DNA from: a virus | IMG/VR virus record: IMGVR_UViG_3300005841_000032 | Coordinates: 32,001-96,000 of that record | Reading direction: 5' to 3' (one strand) | DNA length: 64,000 bases | Shown here: positions 1 to 64,000 of the stretch, piece after piece | How positions within the stretch are numbered: position 1 is the first letter of the stretch | How the letters are laid out: every line of letters begins with the position of its first letter | Translations under genes and position numbers: made by a program | Notes under the pieces: model-generated | What the model saw: only the letters and a program-made list of their open reading frames with translations | Database searches by the model: none | Told to the model about the DNA's origin: nothing

Positions 1-158
1 ACTTATTTGGCTTGAATAATATTCTAACTCTTCTATTAGTTGTTTCTTAACACTTTTACGCAATTGCTTTTTAGCTTCTTTATAATCTTTAAATTGCAAA
101 GATTCATAATGCAGTTGGCAATTAAGAACACCATCTATATCTAAGAAGATTAAATTTT

Positions 159-1145
159 TCACAGTTTACTTGTTAAATAACTCATATTGAAATCCATCCA
201 ATCCTTTGAATTTTCAAGTAAACTTAATGCTTGTTCGCTATCAATTTCATTTGGATCGGCTTCATAAAGATAACTGATTCGTACATTAAAATGCAAGGCT
301 GCTTTACTCGCTACTTGTTTTACTTTATCTAAAACATCTGCTTCGAACCATAACCAAATATTCTTTACTTTCTTTTTTTTCAATAGTTCTATTTGTTCAA
401 TAGAAAGTTTCGCACCAAAGGTGGCTAAACATTTCATTTCTTCATTACCATCTAAACCTAAATTTGTATCTGTTTTGGTTTTACTGAATATTCCTTCCAC
501 CAAAATCACGTCTGTGATTTTACCGGGTATTACTTCATCTATTCCAAATAGCATCTTAGAAAAATCCGTACTTGAGTTCTGATAACGCAAATATATTTCT
601 TCTGTTCCGTTTTCTTTCTGCTTTTTGTTGTAATTATCTATCCATTCTTTACTTTTCTCCGATCTACCTACGTATCCAACCGTTTTACCGTCCATTTTTA
701 CAAGGAAAGTAACGTAGTCTTTTTTCAGTCTTGACCGACCAACCTCATATTTCTGAAAATCGCCATCAGTAAACCCTCTTTTTCTTAAATATTCGTCCTC
801 GAAAACTCTTTTCCAACCTATCGGAGGTTTTATTTCAGGCAGTTCTGTATTTAAAGGGCTAGAATCAATTTCTAGATTACTTGTGAGACGGCCAAATACA
901 TTTACCTCACTTCGATACCCCTCGGAAAAATCTTTTATCTTACCTAAATATTTCAATAAATAACGGACATCGGTACCCCGAAAGCCACATTTGCCCCGGA
1001 AACAGCCGAATTTGTGAGGAGGCTCTAAAGAAACCCCGAATTCCGACATGGAACATGAGGGGCATCTTCCATATACGTTTTTACCTCTGGAATCTAAGTA
1101 AGAATCCTGTATTAAATCAAGTAACTGTTTTTCAGACAGTTTCAT
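159..1145 (-). CDS. DNA primase (Zn-finger + TOPRIM, DnaG-like)
   Basis: N-terminal CPSC...CFRGKC Zn finger, YLRKRG, GYVGR, RYQN, LVEGIF TOPRIM motif; near the helicase. Confidence 0.8.
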   Translation of the reverse strand: MKLSEKQLLDLIQDSYLDSRGKNVYGRCPSCSMSEFGVSLEPPHKFGCFRGKCGFRGTDVRYLLKYLGKIKDFSEGYRSEVNVFGRLTSNLEIDSSPLNTELPEIKPPIGWKRVFEDEYLRKRGFTDGDFQKYEVGRSRLKKDYVTFLVKMDGKTVGYVGRSEKSKEWIDNYNKKQKENGTEEIYLRYQNSSTDFSKMLFGIDEVIPGKITDVILVEGIFSKTKTDTNLGLDGNEEMKCLATFGAKLSIEQIELLKKKKVKNIWLWFEADVLDKVKQVASKAALHFNVRISYLYEADPNEIDSEQALSLLENSKDWMDFNMSYLTSKL

Positions 1146-1404
1146 GAAATACTTTCCTGTACGTTTCGTTATCTATTTCATCAAAGTCAATGAATTTAAA
1201 GTCATTGCCGTCTTCATCGTAGTTTGTAAATACTACTTGCTTAATTCCTTCATCTGTTTTTGCAATATGGGTAAATCCAAATCCCTCACAAATAAGAGGC
1301 ATGTTTTCTCCCGGCTGCAATTGCGCATACATTTCATCTAAATCGAAGTCGCTAGACATTTCATTGGCATAGCGATCACAATACTGTTTAGAATACTCAT
1401 TCAT
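1132..1404 (-). CDS. hypothetical protein (likely start MNEYSK)
   Basis: ATG overlaps the stop of the upstream gene; no recognised motif. Confidence 0.6.
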   Translation of the reverse strand: MNEYSKQYCDRYANEMSSDFDLDEMYAQLQPGENMPLICEGFGFTHIAKTDEGIKQVVFTNYDEDGNDFKFIDFDEIDNETYRKVFHETV

Positions 1405-1645
1405 CGTTGCTGTGTTTATATTTATAAATGCCTCCGAATAATGCTCCAACAAAAGTTAATGCTACTTCGTCACACCCATCCATTTTCTTTTGAGAATTTA
1501 TATAGCATTGGTATTGCCAGTCTACACCCATAATAATTTCAACTCTATTCTCATTGCAAAATTGCTCGACTTCTTCAAATGAAATCTTAGACTTCCAAAA
1601 GTCAATTTCTTCTTTGTGATAATCGTGTGTAATATTATCGCTCAT
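1397..1645 (-). CDS. hypothetical protein
   Basis: 82-aa ORF in tightly packed minus-strand operon. Confidence 0.6.
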   Translation of the reverse strand: MSDNITHDYHKEEIDFWKSKISFEEVEQFCNENRVEIIMGVDWQYQCYINSQKKMDGCDEVALTFVGALFGGIYKYKHSNDE

Positions 1646-1824
1646 ATATCAATCGCTAATAATGAAAACAATTTCATCTGCTTCATTTTCTCCATCAGAA
1701 AATTTTATTTGCTGCACTTGTGCGTTTTCAACAAGTGTGCAAGTAAAATCATCGTTATGTTTTTCAATAAAGACGTCCATTGAATCGGAAACGTGTCTCA
1801 ATGCTTCTTTTAATTGTTTAACTG

Positions 1825-2025
1825 TCATATCTCAATTATTTTGTTTCTGAATCCCCAAGCAACTGCATGAGCAGAATTATTAACATTAATTTTTTTATAC
1901 AATCTGCATTTAAGAGTTTCAATAGAACTATAAGCATACCCAAGAACTTTTGATGATTGATTAGTATCATCCCCATTAGCCATTGATCGTAAAAGAGCTA
2001 TATCTTTATTGCTTATTTCTCTCAT
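1825..2025 (-). CDS. LuxR/GerE-type helix-turn-helix protein
   Basis: ISNKDIALLRSMANG...SIETLKCRLYKKINVNNSAHAVAWG matches the LuxR HTH pattern. Confidence 0.75.
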   Translation of the reverse strand: MREISNKDIALLRSMANGDDTNQSSKVLGYAYSSIETLKCRLYKKINVNNSAHAVAWGFRNKIIEI

Positions 2026-2246
2026 AATTCAGGCGCTTCAAGTGGTTGCCATGCAATAGGTTTTGAGTTACCGCGACCCCACCCACTATCGTCTTGTCCC
2101 CAATTATAATGCTTCCCGCCAGAATAACCATAGTCAACAACTGATTCAAGCCAACCAAATTCATATCTTTTATTACCCATATACATAAGAATCTTTTCGC
2201 CTATGTTAGGTAACTGGTCTTCTGGTTTTATCCAAAGGTTTTTCAT
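2022..2246 (-). CDS. small phage protein, DUF551-like
   Basis: WIKPEDQLP...IAWQPLEAP pattern. Confidence 0.6.
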   Translation of the reverse strand: MKNLWIKPEDQLPNIGEKILMYMGNKRYEFGWLESVVDYGYSGGKHYNWGQDDSGWGRGNSKPIAWQPLEAPEL

Positions 2247-4698
2247 CTGACTTTAATGGTTTATTCCTGATTATTTGTTTTTTCTCAACGTCCCAAAATT
2301 TCTTATTAGTTTCTGCTACATCTATAAATCTACCTTTAGCTACATCTTGCGCAATAGAGAATGTTGATTGCCAACTTTCAATCCTATAATGTCGCTTCTT
2401 TTCAATATGAAGTCTCATTACACTATTGTCATATTCATCCTCTGTTTGATTCAGAGTAAGCGCATAAGCAAATGGATCAAGTGTGGCTTTTAAATTTGAA
2501 ATATCATTTCTTGTTATTACCCAATTGGGATTATTCCAAAATTCTTTCTTTATATCGCTTGCCTGAGTTACCGCAGCTACTCCTATTTTAAATTCAGTAG
2601 CTATATTTATTATCTTTTCACTTGTTGCTTTTTTTCTTGTAGATGTTCCGTCCTGACCTGTGCTATATCTTTTACCGTCACCGGGGTCAAATCCCTCCAA
2701 AAGGTCAAATAGAACTAATCCTATCGGAGCTTCTTTTAACAAATCTATTAATATATTTCTACAATCCAAAATGGATGCGTTGTGAAATTGTTCAAATACA
2801 TGCACATAAATTTCACCTGCTTGCGCTAAATATGCTTGTTTGGCTTTTTCTATTTTTTTAATATCTGCTCCCGATAAATCACCTCTTCTAATATCATGTA
2901 CTTGCACCCCCGTCCACATTGCATCATATCCGTTTTCTATTTCTTCTTTAGTGCTATCGCCCGATGCAAGATGAAGGACTGGAATGCCTCTGAATGAAGC
3001 GTGAAAACCTAATGAGCGAAGCAAAGTTGTGTTATGAGTCACAATGCAATGGTCAGTTAAATAAAGACTCGTTGAATTATCCACTGCTATGCATTGCGTT
3101 TGCATTTTACCAACATATTCTATTTTATCTATAAATCTAGGCGTTAAATAGGATGTTTTAGGAACCACTCTTATTGCTTTTCTTTTTAAGAAGAATGGGT
3201 TAATTTCATTAGGTAAATTAATCATAACGTCATAAGCCAATCTCTTGGATATTCTTTTTTCACCCCTGTATGTATATTTTTTATATCCCCTGTTAACAAT
3301 GTGGCCGGTTCCACCTAATCCATTCACCAATTCTCTCACGTCTTCAGCTAATTTAAAGGAACTTGTATGAAATATTGAACAAGTTCCTTCTCCAGATAAA
3401 GAGCCATCAGTATCCATTAAGCCTCGTAATAAATTCACCCTATCATCTAATGATGAATATAAATAATTACATGGAATAAATTTATCGTATGAATGAATCT
3501 CTCTACCAAATAATTTCCTTAACCTACTTCCCAATTTGCAATAAGATAATCTATAGCTACATTTATCTATATGAATAGGCTTTATTTGCAGTTCATTTCC
3601 AACTCTTTCCAATATTTCTTTATCAATTGTGCTTATAGTTGGCGTTTCAAAAAAATGTCCATCTCCAATAAGCGCCCCCATAGTATATGGAGGTATTGGT
3701 AATTCTTTTTTATTAAAATTAATTGGTTTACAAATTGGCAGTTTATAATTCAAAACATTTTCGCGATCCCTGCACATGAAAATTCTTTCTTTTCCAATCA
3801 TTTCTTTCGTATTCAAGATAGTGTGTCTATCTGGGTCAATAAAGGTGGATGCATATCTCTTAGAGTCGGCTACTCTTTTTCTATCATTAGCTGTATACAC
3901 TTTCCATAAATGATTTTCATCACAATCTACGTATACCCCATCTGAAAAATGAATTCTGTATACATCTCTAATACCTTGAGGGAAAACACCAATAACTTTT
4001 ATCGTTTCACCTTTTTCAGATAAAACGCTATCTCCAACTTTTATTTCACCCATAGTGGTAAATCCATCAGGTGTATAAATTTTAGAATATAATGGTTGGG
4101 CTTTACCGCTTCCAGAACGAGCTACTACCAATAATCCTGTCCCGGCGTCAATCCCCCCGTGGGTTAAATGATCAAATGCTGGTAACCCCGTTGGTATCTT
4201 TGTTGTGCTGAAATCTCTATTCTGTCTTTCGTATTGCCGTTTATCGAATTGCTCATAAATTTTACTATACTGTTTTCGCTTTAATGAAAACTCATGCAAT
4301 TCTTTGTAACCATCTTTTGCTTCCACGTAGGCTTTATCGTACTCACCTCTCGCAAATAATTCCTCTGAACCTTTATGTAATTCAATAAACTTTGCGCGTC
4401 TTATATACTCTTCAAATGTTTCAAGTATGGTATCTTTCTTATCATATATATTGCATTCAGCAATCTTAGCAATAATACTAGTCGCGTCACGTGAATTAAC
4501 ATGTTGACTTATTAACCCAACTGTTGGCGTTTTATTATTTGCACTATGAAAATCAAAGATATATTTAAATATCTGTTTTTCAGGCTCGCTATTCAAATAC
4601 GAATATTGCAAATGAGCTTTAACAATCTCTAAAATGTTTTTAGAAACTATACAAGATTTTGCAAGTTCTATTATAAACTCACTATTTAACTGACTCAA
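2206..4698 (-). CDS. dnaB: replicative DnaB-like (SF4) helicase containing an intein
   Basis: IPTGLPAFD, Walker A ARSGSGK|T interrupted by an intein, LVLFDLLE Walker B, AVTQ motif. Confidence 0.85.
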   Translation of the reverse strand: MSQLNSEFIIELAKSCIVSKNILEIVKAHLQYSYLNSEPEKQIFKYIFDFHSANNKTPTVGLISQHVNSRDATSIIAKIAECNIYDKKDTILETFEEYIRRAKFIELHKGSEELFARGEYDKAYVEAKDGYKELHEFSLKRKQYSKIYEQFDKRQYERQNRDFSTTKIPTGLPAFDHLTHGGIDAGTGLLVVARSGSGKAQPLYSKIYTPDGFTTMGEIKVGDSVLSEKGETIKVIGVFPQGIRDVYRIHFSDGVYVDCDENHLWKVYTANDRKRVADSKRYASTFIDPDRHTILNTKEMIGKERIFMCRDRENVLNYKLPICKPINFNKKELPIPPYTMGALIGDGHFFETPTISTIDKEILERVGNELQIKPIHIDKCSYRLSYCKLGSRLRKLFGREIHSYDKFIPCNYLYSSLDDRVNLLRGLMDTDGSLSGEGTCSIFHTSSFKLAEDVRELVNGLGGTGHIVNRGYKKYTYRGEKRISKRLAYDVMINLPNEINPFFLKRKAIRVVPKTSYLTPRFIDKIEYVGKMQTQCIAVDNSTSLYLTDHCIVTHNTTLLRSLGFHASFRGIPVLHLASGDSTKEEIENGYDAMWTGVQVHDIRRGDLSGADIKKIEKAKQAYLAQAGEIYVHVFEQFHNASILDCRNILIDLLKEAPIGLVLFDLLEGFDPGDGKRYSTGQDGTSTRKKATSEKIINIATEFKIGVAAVTQASDIKKEFWNNPNWVITRNDISNLKATLDPFAYALTLNQTEDEYDNSVMRLHIEKKRHYRIESWQSTFSIAQDVAKGRFIDVAETNKKFWDVEKKQIIRNKPLKSDEKPLDKTRRPVT
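3031..4101 (-). mobile_element. class 3 intein (357 aa) with LAGLIDADG homing endonuclease
   Basis: Starts AQPLYSKI (Ala1), block B CDENHLW, block F TQCIAVD, ends VTHN|T; MGALIGDG and LLRGLMDTDG LAGLIDADG motifs. Confidence 0.9.
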
Positions 4699-5210
4699 AT
4701 CTTTTCCTGTTTTTTCTTGATAACCATTATTTGTTTTTTGATCAAATGATTAACGTGAATTGTTTTCGTTCTTTTCCAATCAAACCAAACTCTTTCGAAA
4801 TCTTCTTTAGGTAACTTCTTAATTTTTCCATCCCACGGATCAAGTAAGAAAATATAGTTATCATTAATTCCAGCAACTACCGATGAATGACCGTTAGGGG
4901 TTCCGTTTTCTGTTGCATCTCCCGTAAACCAATCTACTATTAATGGTATTTCTTGCGCAAGATAATATTTAATATCTTCAAAGGAGCTATTATTTTTTAT
5001 TTTACATGATAAGCCGTAAGACTCTACGGCTTTTTTCATGTTAGTGTCATTTGTTCCTCTTTCGTATGTATGTTTGCTTCTTTTTGCTATCTCTTCTTCA
5101 CTCGCTTTTATTCCATAATACGATAAAACTATCCTAATAGATGCAGGACCACAAAGAGAATCATCGCTTTGTTTATACTTTCTTAATTTTAGCAGTTTGG
5201 GCCTAGGCAT
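4695..5210 (-). CDS. C39-like (papain-fold) cysteine peptidase
   Basis: QSDDSLCGPAS catalytic Cys, GHSSVV His, LLDPW Asp. Confidence 0.8.
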   Translation of the reverse strand: MPRPKLLKLRKYKQSDDSLCGPASIRIVLSYYGIKASEEEIAKRSKHTYERGTNDTNMKKAVESYGLSCKIKNNSSFEDIKYYLAQEIPLIVDWFTGDATENGTPNGHSSVVAGINDNYIFLLDPWDGKIKKLPKEDFERVWFDWKRTKTIHVNHLIKKQIMVIKKKQEKI

Positions 5211-5212
5211 TA

Positions 5213-6043
5213 TTAAAAAAATCCTATTCTTCTTTTACCTTTATTTATTTGATCAAACTCAAACATTTTATCGATGCAAAAATGCTTAATTTCATCTATA
5301 GTTTTGCCCCTCAATTCAATTGCATAATTTTTTACATCTTGTTCTTTGAAAATATTTTTAAAGGTATTTGTTATTATCTCAAATATTTCCTGTTCAGAAT
5401 TTATTCCTCCTATTTCTATTGTGTATTTAAATCTACTTGGTCTTTTTTTAATTGCGTCTGGTATTAAATCTATATAGTTAGTGCTACCAAAAAATATACT
5501 ATTGTCAATAGATAGGTGTCCGTCTAAGATGGCTTTTAATAAAGCTTCCTTCGAAGCAAATACATCTATTTCATCCATTACTATAACAAAAGGATTAATG
5601 TGACTTTGACGTAATTGCACAACAAAATCCCAAATATCTTTTAAATGATGTTCGCTATATTCAATGTAAAATACCAAAGCATTACTGGTATCTATTAATT
5701 GCTTGCAATATCTTTTAATAATAGAAGATTTTCCCGTACCCTCTTGCCCATAAAACAAAACACCCAATTTATGAATTAATCCTAATTCAGAAACTTTTTT
5801 ATATTCGAAGTAGCCATTAATGACTTTATCTATAATCTCTTTATTGCGCCAATTAAACATCAATAAATTTTCTTTTAGTTCAATTTTATTTATTTGAACT
5901 CTATTGGCTGGATAATCAAGCCACTTTAACAAATAAGTTCCAGTCTCTAAAAATTCAATTGATTTAATCGTTTCAAAATTAGAATAATTAACCTCGCCAT
6001 TTTCTAAATAATGAAAGGATTTAAAATGACTTGATTTAAACAT
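5213..6043 (-). CDS. AAA+ ATPase
   Basis: GQEGTGKS Walker A, IVMDEID Walker B, STN sensor, RPSRF Arg finger, C-terminal IGFF. Confidence 0.85.
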   Translation of the reverse strand: MFKSSHFKSFHYLENGEVNYSNFETIKSIEFLETGTYLLKWLDYPANRVQINKIELKENLLMFNWRNKEIIDKVINGYFEYKKVSELGLIHKLGVLFYGQEGTGKSSIIKRYCKQLIDTSNALVFYIEYSEHHLKDIWDFVVQLRQSHINPFVIVMDEIDVFASKEALLKAILDGHLSIDNSIFFGSTNYIDLIPDAIKKRPSRFKYTIEIGGINSEQEIFEIITNTFKNIFKEQDVKNYAIELRGKTIDEIKHFCIDKMFEFDQINKGKRRIGFF

Positions 6044-6611
6044 AGCCTCTGTTTTTAAATATTCGTGGATAATGTATCTTCAATAATGATTTGCAATGGG
6101 TCTTGTTTATACATTTTAAACAAGTAAGACTTTTATGATTATAAAGGGTTGTAAATTGAAGGCAGTGAAAAAGTCTGGCTTCGTCTTCGAATCTTTTCTT
6201 CTCATTTTCTTCTGCAATATTTAATTCGCCATTTGATATGCCAGTTTCTAATATTTCTTTTTTAAGCTCATCAACATTTATTCCTATAGTAGCTAAAAAC
6301 TGACCGCTATAATAACTTTCTTCGTCTTTTTTTTCAAGCCATTTTTTGAATGTAGATTTTCCTATAATCCAAGATAAAGAAATATCACGTTTGGTCACTT
6401 GACCAAACCGTCTATTAAACGACCAAGCGAAATAATTAATTAAGAAATTAACAGAGATTGATTCTAATTGATAGTGACGTGCAAGTAGACCAATGAAATT
6501 ATCTATTAGCAGAGATTGTTTCTGTAAGTTTAAATCTAGTTTGAATTGTTTCTTGTAGAAACGAGAATAAAAATGGTTGTATAACCGCTCTGTCAGTAAA
6601 TGCAAATCCAT
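6036..6611 (-). CDS. hypothetical protein with C-terminal Cys cluster
   Basis: 191-aa ORF with C...CLKC...C; preceded by a TAnnTTTG element. Confidence 0.65.
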   Translation of the reverse strand: MDLHLLTERLYNHFYSRFYKKQFKLDLNLQKQSLLIDNFIGLLARHYQLESISVNFLINYFAWSFNRRFGQVTKRDISLSWIIGKSTFKKWLEKKDEESYYSGQFLATIGINVDELKKEILETGISNGELNIAEENEKKRFEDEARLFHCLQFTTLYNHKSLTCLKCINKTHCKSLLKIHYPRIFKNRGYV

Positions 6612-6616
6612 TAGGC

Positions 6617-6648
6617 CAAAAGTAACTAACGTTTTTCAAAAAGCCAAA
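6617..6648 (-). promoter_or_regulatory. Bacteroidota primary-sigma promoter (TTTG-N20-TACTTTTG) driving the replication operon
   Basis: Minus strand TTTG, 20-nt spacer, TACTTTTG, then 5 nt to the ATG at 6611. Confidence 0.6.
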
Positions 6649-6649
6649 A

Positions 6650-7234
6650 TTAATCGTAAGCAATATGTAGTTCTATATTTTCCTTAGTTGCCAAGCTCAA
6701 AGTATGGTCAATATATATACTTTGAAACTGTTCGTCGGATAAATTATCACATTCTGATACTTCGCTTCTAATTTCTCTGGAAATAACTAGAGCATAATAT
6801 TGACCAGCTGGAAGATCGGGCAAGAAAATAGCATTAACTTCAGTATCGGCCTCCACCAATGTAACCGAAAAAGGCTTCGATCCTATCGTTGGCAATTTTT
6901 CCTCTGTTACTAAATCTCCACATGAATCTGCAATAACGGGTAATCCAGCTATTTTAAATATGCAAAATTGTTGATCGATTACGTCCGATTCATCTGAAAA
7001 TATTTGGTCAAACCACGCACGCACATTTGTGCGATCGGCATTTGAATTATTGTATAAGGCAATGATCAAATAAGTGGGCTTTTTATTTTGTTTCCCAAAT
7101 TCACTTACGCTATCAAAAATGGCATTTAAATAATCGTTGGGAACTGGAGTGCTAGAAATATAGCCGCCAAGCGATTTATAAGCAAATTTTTGTTGCGCCT
7201 GAAATGTTGCTGCTCCTGTATAATATAAAATCAT
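6650..7234 (-). CDS. probable virion structural protein
   Basis: 194-aa beta-rich ORF (SLGGYISSTPVPN) at the end of the tail module. Confidence 0.5.
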   Translation of the reverse strand: MILYYTGAATFQAQQKFAYKSLGGYISSTPVPNDYLNAIFDSVSEFGKQNKKPTYLIIALYNNSNADRTNVRAWFDQIFSDESDVIDQQFCIFKIAGLPVIADSCGDLVTEEKLPTIGSKPFSVTLVEADTEVNAIFLPDLPAGQYYALVISREIRSEVSECDNLSDEQFQSIYIDHTLSLATKENIELHIAYD

Positions 7235-7335
7235 TGACTTATTTTCCCATTTTGGGAAGTTTAAAATATTTATTTAAAATGTCTTGCTTTCTAAACTTAA
7301 AGATACTAGTTTAGAGTCATCAAAACAAAACAGAT

Positions 7336-7512
7336 ATGAAAGCACAAAAAATCACTAACAAAATGCTACGTCAAGCGTGGCGCGATGAACATAGTAAATT
7401 AAGGACTTACAAAGCACACATCTCACGCGCACCGAGATATGGCGGTGGAACCATTCACCTAATTAGCGCAGGACCAATGAATAATATAACTTCAACTGAA
7501 CTTTATTCTTAA
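7336..7512 (+). CDS. 58-aa hypothetical protein (absent from the ORF track)
   Basis: Read by hand: MKAQKITNKMLRQAW...TELYS; A-rich leader; directly upstream of the 7519 ORF. Confidence 0.5.
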   Translation: MKAQKITNKMLRQAWRDEHSKLRTYKAHISRAPRYGGGTIHLISAGPMNNITSTELYS

Positions 7513-7518
7513 ACATTT

Positions 7519-8010
7519 ATGAAACGCATTATTTTGATCATCGGGGTAGCGGTTGCAATTGCTACATTATTTGTTAGATGCTCTTTAGTGGAAGAACCTG
7601 AATTCAAGGTTGATCCATTGCTACAGCCATATGTAGAAGAATTTTACAATGAAATGGAATCAAGAGATATTTACAAAACTAAAGTAAATCTCATTGTGAG
7701 ATTTGGTAATGAAAATCATACTTTTCATCAGGGGCGACAGGTAATTATAGAAATATTGAAATCACAATTCGATAGATATAACAATGACGTCGAACATTAT
7801 TTAAATTTTTCTATTGTAAGTCATGAAATGGGACACGCTCTGTTTAAATTAAAAGATGTGCAAGGCGATGAAATTTCACTAATGAATTATAGTTGGACGT
7901 ATACTTCATACATGAAGGTGCCATCAACTAGAAAATTGTTTTTGGATCAATTGATTTTAAAAACAAATATTACTCAAAATCAACTTTGGAATACTCTTAA
8001 TACTCATTAA
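7519..8010 (+). CDS. putative lipoprotein Zn-metallopeptidase (HExxH)
   Basis: Basic N-terminus and hydrophobic stretch ending FVRC; HEMGHA zinc motif; SLMNY Met-turn. Confidence 0.7.
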   Translation: MKRIILIIGVAVAIATLFVRCSLVEEPEFKVDPLLQPYVEEFYNEMESRDIYKTKVNLIVRFGNENHTFHQGRQVIIEILKSQFDRYNNDVEHYLNFSIVSHEMGHALFKLKDVQGDEISLMNYSWTYTSYMKVPSTRKLFLDQLILKTNITQNQLWNTLNTH

Positions 8011-10724
8011 GGTTTATAAAGAATAGTAATAAATCCTCTATTTTGAGTAGCATCATCAAAATTCGAACTATCAAAAAATCCTCCCCCTAATCTATCCAAT
8101 ACTATAGTGGCAGGGCTACTGCCAAAAATTTCAGCTATTCTTCCAGAATGGAATTGTTCGTTTGGATTATTTTCATATCTATCCGCTAGAGAATAATTTG
8201 CCCTAACAATAGCTGCCGTATCATTTAGAATCATGACATTTACTGATACTATTTTTAATGCATCTATCGATGCAAGCGATACGGATACACTAGGGGTAGA
8301 CGACATGTTCCATACACCAATATCAAAGCAATAACTATTTAATTGTACGGCGTCGCCTGATTTAACAACTTGTCCAGACGCTATTTTAGTCGCAGTAATT
8401 CCTCCATCTTTTACATGTATGTTGCCTCCACCAATTTCTAATGTTGTATTGTCAACTACTCCTGAATTTAATTTTGAAGTTGTGACTCCACTATCTTTAA
8501 TTCTAAGCGTATCGGAGTTGATCTCTAATGTTGAATTGTCAACATTTACATCAATAATGAAATCTGCACTCAAATCTCCGCCCCCAGATAAGCCGCTACC
8601 TGCCCCTATACTTCTAGTTCTTGGAGGCGGGCCATTTACATAGTCAATGGAGATTATTCCGCTTGCGGAATTGAAGTCATTAGAGTTAAATGCTGATGCC
8701 CCCTTGGTTGAACCATCGGCGACGGCATCGTTTATCGCCAATGTTCTATTGGCCGAAAGATCGCCTCCGCCGGTTAACGGTGCAATTGTGCTTATCGTTC
8801 TTGTAGAAGAGACAAAGCCGGTTCCTTGAGATATATGCTTAAATAAAAACCAATTGGTTCCATCAAAACGAGCTACAAATATTAAGTTATTGTTTGCTGC
8901 TTGCTCTAAGTCATCAGAAGTTATAGAATATAATAAGTCTCCGGGGTCGCCGCTATTGATATAATTTTGCACTATATCAAAAGTAAATACACCCAGATTA
9001 TAAGTTCCTCTAAACTGAATCACAAAAGAATTACCATTCCTTAATGTACTAGGCAAATCTGTCCTTAAATCCAGATATGCATTTGTAGTTAAATTGTAAA
9101 CAGGACCAAAGTCAATACTTTCATTGTCCCCAACTACAATTGAATCGTCATTCGTAATTACTACAACTTCTTTTCTGGTGCCAACTACAAATCTGGTTAC
9201 AGGGTCAGTATCAGTATCAATGCTTACATACTCAACTCCAATTACCTGCCCTGTAGTTAATCCGCTAATAACATTTGAATAACTATTTGCAGCCAATTGC
9301 AAAGTTATATCAGTTGTATAGGCTGTTCTGCTATTGCTTATTTGAACTCCATTGTCATCAAAAGACGATTCATTCAAATAGCCAACTGCATCAACTGGAA
9401 TTGAAGTTAATTCGCTATATGATTTAAAATTTTTATAAGCGTATTGAACTGAATAGTTGGCTGGACTTTCAAATACAGTTAATGGAACAACTGCAAATTC
9501 CTGATTAATAGGAAATGAAAGTTTTTGATTCCCTAAATCTATGCCGTCGCTATCTTGTGAATTTCCTGTAAATACAATATCAATAGCCTCTGCATTAGGG
9601 GCAACAAGTAATTGCTGACTAGAATTTGCAAACTTATCTACATCTAATGTATCAAGGATGAGATTTATCTGAGTTGCAGAAAGAGAAGATTGTTTAACTG
9701 TATAATATGCCCCATCTTCCGTATACAATCTCCACCCATCAAAATCACCGTTTGTAAAGTCGGAAGTTGTTCTGAACTTACCGCCATTTCCGGCAATCAA
9801 AGTAACTCGATTTGCACTCGAATCCATAGTCCAGTTTGAACTACGAAAAGCCCATGCAATCTGAACTAAGTTTTTATCCCTAGGAGTATTAGTAGAATCA
9901 AATTTAATTGATTCTACTCCTATAAGCGCATTATCAGAAATGCTTATATTATTATTTTCATAATCGGCTTTATCGCGATATATATTAAGACTTCTTTTAT
10001 CCTGAATTGTTATTGTGCTTCCAGTTCTTTTTACTCTTGCCAATAAAAATTCCTGACCTTCAATTAATGCCGGTGGCGTATTTAAAACACTTTCAACAAT
10101 AGCTGTTAGCGTACAACTATCATATTGATAGGGGTATTTATCATCGCTTGGTACAGATATACCGGGAGTAAATGTGCCCACAATAGCAATTTGCAAATTA
10201 CTTTCTGATAAAAAATCTCCAGCAAGTAAGGCATTGTGTTCATCGATCAATTCTACAACATCATATTCAAACAAATTAAGTGTTGAATTTGGGAATGATA
10301 TGCGAGTTGGATTATTTGGCTGACCTCTTAAAATCTCTGTTAAATCTCCATCTGGGCAAACTAAATTGCCTTGCTTGTCTATTGATACAAGAAATTGTTC
10401 ATTTGGAGAGTACGTATGTGATATTTTAAGCCATCTCCATTGAGAATCGTTGGCAATTGAAATGTTATCGGTAGCCGGTCTATAAATTATATTCCCTTCA
10501 TTGTTTATAGCAAACAATTCATTGTTTTTAATAGAGCCAATATTTGTTCCCTGACTTATTTGCCCATTATCAAAATTTCCCTCAATGTAATTGGCAAATA
10601 ATCCAAACTCAATAGAGTTTTTAAGAAATAATTTTCTGAATCCATCATCATCTAAAAATTTTTTAAACCGATTAAGTTCTTGTAACCCTATAAATAAATT
10701 TGAAGATGTTTTGAAATTGGCCAC
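8007..10724 (-). CDS. baseplate/tail-fibre structural protein
   Basis: 905 aa in the tail module; C-terminal GGGDLSA and VDN(S/T)TLEI fibre-type repeats. Confidence 0.65.
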   Translation of the reverse strand: MANFKTSSNLFIGLQELNRFKKFLDDDGFRKLFLKNSIEFGLFANYIEGNFDNGQISQGTNIGSIKNNELFAINNEGNIIYRPATDNISIANDSQWRWLKISHTYSPNEQFLVSIDKQGNLVCPDGDLTEILRGQPNNPTRISFPNSTLNLFEYDVVELIDEHNALLAGDFLSESNLQIAIVGTFTPGISVPSDDKYPYQYDSCTLTAIVESVLNTPPALIEGQEFLLARVKRTGSTITIQDKRSLNIYRDKADYENNNISISDNALIGVESIKFDSTNTPRDKNLVQIAWAFRSSNWTMDSSANRVTLIAGNGGKFRTTSDFTNGDFDGWRLYTEDGAYYTVKQSSLSATQINLILDTLDVDKFANSSQQLLVAPNAEAIDIVFTGNSQDSDGIDLGNQKLSFPINQEFAVVPLTVFESPANYSVQYAYKNFKSYSELTSIPVDAVGYLNESSFDDNGVQISNSRTAYTTDITLQLAANSYSNVISGLTTGQVIGVEYVSIDTDTDPVTRFVVGTRKEVVVITNDDSIVVGDNESIDFGPVYNLTTNAYLDLRTDLPSTLRNGNSFVIQFRGTYNLGVFTFDIVQNYINSGDPGDLLYSITSDDLEQAANNNLIFVARFDGTNWFLFKHISQGTGFVSSTRTISTIAPLTGGGDLSANRTLAINDAVADGSTKGASAFNSNDFNSASGIISIDYVNGPPPRTRSIGAGSGLSGGGDLSADFIIDVNVDNSTLEINSDTLRIKDSGVTTSKLNSGVVDNTTLEIGGGNIHVKDGGITATKIASGQVVKSGDAVQLNSYCFDIGVWNMSSTPSVSVSLASIDALKIVSVNVMILNDTAAIVRANYSLADRYENNPNEQFHSGRIAEIFGSSPATIVLDRLGGGFFDSSNFDDATQNRGFITILYKP

Positions 10725-10761
10725 TTTAATATTTTTTTTACCCTAATAATTAATATGATTT

Positions 10762-13700
10762 TTAAAAAGTTACCCAATTTGTTCCGTCAAAAAACACCGG
10801 AACTTTTGTTGATCCACCACCAACAACGGCAACTAGGAAAGAAGGCGTAAGGGCGTCGGTAACGTAGGCAACGTCCCCAACCGTTCCAGTGGGAAGAGTA
10901 GATACTGTAAAAGATTTTAAATTTAACACAGTAGATAATTTAGTTCCAGTTGAAGATATTCTTATCCGTTCTGAAGCTGTTGCTCCTGCGGCCATAGTAT
11001 TAAATATAATATCGAAGTCTTCCGATGCAGGGGTCACATCAGTAGTAACCACATCTATTGCGGCCCCTATCTTAGAAGATCCACTAGAATTCTGTGAAAT
11101 AAATTCCATGCCAACTCCTACTCCAATTGCTGGTGTGCCAGACGTTGAGTGATCTAAAGTTAATATTCTTGTTATTGAACTATTTGATGCATTGAATTCA
11201 AGGGCATGAATAAGCCTTGTTGGAGTATATCCAACACCGTTTGATATTGCCCATTTACTACCATTCCAATCTAGTCCAACGCTGCTACTTTGCTCTACTG
11301 TAAAATGCCCAGTGCCTTTTGTATTGATTATTAGCCCAACATCAGACACAGAGCCATCCATAGCAAATATTCTATTTGATCCCGTACTTGTTGAATTGCC
11401 AAAAGTATAATTCCCTATACCCTTGGTTGCCATTATAAACCCAACATCTGTTGCTGAACCATCTGCAATTAAACTTCTATTTGCTCCTGAAATACCTGTA
11501 CCGAACGAGGCGTTACCGGCTAAAGTAGAGAATATTCCAGAAGGAACGGCATTTGTTCCGTCTGACTTCATTAATTCATTATTGGCCGCCGTATTTGTTA
11601 TGCCGCCACCGGATGATGATAAGGTATGAGTAGAATGTGTATAAGTTAGCCCTGAACCTATATTTACATTTACATTTACTCCGTCCGTATCGTCCCAACC
11701 AATAATAGAGTTCACATTTGGGTCGGTCCAATTTGTTAGACGTCCATTTGTGGTGGCAATTGGAATAAATCCAGATGTCAACGCAGCGTCATTTAACGTA
11801 TATTCCTTTCTAGCCGCACCTGTTGTTATTGTGAAATACGTTTTATCGGTAAGAAACTCTATAGCTCCTATTTCAGGTGACGTCATCAACGGTCCCGACG
11901 GAATTTTCATAGGAGCCGTACCCGCCGCTGTAGTGCCGGCTGCAAAAGTATGCGATACGAAATTTGTAATCCCGCTATTACCCACCCAGAATAAATCTTT
12001 GGTCGTGTTCCCGCTTACGCCATTATTTCCAAAAAATTTAAATCCGCCTGTTGAAAAACTTTGTGCAAACGTCATGAAACCACTAGAGGTATACGGAGTG
12101 AAATAACCAAAATTACTTGTTGTCACAGCACTAGAAATACCCTTGTTAAGTAAATATTCTAATGTGCCTTCTTGGTGTATCTCCATTACCTCTACCTGAT
12201 TTCCTGTTGTACCTCCAGATACAAACCATTGATGTGATCCAACAGCGTTGAAACCTGGTGAATAAGTAGACGAGTTACCAAAATAATTTCTGTGTTGCTG
12301 CTGTGCGCTTGTGTTCGATAGTGTAAACGTGTTCATTACCGTGGCTGAGAAAGCAGATACTATTTTTGATCCGCTCTTTAATAACCAATCTTGTGTCTTG
12401 TCGTAATTAGTTGTCGGCACAATCGCTCCTTGTCCTACCAAAGAGCCATTAACAAATGTTTTACCATCGAGCCTTGTATTAGGTCGTGTATTATTTACGA
12501 CTCCAACGTTTCCTAACGAGTCAACGCCTAATTGATAAGCCTTTGGTAAAAAAGGCGGACTAAAGTACTTGATATTGTTAAATTGACTAGCGCCGTTTGT
12601 TACCAGTGCCTGAGAGCTTATTGTGTTAAGTTGTTTAACAGTGCTATAAATTACTTCCGCGATTAATAAATGTCCCTGATCGTTCGGATGAATATTGTCA
12701 GCTGTATAAATAGTGGGACTAATGCCTTGAGATGAAAAAGGCGTCGTAATATCAACGTATATCGCACCGAGTGAACCGCACAACGTAACCAAAGCCGAGT
12801 TATATGCTGTTGGACTGTTTCCTATATACGATCCGGCGATACTCAAAACGATTACTTGACTTGCAGGCCATCCCTTAGTTGTAATCGCATTATTAAGAAT
12901 TGTCGTCATATCGTTTGAATATTGAACTGATGTCCGACCGGCGGTAAGGTCATTAATACCCAATTCAAAGCATAGATATTTATGAGTCGAAGAATTGTAA
13001 GTAGGTATACTCCCAAGATTTGATACAGCGAAAGTTTGTGCTGTTATTCCGCCTGTACCAGTAGAGGCCTCAGTTAATCCATAAAGATTAGATACCTGTT
13101 TTGAAAATCTCCAGTTAGTTGTAGACGCTCCTGTACCCGCAGTAAGTGAGTTTCCAAGCGCAACGAACGATTTTCCTGAAAGACTTTCAGAAATAGGGTT
13201 TCCAATGTTTTGTTTGGCCGTCGAAAGTCTTGTATTGGCATTATCCCATGTAAAGCTACTTGACCCGGCAAAAGCTCCTGACGAATTATACTGCACTTGA
13301 GTATCTGATCCTCCAGCAGAACCAGAAAACGAAGAAGCCGTTCTATATTTAATCTGGCCAGTTGATGAGTTTCGTACGAGTACCTGAGTTAACGCGTCGT
13401 CATTTACTGGAGTAGATGCAATATTAAAATTTGGCACATAAACTTGATCTGGGTCGGATGACCGCGCAACAATGCCATGCCCTCCCAAAATAAGAGAGTT
13501 TGGTGACGTTGATGGTATATGGTGGTCGTATCCGCCAAATATGCCTGATAATGCGCCAAGAGCACCTCTACCTGAAACCTGAGCTGAAGTATTTGCTGAA
13601 ATATTAATAGCATTGGCAAAAGCAGTAACGTGCTTACTTGAATCTGAAGATGGAATGCTAAGTCCAATAGCCATACCCCCACCACTAAATAGACCCCCAG

Positions 13701-14424
13701 ATACTTCTCCTGAATGCTTTAGTTCAGCGTACTGTCCGCCAACCATACCAACATAACCGTAGTATTTATTTCTGTTTCCCCAAACAAATCCTGCGCTACC
13801 CGAAAAAAAGTTAACATTGTCGCCAACTACATTACTAGTTCCAGTTATAAATGTATCAGTAACCGTTCCATTAGTACCGCTACCCGGATTGCCAAAAATT
13901 GTAATGTCTTCTCCAAATACCCATACATTATTGACAAAATTTAATGCATCGTGTATTGTAGGTGGAGTTTGAGTCATCCAAACTAAAGCATTAGAGTTAG
14001 CATAGAAATTATCAGTGCCTATTTTGCCAACACTACTACCGGTTCCAAATACAAAATTGTTTGCCGCAATATTTAATCCTAAATCTGATTTTACCTGAGC
14101 GATACTCCTATTGGTCCACACTCCACTCTTTCTCTGTAGGAAATCATCATTAGATGCAGTAAGTCCAATTATAGATGTTAGATCAGTTGGCACACTTGTT
14201 ATTTTAGACCACGCCAAAGAATTAAGAAATGAAGGATTTGAGTATGACCCCAACAAACTTACCTTAGATATATTCAATACATCAAATGCATCAGCTGTTC
14301 TAGATGGCAATGTTGGTTTAAGACGAATATTTGTATTTATATAAGTGGTAATGTCGCCCTCACTTGTTTGCGCAAAAGAAACATTAACTATAAGTACAAG
14401 TAAGACTAAAAGTATTTTTTTCAT
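10762..14424 (-). CDS. tail fibre / receptor-binding protein with SGNH hydrolase domain
   Basis: 1220 aa, G/S/T-rich; GGSDTQVQYN fibre motif; LGNSLTAG, ELGIND and DNIHPN SGNH blocks. Confidence 0.75.
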   Translation of the reverse strand: MKKILLVLLVLIVNVSFAQTSEGDITTYINTNIRLKPTLPSRTADAFDVLNISKVSLLGSYSNPSFLNSLAWSKITSVPTDLTSIIGLTASNDDFLQRKSGVWTNRSIAQVKSDLGLNIAANNFVFGTGSSVGKIGTDNFYANSNALVWMTQTPPTIHDALNFVNNVWVFGEDITIFGNPGSGTNGTVTDTFITGTSNVVGDNVNFFSGSAGFVWGNRNKYYGYVGMVGGQYAELKHSGEVSGGLFSGGGMAIGLSIPSSDSSKHVTAFANAINISANTSAQVSGRGALGALSGIFGGYDHHIPSTSPNSLILGGHGIVARSSDPDQVYVPNFNIASTPVNDDALTQVLVRNSSTGQIKYRTASSFSGSAGGSDTQVQYNSSGAFAGSSSFTWDNANTRLSTAKQNIGNPISESLSGKSFVALGNSLTAGTGASTTNWRFSKQVSNLYGLTEASTGTGGITAQTFAVSNLGSIPTYNSSTHKYLCFELGINDLTAGRTSVQYSNDMTTILNNAITTKGWPASQVIVLSIAGSYIGNSPTAYNSALVTLCGSLGAIYVDITTPFSSQGISPTIYTADNIHPNDQGHLLIAEVIYSTVKQLNTISSQALVTNGASQFNNIKYFSPPFLPKAYQLGVDSLGNVGVVNNTRPNTRLDGKTFVNGSLVGQGAIVPTTNYDKTQDWLLKSGSKIVSAFSATVMNTFTLSNTSAQQQHRNYFGNSSTYSPGFNAVGSHQWFVSGGTTGNQVEVMEIHQEGTLEYLLNKGISSAVTTSNFGYFTPYTSSGFMTFAQSFSTGGFKFFGNNGVSGNTTKDLFWVGNSGITNFVSHTFAAGTTAAGTAPMKIPSGPLMTSPEIGAIEFLTDKTYFTITTGAARKEYTLNDAALTSGFIPIATTNGRLTNWTDPNVNSIIGWDDTDGVNVNVNIGSGLTYTHSTHTLSSSGGGITNTAANNELMKSDGTNAVPSGIFSTLAGNASFGTGISGANRSLIADGSATDVGFIMATKGIGNYTFGNSTSTGSNRIFAMDGSVSDVGLIINTKGTGHFTVEQSSSVGLDWNGSKWAISNGVGYTPTRLIHALEFNASNSSITRILTLDHSTSGTPAIGVGVGMEFISQNSSGSSKIGAAIDVVTTDVTPASEDFDIIFNTMAAGATASERIRISSTGTKLSTVLNLKSFTVSTLPTGTVGDVAYVTDALTPSFLVAVVGGGSTKVPVFFDGTNWVTF

Positions 14425-14732
14425 TAATCTTTATTGGCAATTTTGTCCCACTTATTAAACAAAGAATCGCAATTATAACCCAAACTGCCAACAATAAGAA
14501 TATCGTGTATTTGTCCAGTGGGTATAGTGAAATAATAAGATATAACTGTAATAAAAGTAGCTATTACAGCTAATAGAGTGCTTTTAAAATGATTGCTAAA
14601 GTATCCTTTGATTTCAACAAAAGTTTCTCCGGTAACATTCTTTTTCAAGAAATGACTAAACATGCCAACCATTCCTATCGCCAATAAAGAAGGCAATTCA
14701 AATAACCATTTATATTGTTCTATTGTATCCAT
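14424..14732 (-). CDS. small membrane protein, holin-like
   Basis: 102 aa with 2-3 hydrophobic segments. Confidence 0.45.
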   Translation of the reverse strand: MDTIEQYKWLFELPSLLAIGMVGMFSHFLKKNVTGETFVEIKGYFSNHFKSTLLAVIATFITVISYYFTIPTGQIHDILIVGSLGYNCDSLFNKWDKIANKD

Positions 14733-14739
14733 AATTCAA

Positions 14740-15069
14740 TTAATATATTTTCCATTTAGATTCATCCTGTTGCGGATTGTCATATAAAGCTCTTAAATTT
14801 AATTTCAATTCTTCTTCTACTGGGCTTGCGCCAAGCACTCCGCTTCCAACTATAATCCATTCATCGTTTTTCTTTACTAGCCCCGTATCCCCATTGCCTC
14901 TTTGAGTAGGGAATAAATTGCCGCTCGCATCCCATTCGCCACGATCATGAAAATTAATTATTGTCTCAGTAGTTACTTTTACATTACCATTATCTTGCAC
15001 CAATGGCAAAACCTCAGGTCCCTTTAAGGTAGTCGCATCATTTAATACTGATATTCTTTTATCTGCCAT
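14740..15069 (-). CDS. small tail-associated structural protein
   Basis: MADKRISVL...EVLPLVQ N-terminus typical of fibre-associated proteins; RGEWDAS motif. Confidence 0.5.
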   Translation of the reverse strand: MADKRISVLNDATTLKGPEVLPLVQDNGNVKVTTETIINFHDRGEWDASGNLFPTQRGNGDTGLVKKNDEWIIVGSGVLGASPVEEELKLNLRALYDNPQQDESKWKIY

Positions 15070-16500
15070 TTATTCTAATAATATTCCGTCACCGCTTTCA
15101 AGTAAAAAATGCCCCTCATTTTCCAAAGCCAAATAAAATGTTTCAATCACAGGGGCAACTGAAATTTCATTCAAAAATAATGTAGCAAAAGCGGTATTAT
15201 AATTAATGAATGTTTTTCTTAAAAATACCCTTATTTCATCATTAGTATATCTTCCGTTTTTATTGTCTCCGATAACATCAATGAAATTTTTATTATTTAA
15301 ATAACATCTATCATAGGGTAATGAACATGGAGTTATTTTTACATTCCATATGAAAATAGAAGGTTGCATATCGTATGCGCTATCACTACTAGCCCCAAGA
15401 TCAACGTCTATTGAAGTTGAATCAAAATTGTCTTGCTCGCTATCCTGATCATCGCTATTATTTGTATCAAAAAATATTTGCGGTATTATTTTAACCGCAT
15501 TTTCAGGAAATTTTAATTGATGGCCAAAACCTATATTTAGTCTCGCATCATTTTCCGATAATGTACCCTTGTCTTTATTATAAATTATACCTCTTACAAA
15601 ATACCATGTTCCTGTTTTATTCAACCGTCTAGTTTCAAAGAAAAATTTACTGTCGGTGTTGTCTATTATATTCTTTAATGAAATTTCATTTCCATTTACA
15701 TCAAAACATTTACAGCCAAACGTTATATTTTCATTTGTTATATCTTGCGCTACATAAAATGAAATCTCAAAATCTAAACGAGGATCAATTGTTCTTCTTT
15801 TACCTATATCGTCACCACCTATTCCAGAATCACTTATTGGCTGTTCAATTTCCATACAACGTTTACCTCTATAAGTAGTGATGAAAACATTTTCTGGAGT
15901 AATTAATGGATATAAACTAGAATCTTCTATATCTTCTGTGTATTCGTAACTGGAGTTAAGATCATATCTTCCAGTATTGCCCTTGAACAAGGGAGAACAA
16001 TTATCTATATTCCATCCATTTTTATGTACTTGGAATCCTCCTAGTTTAAAATATGTAAGATCATTCCAATTAAACAATCGCAAAATCTCTCCGTCTGGTA
16101 TATCATCTTCTTGTGAAACTTCAATAGATTTTATTCCACCCCTTTGCAACCTAAGTCGCAATGAATTAGACATTTCATAAAATAAATGATTAATGGACTC
16201 TGTGTTTGAAGTGAACAATCCATGTTGCACTAGATACTCATTCAAAAGAAAATCGTCATCTGTAAAGGTTTCAAATTCTCTAGTCAATTGCACAAGATAG
16301 CCCCAAAATACTGCGATTGGGAAATAATAATTTTCAAAATCAGTTGCTCCTATTTGTTCATCTTCTCTTAAAATGTATTCCGCTACCCCGCCATTAGCTT
16401 TAAGTTTTTCTAATACATTATTAGCCCAATTCTGAACATCTGCTGAATCAGCATCAAAATAAGGCTTAAATATACTTGAATCAAAAAACTTAGTTGTCAT
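15070..16500 (-). CDS. baseplate wedge-associated protein
   Basis: Follows the baseplate J-like gene; C-terminal LALENEGHFLLESGDGILLE. Confidence 0.55.
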   Translation of the reverse strand: MTTKFFDSSIFKPYFDADSADVQNWANNVLEKLKANGGVAEYILREDEQIGATDFENYYFPIAVFWGYLVQLTREFETFTDDDFLLNEYLVQHGLFTSNTESINHLFYEMSNSLRLRLQRGGIKSIEVSQEDDIPDGEILRLFNWNDLTYFKLGGFQVHKNGWNIDNCSPLFKGNTGRYDLNSSYEYTEDIEDSSLYPLITPENVFITTYRGKRCMEIEQPISDSGIGGDDIGKRRTIDPRLDFEISFYVAQDITNENITFGCKCFDVNGNEISLKNIIDNTDSKFFFETRRLNKTGTWYFVRGIIYNKDKGTLSENDARLNIGFGHQLKFPENAVKIIPQIFFDTNNSDDQDSEQDNFDSTSIDVDLGASSDSAYDMQPSIFIWNVKITPCSLPYDRCYLNNKNFIDVIGDNKNGRYTNDEIRVFLRKTFINYNTAFATLFLNEISVAPVIETFYLALENEGHFLLESGDGILLE

Positions 16501-16502
16501 GA

Positions 16503-17717
16503 TTATAAAACTGTTGCGCTTAAATTAACTGATATCTCCTGATCATAAAAAATTGGATTTACAACCTCTGTTCCTTGACTTATCATTACGTTACCAAATA
16601 AATCTCTAGCTATAAAGCCTCTAAATCTTGGAAATTCATTTGCTTTTAAAGTTATATCTACATTTGGGGTAAAATATCTATCAGCAACACTTTTTACACC
16701 ATCAACATTTATTACAATGGAAAGCAATTTATCCCACTCTATTTTATTCAATGAGCTATCCCAAAATCTAAAATCTACAAGCTTACTAAACTTTTGTTGA
16801 ATATCAATAACTACATCACTGAAACTTACACCTGTAAATAATTCTATGCGCATATCTACATCAATAGGAAAATAAGTTACATTTTTCAATTTAACTCCAT
16901 AGCTTTTTGTTCCTATTGGATTTAATTCAGTTAATGCAAAATATTGACTTCCTTGTTCCAGTAATGTATTTAATTCATCATCATTTAAATCAATACCATT
17001 GACCGTAAGTATAGATAATGTCGCTTTTCCATTTTGATCTATCCCATCAAAAACAACTCTTAAAACATTGCTATTAATTTTTATAAATGCTTGCGTTAAA
17101 TATGATAACGTGTCCTGAGCTAAAATATCCGGCCCCTCTTTTATTCTTTGCAAAAACGTTGCGTCATCTTCAACATCTCTCCCACCTTTTGCTCCATATT
17201 CATTTATTACAGCAATATGCCCCGATGGCTCTGGTGAAATATTTATAATGGTATACGGATCAACATTAGAGCTACCACTAGATTGTTGCGATCTTACCTT
17301 TACATAATCATATCCCTTAACACCTATAGTTAAATCGCTTTCAAGATCAAATATATTACCCTTATTATCTGATACCGTATTTATTCCAGCTTCATAAAAC
17401 GTTCCTTCATTTGCCACCATTCTTACCCATGTAGACGATTGAGCAGCATTAAATCTAGGAGCTATTCCTAACATTTCAGCTACACTATCCAAGGTAGAAT
17501 CAAAAGCAAGATCGGGGTACAAATGGGATACTGCTAAAACAATATCTTTTAATGCTTTCTTTGCCGTTCTTACGTTTCCCCTAATTAATCCACGCAAAGC
17601 AGAATGGTCTGAAACTTTGGTTATCTTATTCTGCGAGTTATTAATAAATGATTCAATGTGAATTGACTCTAATTCCTGACTAGTAGCTTGTCTAATTATA
17701 TTTTTTGCATTTGGCAT
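16503..17717 (-). CDS. baseplate J-like wedge protein
   Basis: LDSVAEMLGIAPR and GGRDVEDDATFLQRI signature. Confidence 0.85.
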   Translation of the reverse strand: MPNAKNIIRQATSQELESIHIESFINNSQNKITKVSDHSALRGLIRGNVRTAKKALKDIVLAVSHLYPDLAFDSTLDSVAEMLGIAPRFNAAQSSTWVRMVANEGTFYEAGINTVSDNKGNIFDLESDLTIGVKGYDYVKVRSQQSSGSSNVDPYTIINISPEPSGHIAVINEYGAKGGRDVEDDATFLQRIKEGPDILAQDTLSYLTQAFIKINSNVLRVVFDGIDQNGKATLSILTVNGIDLNDDELNTLLEQGSQYFALTELNPIGTKSYGVKLKNVTYFPIDVDMRIELFTGVSFSDVVIDIQQKFSKLVDFRFWDSSLNKIEWDKLLSIVINVDGVKSVADRYFTPNVDITLKANEFPRFRGFIARDLFGNVMISQGTEVVNPIFYDQEISVNLSATVL

Positions 17718-17718
17718 A

Positions 17719-18651
17719 TTATAATGGTAATGATTGAGATATTATTTCTCTTGATCTTGTTTCTACTTCAAACTCTACAAATATTGCATCAGCATCTTTT
17801 TTTATATCCTTTATGGTGAAAGATTTAAAACAATCATCAGTAGCAAAATTTCCCGATATTTGTCTAAATATTGTAGGATAAGAAAGTGCAGCTATGGTGC
17901 CCCCTTTAAAATTCAACCCCCTATCTGAAAAGTCAGGATCGTCTCCCCTTTTTAAATCAGTAAGAATTTTTGCACTTTGAATTAATGTATCATTATAACT
18001 TAAACAAGTTAGATCCGATTCAACTGTATCAATTATTATACGTCTATCTATATCTTTCCCGTATGTTTTTTCTACTGTATCGATGTTATCAATAACAGAA
18101 TTCAATACAATGGCTGAATTGTTCTTGTAAATGACTTTAATTAAATACCCCCCTGACAATGTATAATCTTCTTCTCTTAATTGATTTTGTAATGCAGTGT
18201 CAATCCAGCTATCAGGGTCATTTGATTTTAAAATATCTCTTTCTAATTCTTCAAGTCCCTGATTTTGTGATGTGGTAGTAGTCATCACTACACTTCTTCT
18301 AAATCCATCTCTAGTTTGACTTGATTTTAACCAAATATCAGAATTAAATGCTGTTTCAAGTGCATTTCCAATATCTTCAATATATTCAGTAACTACCCAA
18401 AATTCATAGTTAGCAAGTATATTGGAATTAAGATTTATTATTTCAATTACTCTATTTTGTTCCTTGATTAAATTATCAAGCCTCTTTAATTCATCTTTAG
18501 GATTTATATCTGAAAATCCAGAATAATAATTTGCTATCGTTGAATAATCAATTTCAATGAATGAAATATAATCTGCTAAAAATTGACTTATGTCATATTT
18601 TGTAACAGACTCAAAATCGTCTAATATTTGATCAGTTATTTGTTCGTTCAC
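17719..18651 (-). CDS. baseplate wedge protein (possible gp25-like C-terminus)
   Basis: Position; YGKDI...GDDPDFSDRG pattern. Confidence 0.5.
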   Translation of the reverse strand: MNEQITDQILDDFESVTKYDISQFLADYISFIEIDYSTIANYYSGFSDINPKDELKRLDNLIKEQNRVIEIINLNSNILANYEFWVVTEYIEDIGNALETAFNSDIWLKSSQTRDGFRRSVVMTTTTSQNQGLEELERDILKSNDPDSWIDTALQNQLREEDYTLSGGYLIKVIYKNNSAIVLNSVIDNIDTVEKTYGKDIDRRIIIDTVESDLTCLSYNDTLIQSAKILTDLKRGDDPDFSDRGLNFKGGTIAALSYPTIFRQISGNFATDDCFKSFTIKDIKKDADAIFVEFEVETRSREIISQSLPL

Positions 18652-19424
18652 CTTCTTATCAATTTTTTCAATTTACTAACCGACTTCAAATTAGATACAA
18701 TACTATTAGCTGTCTTTTGCAATGAGGAAAATGAAAGATTCTTAATAGCTGATTTTATATTGGACAATCTTGACAGTATACTGTCTAATGGCGCAACCGC
18801 CACTAGTTGTAAACTATATGCGGGTAACATATTATTTTCATTCTCATTTTGCGTATGAGTAAAATTAATCACCTCCACTTGGTAATTGTTGCCTAATATA
18901 GGATTATAAAAATATAAAGAATGCGGTTTACCATTTTCGTCTAATTGTTTAGACTTCTCTTTCATTGATTCTAAAATCTTAATGCATCCATATCCCGTCT
19001 TAGCAATAGAACTAAATTCTGGAATACGTTGCTGCAATAAATTTGGAGGCGTTATTTTTGGCACTCCATTGTTAAGCGATAATCTAAATCCAGCTAATTC
19101 TACCCTTGTATTATTTACAAGTAATTTAAAGCGTCTACCAAATGTCCCCGAAATATTTATTGTGCTGGGTGTAAATGTTGTATTTTTCAATACGTATACT
19201 CCACCTATAGTCTTTCTTACATTAGTAATTTCTTGTTGAGTTTCTCTTATTTCTTTTGGCAATACAGGCCAAGCAAAGTAATCTACAACATCACCGTTTG
19301 AATTTACAAGTTCTAACGCAAGCAAATAGAATTCGACGTCATTCGAATAAATTGCATTAAGAGCGCCTCTTCCAAGTTCCTTAATTTTCTGATTAAAACT
19401 TAATTCTACAGCTTCTTTTGACAC
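18648..19424 (-). CDS. baseplate/tail-tube initiator-like protein
   Basis: WPVLP...TINISGTFG motif; position. Confidence 0.5.
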   Translation of the reverse strand: MSKEAVELSFNQKIKELGRGALNAIYSNDVEFYLLALELVNSNGDVVDYFAWPVLPKEIRETQQEITNVRKTIGGVYVLKNTTFTPSTINISGTFGRRFKLLVNNTRVELAGFRLSLNNGVPKITPPNLLQQRIPEFSSIAKTGYGCIKILESMKEKSKQLDENGKPHSLYFYNPILGNNYQVEVINFTHTQNENENNMLPAYSLQLVAVAPLDSILSRLSNIKSAIKNLSFSSLQKTANSIVSNLKSVSKLKKLIRR

Positions 19425-19449
19425 TATTTAAAAATACGAAAATGGCGTT

Positions 19450-19680
19450 TTATGAAAGTGTGCCTGTTCCGGGTGCCGTTGTGGCCCCTGTTCCCGCAGG
19501 CACAGCTACAACTACAGGAATTCCAGCTGATACAGTTATCGTTGCAGACTTTATTGAAGCTTCGATTATATTGGCAAGCCCTGTGCAAAATGCTTCCTGA
19601 GCTTGTTTTTGCTCTAACCCCTTTGTTTGTTCAATAAGAGTGTTTATTTGAGCTTTTATGGTTGAATTTACTATTGGCAT
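19450..19680 (-). CDS. small spike-tip-like protein
   Basis: 76 aa, C-terminal GATTAPGTGTLS; follows the spike gene. Confidence 0.45.
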   Translation of the reverse strand: MPIVNSTIKAQINTLIEQTKGLEQKQAQEAFCTGLANIIEASIKSATITVSAGIPVVVAVPAGTGATTAPGTGTLS

Positions 19681-19683
19681 ATT

Positions 19684-20499
19684 TTATTGAACAAATGACT
19701 TTTGACTTTTTAAATCTTCCAGTTGCTCTTTTAATTGAAGATATTCAGTAGAACTTCTTAGCGGATAAGGTCCCGCCGAATCATTTCCTAACGTATTTAA
19801 AATTGATTCTAAAAGACTTACTGTTTTATTCCCCCTAAGTATAGGTTCATCAGATTCGTTTAATTGCACTGTATTAGAATTAATTAAACACCCATTCTCA
19901 TCTATTTGTATTGATATTGGTTCACTTACGCTATCCTTTTTATATTCTACCTTAAAACTAGTTGATGTTTTTATAGAAGTTACTCCATCGTTCACTATTT
20001 CTATATCTCCGTTAACATTAACGTTCAATTTACCTCCTCTATCTTTATTTGTAACTTTTATTTCCAAATTTCCACTTCCTTGATCGCCATCTACTGAAAG
20101 TATAATTTTTCCTCTTCCGTCTATAATAATTCCAGCCGTTCCAATTCCATTCTTTTTTATAAATCTAAATTGATCTTCCTTTTGAAATTGATATTGTTGA
20201 GGTGTATTAAAAACATCCATTACATAAAGTTTACCACTATAGGGAGCTTTAACACAAATTACATCAGAGCCAAAATCATCTATGGAATTTGGAAAATCAA
20301 CAAGTTGCAAAGCTATTTTACCTATTCTTATATTATGTTGATATTCCCCATTTTCATTTGAGATGGTTACTGTATTCGTAAGATAACAATTTTTAATATA
20401 AACTTCTCTGTCTACATCGATAGGCATAGCAATTCTCCACTCTGAAATATCATAGCGATTATCTGTCATGCCTACTGTTCCTATGCCATTGCTACTCAT
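19684..20499 (-). CDS. baseplate central spike (gpV/gp5-like)
   Basis: Beta-helix-like repeats (LNVNVNGDIEI), EPILRGNKT; position after the hub. Confidence 0.55.
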   Translation of the reverse strand: MSSNGIGTVGMTDNRYDISEWRIAMPIDVDREVYIKNCYLTNTVTISNENGEYQHNIRIGKIALQLVDFPNSIDDFGSDVICVKAPYSGKLYVMDVFNTPQQYQFQKEDQFRFIKKNGIGTAGIIIDGRGKIILSVDGDQGSGNLEIKVTNKDRGGKLNVNVNGDIEIVNDGVTSIKTSTSFKVEYKKDSVSEPISIQIDENGCLINSNTVQLNESDEPILRGNKTVSLLESILNTLGNDSAGPYPLRSSTEYLQLKEQLEDLKSQKSFVQ

Positions 20500-22862
20500 T
20501 TAACAAATTGTCTACGCTGTAAAAAAAAGTTAAAAATGTTGCGATTTACACTCCAGTTCTTTAAAAATCCTGAATTTTTTATAGAAGCATTTGTGTCAAT
20601 GGAGGTATTGATAATATCAAAGTAACTAACCTTTTCCGGTTTAGCTCCAAATAATTCTACCTTGCCCTTAATATATTTTTCTATCATTCCTCTACTTACT
20701 GTTAAAATTGTATAACGGTCATTTAAAGTTCTTACATTTCTTACAGCGTCAACATAAAAAATTTCATCAGTTGGAACATAATAAATCATCATTCCAGATT
20801 TTATTCTTCTATCTCCATTTATAGTAATAGTTCCTTGTCTTGTAAATGGCAAATACGCATGACTTTGAATAATGTATTGTAAATCATAAAAAGCTTGAGA
20901 TTCAGCATACTCCATTTCTTTTTTTGTTACGCTGCTATCAATAAATTCCGTAGGCGAATAATTATACTCTATTTCATAAGATTTGTTGCCAAATACCTCC
21001 GCATATTCATCAAATACCACAATAGAGGCAAGCATAAAAGAAGACAATTCACTTCTTACTCCTAAACCTCTAGGGATTATTCTATACCATGAGTAAGCGT
21101 CATTGCTATAGCTTAAACTATCATTTATTATATCTTGTTCCTTTATATCTATTACTAAATCACTAATAAGAGACTCTCTACCCAATCTAGTATCTTTTAC
21201 AGATATTGTCGGCAACACAATTGCATTGTTTATTTCTGGTACTGAATTTCTACTTATGTTTCTAAGGCCCTTTTTTATCGAGCTTGTCAAATAATTTTTA
21301 GTTCTTGAAATATTGCCAAGAACGTTTATTCCATCTTTAATATCTTCTACTTCAACATCTTTATAAACCATACCTCTATATCCTTGAGCGTCAAATGGCA
21401 TTTTGCGAACTATGAAATAATATTTATCTCCATAAGTATCGCCCCTAAATTCAACAAATGGTTCTTGACAAACTTTTTTTATACTGTTAATAATGCTTCC
21501 ATTATCAGTGGAAATTGAATTATCCGCTAATACTCTATTGGCTGCGCTAGGATCAAAAACAAATTCAATTATTCTCCAAAGCCCTTGCCTTTCTTCTTGT
21601 AAAAATTTATTATTTAACGATTGTACAATGGTATTGTCTGTTACGATACTGTATTTTTTTGCTTGCGCCCTTAATCCATATGAATTAAAAACACTATTTG
21701 GAATTAACCCAATGCTGGAAAACTTATTGAAAATATATTTTAAGATTGTGCTTACGGGCTTAAAACTAGTTGCCGCTGCGCTAAGAAATCTGGATTCAGC
21801 CTCTATTAAATTTCTTTGTGTTAATATACTATCCGGATTATTAAATATTTGCGCTCCTATTTGCTCTGGGAAAAATATCGATCCGTCTTCTACTAATAAT
21901 TTCATCAAATCTCTACCGGATACAGTGATATTCTTATCTCTTGAACTGCTACTTGTATTAACTACATCAATTAGTCCAATCATATCGTATATGTTGCCCG
22001 GAACATCTTGGGGACCAAATGAACGGTCAAATAACTTATTTCTTTTTTCTGATTCCAAACCTTCAAACCTTATATATACAAGATCGTTTTCCTGTAATAC
22101 TTTATCGAATAAAAAGTCGTTTCGTCTTAAAAAACTATCATTTTTAATCTCATATTTAGATATACTAGCAGTCGAAAGTATATCTTCTCTTATTCCGCCT
22201 GAATTACGTCCAATTACATTATCCATAACCCACCCAGCCACTTTATCATAAACAGCAGCAACAGGCGTTAACCCTAATGCAAAAGAACCTAATTGACCAT
22301 TTACACTTGTTTCAGCATATTCCACAAATGAAGAAATGTCATACCAGTAACCTTCTTGATAATTACTTCCTATAAAAGTTGAGGAACGAATCCAAATATA
22401 AACAGATATATCATTGATTTGTTCTTTTAATATTTCCTGATCATTTTGATTTTTTATTATTGATATATAATTGGGATCAGTAAATAAATCTCTTAATGCC
22501 TTTGCAATAAAAGGTTTATAATCAGTTAGCTTTATTGTGTCGGGTACAATATTTGATTTTGTTACTTGCCTTTTTATTACTCCATTAGACAATACAACAG
22601 AAGTCCCTGACTTTATAATCAAATTTTCAGGAATGGTTTTGCTAAAAAGTTCTAATTCCTCTTTGGTATAATGAGATATTATTCTTTGATAATTATTCTT
22701 ATCTAATTGATCTATAAATTGGCCCGCAGAAGTGATTTTAACAATTAAAGTATCAATAAATTTTTTTGCAGTAAAATCAGGAGCTAATTCAAATTGTGAA
22801 AGGAACTCGCCTACAGTTTGCTCATCATCTACGCAAAATTCATTAAGGTCATTAATTAACAT
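20496..22862 (-). CDS. baseplate hub protein (gp27-like)
   Basis: ITVSGRDLMK and GTITINGDRRIKSG; follows the tape measure. Confidence 0.65.
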   Translation of the reverse strand: MLINDLNEFCVDDEQTVGEFLSQFELAPDFTAKKFIDTLIVKITSAGQFIDQLDKNNYQRIISHYTKEELELFSKTIPENLIIKSGTSVVLSNGVIKRQVTKSNIVPDTIKLTDYKPFIAKALRDLFTDPNYISIIKNQNDQEILKEQINDISVYIWIRSSTFIGSNYQEGYWYDISSFVEYAETSVNGQLGSFALGLTPVAAVYDKVAGWVMDNVIGRNSGGIREDILSTASISKYEIKNDSFLRRNDFLFDKVLQENDLVYIRFEGLESEKRNKLFDRSFGPQDVPGNIYDMIGLIDVVNTSSSSRDKNITVSGRDLMKLLVEDGSIFFPEQIGAQIFNNPDSILTQRNLIEAESRFLSAAATSFKPVSTILKYIFNKFSSIGLIPNSVFNSYGLRAQAKKYSIVTDNTIVQSLNNKFLQEERQGLWRIIEFVFDPSAANRVLADNSISTDNGSIINSIKKVCQEPFVEFRGDTYGDKYYFIVRKMPFDAQGYRGMVYKDVEVEDIKDGINVLGNISRTKNYLTSSIKKGLRNISRNSVPEINNAIVLPTISVKDTRLGRESLISDLVIDIKEQDIINDSLSYSNDAYSWYRIIPRGLGVRSELSSFMLASIVVFDEYAEVFGNKSYEIEYNYSPTEFIDSSVTKKEMEYAESQAFYDLQYIIQSHAYLPFTRQGTITINGDRRIKSGMMIYYVPTDEIFYVDAVRNVRTLNDRYTILTVSRGMIEKYIKGKVELFGAKPEKVSYFDIINTSIDTNASIKNSGFLKNWSVNRNIFNFFLQRRQFVK

Positions 22863-24676
22863 TAGTGATAATAAGTTTTTGGACTAGTTCCTGCCGTTGG
22901 AACATAATCAACTGAACTGCCATCTTTATTGTAGTATCTATCTTTACCTTTTTCTAATGGCTTTTTACTGCCCACTGCATTATGTTTAATAACAGTTTTA
23001 TCATCACTACTTGTTAAATCAGGAAATTTAAATTTTTCTCTAAAATGTTCAGCGGCCTTATCTATTGCTTGACTAAATCTTTTTTCAAATTGCGATTCTA
23101 GTTCAATAATGCCCTCCATAAATCCATCTATAAATGCATCAGTTACTCTTGCTGCATCCTTTTGTTGCGTTGAAGTATATTTTTCAGATTCGCTTTTTAT
23201 AACATTATCAGGAATCAATTTTTGAATTTCACTTGGACTCATTGATCCTATTTTATCCCCCTGTGCAAATAATCTATCTATAGCTTCAGACGGTAAATTA
23301 AATTCACTTTTAGCAATAAATTTTTGATATGATTCACTAGCAGAACTACTTCTAATCATTTTCATCATTTCTTGCAAATAACCTGGGGTTTGTATACCTT
23401 GCTCTTGCATTTTTTGAAGCTCCCACATATCAGCATTGGGCTTTAATGATCTTAAAACAGAATAGCTCATTGCTTGCGAAAATGGAGTTTGCGGATTACT
23501 TAATCCAGAATTAATTTTATCAATATTAGACAATGAACGAGGATCGCCAATAGAAAACATTCCACCTATTCTATTAAATTCATACATTAATCTAGTTGCA
23601 TCTGATCCAGAAACATTTTCTTTTGTTTCAGAAAACTTTTGCAATAATTGAGTTTGAGTTTTTATAGCATCGCTGAATCTTGATCTATCCAATCCCTCTG
23701 CTATACCAACGCCCAAGGCTCTTTGAACATTTATTTTTGCACTGCCTCCTCCGCTACGTTCCATTCCAAATGCAGATAATGTAGCGTCTTCGCCAACACC
23801 AAATCCTCTTTGTAAGCCAAGCACCATTGCAGCATTCCCACTAGCATTATTAGTTGATCCACTTGCAAGAGAAATTCGACTCATTGCCTCTTTAACTGCA
23901 ATAGAATCAAATCCCGAATTTGCCATATTTACTCCTTCTCCCCTACCTCCAATAGCATTAAAACCAAATGTAGCTTGTTGGAATTTATCTAATGTCCTAA
24001 AATGCCTAACAACTGCATCAGCTGCCATTCCAGATAAATCTTTACCGAATTGCATTCCAATAGCAGAAAAATTAGTTTGACCGGCTCCCGTTCCTAAAAT
24101 TTTAGTTCCAGCCAATGCATCCATGCCGGTGCCAACTAATCCACCAGCAAGTCCTCCGGTTATTTGAGCAAACGGGGAAACTATATCCAATCCAGTTTCA
24201 GAATTCACAGAATTTTTTAACAATCCTGCTATGTCCCTTAAAAATCCGGCTTTTAAAACTTCTGAAAAAATATTTTTTTCTTCTTTCGGCCCATTTGATT
24301 TATTAAAATCTTGCGCTCCCCTTATTGATTTTTCTTCCCCCTTAATGCCATTAAGTTCATTTTGCAATCTTTGAATTTTTCTTTCTGCTGCTACCCTTTC
24401 TGCCCTATCTTCAAAAGAGTCTCCTAATCCACTTACTATTGATTTGGCTTGTTTTAATTTTTCTTGAGTTATTTCTTTTTGAACTTTAAGAAATTCCCTA
24501 GAAGCTTTTAACTGATCTTCAATTATCTTGAATTGTTCCTTCTGATTCTTAGTTTGTTTCGCAGCTTCATTGGCAAACGATTCATACATAGTTTTAGAAT
24601 CCGATTGCAATTTTTTCATGAATGCAGTTAACTCACTACCTTCTGCCGAAAACTTAATTTTCTTTTCTTCTGCCAT
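22862..24676 (-). CDS. tape measure protein
   Basis: Coiled-coil N-terminus, A/G-rich helical core, downstream of tube and chaperones. Confidence 0.7.
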   Translation of the reverse strand: MAEEKKIKFSAEGSELTAFMKKLQSDSKTMYESFANEAAKQTKNQKEQFKIIEDQLKASREFLKVQKEITQEKLKQAKSIVSGLGDSFEDRAERVAAERKIQRLQNELNGIKGEEKSIRGAQDFNKSNGPKEEKNIFSEVLKAGFLRDIAGLLKNSVNSETGLDIVSPFAQITGGLAGGLVGTGMDALAGTKILGTGAGQTNFSAIGMQFGKDLSGMAADAVVRHFRTLDKFQQATFGFNAIGGRGEGVNMANSGFDSIAVKEAMSRISLASGSTNNASGNAAMVLGLQRGFGVGEDATLSAFGMERSGGGSAKINVQRALGVGIAEGLDRSRFSDAIKTQTQLLQKFSETKENVSGSDATRLMYEFNRIGGMFSIGDPRSLSNIDKINSGLSNPQTPFSQAMSYSVLRSLKPNADMWELQKMQEQGIQTPGYLQEMMKMIRSSSASESYQKFIAKSEFNLPSEAIDRLFAQGDKIGSMSPSEIQKLIPDNVIKSESEKYTSTQQKDAARVTDAFIDGFMEGIIELESQFEKRFSQAIDKAAEHFREKFKFPDLTSSDDKTVIKHNAVGSKKPLEKGKDRYYNKDGSSVDYVPTAGTSPKTYYH

Positions 24677-24679
24677 TAT

Positions 24680-24964
24680 CTAAAAATCTTTCAAATCAAT
24701 CTTATCAAACGCTTCTATCAATTTTTCTTTATTTACTATACTTTCACTGATCCAGCCATCTTTTTTAAATCTTTCTTCACGCCTCTTCTCTTCCTCTCTT
24801 TCAGTAAAGAATTCTTTTATTAAATTATCTTCAATATATTCAAAATGAATATCTAATTGGTTGGCGCTTCTATGCTGCTCACTATTAAATGAAACATTAT
24901 ATTTTTTCCTCCACCAAAAGTCACGCTTCCAATCGTTATCCCATTTTAATACAAACTCTCTCAC
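24680..24964 (-). CDS. tail assembly chaperone (second)
   Basis: Position before the TMP; DFWWRKKYN motif. Confidence 0.5.
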   Translation of the reverse strand: MREFVLKWDNDWKRDFWWRKKYNVSFNSEQHRSANQLDIHFEYIEDNLIKEFFTEREEEKRREERFKKDGWISESIVNKEKLIEAFDKIDLKDF

Positions 24965-25353
24965 TATTCATCTTTCTTTTCTTCTGTCTTTAGTTTTCTA
25001 GCTTCATCATTTAAAGCTTCTCTCCATTCCTCCATCCAAGCATAATAATTCTCATAAGCCTTAACAACTTGCTTAGATTGAAAAAGATCTAAATCAAACA
25101 AAGAGGTAACATTCATATCAGTTTTTAATTCAGGTATAAGTATCTCAAAGGTACAAGCTGATTCTACTGCAAGATAGGCTTCTCGTGAAGCCACACTACC
25201 AAATAATAGATCTTTATGCATTCCGTTTGTTACGTGTAATTTTCTAACTTCTATATCGATTAATTTGGCATTCTTAGGAAAGGCAATAGAATAAGTATTC
25301 GGACCTATGGTGACCTTCAATTCTCTAGGTGGTAGTTTCTTTGCTTCTGTCAT
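24964..25353 (-). CDS. tail assembly chaperone
   Basis: Position after the tube gene. Confidence 0.55.
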   Translation of the reverse strand: MTEAKKLPPRELKVTIGPNTYSIAFPKNAKLIDIEVRKLHVTNGMHKDLLFGSVASREAYLAVESACTFEILIPELKTDMNVTSLFDLDLFQSKQVVKAYENYYAWMEEWREALNDEARKLKTEEKKDE

Positions 25354-25383
25354 AATTATTTAATTGTGCTTATTAAAATTAAA

Positions 25384-25413
25384 AAGGCTATGGTTTATTT
25401 CATCCATAGCCTT
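25384..25413 (-). terminator. intrinsic terminator
   Basis: AAGGCTATGG/CCATAGCCTT stem followed by a T-run on the minus strand. Confidence 0.6.
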
Positions 25414-25435
25414 AAAAATACGGTTTGTAATTAAC

Positions 25436-26425
25436 TTACAGATTCGGTGAAAGCCTCCACTTAAATCCATATAATGTATCTAAATTACTTTTCCCTCTTA
25501 TAAATCTACCAATAGCATCTGCTTTGCCACTATTATAATCGCCAGCTTCTTTTAAAGTTTTGAATTCTGCTAAAATTTCACCAGTAATAGCATCTAATTT
25601 CTGAACACTCGTTTTCCCATTTTCACTATTTTTAGCCAATAGAATTCTATCATTAAACTGATCCAAAGACATTTTTTCATAATCTGATTTGTAAATAAAT
25701 ACAAAATTATGCGCCTTACGAACTGTATTTAAGCAGCATGGAACAACTCCTGATATTTTAGTAATTTTCTTAGCTTGAGTTGCCGATTCATATTCAGCTA
25801 TCAATCTACCATTAAAATCAAATTGTAATACCCGTTTGGCATACATTTGAATCAATTTATTTTTTTCGCTTTCAGTGTAAATGCGTTTCTTTCTAACTCC
25901 CTTAAAATTTTTCCTTGCTTCTTTAGCCGAAACACTCATTTTGGCTCTTGTTTCATCACTAACTTTTTTACCCAAATTAGCCAATCTATTATTTTCTATT
26001 TCTTCTTTACTTTTAACACTGCCCTTTGGACGCCCTATTCTTTTCTTGGCTTCTGTAGAATATCTTATATCAGCTATACTCTTTTTAGCCCTTCTATCTT
26101 TATTGTACCCCAACTTATAAAATCGATTATCTTTTTCAGAAGCAAAAAGAATATCGTTCAAATATTCTTGTTCAATATCTTTTAAATGATCCTTAAATCT
26201 ATCCATAGACAAGCCTTTATTTTCTACTACCTCTAAAATATATGGAATTAAAAATAGCCCATGCATTTGATATGCTTTGCACAAATCTTTATTTGAATGT
26301 TGTTGCAAGCGCATATATCGTTCATGGTCCTTTAATCTTCTAGCCAGATTGCAAGATGAACCAATATAAATTTTTGATTTATAAAAATCAACAATAGCAT
26401 AAATGCCAGCCTTAACTGAATTCAT
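25436..26425 (-). CDS. GIY-YIG homing endonuclease with NUMOD3/NUMOD1 repeats
   Basis: AGIYAI...IYIGSS; SDETRAKMS; EYESATQA. Confidence 0.9.
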   Translation of the reverse strand: MNSVKAGIYAIVDFYKSKIYIGSSCNLARRLKDHERYMRLQQHSNKDLCKAYQMHGLFLIPYILEVVENKGLSMDRFKDHLKDIEQEYLNDILFASEKDNRFYKLGYNKDRRAKKSIADIRYSTEAKKRIGRPKGSVKSKEEIENNRLANLGKKVSDETRAKMSVSAKEARKNFKGVRKKRIYTESEKNKLIQMYAKRVLQFDFNGRLIAEYESATQAKKITKISGVVPCCLNTVRKAHNFVFIYKSDYEKMSLDQFNDRILLAKNSENGKTSVQKLDAITGEILAEFKTLKEAGDYNSGKADAIGRFIRGKSNLDTLYGFKWRLSPNL

Positions 26426-26450
26426 GCTACAAATCTAATAAAAATAAATT

Positions 26451-26936
26451 TTATAAATTTGGTGAGAGTATAGGATTAAGATACCGGAAGCCAATATTAT
26501 GTCCAGAAATAGTATTTTCAGTAATATTAGCACCTTCTGTGTCAATGTATACTTGACCTAAGATTGCATAAGGAACTGCTTTTGGAATTTTCTTTCCAGT
26601 TTCATCTATCAAATCAGTTACTTTTTTGAAAATATCGATTTGAATTCCATCGCCTTCTAACAAAAGTTGATCATCAAACTCTTGATTAGTTTTTACATTT
26701 CTATTAATACCCCCTAATCCAGTACTTGTAAAATCAATTTCATAAAAATCACAAGAACCTCTACCGCCCCAAGATAAAATTGGAACCTCGCTAGTTAATG
26801 CCGTTCCTATTCCGCGGACTTCGCCGCGGCTCATATCTTCAGTCCAAGAAATATTACGCATTCTTCCTATCGCTGTACCATTTTTCCTAATTACTGCGAT
26901 GTTGCCGGTGAGCACCTTGCCTTCGTTTGCTGCCAT
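26451..26936 (-). CDS. tail tube protein
   Basis: 161 aa directly after the sheath; VLTGNIAVI...IGRMRNIS...EVRGIG. Confidence 0.8.
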   Translation of the reverse strand: MAANEGKVLTGNIAVIRKNGTAIGRMRNISWTEDMSRGEVRGIGTALTSEVPILSWGGRGSCDFYEIDFTSTGLGGINRNVKTNQEFDDQLLLEGDGIQIDIFKKVTDLIDETGKKIPKAVPYAILGQVYIDTEGANITENTISGHNIGFRYLNPILSPNL

Positions 26937-26946
26937 TTATTTTTTA

Positions 26947-28929
26947 TTAACTATTAGGGTCTAAAATTGTACCAGTAAAGAAAATAAAATTAACAGCAGT
27001 ATTGGCTACAAATGCATACGTTACTTCATATGCATCTACATTCAATACTACATTTACGTCCCTAAAACTGATTATTAAATTGTCTTGATTATCTTTTGCG
27101 CACTTTGTTTGCAGATAATTTTCAACAAAAGTTTTTACATCTTCTGCCTTTAATGTATTACGATTTGTACCATCCGGTTTCTTAAGAAGAACCGTTTTTG
27201 CATTAAATACCAACTCCTTATTTAATTGCCTTTCAATACGTGCCAGTTGCTTACTATAAGTTGAGCCGTCAGGGTTGACTAGTAATTGATCATTTTGAAG
27301 AGTATTAATTCCTTCAACAATTTCAAAAGAATTTCCAATTGCGCGCGTCATTAGCACACCATTCGACAAACCTAATTCAAGGTCATTCTTTTTAAGTGAA
27401 TGAGCTTCTCCCTCAATTCCAATGTTTTTAAATGTCAATGGAATCTGTGGCGCTAATCCTGCTTCACGACCAAGTATTGCTGCTGCTTTATAAATAGAAT
27501 CGTAATGCTTAAACCCTTGTCCGCCTATCGCTATCTTATTTGCACCACCATGTACCAATGTTACATATTGACTATCAAAAGCCACTGCTAATGAATTAGA
27601 ACTATTGGAACCCGTATTCCAATCAGAAACATCGTAGCCTCCACCAATATAAATATCTGGTTTAATTTGAAGTTCATTTGTTGCAAATTCAATAATAGAA
27701 AGATTAGAAGTAGATCGTGCATTAACACCCCAATCATCTGCAAGTATAAAATCAAACGTTAAATCTGCAATAGCCTCTAAAGCATCTGTAAGATCGTCTG
27801 AGCTATAAGATTCAGTGCCGCCTACTGCTTTTTCATAAATGCTATATGCAGCAAGATCATCAGTTGTAATTTCATCACTAGCCCCTATTGAATAATCTGC
27901 AAGCGTAAAGTAAAATTTGAATGTAAAGTTACTATTCATCCAGTTTACTAATTCCTGAACAGTGCTAACCTCTGGTGATTTTACAATCAATTCAGGAATA
28001 GTACTTAATTCTGGAATTCCATCAAAATCTTCTGGAGCGTCAATTGAAATAATGCCATCTAATCCTTTATATGTTCCCCTATAAAAACTCAAGATGAATT
28101 TAGTATCGTCTACTTTTCCAGCTGACATTCTTGCAGCATAACCACGAGTAAGAATGGTTCCCTCTACCCCACCTGAAAAATTACCACTGTTACCTGCAAC
28201 TGAACCGGTTGTCTGAATAGTAGCAGGTAATCCATTCAATGAATCCGCTGAACCATGAGGTGCGTAAATCACTATCTGAGTTGTGTTTTGTGAAAACACT
28301 TCACATAAACCATTTGCATCTATTGCCGATGCAAGTCCTGCAACAATTGCTACAATATTGTCACCGGGTTTAACTACATAGGTTCCAGCAGGTTCACCTC
28401 CAATATTTACAGCAATAGAGTCACCGACTACACCAACATTAGTAATTGTTATTGTTGCTTTTGCCCTTGTTTCGTCTCCGAGCACTCCATTCCCAATATA
28501 CCCCTCGGCATTCACTTGAATATCGAGCGAACCATCATTTTCATCACCATCACTAGCCGATGAGCCAAAAAATAAATTAATTTCAGCCGGAACGGTTTGT
28601 GCGGCGCGAATATAAGTTAGACTATCTATCCCTTTTGAAGCTCCGCCTCCGGGCAAGAACAATGGACCGGCAAGAAACCAATGTAAGCCACCTTTTTGAA
28701 ATTTTCTAAATTCTCCTAATTGATTAAAAGTATAAATAGCATCTTTACCGCTTTTCAATGTGCCATTTATACCGGAGCCTCCACCATAAAACTTTGAATT
28801 ACCCGTAGAAATTAACAAAGTATTACCAAAACCTAATTGCAATACCGGAGAAGTAATGCCTCCCTTAATTGTTGAATAAGCTCCGGGAATTGTAATAACT
28901 GAAGAGTCGAAAAAATGCTGTCCGGCCAT
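26947..28929 (-). CDS. tail sheath protein
   Basis: 660 aa; PGAYS N-terminus, PLTFK, GINTLQ, C-terminal VNFIFFTG. Confidence 0.85.
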   Translation of the reverse strand: MAGQHFFDSSVITIPGAYSTIKGGITSPVLQLGFGNTLLISTGNSKFYGGGSGINGTLKSGKDAIYTFNQLGEFRKFQKGGLHWFLAGPLFLPGGGASKGIDSLTYIRAAQTVPAEINLFFGSSASDGDENDGSLDIQVNAEGYIGNGVLGDETRAKATITITNVGVVGDSIAVNIGGEPAGTYVVKPGDNIVAIVAGLASAIDANGLCEVFSQNTTQIVIYAPHGSADSLNGLPATIQTTGSVAGNSGNFSGGVEGTILTRGYAARMSAGKVDDTKFILSFYRGTYKGLDGIISIDAPEDFDGIPELSTIPELIVKSPEVSTVQELVNWMNSNFTFKFYFTLADYSIGASDEITTDDLAAYSIYEKAVGGTESYSSDDLTDALEAIADLTFDFILADDWGVNARSTSNLSIIEFATNELQIKPDIYIGGGYDVSDWNTGSNSSNSLAVAFDSQYVTLVHGGANKIAIGGQGFKHYDSIYKAAAILGREAGLAPQIPLTFKNIGIEGEAHSLKKNDLELGLSNGVLMTRAIGNSFEIVEGINTLQNDQLLVNPDGSTYSKQLARIERQLNKELVFNAKTVLLKKPDGTNRNTLKAEDVKTFVENYLQTKCAKDNQDNLIISFRDVNVVLNVDAYEVTYAFVANTAVNFIFFTGTILDPNS

Positions 28930-28985
28930 TAGGTGTCTTTAAAATGCGTTAATCTTAAAAATACCAAATCGGCGTTTATAATTCC

Positions 28986-29744
28986 CTAACTTGAACTATC
29001 GTTTAAATCGTCGCTTTCTTCAAATTCAATTGAACCTTGTGGCGTTTCTGCTCCTTCTGGCTTCCAATATATTCTTATTTTTCTAAATATTTCCTGAATC
29101 ACAATAGATGGTGACACTTGCTCATATTCAAATGTTAACACTATCGCTTTCTGGAATAATCTATCTGGAATCTCATTTCTCATTTTCAATTCCTGACCTG
29201 CTATTTTTATATTACTTAATCCCGTTAACTCAAAGTGATTTATGCAAGAGACTAGAAGGGCTTTCATAACATTATAAATAACTGTCATTTCTACTCTATT
29301 CTCGCAAACGATTAGAACGTAATGGGTAGCTAGATAACGTCTCATATATTGAGCCCTATATTGATCTGGTTCAGGGGCGTTATTAGCTATTTCAATTTCA
29401 TCCTGATCTCCTTCACCTATCATTATTGAATTATTTGCGGGGCTTTCAGATGGTTGCGTAATGTATAATTGCGGCACCTTTGTGTCATTGTGATCAAAGT
29501 TTAGAGTGCAATTGAAATGCTTTGGACTTTGAGGAGTAGTTATAAAAATCTTTACCGCTTCGTCATATAAACTTCTATTTGATACCGTTTGATTATTTAA
29601 TAGCAAGTAAAGTAAGCCTTCTTCTTGTTTTCCTTCTATTTGCTTATTTCTGTAATCGTCTCTTATCGTTATCAATAACTGATTGATTGTTTCTAAGATA
29701 ACGTGCTCGGGCAACAGGAGGGGTATATTGTTCAAAACTGCCAT
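28986..29744 (-). CDS. tail completion / neck protein (likely start MAVLNN)
   Basis: Position before the sheath; late-promoter motif 4 nt upstream of this ATG. Confidence 0.55.
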   Translation of the reverse strand: MAVLNNIPLLLPEHVILETINQLLITIRDDYRNKQIEGKQEEGLLYLLLNNQTVSNRSLYDEAVKIFITTPQSPKHFNCTLNFDHNDTKVPQLYITQPSESPANNSIMIGEGDQDEIEIANNAPEPDQYRAQYMRRYLATHYVLIVCENRVEMTVIYNVMKALLVSCINHFELTGLSNIKIAGQELKMRNEIPDRLFQKAIVLTFEYEQVSPSIVIQEIFRKIRIYWKPEGAETPQGSIEFEESDDLNDSSS

Positions 29745-29761
29745 TACCTTAAAAATACGAA

Positions 29762-29782
29762 AACCCGCCTTTGAAGCGGGTT
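29762..29782. terminator. GC-rich hairpin, probable terminator
   Basis: AACCCGC-CTTTGAA-GCGGGTT. Confidence 0.5.
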
Positions 29783-30012
29783 CTACTTTAAGCCAAAAAA
29801 AAAGGAATTTCAATTTTTATTTTGAAGCGTCCTCCACGCAATAGTATCTAATTTTGTACTAATTCCATATCTTGGCATAACTTCAATATCACGAATCAAT
29901 TCTGAAATCAATCTACCACGAGAAACCAATCCATGTTTAACACCTGTAAATTTAGCAAGAACTTTTTAAAGGAATTTTTTAAAATATTTTTGATAAGAAA
30001 TTTAGCAAATTG

Positions 30013-30753
30013 CTAAAATATATCATCTAATATTTCCCCCACAATTTTTGGAACGTCAAAGTTAGCTAAAGTTTTCCCAAATAAATCCCTTTTTTCAAAT
30101 CCCGGATGCCAAAATGCCATTGGATCAGATTTTGAACTTACCCGCCTAAATGACGTATAGCTATTCTGCTTTGTGACACTATCTTTTTTCTTTGTTATTC
30201 CTTCATGAATACTATGCTTATGCTGATATTCTTTGATAGCATTAGTTCCCGGCATAGTTATTTTCTTAACCTGTGGCTGCTGAAACTTTTTAGGTAAATC
30301 GCCTTTCTTTATTGGTTGACCTACATCCTTTTTCTTTGCAACCTTATAAACTTCTTCCGGCATTATATTGCTAAAATTTTCAGGCAAGGCACTGGGTGTC
30401 CCGTGAGTAAATGGAACAGTATTGTAAGTTGATCCTGATTTACTTTGCTTTGCATTTGGGCCTGCCAAAAGATCAGGTTTCATATCCCAACTTGGCTTTC
30501 CGCTTTCAATGGCATTAGCTAATTCACCCGTCAATACTACCGCGCCTTGAGCAAATCCTTCATCAACTACATTAATATTAGAAATATATTCTAATCGTGC
30601 AGTATGTAAGTTGTTGTTTGCTTCTGTTTCTAATGCCTGTGCAAATCTTCCAGTTACTTCTTTTACTGTATGATCAATAAGATTCCTTACATCTTCATCA
30701 CTCAATGAATATGCTTCAACTAATGGTGTCGGATCAAAGTCAATTTTTATCAA
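30013..30753 (-). CDS. neck / tail completion protein
   Basis: IESGKPSWDMK, SFRRVSSKSDPMAFWHPG motif of SPO1/Twort-type neck proteins. Confidence 0.6.
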   Translation of the reverse strand: MIKIDFDPTPLVEAYSLSDEDVRNLIDHTVKEVTGRFAQALETEANNNLHTARLEYISNINVVDEGFAQGAVVLTGELANAIESGKPSWDMKPDLLAGPNAKQSKSGSTYNTVPFTHGTPSALPENFSNIMPEEVYKVAKKKDVGQPIKKGDLPKKFQQPQVKKITMPGTNAIKEYQHKHSIHEGITKKKDSVTKQNSYTSFRRVSSKSDPMAFWHPGFEKRDLFGKTLANFDVPKIVGEILDDIF

Positions 30754-31694
30754 ATTGATTCACTTAAAAGTATTCCAAGCGCCACTTTTTGCGCACTTGT
30801 TAAATTGTCAAAAATAGTTTGCGCTGAGCTATATTTCAATTGCCTTATAAAAGCTGGCAATTCTTCCGGTTCACAAGCATTAGGTAACCAACTATTATCC
30901 AATAAACGGTCACCAGTATAGTTTTCTGTATCCTTAATTAGATGCGCTCTTTTACCAATCGCTCTTATTGGCAATATTAATTCTTCTTGACCTTGCGATA
31001 CATTATTTTTTGTTGAAGTCAATGATTCTCTTACAATATCTATAATATGAAATACGGGTCTATGAACAAAACGAATAGAAACAGAAGGCGCAGTAATATT
31101 ATTTGATTCAAGAAACGTTGTAAACGTATTGCTATATTCAATAACATTATCATGAAATGTATAGTCAATATATTCCTCTAACTTCTTTATTGGTTCATCG
31201 TCACTTACGAACAATCCAATAAAATGGATAGACTCAATATTATACTTTGTAAATGAAAAGTAATTAGTATCATCATCATTCAATGTAGGAAACATTACTT
31301 GAGTATGATGCGCTGTTGCATTTTCAATAGTTATGCGATCCATGAATGATAACTTGTTTTCATCAAATGAAGTTATCATTACGGAACCAGAATCAATCAT
31401 GCCCCAATCTACAAATTGATTTTGATTAAATTTACCATCATGAGCAATACCAGTAATAATCATTCTGGTTCTAGTGGGATTGGCAAATATATAGCCAATA
31501 CCACCACAATTCATGCATTGATTCCTATGATCTATTTCTTTAGTCTTACATGGGCAAAGAATAACGGTTTCATAGATAACCTTGTAACCTTTATTGGTTA
31601 CCATGCCATCTATATCTTCTTTTCTAAAGCTAGATTGCTTTACCTCTGTCCCCGGCAGGGATTGATTAATTATAGTTTTTTGAGACGGGCGCAT
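30750..31694 (-). CDS. head-tail joining protein
   Basis: CPC...CMNCGGIGY Zn motif; position after the connector. Confidence 0.6.
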   Translation of the reverse strand: MRPSQKTIINQSLPGTEVKQSSFRKEDIDGMVTNKGYKVIYETVILCPCKTKEIDHRNQCMNCGGIGYIFANPTRTRMIITGIAHDGKFNQNQFVDWGMIDSGSVMITSFDENKLSFMDRITIENATAHHTQVMFPTLNDDDTNYFSFTKYNIESIHFIGLFVSDDEPIKKLEEYIDYTFHDNVIEYSNTFTTFLESNNITAPSVSIRFVHRPVFHIIDIVRESLTSTKNNVSQGQEELILPIRAIGKRAHLIKDTENYTGDRLLDNSWLPNACEPEELPAFIRQLKYSSAQTIFDNLTSAQKVALGILLSESI

Positions 31695-31714
31695 AAATTG
31701 CCATTTTTACTTTA

Positions 31715-32518
31715 TTAAAGTGCGCCAATAGATATACCCCGATATCTCGCAATAAGGCGAGGAATAGTAATATCCATATCTTTTTCATATTGCACAATTC
31801 TACTAGAAAAAACCCCATACATTGCGCTGGCAGAGGTACTAATAGACTGACTGACGCCATCAACAGAATTCGACACACCTGTCACCCCAACGCCAAATAA
31901 AATGTCACCCATCGCATTGAACATATTTATTGTGGCTTGTTTACCAATCACATTCAATATGTCTGCCGGAATACCTCTTTTACAATCTCCAATTCCCGTT
32001 AAATATTTAACGCTCCAGTAGTTTGGGATTGTGGTATTACCTAGAAATCCCATATAAGGAGTTACACCAATAAATACAGCCGTACTTGATAAGGTTGTAG
32101 TTGGTCCATTAATCGGTACAAGATTTATTGACCTCCAAAATAAATCAGGGTCACTACTTTTCTTTGTTGAAATCTGACTTTCTGGATAACTAATTTGAAG
32201 TGTAGTGTTAATAAACCCCTGTACACTATATGCTTTTATTGCCGGATAAGTTGTAGGAATGTATCCAAACTTTCTATAATCATTATTGTGATAATCTCTT
32301 CCTTCTTCTACCGCTTGCCTTACAAGTTTTATTGAAAGATAATTCTCTATTTCTCTTTGAGCTGCTTCAGTATAAAAATTTATTGTTTCCTCAGGGATAG
32401 GATTTCCAAATTGATCCTGTAAGTCAATGCCAATAAAATAAAGATTCTTTATCTCAGTTGCATTGTAAACTAAGCCTGTATTTTTTGAATATTTAATCGA
32501 TAAGACAAGTTCAGCCAT
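31715..32518 (-). CDS. head-tail connector (adaptor) protein
   Basis: AAQREIENYL, YLTG...IPADI, SVDGVSQS. Confidence 0.65.
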   Translation of the reverse strand: MAELVLSIKYSKNTGLVYNATEIKNLYFIGIDLQDQFGNPIPEETINFYTEAAQREIENYLSIKLVRQAVEEGRDYHNNDYRKFGYIPTTYPAIKAYSVQGFINTTLQISYPESQISTKKSSDPDLFWRSINLVPINGPTTTLSSTAVFIGVTPYMGFLGNTTIPNYWSVKYLTGIGDCKRGIPADILNVIGKQATINMFNAMGDILFGVGVTGVSNSVDGVSQSISTSASAMYGVFSSRIVQYEKDMDITIPRLIARYRGISIGAL

Positions 32519-33076
32519 TTAGCTTTTCTTAATCTCTCTTACCTTCTTTCTTACTTCATCAGAACGTTCCCTTTCTTGTTTTGGTCTTGCTTCTCCAAAA
32601 TGATATTCCGCTTGAGCCGTATGATGAATTTCTTTTTCTTCCGATTCTTTTTTCATCCCCTCATACTTTTTTGCCTCTTCTTTATCGCCATCTGCTTTTG
32701 ACATATTGGCAAGTGCATCATAGTGATACTTTTTATCTCTTTCCTTTTTTGCTAAATCCTGATGCTTATAGCCAGCTTCATGATGATCATTTTCATGAAA
32801 ATTAGAATAATCAGAATGCTTGCCGTCTTTATAAATATCCTTTCCGGAATAAGTTTTGCTAATAGAGCTTCTTTTATCTTCTTCTGCTTTCTCCAAATAA
32901 TTGCCTTTATTCAATTTCTCTAATTGATTTAAGGCACTTTCGTACAAAGGTTGATCTATGACACCCTTTTCTAATTTGTTTTTTAAAGATTGTTTAATTA
33001 CGTCTACCGGCTCTGGTTTATACAATTTTTCAAGCCAAGTTCCTTTGTAGGAGTCAAGAGAAGTGATTCTATTCAT
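32519..33076 (-). CDS. highly charged putative internal head protein (likely start MNRITS)
   Basis: K/E/H-rich; LEKG and LEKA motifs; late motif 4 nt upstream. Confidence 0.55.
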   Translation of the reverse strand: MNRITSLDSYKGTWLEKLYKPEPVDVIKQSLKNKLEKGVIDQPLYESALNQLEKLNKGNYLEKAEEDKRSSISKTYSGKDIYKDGKHSDYSNFHENDHHEAGYKHQDLAKKERDKKYHYDALANMSKADGDKEEAKKYEGMKKESEEKEIHHTAQAEYHFGEARPKQERERSDEVRKKVREIKKS

Positions 33077-33104
33077 GTTCTTAAAAATACGCAATTATAT
33101 AAGC

Positions 33105-33132
33105 AAAAAAGCCCGTCCTTTTGGGACGGGCT
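33105..33132 (-). terminator. intrinsic terminator after the capsid operon
   Basis: AGCCCGTCC/GGACGGGCT stem followed by a T-run on the minus strand. Confidence 0.75.
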
Positions 33133-33156
33133 ATATTCTTCTATTTTTGATTATTT

Positions 33157-33543
33157 TTATTTAGCTGTCATTTTTTCAAACAATACCTTTCTCAATTTTC
33201 CATCTGTTGCCCCCTCCATTTTAATCAGGTCTATTCCAGCTTCTTTTGCAAGAGTTACCAATTGCTCAAAATTGAGTGATTCTAATTGCTCCTTAACGGC
33301 CTTATTTTCTTCTTCCTGCTTCAATGCCTCTTTTTCTTCCTTGGTCAATTTTATAACTTTGTCTCCGGGTTTGATATACTTTCGGAAATCAAAAGAGGGT
33401 CTGGTTAATTCAAGAAACTCAGTTACCTGTTCGTCGTCAACTTCCAATAGACCATTCTTGTCAAATGTAGCTTGTCCGATCAATGGGAATGTTACTGTTT
33501 GCTCTGCATATTCAGTAGGGTACTTATTAGAGATTAGTTTCAT
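33157..33543 (-). CDS. capsid-linked small protein (C-terminal Rho-N-like helix pair)
   Basis: LESLNFEQLVTLAKEAGI; position after the capsid gene. Confidence 0.55.
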   Translation of the reverse strand: MKLISNKYPTEYAEQTVTFPLIGQATFDKNGLLEVDDEQVTEFLELTRPSFDFRKYIKPGDKVIKLTKEEKEALKQEEENKAVKEQLESLNFEQLVTLAKEAGIDLIKMEGATDGKLRKVLFEKMTAK

Positions 33544-33576
33544 GTTTTATTGTTTTTGTAACAAAACTAAATCAAA

Positions 33577-34785
33577 TTATTCTAATTTCAAAGGATAATT
33601 TTCAGTCTTTTTCTTAAAAATATAATCGCCGCAATAACCAGTTCTTCCACTTAAATTATTACTAATTGCACCCCTATTCAATCCATATTTTTCGGCTGCA
33701 AGATAAATGCCATCAAATTCTTCTATAAATAAAAGGGTATGACGATTATAAGCTAAAATATGTTTTATAGTTAAATGATATTTTATCTTTTTACGAATAA
33801 AGTCAATACCTAATTCATCCATATCTCTTTTCTTCCACCAAAAATAACCATGACAATAATGATCCTTTTTCATTTCTCTGTTAATATTAGATTGAATGTT
33901 TTTTCTACCAAGCGACAATGCAGCCGCAACTTCTCCTTTATGTTCAGCGACTACATTCCCCTCTTTATCAATTTGAACAATAATTGAAACTGGTTTTTCG
34001 CTTACTCTTTTTAACCAATTGTCATAATCTTTATATTTTGGTATTGGAGTTATTTTTAAAGGGAAGTCTTCGCTCTTTTTCTTTACAAGGTGCTTGTCTT
34101 TTATGTATCTACGCACACCTTTCAAAACTTTTGAAATATTGCTACGATGAGTGTTAAATTTTCTAGCACATTGTCTTAGCCCAACAATTTCTTCAATGAA
34201 ATAACCAGTATGCATATCATACACTAGAATATGAGTTTTTAATTTTTTAGCCTTTTCGCTATTTGCATTAGCAATTCTAAGTTTCTCTCTAAATTCATCT
34301 GTTTTACGAAACGCTGTTACTCTTTCTACAAATTCTTCTTGCTGCCACAAAATTCTTAGTGTTTTATTTCTTTTATCAATGCTTATTTGACTCTGTTTTT
34401 TAGGCTTGTGACTATACGTATAACCACGCATATCATTAACGCTGGGCTTTATATTAAAGCCATATTTATGAAACCTGTAATCATTCCATTTAGAATCTAT
34501 ATATTCTTGAGCATACAAAAATATATCTAAATACAATTGCTCTGTTTTAAATTGAATATTTATATCAGTATACTCAAGAATGTAGGCTCTAAATGAAGAT
34601 TCTCCATAATTATCAAATGCCTCTAACAACAAATTGTTTGGATGATAACTCCCCCTTAATGCAGATATATGCGCTCCAATTCTATTCTTAACATCGTAAG
34701 AAGAGCCTATATAAATTCTATTATCTTTTAGGCATTCTATACAATATACTCCCGATTCACCCCTAATATTGTCTTCAATTTGCAT
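33577..34785 (-). CDS. GIY-YIG homing endonuclease with NUMOD1 repeats
   Basis: SGVYCI...IYIGSS; repeated HTH-like C-terminal modules. Confidence 0.9.
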   Translation of the reverse strand: MQIEDNIRGESGVYCIECLKDNRIYIGSSYDVKNRIGAHISALRGSYHPNNLLLEAFDNYGESSFRAYILEYTDINIQFKTEQLYLDIFLYAQEYIDSKWNDYRFHKYGFNIKPSVNDMRGYTYSHKPKKQSQISIDKRNKTLRILWQQEEFVERVTAFRKTDEFREKLRIANANSEKAKKLKTHILVYDMHTGYFIEEIVGLRQCARKFNTHRSNISKVLKGVRRYIKDKHLVKKKSEDFPLKITPIPKYKDYDNWLKRVSEKPVSIIVQIDKEGNVVAEHKGEVAAALSLGRKNIQSNINREMKKDHYCHGYFWWKKRDMDELGIDFIRKKIKYHLTIKHILAYNRHTLLFIEEFDGIYLAAEKYGLNRGAISNNLSGRTGYCGDYIFKKKTENYPLKLE

Positions 34786-34859
34786 AAATGCAAAAATAAA
34801 AAAGAGACACTAATTTTCATAGCGTCTCTTTCGATAAAACCTTTATTTATTGTTGCTTA

Positions 34860-36368
34860 CTAAGCTGCAACGAAAGGTCCAATGTTAATATAGCGAACCA
34901 TCTTCTTCTGAGCCACCAATACAGGAGTTCCCCATTGGTAAACCATGAAATTATTTGCTGGCCCGGTAATGCCAAAATCTAGACGACTGATAGGCCCCAG
35001 TTGCTTAAAATAGTTGACCTCTTCTTGCATAGCTTCAATGAAACCATTTTCAGTATCTGGTAAGAACCTATTACGATCCCTAACTACTCCTGCTGCTGCT
35101 CCATCATAACCTTGTGTCAATTGAGCCGCACTTACTTTGAAGATAGGATAAAATTCTACCTGACTTGTAGCTGCATTTGTTACAGTCGAGATCTTCGAAC
35201 GATACACTACATAATGGCTAGGAGTAAATGTACCCGCGCCCGCTGTCCAGCTTAAATCTACCGATTGACCTGCTGTCAATGTCACTTTATTAGTATCTCC
35301 ACCTAAAATTCTAACTGGGCTTTCACCATATTGATTTGCTGCTGATACTCCATAGAACACTGTTCCAAGTGCGCCCGTATGAGCTTCACCTGCTGCAAAA
35401 CGAGACTTGCCATCTGTGCCAGTCAATGCTGCGCTTACTGAAACTGGAGTTGCAGGAGCCTTACCGCTAGTTGCCGAATCTGTTGCCAGACGGAAACCGG
35501 GAGTCTTCATAAACAAATCTTGTTTCAATGCTACTTCACCGAAAGTAGTATCAACTGCTTTAGGATTGCTACCAGCTACGCCACGATAACCACTTGATCC
35601 TAAAAGAATCCTTTGACGCTCATAGTAATCTTTTGCAAAACCTGCAAGTACTGTAGGGGGAGCATAGAAAGTATCTACTGTCCCGAATGCTGCATAAATG
35701 TTCTGTGAACCATCTTCAAAATCTTGTTGACGAATACTTGCGCCACGAAGGTCAATTACTGCTGGGCTATCTTGCCATGCATCCAAAGTAGGATACAAAT
35801 CTCCTGAGCTTGCACCAATGCGGGCGTGTTGAGCAAACAAGCTATTGAATTCAAGTGAATTCATGTTGCTGTCTGCTTTAGTCAATGAGTTAGCAGTCTT
35901 GCGAACAACCCACATTGTTTTGTTCTTTACTTCTTGTGCCATTGCATCGACATAAGAACGAACTTTTTGAGCTTGAAGAGTTACGCTACCCATGATCTGG
36001 ATATACTTAACCAATTCAGCTCTACGTCTGTAAACAGAATCTTCAAGGTCAGGCGTTTCACCCTCTGCATAAAATCCGCCACGATCGAAACCATACGATT
36101 CAAGCTGAATATATTCTTCAACTGTGTTCATTGCATCCAGTTTAGGAATATCATAGTACAGTTTTACCTGTTCCATTTTGAAATCTAAAAGACGCAATGT
36201 CTTTTCAAGAGATTCTACTTTAAGCGGCTCTTGTGTTAAAGCAAGATCATTGGTATCACGACCTGTGATATTGCCAGCTTGCATAGCTTTAATAAGTTCA
36301 CTCACTTCCGATTGACTAGCGAATGCACCGCCCAATTCTGTTTCTTGATAATGATTAAGTTCGACCAT
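34860..36368 (-). CDS. major capsid protein
   Basis: 502 aa after protease and scaffold; LIK|AMQAG, ESLEKTL, EFNSL. Confidence 0.85.
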   Translation of the reverse strand: MVELNHYQETELGGAFASQSEVSELIKAMQAGNITGRDTNDLALTQEPLKVESLEKTLRLLDFKMEQVKLYYDIPKLDAMNTVEEYIQLESYGFDRGGFYAEGETPDLEDSVYRRRAELVKYIQIMGSVTLQAQKVRSYVDAMAQEVKNKTMWVVRKTANSLTKADSNMNSLEFNSLFAQHARIGASSGDLYPTLDAWQDSPAVIDLRGASIRQQDFEDGSQNIYAAFGTVDTFYAPPTVLAGFAKDYYERQRILLGSSGYRGVAGSNPKAVDTTFGEVALKQDLFMKTPGFRLATDSATSGKAPATPVSVSAALTGTDGKSRFAAGEAHTGALGTVFYGVSAANQYGESPVRILGGDTNKVTLTAGQSVDLSWTAGAGTFTPSHYVVYRSKISTVTNAATSQVEFYPIFKVSAAQLTQGYDGAAAGVVRDRNRFLPDTENGFIEAMQEEVNYFKQLGPISRLDFGITGPANNFMVYQWGTPVLVAQKKMVRYINIGPFVAA

Positions 36369-36401
36369 GTTTATTATTCAGCTTAAAAAATTCTTTATTG
36401 A

Positions 36402-37121
36402 TTACTTAGTTAAAACAATTTTATGATTATCCTTCAAAAATCTCTGAATACGTGCGCTAGTTTCAGTATCAGGAATTGATTGCAATTCAACATACGTTAC
36501 AGCCTTCTTGAAGAAATTATCTACAATTCCTTTTTCTTTATCTTCCAATGCTTTTTCTAAAAGAAGTTCAGCTACTTGTGAACGATCATTTTTATTAGAA
36601 AGACTCATTACAGTTTCATTCTTTTTACTTTTATCAGAATTGTCTCCACCTTTTTCAAGGAAATTTGTAGTAGTTACTGACTTACGCTCACCCATGGGCT
36701 GCTTTTCAAGTATGCCTACTTTCTTGCCCAAAACTGTATTAAATTCTTCTGCCTTTTCAAGTTTCTCAGACAATTTGTCAATTACTTCATCTTTTGATTT
36801 AATGAGAGTGCCAAGAGCTTCAAATTTTTCATTGAACTTGTCTACGATTGATTTTTCTAGCGCATCAGTATTAAATGGCTTTACCTCTTCTGATTTTACA
36901 ATTTCTTTTACAGTAGTATCGCCTTCCATTTTTGCTTTTAGCTCTTGAGCTTTTTGCAAAACATCTGCGTATTCTTTTTCAATAGTTGCTTTAGCTTCTT
37001 CTGCTTTTTTCAATTCATCTTGTTTTGCTTTTTCTTCGACCGTTGGTTCAAATGCCTTCTTCAAGCCAAGTGCTATTTCCGCTTTCTCAATTGCCTCTTT
37101 AGAAACTTTAGTAACTTCCAT
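36402..37121 (-). CDS. scaffolding protein
   Basis: K/E-rich coiled coil between protease and capsid; many (I/L)xK(A/S) motifs. Confidence 0.7.
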   Translation of the reverse strand: MEVTKVSKEAIEKAEIALGLKKAFEPTVEEKAKQDELKKAEEAKATIEKEYADVLQKAQELKAKMEGDTTVKEIVKSEEVKPFNTDALEKSIVDKFNEKFEALGTLIKSKDEVIDKLSEKLEKAEEFNTVLGKKVGILEKQPMGERKSVTTTNFLEKGGDNSDKSKKNETVMSLSNKNDRSQVAELLLEKALEDKEKGIVDNFFKKAVTYVELQSIPDTETSARIQRFLKDNHKIVLTK

Positions 37122-37199
37122 GAAAAAATTTTTATTTCTTTAATTTTAAAAATACTACTTTTTTATTATGTTTTCCCTTAATCAAAATTTTGCTAAATG

Positions 37200-38501
37200 T
37201 TACTTTGAAATAAATTCATTCAATTGATCATTTGTCATTGCTGCTCTTTTTTTATCAGCTTCCCATCTATTGCAACAAGCATTTGGATGAATTTTATTGG
37301 GAGTATCTCCATCACTATCCTTATCAACTTTTAAACATGACATTTTATCAATAATAAAATATTCACATCTCTTACATGAAAAGCCAGTATTATTTTCATT
37401 ATACCCCGCTTCTTGTTTAGACACTATTCCAAGCCAAGGTATTATAGGAGTATTTTCTCCCTTAGGGTCCATATGCATCCAAAATCCACAAGATCCAAAT
37501 GGCTTTATACTTTCAGAAGCCCCCAACACAGCACATTTATTTGATTTGTTTTTACTAAAGACGCATTTATCGCACGTATACTGCGTTTCTGGCCTAAACA
37601 TATATAAAGCAGCTTCCTTAGGGATTAGATTGGTCTTTTTTTTTACTATTTCAGTATCGCCTAAACCTTTTTCAATCTTATTAATTATACTCCATGTATT
37701 CTTGCATGACTCTTCGTCCATGCCATAAGTATCAATTAAATATGTAAGAACTTCTGCTTTGCTAAGCTCTTCTGATTCTATAGGTGTATCTTTCTTCTTT
37801 TTTTTCTTTTTGCCTTCTAACGAACCTTCTTTTAATGATTCTTGAGTTAGCGGTTTATCTATTGTTTCTGTTCCGGTTATGTTTCCGGCTGCCATTGCTT
37901 TTTCGATATTTAATTCCTTGTCAACCGTAGTACGTTCACCATTTTCATTTACGGTATCGATAATAAAATCACTACCGATTTCCGTTTCATATTCAGGAGA
38001 TTCACCTTTAGTAATTATTACACTAGTGCCCTTGCATTTTGGATGAGGAGCGATAGCTAATCCATGAATTGTACTTTTTTTAATTCTCCTCTTGTCTTTC
38101 GGGTCACGCAATAAACCTTCACCCTCTATAGAGTACCCTAACTTTCTGCTAGAAGAACTTTTAGATAATGTTTTTGTTAAATCAAATACCTTCTTTGCCA
38201 TTTCTGATCCAGAATATAATTTTGATTTAACCATTAGTTTACCATCTTTTTTTTCAAATGAAAGCGGTTCACCTATAATCATTGATGGGTCTTTGTGCCC
38301 CAAATGGTTCCAGTTAACGAAGCCGCGGTGCATTAACTTAGTTAAGTCCATCCCATCAACTTCCAAAATATCTCCATCTAAATCGGCTCCCGTAGTTTCA
38401 TCACTTACTACTCCGCCTACGATCATTACTTCGTCACCATTTTCATCCGTAGACTTTTCAAGAATATCAAAGGGTACGAAATAGGAAAATTTATCATTCA
38501 T
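37200..38501 (-). CDS. prohead protease with C-terminal Cys-rich extension (likely start MNDKFS)
   Basis: DLDGD, NWNH (His), LGYSIEG (Ser), AIAPHP; ATG overlaps the upstream stop. Confidence 0.85.
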   Translation of the reverse strand: MNDKFSYFVPFDILEKSTDENGDEVMIVGGVVSDETTGADLDGDILEVDGMDLTKLMHRGFVNWNHLGHKDPSMIIGEPLSFEKKDGKLMVKSKLYSGSEMAKKVFDLTKTLSKSSSSRKLGYSIEGEGLLRDPKDKRRIKKSTIHGLAIAPHPKCKGTSVIITKGESPEYETEIGSDFIIDTVNENGERTTVDKELNIEKAMAAGNITGTETIDKPLTQESLKEGSLEGKKKKKKKDTPIESEELSKAEVLTYLIDTYGMDEESCKNTWSIINKIEKGLGDTEIVKKKTNLIPKEAALYMFRPETQYTCDKCVFSKNKSNKCAVLGASESIKPFGSCGFWMHMDPKGENTPIIPWLGIVSKQEAGYNENNTGFSCKRCEYFIIDKMSCLKVDKDSDGDTPNKIHPNACCNRWEADKKRAAMTNDQLNEFISK

Positions 38502-39555
38502 AATAACTCCATTTAAATTTTTTACATAAGCCATCTCTTCTAATTGAATTTCCAATCGCAGATGGCGAAACATCAAATTTCTTAGCTGCTGAACTCAATG
38601 ATTTAAATACCTCAATTATTTCAAATGTTTTAGGATTTAATTGAGCTACTGATTTCTCAAAGTGAGGTGCGGGTATGGACTTGCCTTTATTCCAAACAGA
38701 CTTATCGGCATTCAATGTTACCAATTTGAACAATAACTCTTCGCTAAAATCTTTTTCTCTAATCCAAATGCTCTTATTACAACTGTTAGTTTTGCCCCTT
38801 GCATTGTTATTAATAGCTACCGGATCAATGCTATAAAATTTTCCTGCTAATAGAGATGAATCAAATTCGTTTATTTTATTCCCCTTCAAATCAAATTCGA
38901 ATAGCTTGTAGCCCTTTTTCTTTGCAAGAATAATTTGTCTTAGTTTTTCTTTTGTTTCATCAGACTGCTTTTTACCTAAATGACTTTGTCTATTTCTTTC
39001 AATTTGGTCAGGCGTACACTTTTTACCAAGCATGCCGCTAGGTTTCCCTAAATGCTTGATTCTATTTTTTTCTTTTGCTTCGTCAGTATGCTTGCCTTTA
39101 AATCCAGTTGACCAAGTGCCATTTTTTAATTTAGTCGCTAAACTCTTTTCTATTGACTCTTTAGGCATTTTATAGCCAGCGCTAGTTTCGCCTCCATTAG
39201 TGAGATTAGTTAGCGGCCCCCTTTTTAAATCTGCTCGGCCAATAACTTTTACTAAATATTTTTCACTCTGGTTAGCAACGTTATTTGATAATCCATTATT
39301 CAACTGAATAATTATAGGCTCCAAACCTTCATTAATAATTGCCCTTATGGTATTTTGTTTGTGACTATTTTTTTTATAAGTTTCGCTAAATGATTCCCAT
39401 AGATGAGCCGTTTTTCTATCACCCTCTCCACGACCAACATAAAAAGGTTGCGCTGGAAGAATAATATCTATTCCGGGAATTTTATATAGAATCCTTTTTC
39501 TAGGATCGCAGTAGACGTAATTGTAAAATCGATTAGACGTGTTAACTAAGTTCAC
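38494..39555 (-). CDS. GIY-YIG-like homing endonuclease with NUMOD3/NUMOD1 (likely GTG start)
   Basis: YNYVY...FYVGRG, LTNLTNGG, HTDEAKEK, SDETKEKL. Confidence 0.8.
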   Translation of the reverse strand: MNLVNTSNRFYNYVYCDPRKRILYKIPGIDIILPAQPFYVGRGEGDRKTAHLWESFSETYKKNSHKQNTIRAIINEGLEPIIIQLNNGLSNNVANQSEKYLVKVIGRADLKRGPLTNLTNGGETSAGYKMPKESIEKSLATKLKNGTWSTGFKGKHTDEAKEKNRIKHLGKPSGMLGKKCTPDQIERNRQSHLGKKQSDETKEKLRQIILAKKKGYKLFEFDLKGNKINEFDSSLLAGKFYSIDPVAINNNARGKTNSCNKSIWIREKDFSEELLFKLVTLNADKSVWNKGKSIPAPHFEKSVAQLNPKTFEIIEVFKSLSSAAKKFDVSPSAIGNSIRRDGLCKKFKWSYYE

Positions 39556-39649
39556 GTCCTTAAAAATACGAAAGTCTATAAAAACAAAAACCCCTTGCCT
39601 ATTTCTAAGCAAGGGGCCGCAACTCCTTTTCAGTTTCTATTTTACATTT

Positions 39650-39835
39650 TTACCAGCCGCTGTTTTCTTTGTTCATTTCGTTCACTTCCATTCGCAAACG
39701 TTCAAGATTTGCTGTGATTGTTTCAGGAATGTAATTCTTAAACATTGCGTCCCAAATAGCATACAATGTGTCGCTGTCACCTTTATCTTTATAAATACTA
39801 ACTTTGAATCTTTTCATGATTATCGTTTGTTTCAT
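39650..39835 (-). CDS. 61-aa hypothetical protein with its own promoter and terminator
   Basis: Preceded by TGTCCA-N15-CGTTATT; followed by a hairpin near 39590-39617. Confidence 0.6.
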   Translation of the reverse strand: MKQTIIMKRFKVSIYKDKGDSDTLYAIWDAMFKNYIPETITANLERLRMEVNEMNKENSGW

Positions 39836-39841
39836 ACCTCC

Positions 39842-39869
39842 AATAACGACAAAAGTTGCCGCTTGGACA
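39842..39869 (-). promoter_or_regulatory. putative phage early/middle promoter TGTCCA-N15-CGTTATT
   Basis: Same boxes and spacing recur at 60465-60492; both followed by (A/G)GAGGT-ATG. Confidence 0.6.
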
Positions 39870-40173
39870 ACTTTTTAAAAGAAATTTTTAAAATATTTTT
39901 TGCTAAAAAATTTAGCAATATCATTAGTCTACTGTTTGTTTTTCTTCTTTTTTTCTTAGATTTTTCTTTTTTTTCCTCATTAACATTTCTACGCTCTAAT
40001 TCACGCTTTGCCGACCCCCCCTTATATGTTGATCTGGATGCAACTTAGTAACTTTTTTAAGCGATTCCTGAGAAGTGTTTTCAGCATGAGTTATAAGATC
40101 GGGAATCTTGTAAATATAATTTATCTTTTCGTTTTTACCTTGTTCTTTTTTAATATCCTTGGCTTTTTATAAA

Positions 40174-41211
40174 TCAAAAAAAACCTTCTGCCTTTTGAAT
40201 AGTAGGAACTGAATCTATATTTAATTCAGGAAACTCCATTGCGATCAAATGATCTTTTAAATCAAAGAATAAATCAGCATCCATCCATTCATCTGATTTC
40301 ATCCATTTAGCATTCTGGCTTTCACCGTCAAGTATTGCTACTTCACCTTGTGGATAAGCAGATAAATAAAATGCCCACTTTTTATCATCGCATTTAGCTT
40401 TACCTATGATCCACATTGATGATGGATCGCATTCTAAATTTGCTTCTTCTTTAAGTTCTCTTGCGGCTGCTTGGTTAATACTTTCGCCTTCGTCGATATG
40501 ACCTCCCGGTAAACACCATTGATTAGGTGCAACATCTTTTGCACTTGCTCTTTGAAGGAAAAGAATTTTTCCATCTTTCTTTACAATTACATTTGCATAA
40601 TGTCCTTCAAAAGTAACGGCTTTTTCTATTGTTTCTTCCACAATAGGTTCAGCTTCGCTTTTTTTTTGCTCTATCTGTTTTTTTTCAAATAGATCACTAT
40701 CCGCTTTAACAATTAAATCAATAGATGTCACGATAGCACGAAGTTGATTTGTTACCTCTTCACCTTTAATTAAGCTCGTTTCTTGCCACGTTGACATTAT
40801 ATCTCCAATAGCCCTTTGTTCTTCTTCTGAAAGCAATGAAGTTAATTCAATAGATTTGCTTAATATTTCAGCTTCTAAATTATCTTTTTGATCTTGTTTA
40901 TGATTTATTTTATCAGTTAGTTCTTTTGCTTTTCCTAAGAAATCATTAGTGATTCTATCTAATCTATCACTTAATGATTTCTTATTATAACTGCCTTCAC
41001 TAGAACCTTTTTCAATCAATTTTTCACAAGCTTGAATTTTTAATTCAAAATCATTTGAAACTGAATCAAATTCTACTTGAGCCTTTTTTAACTCTGATCT
41101 TAATTCAACCAATTCTCCGTCTACTTTTTCAAAAGTATCTATTGACTGTTCGTCTTCAAGAACAATACTCTTAATACCAGCCCACTCTCTTATTTTATTT
41201 AAAAAACTCAT
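40174..41211 (-). CDS. coiled-coil + Nudix hydrolase protein
   Basis: WCLPGGHIDEGESINQAAARELKEEANL Nudix box. Confidence 0.85.
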   Translation of the reverse strand: MSFLNKIREWAGIKSIVLEDEQSIDTFEKVDGELVELRSELKKAQVEFDSVSNDFELKIQACEKLIEKGSSEGSYNKKSLSDRLDRITNDFLGKAKELTDKINHKQDQKDNLEAEILSKSIELTSLLSEEEQRAIGDIMSTWQETSLIKGEEVTNQLRAIVTSIDLIVKADSDLFEKKQIEQKKSEAEPIVEETIEKAVTFEGHYANVIVKKDGKILFLQRASAKDVAPNQWCLPGGHIDEGESINQAAARELKEEANLECDPSSMWIIGKAKCDDKKWAFYLSAYPQGEVAILDGESQNAKWMKSDEWMDADLFFDLKDHLIAMEFPELNIDSVPTIQKAEGFF

Positions 41212-41543
41212 TAAGTTCTTGGATAAACACCACTAGTCATATGTTGCGAAGAATCTGATTGTGCACCATCATGTATAATAAAAAATGTCTGATCACAAGC
41301 GCTAATTATACTCAAAGGATATGGAACGCGCCCCTTGGCCACAGACATATTTGCAAACGCATTGCCGTGCTTGTCTTTGCCACTAATTATCGCATCTGCA
41401 TTTACATGAATTTTAAAGTAAGCCAATTCATATCCTAGAGATGCACTTACCTGCTTGTTTGCATTAACTATTCCCGGTTCAATATAACTACCATCAGGAA
41501 TAATTACACTATCATTAGCTCTTTTTGGCTGTAAACTTTTCAT
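41211..41543 (-). CDS. small probable virion protein
   Basis: 110 aa in a late-motif-driven unit. Confidence 0.5.
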   Translation of the reverse strand: MKSLQPKRANDSVIIPDGSYIEPGIVNANKQVSASLGYELAYFKIHVNADAIISGKDKHGNAFANMSVAKGRVPYPLSIISACDQTFFIIHDGAQSDSSQHMTSGVYPRT

Positions 41544-41546
41544 TGA

Positions 41547-41747
41547 TTAAGAAGTAGTTACTGTTTTCCAAGATGTATTTTCTTTTACTTTCAATTTGTT
41601 AGTTGTAGTGTTATAATAAATAGATGCAGCATTAGCAACCCCATTTGCAACGGCTGCATCCGCTGCCGCATCGCTAGCAAATTTAGGAATTTCAAGCAGT
41701 TGCCCCTTAGTTGTTTGTGCTGATTTTTGTTTAGCAGAAGATTTCAT
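41547..41747 (-). CDS. small probable head decoration/fibre protein
   Basis: IYYNTTTNKLKV fibre-type motif; late motif upstream. Confidence 0.55.
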   Translation of the reverse strand: MKSSAKQKSAQTTKGQLLEIPKFASDAAADAAVANGVANAASIYYNTTTNKLKVKENTSWKTVTTS

Positions 41748-41776
41748 TTTGATAGTTTAATTATCTTTAAAAATAC

Positions 41777-42496
41777 TTAAATCATTTCGTATTTACTTGG
41801 ATTTGGATATAACTCATTTAATACATTAAGCATCTTAAATCCTATTGCCCCATTCCCCATTGAAAATACCTTCCTGTCTTTTATAATTTCTTTGATCTCT
41901 GTTTCTGTAATCTGACTATTTATTTTACAATCAGGCTCTCTTACGCCCTCTATTTTTAATGAATTTGCGTACATGGACTTAACGACATAACTCACTTTTT
42001 GATCCCAGTCATACTTTGTCATTACATCTATAAATTTTTTTTTATTATAAATAATAGGCATGTGTATATCAAAACTTTTCGTTTCTAATCCAAGAGAACT
42101 AAGGGTTCTATAAGCATTGTCAACCGCTTTCTTGTATCTATTTCCCGGTTTCATCATTTTAGATGAGTCTCGTAAATTACTTTTCCAAAAATACGGAAAA
42201 TCGCCTGCAATAAAGTCTTGTAATATAAAATGGTCATCATTAAAAAATAAAAAGTCATCTGATATTTCTTTTTCCTGACAAGCTCTTAAAATCTTTCTGT
42301 AAATATTAGTTTCCTTACAAGGATGTTCATCTTTAAATTCTATATGTCTGACATTTTGTAAAAATGGTGGACGATAACCTACTATCCAAATGTTACCATA
42401 ATTAGATAGATGTTTTTCTATAGAACGAAGCGAATATTTAATTTCTAAATCATTCCATAGCGAACCCCTGCCCAGTGTACAAATCAGATCAATCAT
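41777..42496 (-). CDS. Stealth-like glycosyl/phosphotransferase
   Basis: EIKYSLRSIEKH and FLFFNDDHF match Stealth CR2. Confidence 0.65.
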   Translation of the reverse strand: MIDLICTLGRGSLWNDLEIKYSLRSIEKHLSNYGNIWIVGYRPPFLQNVRHIEFKDEHPCKETNIYRKILRACQEKEISDDFLFFNDDHFILQDFIAGDFPYFWKSNLRDSSKMMKPGNRYKKAVDNAYRTLSSLGLETKSFDIHMPIIYNKKKFIDVMTKYDWDQKVSYVVKSMYANSLKIEGVREPDCKINSQITETEIKEIIKDRKVFSMGNGAIGFKMLNVLNELYPNPSKYEMI

Positions 42497-42524
42497 TTAA
42501 CTGTGAAATTTAATTTCAATAAAA

Positions 42525-42548
42525 CAGCCCGATATTTCTATCGGGCTG
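42525..42548 (-). terminator. intrinsic terminator
   Basis: CAGCCCGAT/ATCGGGCTG stem followed by TTTT on the minus strand. Confidence 0.65.
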
Positions 42549-42579
42549 GAAAACAGAAAGAAAACAGAGAAAACACTAA

Positions 42580-42885
42580 TTAGCTACCGGAACCCATATC
42601 TACTAAAAGAATGGAGTCTTGTCCGGAAGTATCAATACTTGTTAAATTAAAACCATAATGAGTGGCCAAATCGACCATTTCATCTAAATTATAAGGACCG
42701 CCGCCTATTTTGCGGTAACGCTGAAATGTAGCCATTACCTGTTCAGCGTGTGTATTGTGAACGTCTTGTGGGTCCAATCCAAAAACTTGATATATTGTAA
42801 AATTCTTATTGTTGTGACTAGCTAAATCAGTTCTAAATGTTACACGAAATGAACCTGAATCGTTAGAAAAAATTAAGTCTCTCAT
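42580..42885 (-). CDS. small probable virion protein
   Basis: 101 aa flanked by the late motif and a terminator. Confidence 0.5.
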   Translation of the reverse strand: MRDLIFSNDSGSFRVTFRTDLASHNNKNFTIYQVFGLDPQDVHNTHAEQVMATFQRYRKIGGGPYNLDEMVDLATHYGFNLTSIDTSGQDSILLVDMGSGS

Positions 42886-42945
42886 TGAGTTTTATTTGTA
42901 CCAATTTTAAAAATACGCAATTTACTTTTACTATTTCACTAATTT

Positions 42946-43602
42946 TTATTCATGTTTATGAACTATTAGATAATCTTTTTCTATATCCAAATATTCAGGA
43001 CAAGATATATCTAAATTATGTTTTTCGCCAATATAAGTAAACATCGCTTGATCGAAATTCATAAACTCAAGCACTTTAAGCCACCAATCATTAAAAGCTT
43101 CGTTTACTTTTTTATTATTTCTTCTAGCAAAAAATCTGGTTATGAATAATACATGATTTTCAGTAATGTGACTATTCTTATAAAACGTCATTTCTTCTTC
43201 TATCGGCTCATTGCCATATCTTTTTATAAGATACTCCGCCCCTTTCTCTATATTCGTTTTAATATATTCAAGCTCATCATATACATTACTTCGTTCATAA
43301 TGATCTGAAATTACTATATCGTTTCCGGTTAACAATTCCACCATCTTGCTCACAAACTTATCGTTTACTATTTCAACACTAGAGTCTACCCAAACATAAA
43401 TATCGTAATCAGGCAAAAACCTGTGAGTCATTATTTTTACATACTTGCTTTTAAGCCTAGCATTCAAATTGGGCAAAGGGAATGGAAGGCTACTATCGTG
43501 AAATTTATAAAAGTCACAAATATAATCTTGATCTTCCCAATGACGATCTTTTTCAAAATTTCCTACATTCGCTGTTACAAGCGCAACCCGTAATTTTTTC
43601 AA
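42946..43602 (-). CDS. DUF616-like glycosyltransferase
   Basis: SKYVKIMTHRFLPDYDIYVWVDS, H.ER..VYDE, DQAMF. Confidence 0.7.
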   Translation of the reverse strand: MKKLRVALVTANVGNFEKDRHWEDQDYICDFYKFHDSSLPFPLPNLNARLKSKYVKIMTHRFLPDYDIYVWVDSSVEIVNDKFVSKMVELLTGNDIVISDHYERSNVYDELEYIKTNIEKGAEYLIKRYGNEPIEEEMTFYKNSHITENHVLFITRFFARRNNKKVNEAFNDWWLKVLEFMNFDQAMFTYIGEKHNLDISCPEYLDIEKDYLIVHKHE

Positions 43603-44150
43603 AGCAAGTGTGATTTGTCTTTATAGTCGTTTGGCATTCCCATGCGATACAAATGCAGACAATAAATTGCATCCATCCTTAAAATCTTTCTTCCCGACTG
43701 CAATATTCTATCTGAATACTCATTATCAACACCTAAACATTTCCCATCTTCATTGAATTTTATTTCATTCCATGTTTTCTTACTAATCAACATAATAAAT
43801 CCAGAAATATGCTTATGTAATTCAGTAACATTTGTCCCACAAGTATCAATAAATTGTTTAGCTCTTTTTATATGTTCTTTAATATTAACTTCCTCAAACA
43901 TTGTTAAATCAACTTGCTGTTTTGCTCCCGGATGCAATCTATTAACCCAACAAGTAAATATTCCCGTATCTGGGTATTTGACTATATATTCATACATTCT
44001 TTTAATCGCATCATGAGTAAGAAGCATTGTGTCCCAATCCATTAAGCAAACCCAATCTTCTTCATCTATATTTTTAAAAACATCATTATATGATTTGCCT
44101 AAATTCTTTGCAGGAGTTGGATCATATGGATGAATTGCATAAATTCTCAT
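43599..44150 (-). CDS. GT-A fold (GT2-like) glycosyltransferase
   Basis: LGKSYN, CLMDWD (DxD), GVDNEYS. Confidence 0.65.
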   Translation of the reverse strand: MRIYAIHPYDPTPAKNLGKSYNDVFKNIDEEDWVCLMDWDTMLLTHDAIKRMYEYIVKYPDTGIFTCWVNRLHPGAKQQVDLTMFEEVNIKEHIKRAKQFIDTCGTNVTELHKHISGFIMLISKKTWNEIKFNEDGKCLGVDNEYSDRILQSGRKILRMDAIYCLHLYRMGMPNDYKDKSHLL

Positions 44151-44746
44151 TTATGCAATTGTTTAAAATAATCAACAGATACAAGATTAAGCCACTCTCT
44201 TCTATTCTTATCTAAATTTTCATAAGTCAATTCTTCTTTTCTATTTATTGGAATCTGTTTTCCTTTTCGTATCACACAGCATCCCCAATCAGTATCTACC
44301 GTATACATTCTTAAATCACTTCTTGCCCTCAATTCTACAATAGTTTTCCAAACATCACCGGTCCACTGCTTACTTTCTCTCGGTACACGTTGAACTAATT
44401 CACTTGTTGGATTACAATCATGAACAACAATAAAGCCATTGTCTGAAATATTTTTAAATGAATTATTAATATCTTTTTCAACTTGTTCTTTTTCATGTAG
44501 TCCGTCTATAAACCAAATATCTATTTTATTTGAATTATAAACAGGATTATTAAATAGCCCAAAAGTAAAAAAGTCATCAGAAGTTAAATGAATATCAGCA
44601 TCTGAATTTAAGTCTGGATCAACTGACAATTTATATTCGCATCGTATTTTATCAAAGTTGTTTTTCTTAAATTGAGTTCCAATTTCAATATATGACTTCA
44701 AATCGTATCTATCTATTAGCAATTGAATTATTTCAGTTCTTGTCAT
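44147..44746 (-). CDS. class I SAM methyltransferase (Methyltransf_24-like)
   Basis: YIEIG, SVDP, FIDGLH, VVHDCNP, WTGDVWK. Confidence 0.8.
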   Translation of the reverse strand: MTRTEIIQLLIDRYDLKSYIEIGTQFKKNNFDKIRCEYKLSVDPDLNSDADIHLTSDDFFTFGLFNNPVYNSNKIDIWFIDGLHEKEQVEKDINNSFKNISDNGFIVVHDCNPTSELVQRVPRESKQWTGDVWKTIVELRARSDLRMYTVDTDWGCCVIRKGKQIPINRKEELTYENLDKNRREWLNLVSVDYFKQLHK

Positions 44747-45425
44747 TATTATATCTTCTGTAATATTCTTTTGTAGGATATACTTTTCTTCTTTTAAAAC
44801 ATCTTGGCTTTTTCTCTTTATGTACGTGCTGATGATAAATTATATTTTCAAGAAAAGGGAAGTGATTAATTTTCATTCCCGGCATCATCCACCTTATAAA
44901 ATCAAACGATAATTGATCTCTAACTGAATTATCTTCTACTTCTTTCCACCAATAATCAGAGAATAAACTATTGTATTTATCATTGTCTCTAATTATGCAT
45001 CCGGTTGCACTTAACCCAAATTGCTCAGGAAATACAACATTACGATATTCATTAATCTGTTTACTTATTGTTTCCGCATTATCCTTTCCTAATTCAATAC
45101 ATCGCTTCGCCTCCTCATATAAACAATTTCTATCTGGGTGCTTCATTAACCAAAATCCATATTTGCCTTCAATGAATTTATCCAAAGGAATATTTATTTC
45201 TAAATTGCCATCTATCCAAACAGACTTATCATGTTTGGGCAACCAAGCATAAGGGCGTATTTTTATATCTCTGTATATCTTATCTTTCTTTTCTATTTTT
45301 ACTATCTCCCATGTTTTAGATTCAATAGGAGTATTTGAAAAACAAATTGCTCTCCATCCTTCGGGAAGATTAACTTCTTTTAGCCGGTCGTAGTTGTCTA
45401 TAATACAAGAGAAAAGAATATTCAA
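44733..45425 (-). CDS. DUF616-like glycosyltransferase
   Basis: SVWIDGN, HPDRNCLYEEA, RDQLSF. Confidence 0.75.
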   Translation of the reverse strand: MNILFSCIIDNYDRLKEVNLPEGWRAICFSNTPIESKTWEIVKIEKKDKIYRDIKIRPYAWLPKHDKSVWIDGNLEINIPLDKFIEGKYGFWLMKHPDRNCLYEEAKRCIELGKDNAETISKQINEYRNVVFPEQFGLSATGCIIRDNDKYNSLFSDYWWKEVEDNSVRDQLSFDFIRWMMPGMKINHFPFLENIIYHQHVHKEKKPRCFKRRKVYPTKEYYRRYNNDKN

Positions 45426-45638
45426 TCGTCAAATACTTTACTGGTAAATAACAAACTTAAATAACCAATTAGTACAAAAATACAACTAATTGCATAAACC
45501 AAAAATAGCAATCCAAAAAGCCAAACTAATGCTGCATTTACATATTTGTCATCTATTATAGTATTCCATATCCAAAATGGAATAAGTACAAATAGTAGCA
45601 TGATAACTATGGCAGCAATAGATTGTAATATTCTTTTT

Positions 45639-46622
45639 TCATTTGCTTAATTCTTTCATCCAATGATTAATCATTTCATCTAATGTTTGCTCAAAGGTAT
45701 ATTGAGGCATCCATCCAAGTAAATTTTTTGCTTTACTGGCATCGCCACAAAGATGATTCAATTCGGTTGGCCTAAAATATTTTGAATTGATCCTTACGTG
45801 CGTGTCAAAATTTAAATTCAATCTTGTAAATACATAATTAATCAAATCTCGTACAGACTGAGTTTTACCAGTAGCTATTATAAAATCATCTGGCTTTTCA
45901 TAATTAATTATTTTCATTTGAGCTTTACTGTAATCGCTAGCATGCCCCCAATCGCGATAAGAATCAAGATTGCCTATTTCTAATATATTAGTTTTAGACA
46001 ACCCCAATTTTATTTTTACTGCCTCCTTAACAACTTTACTTGTTACAAAATTACTTCCTCTTCTAGGGCTTTCGTGATTGAAACAAATAGAATTACAAGC
46101 ATGTAGACCATAAGAATGCCTGTAAACCCTAACAATATGATAAGCATATAACTTAGCTACTCCATAAGGAGAAACCGGCAACATGGGGGTACTTAATCTT
46201 TGTACGCCATCTGCGTCACATGAATTACCAAACATCTCGCTAGATGATGCTTGTAAAAACTTAGCTTGTGGGCAAATCTCCCTATATGCTTCTAAAATAT
46301 TCAAAGTTCCTAGCGCATTAATTTGCGTCGTCAAACTTTGAATATCAAAACTAATTCTTACATGTGATTGCGCCGCAAGATTATATATTTCATCTGGCTG
46401 CGACTGTTTAAGTAAATTTCTAATCGAATTTGTATCCAATAAATCGCCATACACGACCTCTATTCGATTATCTAAATGTGATATTCTGCTCTCTTGATGT
46501 TCAGGGGTACTATTGCGTCGAATCATACCATAGACCTTATAGTTTTGATCTAATAGATGTTCTGCAAGATAAGAACCAGTTTGACCCGCTATTCCAAAAA
46601 CAATAGCTTTTTTATTATTCAT
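45639..46622 (-). CDS. gmd: GDP-mannose 4,6-dehydratase (likely start MNNKKA)
   Basis: GIAGQTGSYLAE, PDEIYNLAAQSHV, QASSSE, SPYGVAKLY, FNHESPRRG, RDWGHA. Confidence 0.92.
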   Translation of the reverse strand: MNNKKAIVFGIAGQTGSYLAEHLLDQNYKVYGMIRRNSTPEHQESRISHLDNRIEVVYGDLLDTNSIRNLLKQSQPDEIYNLAAQSHVRISFDIQSLTTQINALGTLNILEAYREICPQAKFLQASSSEMFGNSCDADGVQRLSTPMLPVSPYGVAKLYAYHIVRVYRHSYGLHACNSICFNHESPRRGSNFVTSKVVKEAVKIKLGLSKTNILEIGNLDSYRDWGHASDYSKAQMKIINYEKPDDFIIATGKTQSVRDLINYVFTRLNLNFDTHVRINSKYFRPTELNHLCGDASKAKNLLGWMPQYTFEQTLDEMINHWMKELSK

Positions 46623-47469
46623 TTTTATATTTCCATTTAAATCCCTTACATGTTTTAAGTCCATTATTGCCACTACAAAGATTAGATATATTGCCACATG
46701 CAAGTAACGAGCCGCATATATAAAGACTTGCGGCACGAATAGTGGGAAACTCATTCAATACCGCTTCTGATACAGGATCAATTTGAATAACTGCTCTACT
46801 TACTGGATGCGGATGGGTTGCATAATATTTCTTTTTAGATTCAGAATTATTCTTTTTCCTAACATCGTCATGCACCTGCTTAGAACTTGCAATAGATAAT
46901 TTCTTTCTAGTTTCCTCCGAAACAATCTTTCCCTTATGCGCTCTACTTACTGCCACTCTATGTTCGATAGTTGGTATATAAAAACCACCATATAAATCTA
47001 ATTTAGTTTTCAATCCCTTTTCAATAGATTCTTTGCTCTTAACAGTGCCTGTAACTCTATTGGCAATTCTTTTACATTCAGCTTTAGAATGTTTCATAAA
47101 TTTTCCACTTTTAGCTATCGGTAAAATATTAAAACCTAATCTTCTAAGCCGTGGGTCTTTTTTATTTGATTGAATATATTCTTGCGCAAACAAAAGGGTA
47201 TCTAGGTAAAATTGTTCATTAACCTTTGCTAATCTTATTTTAAAATCATTATGGGATTCGTTCACTTCCTTAACAATAGTCTGGAGCACGTGCCAAATAA
47301 ATGCTTCAACTCCATACTTATTATATGCCCTCTGTAAATACTTATTCTCATGCTTATTCAGCTTAAGTGCCCTAAAATGCTGATTTTTCCTTGCTGCCAA
47401 GTTAACTGCGCTACCAATATAAATCCTATTGTTTGATAAGCAAGTTATCTTATAAATACCACTACTCAT
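46615..47469 (-). CDS. GIY-YIG homing endonuclease
   Basis: SGIYKI...IYIGSA; SEETRKKLS NUMOD3. Confidence 0.9.
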   Translation of the reverse strand: MSSGIYKITCLSNNRIYIGSAVNLAARKNQHFRALKLNKHENKYLQRAYNKYGVEAFIWHVLQTIVKEVNESHNDFKIRLAKVNEQFYLDTLLFAQEYIQSNKKDPRLRRLGFNILPIAKSGKFMKHSKAECKRIANRVTGTVKSKESIEKGLKTKLDLYGGFYIPTIEHRVAVSRAHKGKIVSEETRKKLSIASSKQVHDDVRKKNNSESKKKYYATHPHPVSRAVIQIDPVSEAVLNEFPTIRAASLYICGSLLACGNISNLCSGNNGLKTCKGFKWKYKNE

Positions 47470-48137
47470 TAACGATATTCTTTAAATACATCCATTGATT
47501 TAACTAAATCAGGCCAATCTTTTATTGACCATTTTCTAGGCTCAGACTCAATAGCTTTCGGTAATTTTCCCAACGCCAAGGCTGCTAATTCAGGTTGGCA
47601 ATAAGCATGTATTCCAAATGAACTTATGTTTTGTTCTCTCCAAGGAATCATTGAAATACGTCCATCATAAGATAATTTCTTCAATTCTTTCGCTTTCTTT
47701 TCATTGTCAAGTAAAATAACTCCAAGCCTACCAACCGAAAGATGCTTTTGCTTTTGACAACTAATAACCATCATTGATCCACCTATATATGAATTGGCTT
47801 TCCATAAAACAGCCGCATCATGTATATCGTACCAAAATTTTTCTTCAACATCATAGCAAGATGCAAGTATATAATGCCCCTTCCATTCCCACCCCTCATA
47901 ATACCACTTTAGTTTAATTCCTAACTTTTTTGCAAGCATGGGAATAGAAACATATGTGTTTCTAGGAACGATTATTTCATCCACATTCATTAATCGTAAG
48001 CACAATTCAACTCCACTAGTACAACTATCAGTGGCAACCGCAAAAGGTGCTCCAAAGAATGCAGCTATTTGTTTTTCAAATTCTTCTACTACTTCAAAAC
48101 CATAATTTGGTAATTGGTCTACTGTTTTTATATTCAT
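47469..48137 (-). CDS. DegT/DnrJ/EryC1/StrS-family PLP sugar aminotransferase (short form)
   Basis: FEKQIA.FFG...AVATDSCT, PRNTYVS, HDAA, SCQKQKHL. Confidence 0.75.
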   Translation of the reverse strand: MNIKTVDQLPNYGFEVVEEFEKQIAAFFGAPFAVATDSCTSGVELCLRLMNVDEIIVPRNTYVSIPMLAKKLGIKLKWYYEGWEWKGHYILASCYDVEEKFWYDIHDAAVLWKANSYIGGSMMVISCQKQKHLSVGRLGVILLDNEKKAKELKKLSYDGRISMIPWREQNISSFGIHAYCQPELAALALGKLPKAIESEPRKWSIKDWPDLVKSMDVFKEYR

Positions 48138-48343
48138 TTCCAGTCGAATTCGCTTATTTGTCTAATTTCTCTTTCTTTATCTTCTTCATAAAGTACGTCA
48201 TACACTCTATAGTTTCTATAAGTTGATTCGGGCAAAGCTTCAATTGCTTCTGCCAATTGCTCATTGGTCAATGTAAATATCTTACTCATTAAAACTTTTT
48301 GAGCGGTTTCGCGACTAATGCTAAATGTGGATTTGACACTCAT
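48134..48343 (-). CDS. hypothetical protein
   Basis: 69 aa, coupled start/stop with neighbours. Confidence 0.5.
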   Translation of the reverse strand: MSVKSTFSISRETAQKVLMSKIFTLTNEQLAEAIEALPESTYRNYRVYDVLYEEDKEREIRQISEFDWK

Positions 48344-48990
48344 AAACTCTTATTCTTTAAAAGTACACTTCCATAAAATTCATTTTCCTCTACCGTTATC
48401 AATTCTTCAAAAGAAGGAAGTAAAGATAGTAATTCTTTTTTATTTAATTGTCCATTAAAAAGTTCTTTATCTGAGTACTCTAGGTACACAAATCTAGTTT
48501 TTTTTAATGTATCTGTTGCTCCCAATATAACATCTTGTTCAGCCCCATTTACATCACACCACAATAGATCTATAACATCAAAATTATGAAACCAAGCCCA
48601 CATATCAAGAGTTGATGAATCAACCATTTCTACTTCATCAAATTTAATATCATTGAAGTATTCAAGATGATTTTTTGGCTCTCTAATCGAACTGCTAGCA
48701 GACCAATTTTCTCTATTAATTCTATCGCTTTTATACAATGCGACTTGTTTCCAATCAACTGATCCAATGGCACATTTCCAAAGTGTTAAATTGTTATTGG
48801 AGCTATTTAATTGCTCAAAAAGCTTTTGCGATCTACTATCTGCTTCAAAACAATGTATTTCGCAATCATCAAATATATTATTAAAAGCAGCAGCGTCTTT
48901 ACCATCATAGGCGCCCACATCGAGTATTACCACCTTTTTATTATTACCAATTAAATTTGCAATCTGTTGTTTAATAGATTCCATATTCAT
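48340..48990 (-). CDS. FkbM-family methyltransferase
   Basis: ILDVGAYDG, HCFEAD, TLD, IDLLWCDVNGAE. Confidence 0.85.
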   Translation of the reverse strand: MNMESIKQQIANLIGNNKKVVILDVGAYDGKDAAAFNNIFDDCEIHCFEADSRSQKLFEQLNSSNNNLTLWKCAIGSVDWKQVALYKSDRINRENWSASSSIREPKNHLEYFNDIKFDEVEMVDSSTLDMWAWFHNFDVIDLLWCDVNGAEQDVILGATDTLKKTRFVYLEYSDKELFNGQLNKKELLSLLPSFEELITVEENEFYGSVLLKNKSL

Positions 48991-49759
48991 TTTTTAGTCC
49001 TTTGATTAAATGTGGATATACATATCTATCTTTCATTTCACTTAAAAGATATTCATATTCCTCGCCGTCCTTTTTAGTTTCATCTTCATTCAAAGAATGT
49101 TGATTGTAAATCGCTGTAACACTATCATATCTTTCCACTCTGTCTACGTTTTCTCCAATGCGTATCATAAAATCTCTATCTTCATTTCTATCTGGCAATT
49201 CTGCCCATGTCTTCCATCCGCCTATCTTATTCCATACATCTTTTGTATGACACATTGCTAAATTATCTTTTGTTCCTTCCTTATTTTCCACCACGTCTCC
49301 ATTCCATCTTAAGCCACCCTCAAAGTATAAGTCATTATCTAATATATCAGATATTCTTCTATTGTGCCACAATACATCTATAAATCTTGAATATCCTACT
49401 GTGTATTCATCATTCATTCCAATGAAAGTGCCTAAATGAAAATCAAATATAATATTATCATCATCACAATAGCAAATTTTATTTGATCTTGCCATATCCA
49501 CCCCAATATTTTTAGAAATAGCGCCTGCATTTTTTTGATTTAAAATGCCACCAGTACTCCAATTTTCTTCTAATATGAAACGCTTATCATATCTAAATGG
49601 AGTATCATTCATTACCCCTTTTGCATAATTGCAATGATCTGAAACTACAATACATTCAAAATTATGAAATCGACTACGCCAAATAGCAAGTAGGCAACGA
49701 AATAAGAAATCAGGGCGATTTTTTGTGGCGACTATTATAGAAATTTCAGACTTACTCAT
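48971..49759 (-). CDS. GT2 glycosyltransferase
   Basis: ISIIVATKNR, ECIVVSD, KNIG, YCDDD, EDRDF. Confidence 0.85.
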   Translation of the reverse strand: MSKSEISIIVATKNRPDFLFRCLLAIWRSRFHNFECIVVSDHCNYAKGVMNDTPFRYDKRFILEENWSTGGILNQKNAGAISKNIGVDMARSNKICYCDDDNIIFDFHLGTFIGMNDEYTVGYSRFIDVLWHNRRISDILDNDLYFEGGLRWNGDVVENKEGTKDNLAMCHTKDVWNKIGGWKTWAELPDRNEDRDFMIRIGENVDRVERYDSVTAIYNQHSLNEDETKKDGEEYEYLLSEMKDRYVYPHLIKGLKNEYGIY

Positions 49760-50298
49760 TTCTTTATGGCTTCTATATTTAATGAAACAAGCGCCCCATT
49801 ATCTTTATCCATGTGAGGCAAATATGCCTGAGCATGATCATCAATAGAAGCAGTATCAGTGTCGCGCCAATCATATCGCTTCATTAAGCCAAATCCAACT
49901 GATTCTAATGCATTAGCAAGTGAACGTTTATCCCAAATACTTTTATGAGATATTTTTTCATCCCCCATTTGCCAATTACCCATTATTGGCCCACTAATTT
50001 CTTCTATCCGAACTTTTCCACTAGAATATAATTCCGAGATAACTTCAAAATCGGGTACGGCTAAGCGCAATACTCCACCAACTTTCAGCACATCACACCA
50101 TTGTTGCAGCAATCTAACCGCCTCTTCAAATTCAAAATAATTCAAAAGATGACAGCAATAAATAGTGTCTACTGAATCAAAATCATATTCACATAACCAA
50201 ACATCATCGCTTACAACGTGTTCAAATGAAGTGTCGCCATCTATATGAATATATCCGGGATATTGCCTTTTCCCGCAGCCGACCGCTATCTTAATCAT
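49756..50298 (-). CDS. class I SAM methyltransferase (likely start MIKIAV)
   Basis: AVGCG, HID, VDTIYCCHLL, VLKVGGVLRLAVPD. Confidence 0.8.
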   Translation of the reverse strand: MIKIAVGCGKRQYPGYIHIDGDTSFEHVVSDDVWLCEYDFDSVDTIYCCHLLNYFEFEEAVRLLQQWCDVLKVGGVLRLAVPDFEVISELYSSGKVRIEEISGPIMGNWQMGDEKISHKSIWDKRSLANALESVGFGLMKRYDWRDTDTASIDDHAQAYLPHMDKDNGALVSLNIEAIKK

Positions 50299-50570
50299 GC
50301 CTCTGTCTTTAGTATCCAAATGCCAACATTTCCCTCTTTCTTGCTAAACCCTTTAAACTTAGTATTTGTCAATGGAGATTTGCCTACATCTATCAATGGC
50401 ATAATCACTTCCATTAATTGACCAAGTAATTTTAAATCGGTTTCAAACTTCTCCCATAATACTGTATCAATTTGGCCAGAAATATCTCCCTCTAAACTAT
50501 CATAATCTAGACCACAGATATAAGCCGCAAACTCTTCTAAGTCATACGGATGAATTTTTGCTATTTTCAT
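50295..50570 (-). CDS. hypothetical protein
   Basis: 91-aa ORF, coupled to neighbours. Confidence 0.5.
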   Translation of the reverse strand: MKIAKIHPYDLEEFAAYICGLDYDSLEGDISGQIDTVLWEKFETDLKLLGQLMEVIMPLIDVGKSPLTNTKFKGFSKKEGNVGIWILKTEA

Positions 50571-50776
50571 ATTTCAATTATGTTTTCTTTATCTATTGAA
50601 AATAAATCATGTCCACTATGAACTCCATTAATTTCAACTGTACAGAATTCAGGACGCGCCCATAAATCTATCCCTATATAAATCGCCTTAAATGGAGCCT
50701 TATATATTCTATCATAAGCAGCCAATACATCAACTTTAATAATATATTCAACGCCACGAATTAATTCTACTACCAT
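50567..50776 (-). CDS. hypothetical protein
   Basis: 69-aa ORF, coupled to neighbours. Confidence 0.45.
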   Translation of the reverse strand: MVVELIRGVEYIIKVDVLAAYDRIYKAPFKAIYIGIDLWARPEFCTVEINGVHSGHDLFSIDKENIIEI

Positions 50777-52272
50777 ATTGCTATAAAATTGCCCTCAGCT
50801 TCCCCCTCTATATCAGGTAATATCTTAAATGTATCTGGATATTGTTCCTTTATTAATTCAAGTGAAGGAATGGTAGCATTTGAAGTAATATATCCATGTT
50901 CACAATTCAAGGCTATATTCTTAATGTATTCAGTTTGTAACGGTTCCTGAATTTCACTTAATGCATAATTGCTAATAAAAAAATGCCCACCAGAAATAGA
51001 GACACAATATGCATCCTTATAATTACTTTGATTATATAAATCTACATCTACTAAACCAACTTCTTTTAAATATCGCTTTTGCAATTCATTGACTTCCGGC
51101 AAATCAATAATTTCATAAGTATGCCAATTGCATATTTTACTTAAAGCCCAACATTGACCGCCGTAACCCCCACCTATTTCAATAATACTTAGCCCATCTG
51201 GAATTTCTTTTTGCTTCCACTCATTTCTATATAACCAACTTATTTTAGATGCAATGGCTAAATACTGAACTGTTGTTGGCGATGTATAAAATGATTCTAT
51301 TCTTGATTTAGTTGACACGAAAATAGAATCACTTATTAATTGTTTCTTTATAGGGTCTCCAATAGAATCATTTTGCCGCGCATAATTTTCAGCAAGCCAA
51401 ATATCATTATTATATTTCAATATTTTAAAATACTCTTCGCCCAACCTAACAGAAGTATGTTCTAAAACATAATTATAATCTGGATGACTCTTGAATGTAG
51501 CAAATACGCTTTCGTCAGTTGCAGCTCTCTTACAAATATCAAGATATGCTCTAATCTTATCCTTTGGAGGATTCCAACTTGTATTTTGTGTAATTAATCC
51601 TTTCTGTTCCATTTCTTTTATAATTTCTTGCGGAATGCCATTTAAATTATAAGCAAATATGTCGTGACGAGTTACGCCTTCATTTGTGTAAATCGGTGCA
51701 TCTTCACGTGTCATTCCTACATTCTTAAATTCATCGTCCACCTTTCTCTGACATTCAAAATCCCATGGCGATAAATTAGGCGTCAAATATCGCAATAGAT
51801 ACTCTCTATTCCAAATTGCAGGTTGTGTAGATAGCCTATATTGCGATCTTGGAGGGGTTTGATAAATGTTTATATCGTCTATTGTTTCAAATGGCAAGGT
51901 GTGATGCTGCTGATTTTCTCCTGTTAGCTCTATTCGACCAATAGAATTATTTTGGAATAGTTTATAGAGGACTTCTAATCTATCTAATCTTACGGTCTCC
52001 CTAATGAAAGAATCTTCAAAAAACCAAAAAAACAATTTCTCTTGCCTTGCAAAATATGGCCTCAGGTCATTAGAAAAATCTTTCTTATTGCCACTTTGCT
52101 TGCCAAGCGATACAAATGTGAAATTTTCAGGCAGTTCTATGTCTGGCTTTTTATATCCTACTATTTCGACGCGTTGATCTGGGTCATTCCAGTATGTTTG
52201 ATACAAATGAATCCAGATAGGAACTATATGCGCATAAGCGTCACTAGTGCTTACAATAAGGAGTGGTTTCAA
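50770..52272 (-). CDS. fusion: GT-A-like domain + putative sugar O-methyltransferase
   Basis: N-half FFEDSF, STQPAIW, SPWDFE; C-half IEIGGGYGG, IIDLP, ISNYALSE. Confidence 0.65.
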   Translation of the reverse strand: MKPLLIVSTSDAYAHIVPIWIHLYQTYWNDPDQRVEIVGYKKPDIELPENFTFVSLGKQSGNKKDFSNDLRPYFARQEKLFFWFFEDSFIRETVRLDRLEVLYKLFQNNSIGRIELTGENQQHHTLPFETIDDINIYQTPPRSQYRLSTQPAIWNREYLLRYLTPNLSPWDFECQRKVDDEFKNVGMTREDAPIYTNEGVTRHDIFAYNLNGIPQEIIKEMEQKGLITQNTSWNPPKDKIRAYLDICKRAATDESVFATFKSHPDYNYVLEHTSVRLGEEYFKILKYNNDIWLAENYARQNDSIGDPIKKQLISDSIFVSTKSRIESFYTSPTTVQYLAIASKISWLYRNEWKQKEIPDGLSIIEIGGGYGGQCWALSKICNWHTYEIIDLPEVNELQKRYLKEVGLVDVDLYNQSNYKDAYCVSISGGHFFISNYALSEIQEPLQTEYIKNIALNCEHGYITSNATIPSLELIKEQYPDTFKILPDIEGEAEGNFIAIW

Positions 52273-52679
52273 TCTATAAATGTTTTATCTATTGTTTGAC
52301 CTTCATATTTACCAGTCTTATATTCGAGTATAGTAGAATCCTCAAGTATTGTATAATTATGGCCGCAAGAAAAAGTAAACGATGAATCTCCCGCATTTAA
52401 TATTGGCTCTGCTATAATTGAATTATCCATGTCATAAAAATGGCATTGCACTGTGCCACTCAAAAGATGCCAAGATTCTTGCGCAATCACTAACCACTCT
52501 CTCCATCTACCATTGTGTTTGTGGGGCCTGAAAGTAGTTCCTGCTTTTAATTGTAATGCTGCACACTGAATAAATTGATCTGAATCAACTAAATCTTGAC
52601 GACCTTCCTTAAAATCTTCTTTTCTAAAAACCAAATGAAGCAACAATTCTGGTTTAATATTAGAATATATTTTCTCCAT
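52269..52679 (-). CDS. cupin-fold sugar isomerase-like protein (WbuC-like)
   Basis: PHKH, QESW, GHNY, EYKTG cupin metal ligands. Confidence 0.65.
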   Translation of the reverse strand: MEKIYSNIKPELLLHLVFRKEDFKEGRQDLVDSDQFIQCAALQLKAGTTFRPHKHNGRWREWLVIAQESWHLLSGTVQCHFYDMDNSIIAEPILNAGDSSFTFSCGHNYTILEDSTILEYKTGKYEGQTIDKTFID

Positions 52680-52681
52680 TT

Positions 52682-52921
52682 TTATTTCAATGTATCTCCT
52701 ACTTCATAATTTTTAGCAATGCTGTTCGCAAATTGATCTGAGTTAAGCGTTGCCATTCGACCCGCAGAATCTCTCAATATAATAGTACAATAAGTTGTTC
52801 CTGAATAATTATTGCAATCTTCTGCAACAACTATAATAGGTCTTTTCATACCGCCAACTCTTTGTTCAAAGGTTATATTGCAACCAAAACAAATAAGTAC
52901 TAACAGTAATATCGTTTTCAT
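52682..52921 (-). CDS. small putative lipoprotein
   Basis: MKTILLLVLICFGC lipobox-like. Confidence 0.5.
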   Translation of the reverse strand: MKTILLLVLICFGCNITFEQRVGGMKRPIIVVAEDCNNYSGTTYCTIILRDSAGRMATLNSDQFANSIAKNYEVGDTLK

Positions 52922-53223
52922 TTTATATCTATTTGAAATGATGATGTTGAATAATATTTTACTGGATGTTTGCTTTTATACTTTATTGTGTCGCCGGTTA
53001 TCTCAAACTCATACCCTTCTCTTTTTAAATTGTCTATGAATTCTTGTTGCTGTTTCATTAGTTCACCTTTCAGTCTCAAGTTATTCGCGCAACACTCATG
53101 GTGATAAAAATAAGGATTGCCGGGACTATCGTAACTATGTGGATAATGATAACTGCCAACCTCATTTAAATTTTGAGGATTGACAAACTTACCGCAATAA
53201 TAACAATTAGGCAATAGTGCCAT
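52918..53223 (-). CDS. hypothetical protein, possible Zn ribbon
   Basis: CYYC...HHECC. Confidence 0.5.
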   Translation of the reverse strand: MALLPNCYYCGKFVNPQNLNEVGSYHYPHSYDSPGNPYFYHHECCANNLRLKGELMKQQQEFIDNLKREGYEFEITGDTIKYKSKHPVKYYSTSSFQIDIK

Positions 53224-53910
53224 TTGCTTTTAATCTTTCTAAAACCTTTTTATGGTACCCTCTAGTGCATTTGCCAACATAAACATCAAATACCGATCCC
53301 ATATCTAGAAAAGTATGTTTGTCTCCAAACTCATTATACAAAACATCTATCATAAAATTAGCTGGCATTGAGGCGACAAACAAAACTACTACATTCTTAT
53401 TCAAGAATAATAATCGCTTTACTCTATCTAAAATTTTTTCTCTTTCTAACCAACAATTCTTTTCAGGTATTTCAATATGTAAGTTATAGAACTTTCCTAA
53501 GTTTTCCAAATACTTCGGCCCAACAAGTATAACTGGATCATCACGCTTCGTTAATAAATCAAAAAATTGATCAAAATATCCTTTTATACTTGCATGGTGA
53601 AAAACATCAGCATTTACCCAATTGAGATTTTCAAGATCATTATCTTTTAAAAATTTCTCTATTTGCTTAGGGTAGCGGTCCTCTTTTGCAAATCGCTGCA
53701 TTCCCAAATAATATTTTGGCTTGCTTTTAAGTACATTAGTTAATGCTTCGCCCATATCCTTAAAATAAATATGACCATCTGTATTCTTGTAATTTTCTCC
53801 ATCTATTTGGAGTAATGCATTCCATTCTCCTTTCAACCGTCCCCCCACCTAGAAAAGGCGAGAGGACGCTTAAGGATTAAATTGTTAATAATTGTTTCAA
53901 AATCATTCAT
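53207..53910 (-). CDS. GT-D-fold (DUF1792-like) glycosyltransferase split by an 8-nt gap (recoded or pseudogene)
   Basis: 25 codons ending FSRWGDG-TGA; after 8 nt the frame resumes EWNALL...FLDMGSVFD. Confidence 0.7.
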
Positions 53911-54428
53911 ATATAAATCTAAATTCTTTATAAGTATTTCTTTTTTCTTGAATTGCTTTGCCAACCATATATATTGACAAATTAATTGCTCTAGCATGAT
54001 TACCACTGATATAATTACCCAAAATGTCTCCATTCATATTGCATACGGTAATAGATCTATAATTTTTCCTATGATGTCCAGCATTAATAGCATGATTCGT
54101 ATTTTCTTTTGGCGTTAGCCATTTCTAAGTTAGTAGAACTATTATTTAATTTATTTAAATCAATATGATTAACTTCTGTTTTATTTATTAAATCATCATT
54201 TTTAACAAATGCTTTAGCAACAAGCCTATGAACCGATCTAGTTACTTGTTTATTTCCATTTCTCATTTTAACAATTAAATAGCCATTATGTAATTGCTGC
54301 TTGATATTTACATTCAATTGCATCTTATTCATTTTAGAACCGCGAATAAATCTTTGAATGTTGCCTAAATTACTTACTTTATAAAAGGGAACCTCTTCAA
54401 CGATTCTCCAAATTTCTTCTTCACTCAT
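53903..54428 (-). pseudogene. NUMOD4-HNH-NUMOD1 homing endonuclease with a +1 frameshift
   Basis: YKVSNLG, VHRLVA, VNHID..KLNN; removing one A at 54122-54124 restores NLEWLTPKENTNHA and a C-terminal domain ending at 53903. Confidence 0.8.
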
Positions 54429-54766
54429 TTATTCGCTTTAGGCTTTACTTCTTTCTTTTTCTTTTGATATGCAATGGTACTATCTGTTACGCTCAATAAT
54501 TTTTCTACTTCTGCAAGTGGCGTATTTGAGTCTACTATAATCTTAATATCCTCCATGTACAAAGAGTCAATATTCCTGCCTACTTTTTCATACTGAGCTT
54601 TCAGTAATTTTTGCTGATTCTTATATACTTGTAATTTTGCTTTCTGGTACTCAGTTAAAACAATTACGCTTATTGTATCGTTTTTAACTTCTTTGTTTTT
54701 CTTTTGAGCAAATAATACATTGCAAGTTACAATTTGCAAAACGATCAACACTAGTATTTTTTTCAT
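54425..54766 (-). CDS. secreted hypothetical protein
   Basis: Signal-peptide-like MKKILVLIVLQIVTCNVLFAQ. Confidence 0.55.
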   Translation of the reverse strand: MKKILVLIVLQIVTCNVLFAQKKNKEVKNDTISVIVLTEYQKAKLQVYKNQQKLLKAQYEKVGRNIDSLYMEDIKIIVDSNTPLAEVEKLLSVTDSTIAYQKKKKEVKPKANK

Positions 54767-54975
54767 TCTATAGTTATTTTATTTTGTTTTCTCCATTCAA
54801 TAAGACATGCTTCAAGTCCAATAAATGATTCTATTAGTTTCATCATTGGAGTAGTATAAGATCGTCTATAATCTCTTTCCGAAAATAATTGCGGTGTATA
54901 GTTTTTCAATTCTTTAGGCCATTGATAACGATTCAGGTCGCACCACATTTTAGCCAATTTATCTTCCTTTTTCAT
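54763..54975 (-). CDS. hypothetical protein
   Basis: 70-aa ORF, coupled. Confidence 0.45.
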   Translation of the reverse strand: MKKEDKLAKMWCDLNRYQWPKELKNYTPQLFSERDYRRSYTTPMMKLIESFIGLEACLIEWRKQNKITIE

Positions 54976-55036
54976 TTAATTTCTATATAATGTTTCGTTT
55001 GATTAAAATTTTTCATTGCCCCTTTAATCCATTATA

Positions 55037-55207
55037 TTAATTGTTCCCATTATCAAAGTAACTTCTTATTCCCATATAGCATGCAATAAATATTAATAGT
55101 ACTATTATAACCACGGATACATTTGCTGCAATATCATCATATTTAATCATAAGAGATATAAGCCCAACCGTTATAAATATAACGCCTGTAGTTTTTAAAT
55201 CTTTCAT
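55037..55207 (-). CDS. 56-aa two-TM membrane protein (absent from the ORF track)
   Basis: MKDLKTTGVIFITVGLISLMIK...; ATG overlaps the upstream stop. Confidence 0.45.
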   Translation of the reverse strand: MKDLKTTGVIFITVGLISLMIKYDDIAANVSVVIIVLLIFIACYMGIRSYFDNGNN

Positions 55208-55818
55208 TGTCCTTTCAATCCGTTATTTCCCGTTCTAACTACTACTATTGGTTCGAACTTCAAAGTTAATACTTTTTCTACATCTTTTATCCATCTATAA
55301 TCTGCTGCCTTATACCCATCCCAATTAGCTATATTATTTTTACTATGATGCAAAAATAAACAAGGTGCGCCTATTTTACCTTTAACTATCTTTTTATTTT
55401 CTATAAAATCTTGTGGTGGTTTTGGTCTGCCTTTCCGCAACATCTGACAAATTACTCCTTCTTCTGGATTTGTTAACTTTGTCGAGATCGTCTCAAGGGA
55501 AAGACGGCTAAATAGAAAATCATCGTTGTCCAGAAATAAAAACCAGCCTTCGTTAACTAAATTCTTTAATTGATTAGAATAAAGATTCCAATAGAAGGGG
55601 TAATTCCTGTCTATCTCGGCATCGATTATCCTAACATTAAAAGAATCATTCTCTGTCTGTTTTTCAGCATCTTTCCTTGCTTCTTCTGAATCACAGCAAA
55701 TTATAACATTTAAATTTTTTACTATTGTTTGTTCTCTGACCGAATGTAAACAACGTCCCAATAATTCAGGACGATATTTATTGCGAATGAGAACGTTTAT
55801 TAGGGGCTGACCGATCAT
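55204..55818 (-). CDS. GT2 glycosyltransferase
   Basis: INVLIR, SVREQT, FLFLDNDD, ADYRW. Confidence 0.8.
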   Translation of the reverse strand: MIGQPLINVLIRNKYRPELLGRCLHSVREQTIVKNLNVIICCDSEEARKDAEKQTENDSFNVRIIDAEIDRNYPFYWNLYSNQLKNLVNEGWFLFLDNDDFLFSRLSLETISTKLTNPEEGVICQMLRKGRPKPPQDFIENKKIVKGKIGAPCLFLHHSKNNIANWDGYKAADYRWIKDVEKVLTLKFEPIVVVRTGNNGLKGQ

Positions 55819-56288
55819 TTCAATACCAATTCAGACTCTTTAACTAATTTGGTATTAAATCGTTCTATTACCAATTCAGCAGTAAATTTACTGCCGCCTT
55901 TTCCAGTACATGACTTAGAACAATATGGCCCCGCTTTACCTCTTTTTCTTTCAGTTAATACCCAATGTGCCTTTTCTCCTTCCCTGATAACATCTTTGTC
56001 GCAAACAGGACATATAAAGCCTACCATTAATCTTTCAGCGTCTTGCAAAACATGAGTCAATCTATCTACAATTCTTAAATTACTTAATTCATCATTAGTA
56101 AAATCTTGATCTATATGATCAATAGTTTCATTGCCCATCAATTTTCTACCAATATGATGTTCAACTAGAAATTTTGGATAGCTAACAGTTGTGCGCTTCC
56201 CATTATTATCGATGCAAATATGCTTACGTCCATCCTTTCTTAAATAAGGCCCATTTATATGGCCTGTATATAAATTACTTTTAATCAT
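55815..56288 (-). CDS. HNH homing endonuclease with C-terminal Zn finger
   Basis: IDHIDQDFTNDELSNL; CPVC...YCSKSC. Confidence 0.8.
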   Translation of the reverse strand: MIKSNLYTGHINGPYLRKDGRKHICIDNNGKRTTVSYPKFLVEHHIGRKLMGNETIDHIDQDFTNDELSNLRIVDRLTHVLQDAERLMVGFICPVCDKDVIREGEKAHWVLTERKRGKAGPYCSKSCTGKGGSKFTAELVIERFNTKLVKESELVLK

Positions 56289-56292
56289 ATTG

Positions 56293-56379
56293 TGCCCCGG
56301 GAAAGAATTGAACTTTCACGATCATTACTGATCACAGAATTTTAAGTTCTGCTTGTACTACCATTTTCAACACCGGGGC
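56293..56379 (-). tRNA. tRNA-Leu(TAA)
   Basis: GCCCCGG acceptor, CAGAA-CTTAAAA-TTCTG anticodon arm, long variable arm, GTTCAATTC T-loop. Confidence 0.88.
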
Positions 56380-56493
56380 AAAAATAAACAAAGAAGCTCT
56401 ACTCTGTTGGTCTTTTTACAAGGGCTGGAATGTGACACCTTTTCTCTGTTTAAATACAGACGCGCTCTCTGTTATACATGCGTAATTAAGAAG

Positions 56494-56567
56494 TAGCGGG
56501 AGCCAGACTCGAACTGGCGCATAAAAGCTTATGAGGCTTTCCTTCTACCAACTGAAAGTATCCCGCG
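56494..56567 (-). tRNA. tRNA-Met(CAT), initiator-like acceptor stem
   Basis: CGCGGGA...TCCCGCT-A with a 1:72 mismatch, AAAGC-CTCATAA-GCTTT, GTTCGAGTC. Confidence 0.85.
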
Positions 56568-56797
56568 ATGTAAAAAAACAAGTGACTGTATGTTTCTAAC
56601 TAATTTGGTTAGATGCCATTAACCCTACAGGTAGGTAATTGCCTATTGACAATATTTTCGCACCACTTGTTTTATTTTTCATATTTCAAAATTAATCTAA
56701 AATATCATTCCAACAAAATAAACTATACAATAAGCTAAAATTCCTCCAGTTGAAATAGTAAAAATGGGCAATAGTGTTTCCCATGTATTTTCTATAG

Positions 56798-57130
56798 CTA
56801 CCATTCTTCTATGCTTGGCTCTGGCTTTAAGTGAGTATGTTTTTCGTTTTTGCATATTGTAGAGATTATCGTTGTTTCTCTCTTATCTAAGTCATTAATA
56901 AAAATTATCAACCCCGTATCAGTATTTTCAAACCAAACTGAATAAAGATCATCTTTACTGCCATTACTTAATACTAAATATTGCTTATTTCTTTTCTCTA
57001 ATTTCAAATGCAAATCAATCGATTGAGATATAATATGTAATGAATCTTTATCTGCAAATAATCCTACTCTTTCATATTTGCATTGCTGTCCATTTCCTAA
57101 AACTACATATAGCCAAAGAATAAATCGCAT
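56798..57130 (-). CDS. hypothetical protein
   Basis: 110-aa ORF between tRNAs. Confidence 0.5.
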   Translation of the reverse strand: MRFILWLYVVLGNGQQCKYERVGLFADKDSLHIISQSIDLHLKLEKRNKQYLVLSNGSKDDLYSVWFENTDTGLIIFINDLDKRETTIISTICKNEKHTHLKPEPSIEEW

Positions 57131-57140
57131 TCAATTTTTG

Positions 57141-57215
57141 AGCCCGTGGATGGAATCGAACCACCGACCTGTTGCTTACAAGGCAAACGCTCTAACCTAC
57201 TGAGCTACATCGGGC
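57141..57215 (-). tRNA. tRNA-Thr(TGT)
   Basis: TAGCTCAGTAGGTTAGAGC D-arm, CTTGTAA anticodon loop, GGTTCGATTCC. Confidence 0.85.
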
Positions 57216-57368
57216 AATACACTGATTCTTTCTGTTTTAATTCCGTCAAATATAACTTCTACTTTCTTCAATTCAAACTTCTTTTCTTCAACTGCTTTCT
57301 TTTTCTTCACTTCTTCTTTGAAGAATTGCGGAATGATTCGTGTTTGCTGTTCTTGTTTCATGTTTGAA

Positions 57369-58325
57369 TTATTTAAAAATACCATATTTGCGACTTAAAT
57401 TTATACCATTACAATGACTTATCCAGCCATTATACGCGGCTACCGAATACTCATTCCTATTACTCTTAATCATTCGTTTAAAGTTCTCTTTTATACTTTT
57501 ACGCAACAAAGAATAGTCAGGGAATATTTTATAACCTAAGAAATCGATTCCTCTATCTTTTACCGGAAACACTTGATAATTATTCTTTATTTCCAATTTC
57601 AAATTATCCCATAAATACACTTGAATATCTTCTCGCAGGTTATGAAGCCAATGTTTATCGTGATGCAGTATTAAAATGTCGTCACAATATCTAAACAAAT
57701 ATTTTACCCGTCTATCTTCTTTCAACCAATGATCAAAATATGTAAGGTAAAAATTAGCAAATAGGCCACTCAGGTAATTGCCTATCGGTAAGCCCGTTCC
57801 GCTATCTATAATTTCATCTAATAGCCATAATAGCTTTCCATCTTTAAATTTTCGTCTCAGCAATTGTTTAAGTATTTCATTTGAGACATTTGGAAAGTAT
57901 TTCTTAATATCCAATTTTAATGCATACTTGGTTTCTTCTTTATTCCATAAAGCCGCTTTAACATCATAATATCCTCGATGAATTCCTCTACCAACAACGC
58001 AACTATACGTATTAGCTATAAATGATTTAGTTAGAATATCACCTATAACATTAACTATTGCATGATGACAGATACGATCCGGATAATATGGAAGACGCGC
58101 TATATCTCTTGCCTTTGGCTCATAAATAGTGAAGTAAGAATATTCAGAAGTTTTATAAGTCATTTCTTTTAAACTTCGCTGCAAATCCTTAATATTCTCA
58201 TCTTCTTGCTTTCGATGTTCAATTACATCTCTATTCCATTTCTTCCCACGACTCGCATTTTTATCCGCCAACTTAAGATTATCTAAATCATAAATTTGCT
58301 CATATAAATTGCCAACTCTCTTCAT
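57369..58325 (-). CDS. DGR reverse transcriptase
   Basis: 318 aa; MKRVGNLYE, YPDRICHHA, KLDIKKYF, GLPIGNYLSG, RYCDD, IDFLGY; adjacent TR/VR pair. Confidence 0.93.
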   Translation of the reverse strand: MKRVGNLYEQIYDLDNLKLADKNASRGKKWNRDVIEHRKQEDENIKDLQRSLKEMTYKTSEYSYFTIYEPKARDIARLPYYPDRICHHAIVNVIGDILTKSFIANTYSCVVGRGIHRGYYDVKAALWNKEETKYALKLDIKKYFPNVSNEILKQLLRRKFKDGKLLWLLDEIIDSGTGLPIGNYLSGLFANFYLTYFDHWLKEDRRVKYLFRYCDDILILHHDKHWLHNLREDIQVYLWDNLKLEIKNNYQVFPVKDRGIDFLGYKIFPDYSLLRKSIKENFKRMIKSNRNEYSVAAYNGWISHCNGINLSRKYGIFK

Positions 58326-58438
58326 TTCTCTAAATAAAAGTCTCTTTCAATTACTTACTAAAGACTTTCCTTCTTACTTGATCTTTTGCCTAAGGGCAAG
58401 GTTGACACATATTTAAATAGGTAGGGAAAATTTTTAGA

Positions 58439-58509
58439 GTTAGCCTCGCCTCCATATTCGAGTTGTAGTTCCAATTATTCGCATTAGAATTCAGCACTCA
58501 ACTAGAAGA
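58439..58509 (-). repeat. DGR template repeat (TR)
   Basis: 71-nt ungapped match to 58604-58674; all 19 mismatches are at TR adenines; rich in AAT/AAC triplets. Confidence 0.95.
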
Positions 58510-58527
58510 AACATTCTATGTGTAACG

Positions 58528-59103
58528 CTAAGCGGAAAGATAATCTTCATAAATATCTTTAAATTGTTTACCAGCATACAAAGCTGTTCTTTCATCCCTA
58601 TATGAAAGCCCCGCCCCCAAAACCGAGTCGTAGTACCAAACACCCGCAACAGAAACCAGCACCCAACCAGAAGATTTTTTTTCGAACCAAGGGTACCACT
58701 TTGATTGAGATGAATTTTTATAGTCTTCCGTCCAGCCTTCATTAAGAACTTCTGCAATCAACTGAATTTTCGCAGCAGCATTCAATGCTTTTTGCTTCTT
58801 ATTTTTTGGATTATTGAATGGAACAACATTCTCTTCCTCTTCACCTGCTAATTCAAGAATATCTTTCCATTTCAAATCACGATCAGTCAATGTGACTGAT
58901 TTAAAAACATCAAAATACTTTTTCAGCATTTCTTTCTGTGTTTCATTAGCATCGTTAAATGCTTTCTTGATCAAAGTTTCTTCTACCTCAATCGTATCGC
59001 CTGACTGCCATAAAGCAAGTTCAGTGATTTTCTTTTGCCAATCTTGACATACTTGTCCGTAAATTGTTTGCAAATCTTTTCGTGAAATTTTCTGTGCTTT
59101 CAT
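58528..59103 (-). CDS. DGR target protein (191 aa)
   Basis: Contains the VR encoding SSGWVLVSVAGVWYYDSVLGAGLS. Confidence 0.9.
   Translation of the reverse strand: MKAQKISRKDLQTIYGQVCQDWQKKITELALWQSGDTIEVEETLIKKAFNDANETQKEMLKKYFDVFKSVTLTDRDLKWKDILELAGEEEENVVPFNNPKNKKQKALNAAAKIQLIAEVLNEGWTEDYKNSSQSKWYPWFEKKSSGWVLVSVAGVWYYDSVLGAGLSYRDERTALYAGKQFKDIYEDYLSA
58604..58674 (-). repeat. DGR variable repeat (VR)
   Basis: Adenine-specific divergence from TR (11 A>G, 8 A>T). Confidence 0.95.
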
Positions 59104-59380
59104 TTGTTTTTGAATATTTTCCCGGTTTAGTAAAATTAACGTATATTCATTTCTTCAAATTTAAGAAAGTATTTTTATGCTGCAAAGCTCCATTGGGAAC
59201 TATTATAAATATTTGCGAATGCGCCTTACTCTTTCCTATTGGTTCCCTTTTCTTCTTTTCAGCCACGCAAATAGGATATGGCACATTTGTTTTGTGAGTT
59301 GCTATTTTCACGAAGGAATTTATTTGAGAATTCCAACGGCCTTCGATTAGATCAAATAGTTTCATTTGATGAAATCATAG

Positions 59381-59833
59381 TCATCCATACTTGTTTTTAA
59401 GTTCAATATTTTTAGCTTTCATTTTTTGAAAACCAGTTTCATCAAAACTTGCACTTAGCACATCGCTTGCTTCTTGTTTCTTACCTAGTTGCGCTAAATG
59501 ACTTGCATATATTCTTGCGCCTAATCCGTCTTTCAGATGCAATCTTATGTTTATTTCATTCACCTTTTCTTCTGCAATCCTTACGCAACTAGAATAAAAC
59601 AAATCAACAATTTCATCCTGAGTTACATTTCTTATGGTGCCGAATGGCTTCTTTTCTGCTCTACCATAAGCTATTATTCGACCCATCTTTCTACTGAATT
59701 GGTCACCATCACGACAAACAGCTAATCCCAATTTTAAATGAAAATAATCATTTCCAAAAGCATGATCTACTATTCCCACAAGAGTAAACCTATTGTCGGA
59801 ATGATATACGAAATGTTGTTTTTCAGTTTTCAT
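59381..59833 (-). CDS. hypothetical phage protein
   Basis: GLAVCRDGDQFSRKMGRIIAYGRA motif common in small phage proteins. Confidence 0.65.
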   Translation of the reverse strand: MKTEKQHFVYHSDNRFTLVGIVDHAFGNDYFHLKLGLAVCRDGDQFSRKMGRIIAYGRAEKKPFGTIRNVTQDEIVDLFYSSCVRIAEEKVNEINIRLHLKDGLGARIYASHLAQLGKKQEASDVLSASFDETGFQKMKAKNIELKNKYG

Positions 59834-59848
59834 TTTTTTTAAGAACGT

Positions 59849-60055
59849 TTATTGATTATGTTCAATTATTTTTCTTACAAATCCATAGTAAGCAACCGAT
59901 GCCAATGGGCAAATTACTAACCACCTGACATACCATGTTGCATCTATACGATACATAAATGGAAAAGCAATAAACCAAAGCACAATATAAATTATAGTAA
60001 ACCCGCTAACATCTCTCATATTGCTTCCAATAATATGTATCGGATTGTGCTCCAT
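59849..60055 (-). CDS. small two-TM membrane protein
   Basis: Two hydrophobic segments; true start probably MRDVSG. Confidence 0.5.
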   Translation of the reverse strand: MEHNPIHIIGSNMRDVSGFTIIYIVLWFIAFPFMYRIDATWYVRWLVICPLASVAYYGFVRKIIEHNQ

Positions 60056-60234
60056 TTGTTAGGAGAAAATCTTTCAATTCCAAAGCCACCAATTTTACGC
60101 TTAAATTCTATTGAACAATCATTTCCCCAAACGCCAATAGCTTTTGTTTTTGTAATTCTATTAATAGTAGCAACAAAATCACTGAAAGTATTTTGCACTC
60201 TAACTCGATCTCCAATTTCTAATTCTGTTTTCAT
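60016..60234 (-). CDS. hypothetical protein
   Basis: 72 aa, LEIGDRVRV. Confidence 0.55.
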   Translation of the reverse strand: MKTELEIGDRVRVQNTFSDFVATINRITKTKAIGVWGNDCSIEFKRKIGGFGIERFSPNKWSTIRYILLEAI

Positions 60235-60458
60235 ATAAATTCACCATTTTTAAAATCATATCCTAATTGATCTTCAAATTCTTTCATCAAATAATGCGTT
60301 TGTTGGAATGGTTCTATATGACACAACTCGCTCATAAGCGCACTAGCAAAGTCTTTCGCTTCCATTTTGTCTAACCCCATTCTCCTAGAATGAATAAACC
60401 ATTTTGCAAATTCAATAAATCCTTTTTGTTCTTTTTGAATTTCCTCTTTTGTTTTCAT
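60231..60458 (-). CDS. hypothetical protein, first gene of the early-type block
   Basis: Directly downstream of the promoter motif. Confidence 0.6.
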   Translation of the reverse strand: MKTKEEIQKEQKGFIEFAKWFIHSRRMGLDKMEAKDFASALMSELCHIEPFQQTHYLMKEFEDQLGYDFKNGEFI

Positions 60459-60464
60459 ACCTCT

Positions 60465-60492
60465 AATAACGCGCTAATCCGGCATATGGACA
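60465..60492 (-). promoter_or_regulatory. putative phage early/middle promoter TGTCCA-N15-CGTTATT
   Basis: Second copy of the motif at 39842-39869. Confidence 0.6.
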
Positions 60493-60637
60493 AATATTTT
60501 AAAAGAATTTTTTGCATGAATTTTCAATTTACTGATTATCAGATAGTTACGTTTTAAAGTATTTTTTTAAAACCTTTTCTTGCTTTATTGCGTACAATAT
60601 AGTAGGTTTGATTATCAATTAAAAAACAGAAAGATTT

Positions 60638-60784
60638 ATGAAAACAACTTACAACGTAATGGTGCAAAAATTTACACCTTCAAACACAAAATCATTTAAA
60701 GGCTTCAATGTCACTATTCAAGACAAAATAAAGATTGAAGCGAAAAATCTCAAAAAGCTTCGCAAGTTTCTTGCCACTCTTTAA
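60638..60784 (+). CDS. 48-aa basic protein (absent from the ORF track)
   Basis: MKTTYNVMVQKF...KFLATL; TAGGTTTG element at 60603-60610 and an A-rich leader. Confidence 0.5.
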   Translation: MKTTYNVMVQKFTPSNTKSFKGFNVTIQDKIKIEAKNLKKLRKFLATL

Positions 60785-61743
60785 ACCAAAAAATCTTGAC
60801 CGTTAAACTTCACCAATACCTTTGGTCTGTTTGATGTTTTAGGTTTGCTCTTATCTGTTTCAAATGAGGTTCCGTTCCATACGGAACCTTCTTTATATTC
60901 TACCGCCAAACATCGACACCTCGGATGTATTGCGACTAAAGTACTTTTCCAGTCTTTTTGTTTCCTCCCGATGTTGCTTCCATTTGCCTCTAATTCTTTT
61001 AGTGTAAATATCTTTGGCTCACTTCCTTCTCCGCCTGTCAGGTAAAGCTTTACGCAACTTGGGCAAGCTGACGGTTGGACTCTGAACCACACTTTTGCTT
61101 TCTCGTTATCTCCGTCATTCTTTCTAAGCACCATTGCAGCCCTTCCTTCATTTAATGCAGTATGAGAGATATATTCTACCGACTTTCTGAAATCTCTACT
61201 CCAATCGCCCGTAAGACGTCCTATTTGCCTTGCTATCTCTTTCTTGCTTTTCCGATCTCCCGTTCCAGTTGCCATTTGATCCTTTAAATACTCTTCCTGA
61301 TTTGCCCTTGCGTTCCCAAATTGGTTACTGACTACATTGTTCACGTCTTTGAATATGCGCTCGTTTGCCAATCTTATATCGGACATTGATTGCATCTTTA
61401 TACTATTGATCGTTGCCCTTTCTCTTGCATTCAAGGGAATGTATGCGCTGGAAGTCACATAATCTTTTAATTGATTAAATGTAATATTTTGAACTTGTTT
61501 TTCTGATAAAATTTTAGAAAGCAATCCAAGATGAAAGTTCAATTCTACTAAATCCTTACTTTCATCGTAAAGCTTATCGGCGTTTATTCCATTGTCCTTT
61601 AAAACCTGCTTTTCTCCATCTGAAAGATAGTCCCCGCCCAATGTGGTTGCGCTGAATAAAGCTGTTTGCCTCTGAATGAGAGCCAGTATAGTTTGTACTT
61701 GTTGTGGAGATAACATTCTTTCATCCTCTGGTAAGTAATCCAA
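60781..61743 (-). CDS. head morphogenesis protein (SPP1 gp7 / Mu F-like)
   Basis: ACPSC...IHPRCRC; downstream of the portal. Confidence 0.75.
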   Translation of the reverse strand: MDYLPEDERMLSPQQVQTILALIQRQTALFSATTLGGDYLSDGEKQVLKDNGINADKLYDESKDLVELNFHLGLLSKILSEKQVQNITFNQLKDYVTSSAYIPLNARERATINSIKMQSMSDIRLANERIFKDVNNVVSNQFGNARANQEEYLKDQMATGTGDRKSKKEIARQIGRLTGDWSRDFRKSVEYISHTALNEGRAAMVLRKNDGDNEKAKVWFRVQPSACPSCVKLYLTGGEGSEPKIFTLKELEANGSNIGRKQKDWKSTLVAIHPRCRCLAVEYKEGSVWNGTSFETDKSKPKTSNRPKVLVKFNGQDFLV

Positions 61744-61791
61744 TAATAATCACAGTCAAGACTATAAGGGCTAGAATAATTGTTATTGACT

Positions 61792-62004
61792 TCATAATAA
61801 ATACTTTGCTATGTCCCTAGATATTCCCACCACTCTCTTTTCAAAGTACTCTAGATAATGTTTCTCAATTTCATTCACCACATTAATCTGAGGTTTTTCT
61901 ATTGGCTTTAGTTTCTTTAATGGAACAGCTTTATATAACCAATCTCCATTATCAAGGAAAGTGTATTCAAAGATATTACTTTTTATCTTTCCTATTTCTT
62001 CCAT
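61792..62004 (-). CDS. hypothetical protein
   Basis: 70-aa ORF. Confidence 0.5.
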   Translation of the reverse strand: MEEIGKIKSNIFEYTFLDNGDWLYKAVPLKKLKPIEKPQINVVNEIEKHYLEYFEKRVVGISRDIAKYLL

Positions 62005-62015
62005 ACACTAAATAT

Positions 62016-62435
62016 TTATCCAATCTTTAAGAAAGTATCTACGCCCATTATTCCTTTAAGAATCGCAATTATTGCTATAGTTTGAATGATAATTTGAACT
62101 AACATTCTTCCTATTTCCATCCATTTATTTTTAACATTGTTTTTTGCACTTATAGCCACATCTTGTTCTCTGTTAACCTGTCTTATATGTTCAATTTCTT
62201 TATTCAAAGAATCTATTTGGCGTTGTAAATCAGCTTGTCTTTTAATAACACCTTCATGTCCCAAAATTTCATTTCCAAACAATCCAGTTTCAATCGTATC
62301 AAGCTTTTTTAACTTCTCATTTATTTGAGCTAATACATCCCAATGGCTATCTAACTTACCCTCAACTTTTTCCATTCTAGTTTCCAGTGCCATAATTTGC
62401 TTTTCAGCGATCTCCATAACCTTATTTTTTTTCAC
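62016..62435 (-). CDS. coiled-coil protein with C-terminal TM helix
   Basis: Coiled coil followed by a hydrophobic C-terminal segment. Confidence 0.55.
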   Translation of the reverse strand: MKKNKVMEIAEKQIMALETRMEKVEGKLDSHWDVLAQINEKLKKLDTIETGLFGNEILGHEGVIKRQADLQRQIDSLNKEIEHIRQVNREQDVAISAKNNVKNKWMEIGRMLVQIIIQTIAIIAILKGIMGVDTFLKIG

Positions 62436-62820
62436 CTCTTCTTATAAAGAAGTTCACTGCCTCAATTCCAAAGGCTCCAGTTAACGTCCCAAATACAAAT
62501 ATCTCTCTTACTTGAACAGCGTAAAATACTTCAAGTAATCCAAATAAAACAAATAATTTAATGCACCACGCCGTAGAATAATGGATCAGCATTGAATTAA
62601 AATCTTCTTTATTAAATTTATTATCGCTATCCTCTATACCGTCCTTTAACCATTTTCTAAAACTTGGAACAAACATAAATCCCAACTCAGGCAAAAATAG
62701 CATAAAGCAAAAAATAGGGAATAGAAAATGATAATCTATTCCTGCTAATGCCATTGACGCAAAGGCGGCAACGAAGCGCAATGAAAACATATACCCCAAA
62801 ACAGAAATTATCTTTATCAT
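62422..62820 (-). CDS. multi-pass membrane protein (holin-like candidate)
   Basis: About 4 hydrophobic segments, basic C-terminus. Confidence 0.5.
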   Translation of the reverse strand: MIKIISVLGYMFSLRFVAAFASMALAGIDYHFLFPIFCFMLFLPELGFMFVPSFRKWLKDGIEDSDNKFNKEDFNSMLIHYSTAWCIKLFVLFGLLEVFYAVQVREIFVFGTLTGAFGIEAVNFFIRRGEKK

Positions 62821-64000
62821 TCTACGTTTACATATTTAGCTTCAAAAAATTCATCAAATGCTTTTTGAAATGGACTTTCCTCTTCCATTAAAAATGGATT
62901 TGTATTTGATTGTCTTTCTTCTTCTTTTTGTGAGTCTTGCTGATCTTGTTCTTGTTGCCCTTGCATTTCCATTTGCTGTTGCTGCATAAACAATGGATTC
63001 AAGGGAAGGTCGGCGGCTTTAGATTTAAGCGGTTTTAATTTTTTCCCAGCCCTTATCTCATTGGGAGTTAAATAAACAGTTGCAGCCTTTAATAGTCTTT
63101 CTTCTTCTTCAGATGCACTTTCAACCTCTAATCCAGCAAACTGGAATTCAAATTGTCTATTAGTAAGAGGGAAAATTATAAACTCATTAATCCAAGTCTG
63201 CATATAAGTCAATAAGGGTTTCAATCCCTTATTAATCGAATAATCTTTTTCCTGTTTACCTCCCTCCTTACTTCCCATTCCACCCTGCCTTGTACCTTGC
63301 AATGGGAAACCTATTTCTTCCGGCGATATTGTGTATACTGCACAGGCTAACTTAATCATCAGTTCATAGAATGCAGAATATTCCATGTCTCTATTGGTTT
63401 TCTGCATGTCAACCCAATCAACATTTTCAGCATCCAAAATCAAAGTTTTGCCGTTATTTTCAGCACCTGCGATCATTGCTTGCCAGTCGCGTCTTATTTG
63501 TTGTATGGCATCAGCCTGTATATTGCCTTTCTTTACAAACAAAGCTCCTTTTGGAGAGGAACCAGTTTTGAATATTGATCCATTATAACGATCTGCATTC
63601 AATAGATTAGTTACAGTAGTTATTAATATTTCTAATTCACTTGTCCCATATCCATTTGAATAAATACTTGTTGTTGGATTTCTTAATCCATAGCATAATT
63701 CCCAAGGATAAAATTCTGCTTTAATTAACCCATCTATTACTTGAACATATTTGGGCAAGTATCCATTTACTCTTGTTCTTTCATGTTTATTTACATCGTT
63801 ATTTGCCGTATCTGCAAACCTTACTGTTGCTCCATCTACTGCAACAAACATAGATGGCTTACCCATCCTTGTAGGTATTACCTCAAATGCAGCAAAGTCA
63901 CCTACCAAAGAATCAGTAAGTACTTTTTTGCCAAACGTATCGAAATTATCTAAATCCCAAATGTTCTCTTCGTTACCGCAATTATTAATAAAATTGGTAA
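62817..64000 (-). CDS. portal protein (5' end outside the window)
   Basis: Frame open to the window edge; GYGTSELE, PKGAL, DMEYS, ISPEEIGF, GLKPLL, TPNEIR. Confidence 0.9.
   Translation of the reverse strand, partial: TNFINNCGNEENIWDLDNFDTFGKKVLTDSLVGDFAAFEVIPTRMGKPSMFVAVDGATVRFADTANNDVNKHERTRVNGYLPKYVQVIDGLIKAEFYPWELCYGLRNPTTSIYSNGYGTSELEILITTVTNLLNADRYNGSIFKTGSSPKGALFVKKGNIQADAIQQIRRDWQAMIAGAENNGKTLILDAENVDWVDMQKTNRDMEYSAFYELMIKLACAVYTISPEEIGFPLQGTRQGGMGSKEGGKQEKDYSINKGLKPLLTYMQTWINEFIIFPLTNRQFEFQFAGLEVESASEEEERLLKAATVYLTPNEIRAGKKLKPLKSKAADLPLNPLFMQQQQMEMQGQQEQDQQDSQKEEERQSNTNPFLMEEESPFQKAFDEFFEAKYVNVE

Follow-up and report, generated by a model that had tools for sequence, protein, structure and literature searches.

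Translational bypassing that is used by its host gene has been established, in the literature searched, for the T4 gene 60 family and for one yeast mitochondrion, with a few candidates elsewhere (PMC5009743). In the gene 60 family the stop codon follows a glycine take-off codon, and UGA variants exist; the insert interrupts a metal site, and the endonuclease has often become a pseudogene where the bypass survives (10.1101/2022.08.31.505936). It has been proposed that forward bypassing is driven by pairing of the mRNA that exits the ribosome (Wills, Parsawar & Atkins, 10.1101/2024.12.09.627546). A 29-nt hop in the plaA gene of Prevotella loescheii was reported and never confirmed (PMC5009743, PMC10732093).

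The locus described here lies in a 64,000-nt stretch of a viral genome (IMG/VR record IMGVR_UViG_3300005841_000032, positions 32,001 to 96,000; termed the window, to which all coordinates refer). As in T4 gene 60 and its neighbour mobA (Bonocora et al. 2011, cited in Manning & Atkins, 10.1101/2022.08.31.505936), the proposed take-off site is an Asp-preceded glycine codon directly before a stop. The proposed landing site is likewise a glycine codon with decoding from the codon that follows it, and the insert is likewise placed inside a conserved metal-binding motif of an enzyme. Since the cut opens with a stop codon and stands at the foot of the strongest hairpin of the genome, beside a selfish nuclease gene, its sequence makes it most likely that ribosomes hop over the 8-nt gap as they do in T4 gene 60. 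We assign a rough probability of 55% to a short programmed bypass in which the upstream hairpin would drive a hop of peptidyl-tRNA-Gly from GGU across the UGA and onto the next GGN.

Layout and family of the interrupted glycosyltransferase gene

The elements of the interrupted gene are the following.

53836-53910, minus strand: first coding segment of the GT-D gene, 25 codons, from ATG 53910 to the take-off codon GGT at 53838-53836
53833-53835, minus strand: TGA stop codon, directly 3' of the take-off glycine codon GGT
53828-53835, minus strand: putatively undecoded 8-nt gap, TGAAAGGA, whose omission yields a joined protein alignable to all loci in a single frame
53830-53828, minus strand: proposed landing codon GGA, the last 3 nt of the gap and the first GGN 3' of take-off
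53207-53827, minus strand: second coding segment, from GAA 53827 (E of D-x-E) to the stop at 53209-53207

Translation from ATG 53910 yields MNDFETIINNLILKRPLAFSRWGDG, 25 residues ending in SRWGDG, and then meets TGA, beyond which frame 0 contains 20 stops in 234 codons. The downstream ORF (53848/53836 to 53207) is in the +2 frame relative to that of ATG 53910, and omission of 53835-53828 gives a 231-aa protein with the motif SRWGDGEWN / RWGDGEW. The start codon, the GGT-TGA pair and the 8-nt skip leading to 231 residues, all put forward in a first-pass annotation of this DNA, hold on re-reading. The stop codon directly follows the take-off codon (GGT TGA), as in gene 60-type bypass, and the triplets after GGT (GTT, TTG, TGA, GAA, AAA, AAG and AGG) include no landing triplet earlier than GGA. 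According to the homologue alignment and an AF2 model of the closest uninterrupted homologue (P0002), the first segment encodes helix 1, strand 1 and R-W-G-D-G, and the 206 residues of the second carry all of the remaining invariant residues of the family. The gap, which starts with UGA, is thereby situated between D-G and E of the D-x-E metal-binding motif, and RWGDGEW is present in the window's protein only when 53835-53828 are skipped.

TGA is an ordinary stop codon in this phage genome, where it ends 38 of the 105 long ORFs. Its decoding as an amino acid was rejected on that count, and frame 0 meets a TAG ten codons further on. The AAAGGAG within the gap was also dismissed as a functional ribosome-binding site, because Shine-Dalgarno (SD) sequences are not used in this genome and occur at 7 of 105 gene starts, against a background of 11%. 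Local duplication (GAAAGGA versus GAATGGA) was considered as a possible source of the insert.

The 209-aa downstream ORF and the truncated 114-aa ORF of the adjacent HNH gene occur letter for letter in JGI/IMG, Logan and ENA, on up to four contigs, the HNH ORF being identical on 4 contigs from the 3 sources. The break is therefore not the assembler's slip that had been named beforehand as a possible refutation. Although the four contigs may share part of their reads, an assembly or sequencing artefact is scarcely credible: three sources and assemblers give identical split ORFs, errors do not typically take the form of an 8-nt non-homopolymer insertion, the remaining genome has long intact ORFs (up to 1220 aa), and a diverged second allele, P0003, has the same feature in back-translated form.

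In terms of its family, the enzyme carries a motif in which D-G-E is invariant in 124 homologous loci. About 125 loci read the junction in one frame, and the junctions of gapless homologues read GGN GAR TGG. The earlier description of RxGDGE as the conserved GT-D motif proved accurate: RWGDGE is invariant in the family and corresponds to the DXE metal site of the GT-D fold, which binds the Mn2+ required for catalysis (PMC9804384). Foldseek with the P0002 model (pLDDT 94; helix at residues 2-12, strand at 18-22) returned 4PHR, 4PFX and 5V4A as best matches (probability 1.0, TM 0.57-0.62). The N-terminal R-F/W-G-D-G-E motif aligns to RFGDGE of 4PFX, and a profile of the homologue alignment (A1) matches 4PFX with E = 6e-4. 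The predicted GT-D fold is thus assigned by way of P0002 rather than of the joined protein of the window. A Pfam search (E <= 0.1) with the window's 213-aa ORF gave no match, PF08759 included, and a precomputed PF08759 match was present only in a distant relative (P0031). In fold and motif the gene resembles the characterised GT-D/DUF1792 enzymes (4PFX, 4PHR, 5V4A; Zhang et al. 2014, cited in PMC9804384), from which it differs as a member of a distant phage subfamily of ~230 aa.

Only two interrupted alleles were found, those of the window and P0003. Their downstream ORFs are both open and retain all 18 invariant residues, and the end branch of the window's gene (0.13) is the shortest in its clade. 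The relaxed selection on the downstream frame that could have told against the first-pass annotation is consequently not observed: the ORF is open, the invariant residues are kept and no rate acceleration is apparent. The tree does not recover the two alleles as sisters, and an AU test does not reject their grouping (p = 0.17). A tblastn search of deposited phages gave no match, and the relatives in IMG/VR, JGI metagenomes and GTDB genomes are all uninterrupted and at most 58% identical (<=58%). A scan of IMG/VR with the DNA pattern of the junction returned a single match (L130), which was dismissed as chance, being an unrelated gene that reads ...VNGWLKGEWF... in frame.

Most breaks of this kind are pseudogenes, and the glycan island of the phage has several other glycosyltransferases. 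An 8-nt insertion, whether a repair scar of the HNH enzyme or a local duplication, might accordingly have inactivated one of about eight glycosyltransferases of the island, leaving a dead or dying gene whose hairpin would have another purpose. The existence of two interrupted alleles only would agree with such a history, and the frameshift in the neighbouring HNH gene suggests that the region tolerates damage. The open downstream ORFs of both alleles, with their invariant residues and steady rates, argue against it, and together with the evidence given below they make the loss of the gene quite unlikely.

Hairpins at the gap

Two RNA hairpins are located at the gap, one of which may extend over the stop codon.

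53838-53868, minus strand: 5' RNA hairpin with a 13-bp stem and a 5-nt loop, -23.4 kcal/mol
53870-53873, minus strand: UUAA, predicted from the single sequence to pair with UUGA at 53836-53833
53809-53830, minus strand: 3' hairpin of 8 bp with one bulge, beginning at the landing codon, -8.5 kcal/mol

The 5' hairpin, CGTCCTCTCGCCT-TTTCT-AGGTGGGGGGACG, includes 3 G-U pairs and ends on the initial G of the take-off GGT. It had been described in the first-pass annotation with the same extent, stem and end point, all of which were confirmed; moreover, no other 36-nt segment of the 110-kb genome, on either strand, folds as stably, and the next in rank are terminators. Versus shuffles, the z of the 5' hairpin is -5.5. 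None of 20,000 synonymous recodings equalled it (mean -7.4, minimum -22.0 kcal/mol). It is also specific to the sense strand, its antisense counterpart reaching no more than -11 kcal/mol. In 115 gapless loci the corresponding 36 nt fold at a mean of -6.6 and a minimum of -15.5 kcal/mol, and the hairpin is thus missing from gapless homologues, as had been anticipated. Taken together, the invariant motif, the hairpin and the reproducible break form a pattern at this junction that is far beyond chance.

The hairpin is formed by rare codons (CTC 0.025, GCC 0.12, GGG 0.12, CGT 0.15 and AGG 0.15). That rare synonymous codons build it while the conserved peptide stays unaltered indicates selection after, or together with, the break, which is difficult to reconcile with a dead gene. 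The hairpin was rejected as an intrinsic terminator, since it lacks the U run that follows the other strong hairpins of the genome; the absence of this run also removes one alternative purpose that it might serve in a gene already lost. An Rfam search gave no meaningful match at the locus.

The predicted UUAA-UUGA pairing would continue the hairpin past a G-G mismatch, so that it also covered the third base of the take-off GGT and all of the stop codon. The 3' hairpin has a z of -4.4 and is matched by 135 of 20,000 recodings and by 1 of 129 homologous loci; it carries less weight as evidence, since most of its bases are dictated by conserved residues.

The second interrupted allele and the adjacent endonuclease gene

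The second allele, P0003, is 68% identical to that of the window and is recorded on 2 contigs; it is known as a protein, and its DNA was back-translated for the present comparison. Its N-terminus, MKTVPIAFLAMGTVEGEW, is the +1-frame reading of the homologous DNA. In the back-translated stem, all 8 of the determinable pairs are Watson-Crick, and three of them are changed on both sides (U-G to A-U, C-G to U-A and C-G to G-C), from which we infer covariation of the 5' hairpin. Such compensatory changes, if the back-translation is correct, would be unexpected in a dead gene. Back-translated frame 0 is compatible with R-P-x-x-F-S-R-Y-G-D-G-stop at 12 of 12 codons, and the corresponding gap is 7 nt long, with no earlier GGN before the landing codon. 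P0003 hence appears to use the same hop design with a 7-nt gap, and its stop codon and its adjacency to an HNH gene are presumed on similar grounds. One rule suits both alleles, namely landing on the first GGN, immediately before GAR UGG. A search with the first 40 residues of P0003 yielded no more alleles of that kind.

This allele bears directly on a conventional frameshift, in which tRNA-Gly would slip by -1 on the G6 run (U GGG GGG A) to produce ...RWGGRLKGEW..., or move by +2 past UG. Runs of G6 are rare: the 110-kb genome has 4, each of them on the coding strand. A -1 slip at this run regains the downstream frame, and the 3' hairpin, 8 nt beyond the A-site codon, is at a spacing that suits -1 stimulators and could act as one. 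The product would, however, lack the invariant Asp of D-x-E, G GGG GAC departs at the A site from the X XXY YYZ pattern of a slippery heptamer, and the G run simply follows from the codons for W-G-D (TGG GGG GAC). An upstream hairpin that refolds promotes forward rather than backward ribosome movement. The -1 slip, named earlier as an alternative that could refute the bypass, is unable to explain P0003, because that allele has no G run, only GGG(N) in back-translation, and needs +1. A frameshift is for these reasons very unlikely. As to the other G6/G7 runs in the genome, they are irrelevant to this site; the G7 run at about 40015 is intergenic.

Removal of the gap at the RNA level, leaving an mRNA without the 7-8 nt, was also considered. 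A nascent hairpin might push RNA polymerase forward, with the 3'-terminal GG realigning on the downstream GG, or the gap might be lost through a processing and ligation step. A GG repeat flanks the gap in both alleles, and a gap of 7-8 nt would approximate the RNA-DNA hybrid behind which a terminator-like hairpin acts. Nevertheless, such a model has no need of the glycine codon-stop-glycine codon layout, no Rfam family was matched, and we are aware of no earlier case in which bacterial RNA polymerase skips 7-8 nt of its template in vivo. This explanation is considered highly improbable.

Directly upstream of the glycosyltransferase gene is a broken endonuclease gene.

54123-54428, minus strand: first part of the NUMOD4-HNH gene, from ATG 54428 to the GAA ending at 54123; NUMOD4 3.6e-7, HNH_3 weak
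54122, minus strand: extra A that shifts the HNH frame, where the intact orthologue P0036 reads NLEWLTPKENT uninterrupted
53903-54121, minus strand: second part, in the +1 frame, from TGG 54121 to the TGA at 53905-53903

Without repair, the frame of the first part continues to a stop at 54086-54084. The second part is still open and is 61% identical to P0036. The HNH_3 match scores 18.5 bits, under the cut-off of 24.8, because the extra A at 54122 breaks the frame, and NUMOD4 and HNH are not in one intact ORF. The upstream NUMOD4-HNH gene of the first-pass annotation is therefore present as described, including a frameshift, now placed at the extra A, and a restored stop (TGA 53905-53903) that overlaps the ATG of the glycosyltransferase. 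Programmed recoding was rejected for the HNH frameshift itself, a site without slippery sequence or notable structure.

The sole close orthologue of the HNH protein, P0036, is 65% identical and intact, with 177 aa and both domains. P0003 and P0036 share a recorded contig fingerprint (2 contigs, the longest of 117,025 nt), and the expectation that gap and hairpin should co-occur with the HNH gene is in this respect borne out, P0003 being the only other interrupted allele. The best 120 HNH matches included no contig of an uninterrupted relative. In the closest relative with available DNA (L050), the GT2, GT-D and cupin genes are directly adjacent, with no HNH gene, versus about 1.3 kb, including the HNH gene, between GT2 and GT-D in the window, a presence/absence polymorphism. 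The HNH (65%) and GT-D (68%) proteins are similarly diverged between the two phages, which indicates that the cassette is old rather than recent and again does not fit a gene in decay. On balance we lean towards a freestanding NUMOD4-HNH gene that inserted just upstream and is linked to the candidate bypass. As the analogy with T4 mobA and gene 60 would suggest, the insert probably also protects the genome that carries it from its own endonuclease.

The proposed hop in relation to known systems

In the proposed mechanism, the ribosome would stall after 25 codons, when GGU with its peptidyl-tRNA-Gly occupies the P site and UGA the A site. At this point the 5' arm and the loop of the hairpin would lie outside the mRNA exit, and the 13-nt 3' arm (-12 to +1) would still be inside the ribosome. 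Once codon-anticodon pairing lets go at the take-off GGU, zipping of the hairpin (about -9.6 kcal/mol for the first 8 bp) would draw mRNA from the exit until the tRNA re-pairs with the first downstream GGN, the GGA 8 nt further on, and decoding would restart at GAA UGG. The product would be the 231-aa enzyme with RWGDGEW intact and the junction peptide ...SRWGDGEWNALLQIDGENYK. Every testable prediction of the earlier bypass interpretation came out as predicted, and that interpretation is accordingly supported. Its caveat also stands: take-off GGU and landing GGA are both glycine codons that share their first two bases, and the third is not wobble-compatible for a standard tRNA-Gly. One tRNA-Gly does not read both codons by ordinary wobble, and re-pairing would therefore leave a G-A mismatch at the third position. 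No tRNA-Gly is encoded in the phage genome. The gap is too short for a take-off stem-loop in the A site or for a mini-SD placed some 6 nt ahead of the landing codon, and the 25 codons upstream of the hop site contain no recognised nascent-peptide signal.

A ribosome that terminated at UGA could instead restart nearby and make a split enzyme that consists of a 25-aa peptide and a second protein of about 209 aa, acting jointly or each on its own. Since start codons of the downstream frame adjoin the stop in both alleles, termination-reinitiation is possible, either at GUG 53848 or at UUG 53836-53834, whose last two bases belong also to the stop (UUGA). UUGA is a classical stop/start overlap, gene callers begin the ORF at UUG (P0001, P0032), and P0003 has, in back-translation, an in-frame AUG in the 3' arm, 9 nt ahead of its inferred stop. 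GUG and UUG are located inside the hairpin and its predicted extension, which might enforce coupling by hiding the start codons until the upstream ORF is translated. Functional split phage enzymes are, furthermore, known beside Mob endonucleases (10.1101/2022.08.31.505936). Reinitiation would, however, separate the D and the E of one metal-binding motif, and in the P0002 model the core fold would lose its central strand 1 and helix 1. The restart codons lack an SD-type or A-rich unstructured leader. They are also of another kind and at another place in P0003 than in the window, whereas a single hop rule serves both alleles. We thus regard a split enzyme as unlikely.

Compared with T4 gene 60, the bypass proposed here would be markedly reduced. 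The gap is 7-8 nt versus 50 in T4, and the upstream hairpin, which in both cases would form as the mRNA exits the ribosome, is much stronger and abuts the take-off codon instead of lying 9 nt away. This 5' stem-loop is apparently conserved between the two alleles, whereas it is unconserved in the gene 60 family. In contrast to T4, there is no take-off stem-loop, mini-SD or SD usage, and GGU and GGA are not matched at the wobble position. An HNH gene adjoins the bypassed gene in both systems, and in several members of the gene 60 family, T4 included, it is likewise pseudogenised with the bypass kept. The host gene encodes a GT-D enzyme rather than a topoisomerase, the endonuclease is of the NUMOD4 + HNH_3 type, and it is located upstream of the whole glycosyltransferase gene, unlike that of gene 60/mobA, which splits its host gene.

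Low-level stop-hops and short-distance bypassing in E. coli constructs (Weiss et al. 1987 and subsequent studies, reviewed in Atkins et al. 2016, PMC5009743) are similar in that peptidyl-tRNA leaves the codon before a stop for a similar codon a few nucleotides on, with a slow-to-decode A site as the trigger. Those hops are synthetic, unprogrammed and inefficient, in contrast to the present site, which belongs to a natural gene, has a hairpin under selection and has been retained in evolution. Natural inserts neutralised by translation are represented by the byps of Magnusiomyces capitatus, by candidates in Streptomyces phages and by plaA of P. loescheii (PMC5009743, PMC10732093). The mitochondria of M. 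capitatus, as here, use no SD. The byps gaps of 27-55 nt are longer than the present 7-8 nt, the Streptomyces candidates rely on the rare UUA codon, and all three lack both a strong hairpin that ends at the take-off codon and an association with an HNH gene.

We give about even odds to the broader proposition that the HNH-linked, stop-led insert of 7-8 nt in the D-x-E motif of GT-D constitutes a minimal hairpin-driven bypass cassette, independent of T4 gene 60. In such a cassette, a hairpin poised at the exit would pull the message until tRNA-Gly meets the next GGN, even a wobble-unmatched one, in a host without Shine-Dalgarno pairing, and the HNH gene, the hairpin and the gap would have been kept together in two phages across about 32-35% protein divergence.

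If this is true, a natural hop of 7-8 nt would be the smallest system for testing forward bypassing driven by exit pairing (10.1101/2024.12.09.627546), with no obvious signals beyond a stop codon and a single strong hairpin abutting the take-off codon, and re-pairing could tolerate a mismatch at the third base. Genes that every pipeline annotates as truncated ORFs or pseudogenes would then encode full-length enzymes. An untranslated insert covering the target of an endonuclease would be a solution reached repeatedly by HNH elements rather than an oddity of T4, and the glycan island of this phage would keep its glycosyltransferase.

A glycosyltransferase gene split in its metal site

The window belongs to a single phage-like contig (110,427 bp, 33.5% G+C), whose minus strand is densely coding; its intact ORFs reach 1220 aa. 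The features at and around the interrupted GT-D (DUF1792) glycosyltransferase gene are as follows.

54428-53903, minus strand: NUMOD4-HNH homing-endonuclease gene, broken by one extra A at 54122
53910 (ATG), minus strand: first GT-D segment, 25 codons, MNDFETIINNLILKRPLAFSRWGDG, then TGA 53835-53833
53868-53838, minus strand: 5' hairpin, 13-bp stem, 5-nt loop, -23.4 kcal/mol, z = -5.5
53848 (GTG) or 53836 (TTG) to 53207, minus strand, +2 frame: downstream GT-D ORF, 213 aa, holding the remainder of the gene
53830-53809, minus strand: second hairpin, -8.5 kcal/mol, beginning at the GGA codon

Beyond the TGA, the frame of ATG 53910 contains 20 stops in 234 codons, and omission of TGAAAGGA (53835-53828) fuses both segments into a 231-aa protein reading ...SRWGDGEWNALL.... 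The 8-nt interruption described in the first-pass annotation was confirmed. The same split ORFs are recorded from JGI/IMG, Logan and ENA. A 209-aa downstream ORF occurs letter for letter in JGI/IMG (2 contigs, 110,586 nt) and Logan/ENA (110,581 nt), and all three sources (4 contigs) also record the truncated 114-aa HNH ORF along with the two small ORFs next to it. Judged from these sequence records, the break is not an assembler's slip.

Homologues of the GT-D protein (217-237 aa) read uninterrupted through ...FSFSRWGDGEW.... When tblastn was used to align the joined protein to 129 loci of IMG/VR and of JGI metagenomes, the match spanned the junction in one frame wherever upstream DNA was present. 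The motif R-[WYF]-G-D-G-E was found in 115 loci and R-[YF]-[NC]-D-G-E in nine others, such that D-G-E is invariant. The family profile matches 4PFX and 4PHR, both solved structures of DUF1792, and places rfGDGE over RFGDGE, in agreement with the motif assignment made earlier. In the AlphaFold model of P0002, the closest uninterrupted homologue (pLDDT 94; best structural matches 4PHR, 4PFX and 5V4A), a helix (2-12) and a strand (18-22) are followed by the GDGE turn; on this model, the first segment is predicted to contribute a core strand to the enzyme. A DXE motif binding the catalytic Mn2+ is given as characteristic of the GT-D fold in PMC9804384 (citing Zhang et al. 2014), and the 8 nt therefore separate D-G from E in the catalytic metal site. 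Two tandem GT-D paralogues were also observed on a 110-kb metagenomic phage contig (L107, 4001-4567 and 4643-5206).

The expectation that the downstream frame is under selection was borne out. In both interrupted genes, that of the window and that encoding the homologue P0003, the downstream frame stays open for over 200 codons and retains all of the invariant family residues (18/18). With the junction columns left out of the tree, the window had the shortest end branch (0.13) of its well-supported 8-member clade, in which P0003 is basal; a clade of the window plus P0003 was not favoured, nor was it rejected (AU p = 0.17).

An exceptional hairpin before the stop

The 13-bp hairpin reported at the junction was recovered, and it is the most stable 36-nt fold of the whole genome on either strand; the next most stable are hairpins followed by U runs, i.e., terminators. 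It is built from genome-rare codons (CTC 0.025, GCC 0.12, GGG 0.12, CGT 0.15, AGG 0.15, GAC 0.22). In 20,000 synonymous recodings of KRPLAFSRWGDG drawn under genome codon usage, its stability was never reached (mean -7.4, sd 2.35, minimum -22.0), and the same 36 nt in 115 gapless loci lack a counterpart (mean -6.6, sd 2.8, minimum -15.5). The antisense strand folds at merely -11 kcal/mol, the hairpin being strand-specific owing to three G-U pairs. In the predicted 101-nt fold, UUAA pairs with UUGA, lengthening the stem over the stop. The second hairpin is only moderately unusual, being equalled by 135 of 20,000 recodings and 1 of 129 loci.

Elsewhere on the contig, a stable local fold on both strands (contig positions 106968-107004, outside the window; -18.4 / -17.6 kcal/mol), without a following U run, ranks just below the terminators in the genome-wide scan. 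The contig has four G/C runs of at least six, all of them G and located on the minus, coding strand, at 4153, 18148, 40015 (G7, intergenic) and 53841 of the window; the other strand has zero.

A second allele and the adjacent endonuclease gene

P0003, the sole other interrupted allele found (222 aa, 68% identical; 2 Logan contigs, longest 117,025 nt), has an unusual N-terminus, MKTVPIAFLAMGTVEGEW. The window's +1 frame reads ...SVLSPFLGGGTVE, so that P0003 appears to be homologous DNA read in the +1 frame. Its DNA was back-translated from the protein (28 bases fixed over 42 aligned positions), and the gap, stem and frame-0 features ascribed to it are deduced from the protein sequence. On this basis, 8 of 8 determinable pairs of the 13-bp stem would be Watson-Crick, the remaining five being possible; relative to the window, three pairs would be altered on both sides (U-G to A-U, C-G to U-A, C-G to G-C) and one strengthened (U-G to C-G), with a loop of TTYYT versus TTTCT. 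All 12 frame-0 codons are compatible with R-P-[Y]-[S]-F-S-R-[Y]-G-D-G-stop, the family consensus. GAR would be followed directly by GGN GAR TGG, whereas the window has one extra A after GAR; the P0003 gap would thus measure 7 nt, not 8.

Read through its extra A, the upstream NUMOD4-HNH gene ends at TGA 53905-53903, which overlaps the GT-D ATG as the first-pass annotation had noted. Among 586 matches its only close relative is P0036 (177 aa, intact, with an unbroken NLEWLTPKENT; 65% identical over 173 residues); the next are at most 47% identical. P0036 is recorded like P0003 (2 contigs, longest 117,025 nt), while the best 120 of the 586 matches include no contig that carries an uninterrupted relative (P0002 and P0004-P0010). 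L050 is the nearest relative for which DNA is available (58% identical); its GT2, GT-D and cupin genes are directly consecutive, whereas GT2 and GT-D of the window lie about 1.3 kb apart, with the HNH gene and three small ORFs between them. From these records and this layout, the HNH orthologue, hairpin and gap co-occur in both interrupted alleles and in no gapless one, as had been anticipated, the link for P0003 being via the matching contig record. The similar divergence of HNH (65%) and GT-D (68%) argues for long co-inheritance and against recent transfer.

A second HNH_3-type gene (55815-56288, minus strand, 157 aa) lies directly upstream of the GT2 gene (55204-55818, minus strand), with overlapping stop and start and the same HNH-then-glycosyltransferase order as at GT-D; this GT2, which has 204 aa and shares 51% identity with its L050 counterpart, seems to have no interruption. 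Five small ORFs (101, 79, 113, 70 and 56 aa; 52682-53223 and 54425-55207, minus strand) flank the HNH/GT-D pair and are missing from the syntenic L050 locus; two start signal-peptide-like (MKKILVLIVLQIV..., MKTILLLVLICFGC...). A 372-aa ORF (38494-39612, minus strand) probably encodes a further freestanding homing endonuclease; its N-terminus is GIY-YIG-like (..YVGRGEGDRK..) and NUMOD3-like motifs recur in it (HLGKPSGMLGKK, SHLGKKQS). A strong hairpin resembling a terminator occupies 39584-39625.

A putative ribosomal hop

A putative hop over the gap is the best-supported reading, at slightly better than even odds (roughly 55%). Peptidyl-tRNA-Gly would quit GGU with the stop in the A site and re-pair 8 nt (window) or 7 nt (P0003) further along, at the first downstream GGN, immediately 5' of GAR UGG, giving GDGEW. 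This single rule would fit both alleles, on the P0003 side by back-translation. A fixed frameshift would also restore the downstream frame, but the shift required would differ between the phages: -1 or +2 for one, +1 for the other. Slippage by -1 in the G run, named at the outset as a refuting alternative, is disfavoured because it would delete the invariant Asp and has no counterpart in P0003. Termination and reinitiation, yielding a split enzyme, is possible, since each allele has candidate restart codons beside its stop: UUG (within UUGA) and GUG for the window, AUG for P0003. The enzyme would then, however, lose a metal site and a core strand.

If GGU occupies the P site, the hairpin's 3' arm would lie at about -12 to +1 and its loop would just have emerged, given the usual bacterial ribosome footprint; zipping of the first 8 bp was computed at about -9.6 kcal/mol. 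This geometry fits the proposal that forward bypassing is driven by the mRNA pairing with itself as it exits (10.1101/2024.12.09.627546). Weak points of the hop are a gap without space for a take-off stem-loop and a total of two known alleles, one by inference; the caveat that GGU and GGA are not wobble-matched also stands. A further weak point is that no tRNA-Gly was found in the phage. Aragorn placed a tRNA-Leu(TAA), tRNA-Met(CAT) and tRNA-Thr(TGT) cluster at 56292-57215, minus strand (contig 88292-89215), and a tRNA-like gene with an unassigned 2-base anticodon call at contig 7308-7383, outside the window. SD motifs precede 7 of 105 gene starts versus 11% background, i.e., SD is not used; a mini-SD role of AAAGGAG is thus unlikely, and the SD-less starts suggest a Bacteroidota-like host.

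In the literature searched, the gene 60 family (50 nt) and the byps of Magnusiomyces mitochondria (27-55 nt) are the established cases of used bypassing, in contrast to the 7-8 nt here. Streptomyces phages and Prevotella plaA are candidates that await confirmation, and all known short stop-hops are low-level events in constructs (PMC5009743). No description of hairpin-abutted gaps of 7-8 nt was found in that literature. In the gene 60 family, a stop, sometimes UGA, follows a Gly take-off codon preceded by Asp, the insert splits a metal site and keeps off the cassette's own nuclease, and the endonuclease is often pseudogenised while the bypass is kept (10.1101/2022.08.31.505936). The hop predicted here would resemble that family in its Gly take-off codon followed by a stop, its insert in a metal site and its frameshifted neighbouring endonuclease.

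Follow-up and report, generated by a model that had tools for sequence, protein, structure and literature searches.

In the DGR of Bordetella phage BPP-1, which is arranged as mtd-avd-TR-brt, it has been demonstrated that cDNA copied with misincorporation at adenines replaces the VR of the target gene. According to Wu 2018 (PMC5758913), 29% of DGRs are without accessory genes, one whole lineage is Avd-less, and Lineage 3A is confined to Bacteroides and relatives. For phages, the literature holds that DGRs typically act on tail proteins (PMC8144416, PMC12636319). Non-structural phage DGR targets near counter-defence genes have been described by Benler 2021 (PMC8008677), who also reports C-lectin domains in both Quimbyvirus targets, and in a 2025 Nature study of temperate gut phages (PMC12629997). 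In bacteria, DGR-diversified putative antigen sensors are known (PMC10907252). Avd-less DGRs and non-structural phage targets are, in other words, already known, and the premise of the original prediction for the locus described here, that phage DGRs need Avd and act on tail proteins, is outdated.

The locus lies in a stretch of viral DNA of 64,000 nucleotides, below called the window, which is part of a genome of 110,427 bp that is 100% complete by CheckV. All its elements are on the minus strand. The target gene (58528-59103) encodes an acidic, soluble protein of 191 aa with a pI of 5.5 that matches phrog_11581 (E 5.7e-15). Comparison of repeats places a VR of 71 nt at 58604-58674, that is codons 144-167 of the target, and a TR of equal length at 58439-58509. 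A spacer of 113 nt (58326-58438) separates the TR from the RT gene (57369-58325), whose product is a basic protein of 318 aa with a pI of 9.4. Our re-analysis confirmed the coordinates of the original prediction, and the compact cassette without avd that it described stands, with its 191-aa target, 71-nt TR and 318-aa RT and with no match to PF05635 or TIGR02436.

The two repeats agree at 52 positions and differ at 19, and all 19 differences fall on adenines of the TR. As adenine makes up 31% of the TR, the probability of this is by our own arithmetic about 2e-10. Eleven of the changes are A>G and eight are A>T, while three of the 22 TR adenines are unaltered. We considered whether such a near-saturating, C-free spectrum is an anomaly and rejected the idea: in the class as a whole 70% of the adenines are changed on average, and A>C makes up 14% of the changes. 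Given these averages, zero A>C in 19 changes has a probability of about 0.06. When the TR is read in the frame of the VR (our own codon reading), it contains seven AAY codons and an in-frame TGA at codon 4. In-frame TR stops occur in 14 of 105 pairs from relatives, at the constant 3' end and never at the position of the window's TGA; at this constant end the relatives' TR differs from all VRs alike, as in IMH/IMH*. Near the 3' end of the window's VR there is a 7-bp AT-rich inverted repeat (58589-58608). In DGRs of the BPP-1 type a hairpin or cruciform is expected just 3' of the VR. As a signal of the present class such a hairpin does not stand out, being present in 8 of 97 relatives versus 6 of 97 control segments.

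The RT matches RVT_1 (E 7.6e-14) and phrog_1423 (E 1e-115), has YCDD at residue 213 and shares 48-58% identity with the RTs encoded by 59 related cassettes that have A-only TR/VR pairs; against models of group II introns, retrons and Drt it scores far under their cut-offs. In DGR RTs, motif 4 is expected to read [ILV]GxxxSQ. Here it is LPIGNYLSG and not the IGNYLSQ of the clade, with YCDD and the other positions of the motif intact. We consider it almost certain that the element is a real DGR of an Avd-less class with small targets.

The locus resembles BPP-1 in several ways. Information flows from TR to VR in the same adenine-specific manner, the VR occupies the 3' part of the target gene, the TR is rich in AAY codons and directly precedes the gene for an RT of about 320 aa, and the spacer that separates the two is structured. 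It also differs from BPP-1: Avd is missing, the target is not a fibre protein of the tail and gives no detectable match to Mtd or to a C-type lectin, and the RT has SG where BPP-1 has SQ. Further, the VR stops short of the C-terminus, by 24 residues in our count (about 25 in the original prediction), so any cis signals have to lie inside the coding sequence.

The spacer is a structured RNA, as judged from strong covariation in an alignment of 47 spacers. All 11 of the predicted pairs show compensatory changes, 94% of the cells are paired versus 69% after shuffling, and the covariation score is 0.71 versus 0.23, a level that was attained by none of 500 shuffles. In relatives the spacer measures 92-119 nt. 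The structure is kept in the window, where the spacer's own centroid fold retains both hairpins, one at 58399-58386 (UUGCC-CUUA-GGCAA) and one at 58368-58337, both on the minus strand.

Related cassettes are abundant. The order target(s)-TR-RT was found in 59 of the 80 best IMG/VR loci and in 53 of 78 bacterial loci, among which are 105 unique TR/VR pairs with changes at A only, and a typical cassette consists of one to three small targets, the TR, the RT and a conserved basic ORF of about 100 aa. In the window, too, a target of the phrog_11581 family lies directly upstream of the TR. The class is very large and barely described, and the element studied here is no oddity. It resembles Architecture A and Lineage 3/3A of Wu 2018, with a target upstream of a TR-RT core and none of the genes avd, HRDC and MSL, and the host range of Lineage 3A agrees with the Bacteroidota range that we find. 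Unlike the Avd-less DGRs of that study, most relatives here have the basic ORF downstream of the RT. By its description, the CH1 accessory of Wu 2018, an acidic protein of 160-169 aa, resembles our target family in size and charge.

No match to PF05635 and TIGR02436, the families of the four-helix-bundle protein Avd, was found at E<=10 in the whole 110,427-bp genome, nor was there an Avd match in four related contigs or in the complete genome of BI-TP1, a cultured Bacteroides phage. The genome-wide scan also returned a single VR. Both outcomes bear on the search for avd and remote VRs that the original prediction proposed: neither was found in the complete genome. The basic ORF of most relatives (phrog_19665) overlaps the stop codon of the RT and was found in about 50 of the 59 viral loci and in 41 of the 53 bacterial ones. 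It is not in the window's genome, where the best hit of the accessory HMM has E 0.64, and three tRNA genes and an HNH gene occupy its expected site. A 62-aa ORF (57197-57385, minus strand) from the ORF list does overlap the RT stop codon. However, it matches neither the accessory HMM nor any family, and since its sequence is unrelated to the accessory and it runs into tRNA-Thr it is probably not a component of the cassette. The flanking ORFs of 62, 72 and 150 aa were rejected as accessory candidates, as they have no homologue in 160 related loci. In agreement with the earlier observation that no flanking ORF looks like Avd, the small ORFs around the cassette match no Pfam, PHROG, NCBIfam or PADLOC family.

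The copy in the window is therefore a divergent, minimal variant: it has a single target with an extra N-terminal domain, is accessory-free, and its RT has SG for SQ. This raises the question of whether it is a decaying or inactive relic, silenced by a divergent RT and the loss of its partner of about 100 aa, with a VR that only records past mutagenesis. The Q of IGNYLSQ, which 57 of 59 relatives share, is a G in the window's RT, and this RT deviates at 12 of the 103 columns that are conserved in at least 95% of relatives, while the median of relatives is 1. The genome-wide lack of the accessory ORF and the tRNA and HNH genes in its place point the same way. Yet there is not one non-adenine mismatch between TR and VR over 71 nt, the ORFs of target and RT are both intact, and the spacer hairpins are retained. 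About ten other RT-bearing loci are likewise without the accessory. Further, one other divergent RT (L039) deviates to a similar degree and still has a clean TR/VR pair, so the divergence of the window's RT may simply mean a deep branch. We regard decay as unlikely; the DGR is probably active now or was so recently, as far as this can be read from the repeats and reading frames.

The target consists of an N-terminal extension (about residues 1-66) followed by a conserved domain of about 125 aa that bears the VR. Up to about 15 codons, within residues 146-167, are open to rewriting. In AlphaFold models (pLDDT 86 and 88; domain model pLDDT 88, pTM 0.84) the VR spans the second strand of a beta-hairpin and the next loop, with low pLDDT in loop residues 159-164, and two helices come after it. 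The original prediction had asked whether this is a C-type lectin fold. The model is confident (pLDDT 88), but no PDB match was obtained: structure searches with the full-length and the domain model gave at best a VIA-align wide Z of 4.2 and a Foldseek E of 2, and a profile search of PDB sequences gave nothing under E 0.07. Matches in BFVD and the ESM Atlas are to uncharacterised phage proteins only. With the C-type-lectin-fold proteins Mtd, TvpA and TaqVP the target has in common that a compact, conserved scaffold carries a hypervariable beta-hairpin and loop, and that the VR ends in a motif of the G-S/F-R-L type, which is also present in the tail target of BI-TP1; it differs in matching no PDB chain and in the two helices after the VR.

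Family searches gave a similar picture. The target matches no Pfam, NCBIfam or PADLOC family, including the FGE-sulfatase, DUF1566 and Mtd models of Pfam, and a hit to TNP-like_GBD (E 0.025) was under the cut-off and disregarded. Tentaclins (PMC10743442) were also set aside, as their topology is another one, with Ig domains after a C-lectin domain at the N-terminus. The target family, phrog_11581, comprises about 5,500 clusters at 50% identity, is without annotation and comes nearly exclusively from Bacteroidota phages and prophages. Its proteins stand alone, with about 150-165 aa, or are tandem duplicates; no fusion was found among the 150 best hits or in a "Rosetta stone" search at 402-2000 aa, the latter being weak evidence. 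The closest homologues (P0002 and P0003) are 51% identical and share the N-terminal extension, and the only near-identical record (P0001) ends just short of the VR. Elsewhere in the family, near-identical homologues differ at VR-equivalent positions only. A hypervariable surface on a conserved scaffold is the only recognisable trait of the family.

A tblastn search of 50,697 phage records with the window's target found nothing, and the cultured Bacteroides phages BI-TP1 and Versailles as well as LoVEphage were reached only with a more typical family member as query. That member (P0044) is 36% identical to gp84 of BI-TP1 over 99% of its length (E 3e-20). The gp84 gene has a VR of 113 nt with 15 A-only changes relative to an RT-adjacent TR about 56 kb away. 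In BI-TP1, then, the family member is a second, distant target of a DGR that acts on a tail fibre: a tail protein of the Mtd_N type draws on the same TR, and the ends of the two VRs share VGSRL. By homology, the target in the window belongs to the same family as the published non-structural target of Quimby-like phages. The second target of Quimbyvirus and LoVEphage-like phages is alike in protein family and, for gp84, in its A-only VR and distant TR; gp84 also has methyltransferases and a tRNA ligase as neighbours, which matches the published Quimbyvirus setting. There, the protein is a remote extra target with a VR of 113 nt, whereas in the window it is the sole target, has its own adjacent TR and RT, a 71-nt VR and an added N-terminal domain, and resides in a 110-kb myovirus-like genome.

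Where the target acts is a separate matter. Like classical DGR targets, it could be a virion-associated variable adhesin, that is a small decoration or accessory receptor-binding protein that docks on capsid or tail by its conserved N-terminal helix and diversifies the binding of host or mucus. The lack of a signal peptide, noted in the original prediction, holds in that there is neither a hydrophobic N-terminus nor a TM segment (the maximum KD19 of 1.38 is inside the VR). However, this is uninformative on a role in the virion, as virion proteins also do without signal peptides. The portal gene (62817-63998) lies 3.7 kb upstream of the cassette and the major head gene (34860-36368) lies downstream of it. 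All genes are on one strand and the cassette is co-oriented with both; its place between them is compatible with late expression too. An "early-type promoter" was not borne out: we count 16 sigma-70-like sites where 17.4 +/- 4.2 would be expected, and the target has no such site directly before it. An adhesin would also fit the TR that BI-TP1 shares with its tail protein, the VGSRL ends and the prevailing literature on tail targets. The Versailles homologue is annotated "tail protein" by one depositor, which has been counted for this reading as well.

Against an adhesin, the 25 commonest neighbours in 38 diverse related loci include no tail or head family. What these loci contain is exonuclease, Gp2.5-like SSB, primase, helicase, methyltransferases, RecT, integrase and Ant. 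The Versailles and BI-TP1 homologues are found amid genes for NinB, SbcC, a replisome organiser, methyltransferase and tRNA ligase, and the tail modules are a long way off. Further, tandem copies of the target, two or three of which are common in a cassette, are in some cases cut to about 125 aa and then lack the docking domain, and no fibre, Ig or collar domain was found in the target. In the window's genome the baseplate genes and large distal ORFs are at 8-17.7 kb, more than 40 kb from the cassette, as had been stated for the fibre genes. An adhesin is accordingly an unlikely reading, and that the target is a non-virion, intracellular binder is the best-supported one, favoured by a small measure over its being something else. 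It should be kept in mind that the support from the relatives' neighbours is guilt by association and hence indirect.

A binder inside the cell might also be a sensor of phage or prophage origin that acts in superinfection exclusion or defence, recognising the proteins of competing phages with a partner encoded elsewhere. The relatives are chiefly temperate elements with the cassette close to genes for integrase, anti-repressor and repressor, a region in which morons are found, and the bacterial antigen sensors mentioned above provide a precedent. In the relatives, however, an effector or NTPase domain is neither fused to the target nor consistently adjacent, PADLOC gives no hit, and in the window's phage, which has the look of a large myovirus of virulent type, there is no integrase close to the cassette. 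This makes a sensor quite improbable.

Taken together, the best explanation overall is an intact, recently active Avd-less DGR whose target is a cytoplasmic variable binder, to which we assign a probability of roughly 60%. A cytoplasmic binder is the likeliest role given the company of replication, recombination, lysogeny and methyltransferase genes in relatives and the lack of an effector or anchoring domain. By analogy with BPP-1 we infer the following steps of retrohoming: the TR and the structured 3' spacer would be transcribed, the RT would make cDNA from the TR RNA, misincorporating nucleotides opposite adenines, and this cDNA would take the place of the VR. The outcome would be a small stand-alone domain in which one beta-strand and the loop next to it are rewritten. 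The protein may then serve in conflicts between phage and host or between phages, for example as an adaptable inhibitor of, or decoy for, variable host proteins. Counting against this explanation are the change from SQ to SG in the RT with 11 other conserved columns altered, the missing ORF of about 100 aa that most relatives keep, and the fact that no partner, effector domain or known fold was found.

The intracellular binder of the original prediction thus gains from the relatives' neighbours as far as a non-virion role is concerned, while host takeover or anti-defence is a function that we infer. A role specifically in anti-defence appears possible but doubtful. Slightly more speculative still is the idea that phrog_11581 is a new non-lectin DGR scaffold, serving Bacteroidota phages as a cytoplasmic anti-defence "antibody" that is continuously re-randomised against variable host immunity proteins, and that the spacer RNA, mostly together with an SSB-like partner of about 100 aa, replaces Avd. 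If this were true, the element in the window would show that RT and RNA alone can suffice.

In general, in this element and the hundreds of related cassettes recovered with it, the only object of the DGR is a small protein whose gene lies among those for replication, recombination and lysogeny, whereas phage DGRs are still described in large surveys as typically diversifying tail proteins for host range (PMC8144416, PMC12636319). The class opens a route to the mechanism of Avd-independent retrohoming, by way of its conserved spacer RNA and of an accessory protein that is a candidate replacement, and the cultured relatives (BI-TP1, Versailles and LoVEphage-type) make these questions directly testable. 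If the protein is intracellular, DGRs would also be a general engine of phage counter-defence or of competition between phages, and the family would offer evolvable binders a compact scaffold of natural origin.

All genes in the part of the window with the diversity-generating retroelement (DGR) lie on the minus strand. The target ORF (59103..58528, -, 191 aa) contains one copy of a 71-nt repeat (58674..58604, -), and a second copy of 71 nt lies downstream (58509..58439, -). The two align without gaps, with 52 identities and 19 mismatches, and all 19 mismatches fall on adenines of the downstream copy (probability about 2e-10 by our arithmetic, A being 31% of this copy). Because the mismatches are confined to these adenines, the downstream copy is the template repeat (TR) and the copy in the ORF is the variable repeat (VR). 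Three of the 22 TR adenines are unchanged, while 11 are replaced by G and 8 by T. A 113-nt spacer (58326-58438, -) separates the TR from the start of the reverse transcriptase (RT; 58325..57369, -, 318 aa), which has a YCDD motif and matches RVT_1 (E 7.6e-14) and phrog_1423 (E 1e-115), and scores far below curated cut-offs against group II intron, retron and Drt models. The DGR is confirmed as originally predicted.

The window corresponds to bases 32001-96000 of a single virus record of 110,427 bp, rated complete by CheckV. When this whole record was scanned with the TR, leaving the A positions free, the only VR found was the one in the target, and HMM searches gave a single target gene and a single RT gene. 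The absence of non-A mismatches, the intact ORFs and the preserved RNA structure argue for recent activity of the element. Codon 4 of the TR is an in-frame TGA (58498-58500, -); at this position TGG (Trp147) stands in the VR and in the nearest homologues. Judging from the sequence, faithful copying of the TGA adenine into the VR would truncate the target. In relatives the in-frame stops of the TR are found at another site, in the constant 3' end. Public sequences include a single near-identical copy of the target, P0001 (99% identity; 134 aa, contig of 925 nt), and it breaks off just short of the VR. Such an end is what a hypervariable site that disrupts assembly would produce, but it is not evidence in itself.

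Related cassettes form a class. Of the 80 best IMG/VR loci, 59 have an RT that shares 48-58% identity with that of the window and lies 200-650 nt downstream of the target. The small targets number one to three per cassette, arranged in tandem and each having a VR of its own, and a single TR lies about 100 nt upstream of the RT. In their 105 unique TR/VR pairs 70% of the TR adenines are changed: 56% of the changes are A>G, 30% A>T and 14% A>C. Against this spectrum, the 19 of 22 changed adenines and the lack of A>C in the window, considered as a possible anomaly, are unremarkable (P ~0.06). The 3' end of a TR differs in the same way from all its VRs, e.g. SSHLC* in the TR and GSRLCF in the VR, which looks like an IMH/IMH*-like pair. 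The last four or five "mutations" in the window may therefore be fixed differences and not the result of mutagenesis.

The spacer is 92-119 nt long in the relatives and folds into two hairpins, both of which are present in the window (58326-58438, -). In an alignment of 47 cassettes all 11 predicted pairs show compensatory changes. Paired cells amount to 94%, compared with 69% in shuffles, and the covariation score is 0.71, compared with 0.23 in shuffles (none of 500 as high); sliding the partners gives at most 0.15. The RNA fits no family that we could put a name to. This spacer may parallel that of BPP-1, which primes cDNA synthesis.

The claim that the element has no Avd is borne out. PF05635 and TIGR02436 have no match at E≤10 across the complete 110,427-bp genome, and for the neighbouring small ORFs (62, 72, 150, 68, 72 and 75 aa) Pfam, PHROGs, NCBIfam and PADLOC all give no match, nor are there homologues among 160 related loci. 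The avd Pfam model also finds nothing in four related viral contigs or in the complete genome of BI-TP1, a Bacteroides phage with two clean VRs in its DGR. An Avd-less DGR is nothing new in principle: 29% of DGRs carry no accessory gene, and RT lineage 3 lacks avd, with sublineage 3A restricted to Bacteroides and relatives (Wu et al. 2018, PMC5758913).

Most related cassettes carry a basic ORF of about 100 aa (median pI 9.0), the start of which lies over the RT stop; it is present in about 50 of the 59 viral loci and 41 of the 53 bacterial ones. This ORF belongs to phrog_19665, without a Pfam match, and occurs in L025 (2590-2886, +), L028 (7076-7390, +), L029 (6696-7004, +) and about 90 other related loci. 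It has a weak ESM-Atlas lead to phi29-type SSB, and is a candidate replacement for Avd. In the divergent relative L039 the post-RT ORF (6676-7128, +) is not this accessory and, judged by eye, is apparently a further member of the target family.

The target belongs to PHROG 11581, an entry with no assigned function, and matches no Pfam or NCBIfam model. We found about 50 relatives in a protein collection clustered at 90%, more than 451 in IMG/VR and 141 in species-representative bacterial genomes. The latter are almost all from Bacteroidota (Chitinophagaceae, Flavobacteriales, Sphingobacteriales, Cytophagales and Bacteroidales); the others are two Ignavibacteria and isolated MAGs. Searched against 1.84 billion representatives, the family profile finds 5,482 clusters at E≤1e-3, of which 1,104 reach E≤1e-30. 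Among the top 150, nearly all proteins are 150-167 aa long or, where two domains stand in tandem, 250-300 aa; between 402 and 2000 aa no fused form came up, which is weak evidence. The conserved core is approximately ALNEGWxPDWxNxxQxKWYPWF, followed by a variable stretch and GSRLCFKSxELAxYAGKQFxDIY. In the near-identical members P0036-P0050 the differences are limited to the stretch equivalent to the VR. The target of the window has an additional N-terminal domain of about 66 residues, common only to its closest relatives P0002, P0003 and P0006.

AlphaFold2 yields confident models, with pLDDT 86 for the full-length target and pLDDT 88 and pTM 0.84 for the domain of residues 67-191. In the domain model two helices precede a long beta-hairpin, which is followed by a low-confidence loop and then by two C-terminal helices; residues 144-167, encoded by the VR, span the loop and the second strand of the hairpin. 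Since the A-bearing TR codons alternate along the strand (N-S-N-A-N-N), the variable side chains would lie on one face of it. The full-length and domain models match no solved structure by Foldseek (best E 0.56 and 2.0) and none of 48,161 chains by VIA-align (best Z 4.6 and 4.2), and in BFVD and ESM Atlas they match solely uncharacterised phage proteins, several from crAss-like phages. The target may or may not adopt a C-type-lectin fold. Both Quimbyvirus DGR targets are reported to have C-lectin domains (Benler et al. 2021, PMC8008677). The motif VGSRL at the VR end is common to our target and the Mtd_N-type tail target of BI-TP1.

Upstream of the cassette, at a distance of 3.7 kb, is the portal gene (62817-63998). 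Between them are a 320-aa ORF (60781-61743, -) that has CxxC and CRC motifs in its C-terminal part and matches no family of Pfam, PHROGs, NCBIfam or PADLOC, a weak terminator-like hairpin after it at about 60.77 kb (60774-60762), and several small ORFs in a row. Immediately after the RT come tRNA-Leu(TAA), tRNA-Met(CAT) and tRNA-Thr(TGT) (56292-57215, -), next to them an HNH endonuclease gene (55815-56288), and a GT2 glycosyltransferase gene; the genes for the major head and baseplate wedge proteins come much further on. A 62-aa ORF over the RT stop extends into tRNA-Thr. Elsewhere in the window, an 830-aa ORF (2206-4698, -) matches terminase-large-subunit PHROGs as well as those of DnaB-like helicase, helicase loader and primase, and these matches overlap in P-loop regions. 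The proposed early-type promoter finds no support: promoter-like sites are not enriched (16, with 17.4 +/- 4.2 expected) and none lies just upstream of the target, so the genome layout does not show "early" expression.

The comparative context is clearer than this layout. We compared 38 diverse cassettes by the two closest large ORFs to either side. These belong to PHROGs of exonuclease, Gp2.5-like SSB, primase, helicase, DNA methyltransferases, RecT, integrase, anti-repressor and Gam, and no structural family is among the 25 most frequent neighbours. The homologue in the Bacteroides phage Versailles has NinB/SbcC-type recombination genes on one side and a replisome organiser on the other; that in BI-TP1 (LoVEphage/Quimby-like) lies among methyltransferases, radical-SAM genes and a tRNA ligase. 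The BI-TP1 homologue gp84, annotated as hypothetical (PQ571265.1), has a remote 113-nt VR with 15 changes from the TR, all at A. This TR adjoins the RT and an Mtd_N tail protein about 56 kb away (sites at L082:6989-7573 and L083:6200-6800, two BI-TP1 loci), and thus one TR serves both a tail protein and a member of the small target family. Benler 2021 (PMC8008677) describes a matching arrangement, in which a second target is non-structural and embedded in defence-related genes, and four double-VR prophages of the 2025 Nature temperate-phage study (PMC12629997) match it as well.

The target could possibly be a virion decoration protein, or a superinfection-exclusion sensor. Most simply, it would be an intracellular variable inhibitor or decoy, as it appears to be a stand-alone binder, without effector or anchoring domain, among genes of DNA metabolism and counter-defence. 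The original interpretation of the element is supported in part, and was in part already published (Wu 2018 for Avd-less DGRs, Benler 2021 for a non-structural target).

Compared with the class, the window has a single target, an added N-terminal domain and a short VR. It lacks phrog_19665 (best E 0.64 in its genome), the RT being followed by tRNA-Thr, tRNA-Met, tRNA-Leu and the HNH gene. Further, it lies in a myovirus-like genome of 110 kb and not in a temperate phage of 30-70 kb. The RT reads LPIGNYLSG where 57 of 59 relatives have IGNYLSQ (Gly at residue 187, 57765-57767, -). By sequence it is an outlier, with 12 deviations at the 103 columns conserved in ≥95% of relatives (median 1); the RT of L039, likewise without the accessory, has 13. 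Within a widespread Avd-less DGR class devoted to a small non-tail target, the element represents a divergent and minimal variant. The features of this class, i.e. the size of the family, the targets in tandem, the ORF conserved after the RT and the covariation in the spacer RNA, are a more interesting result than the copy in the window itself.
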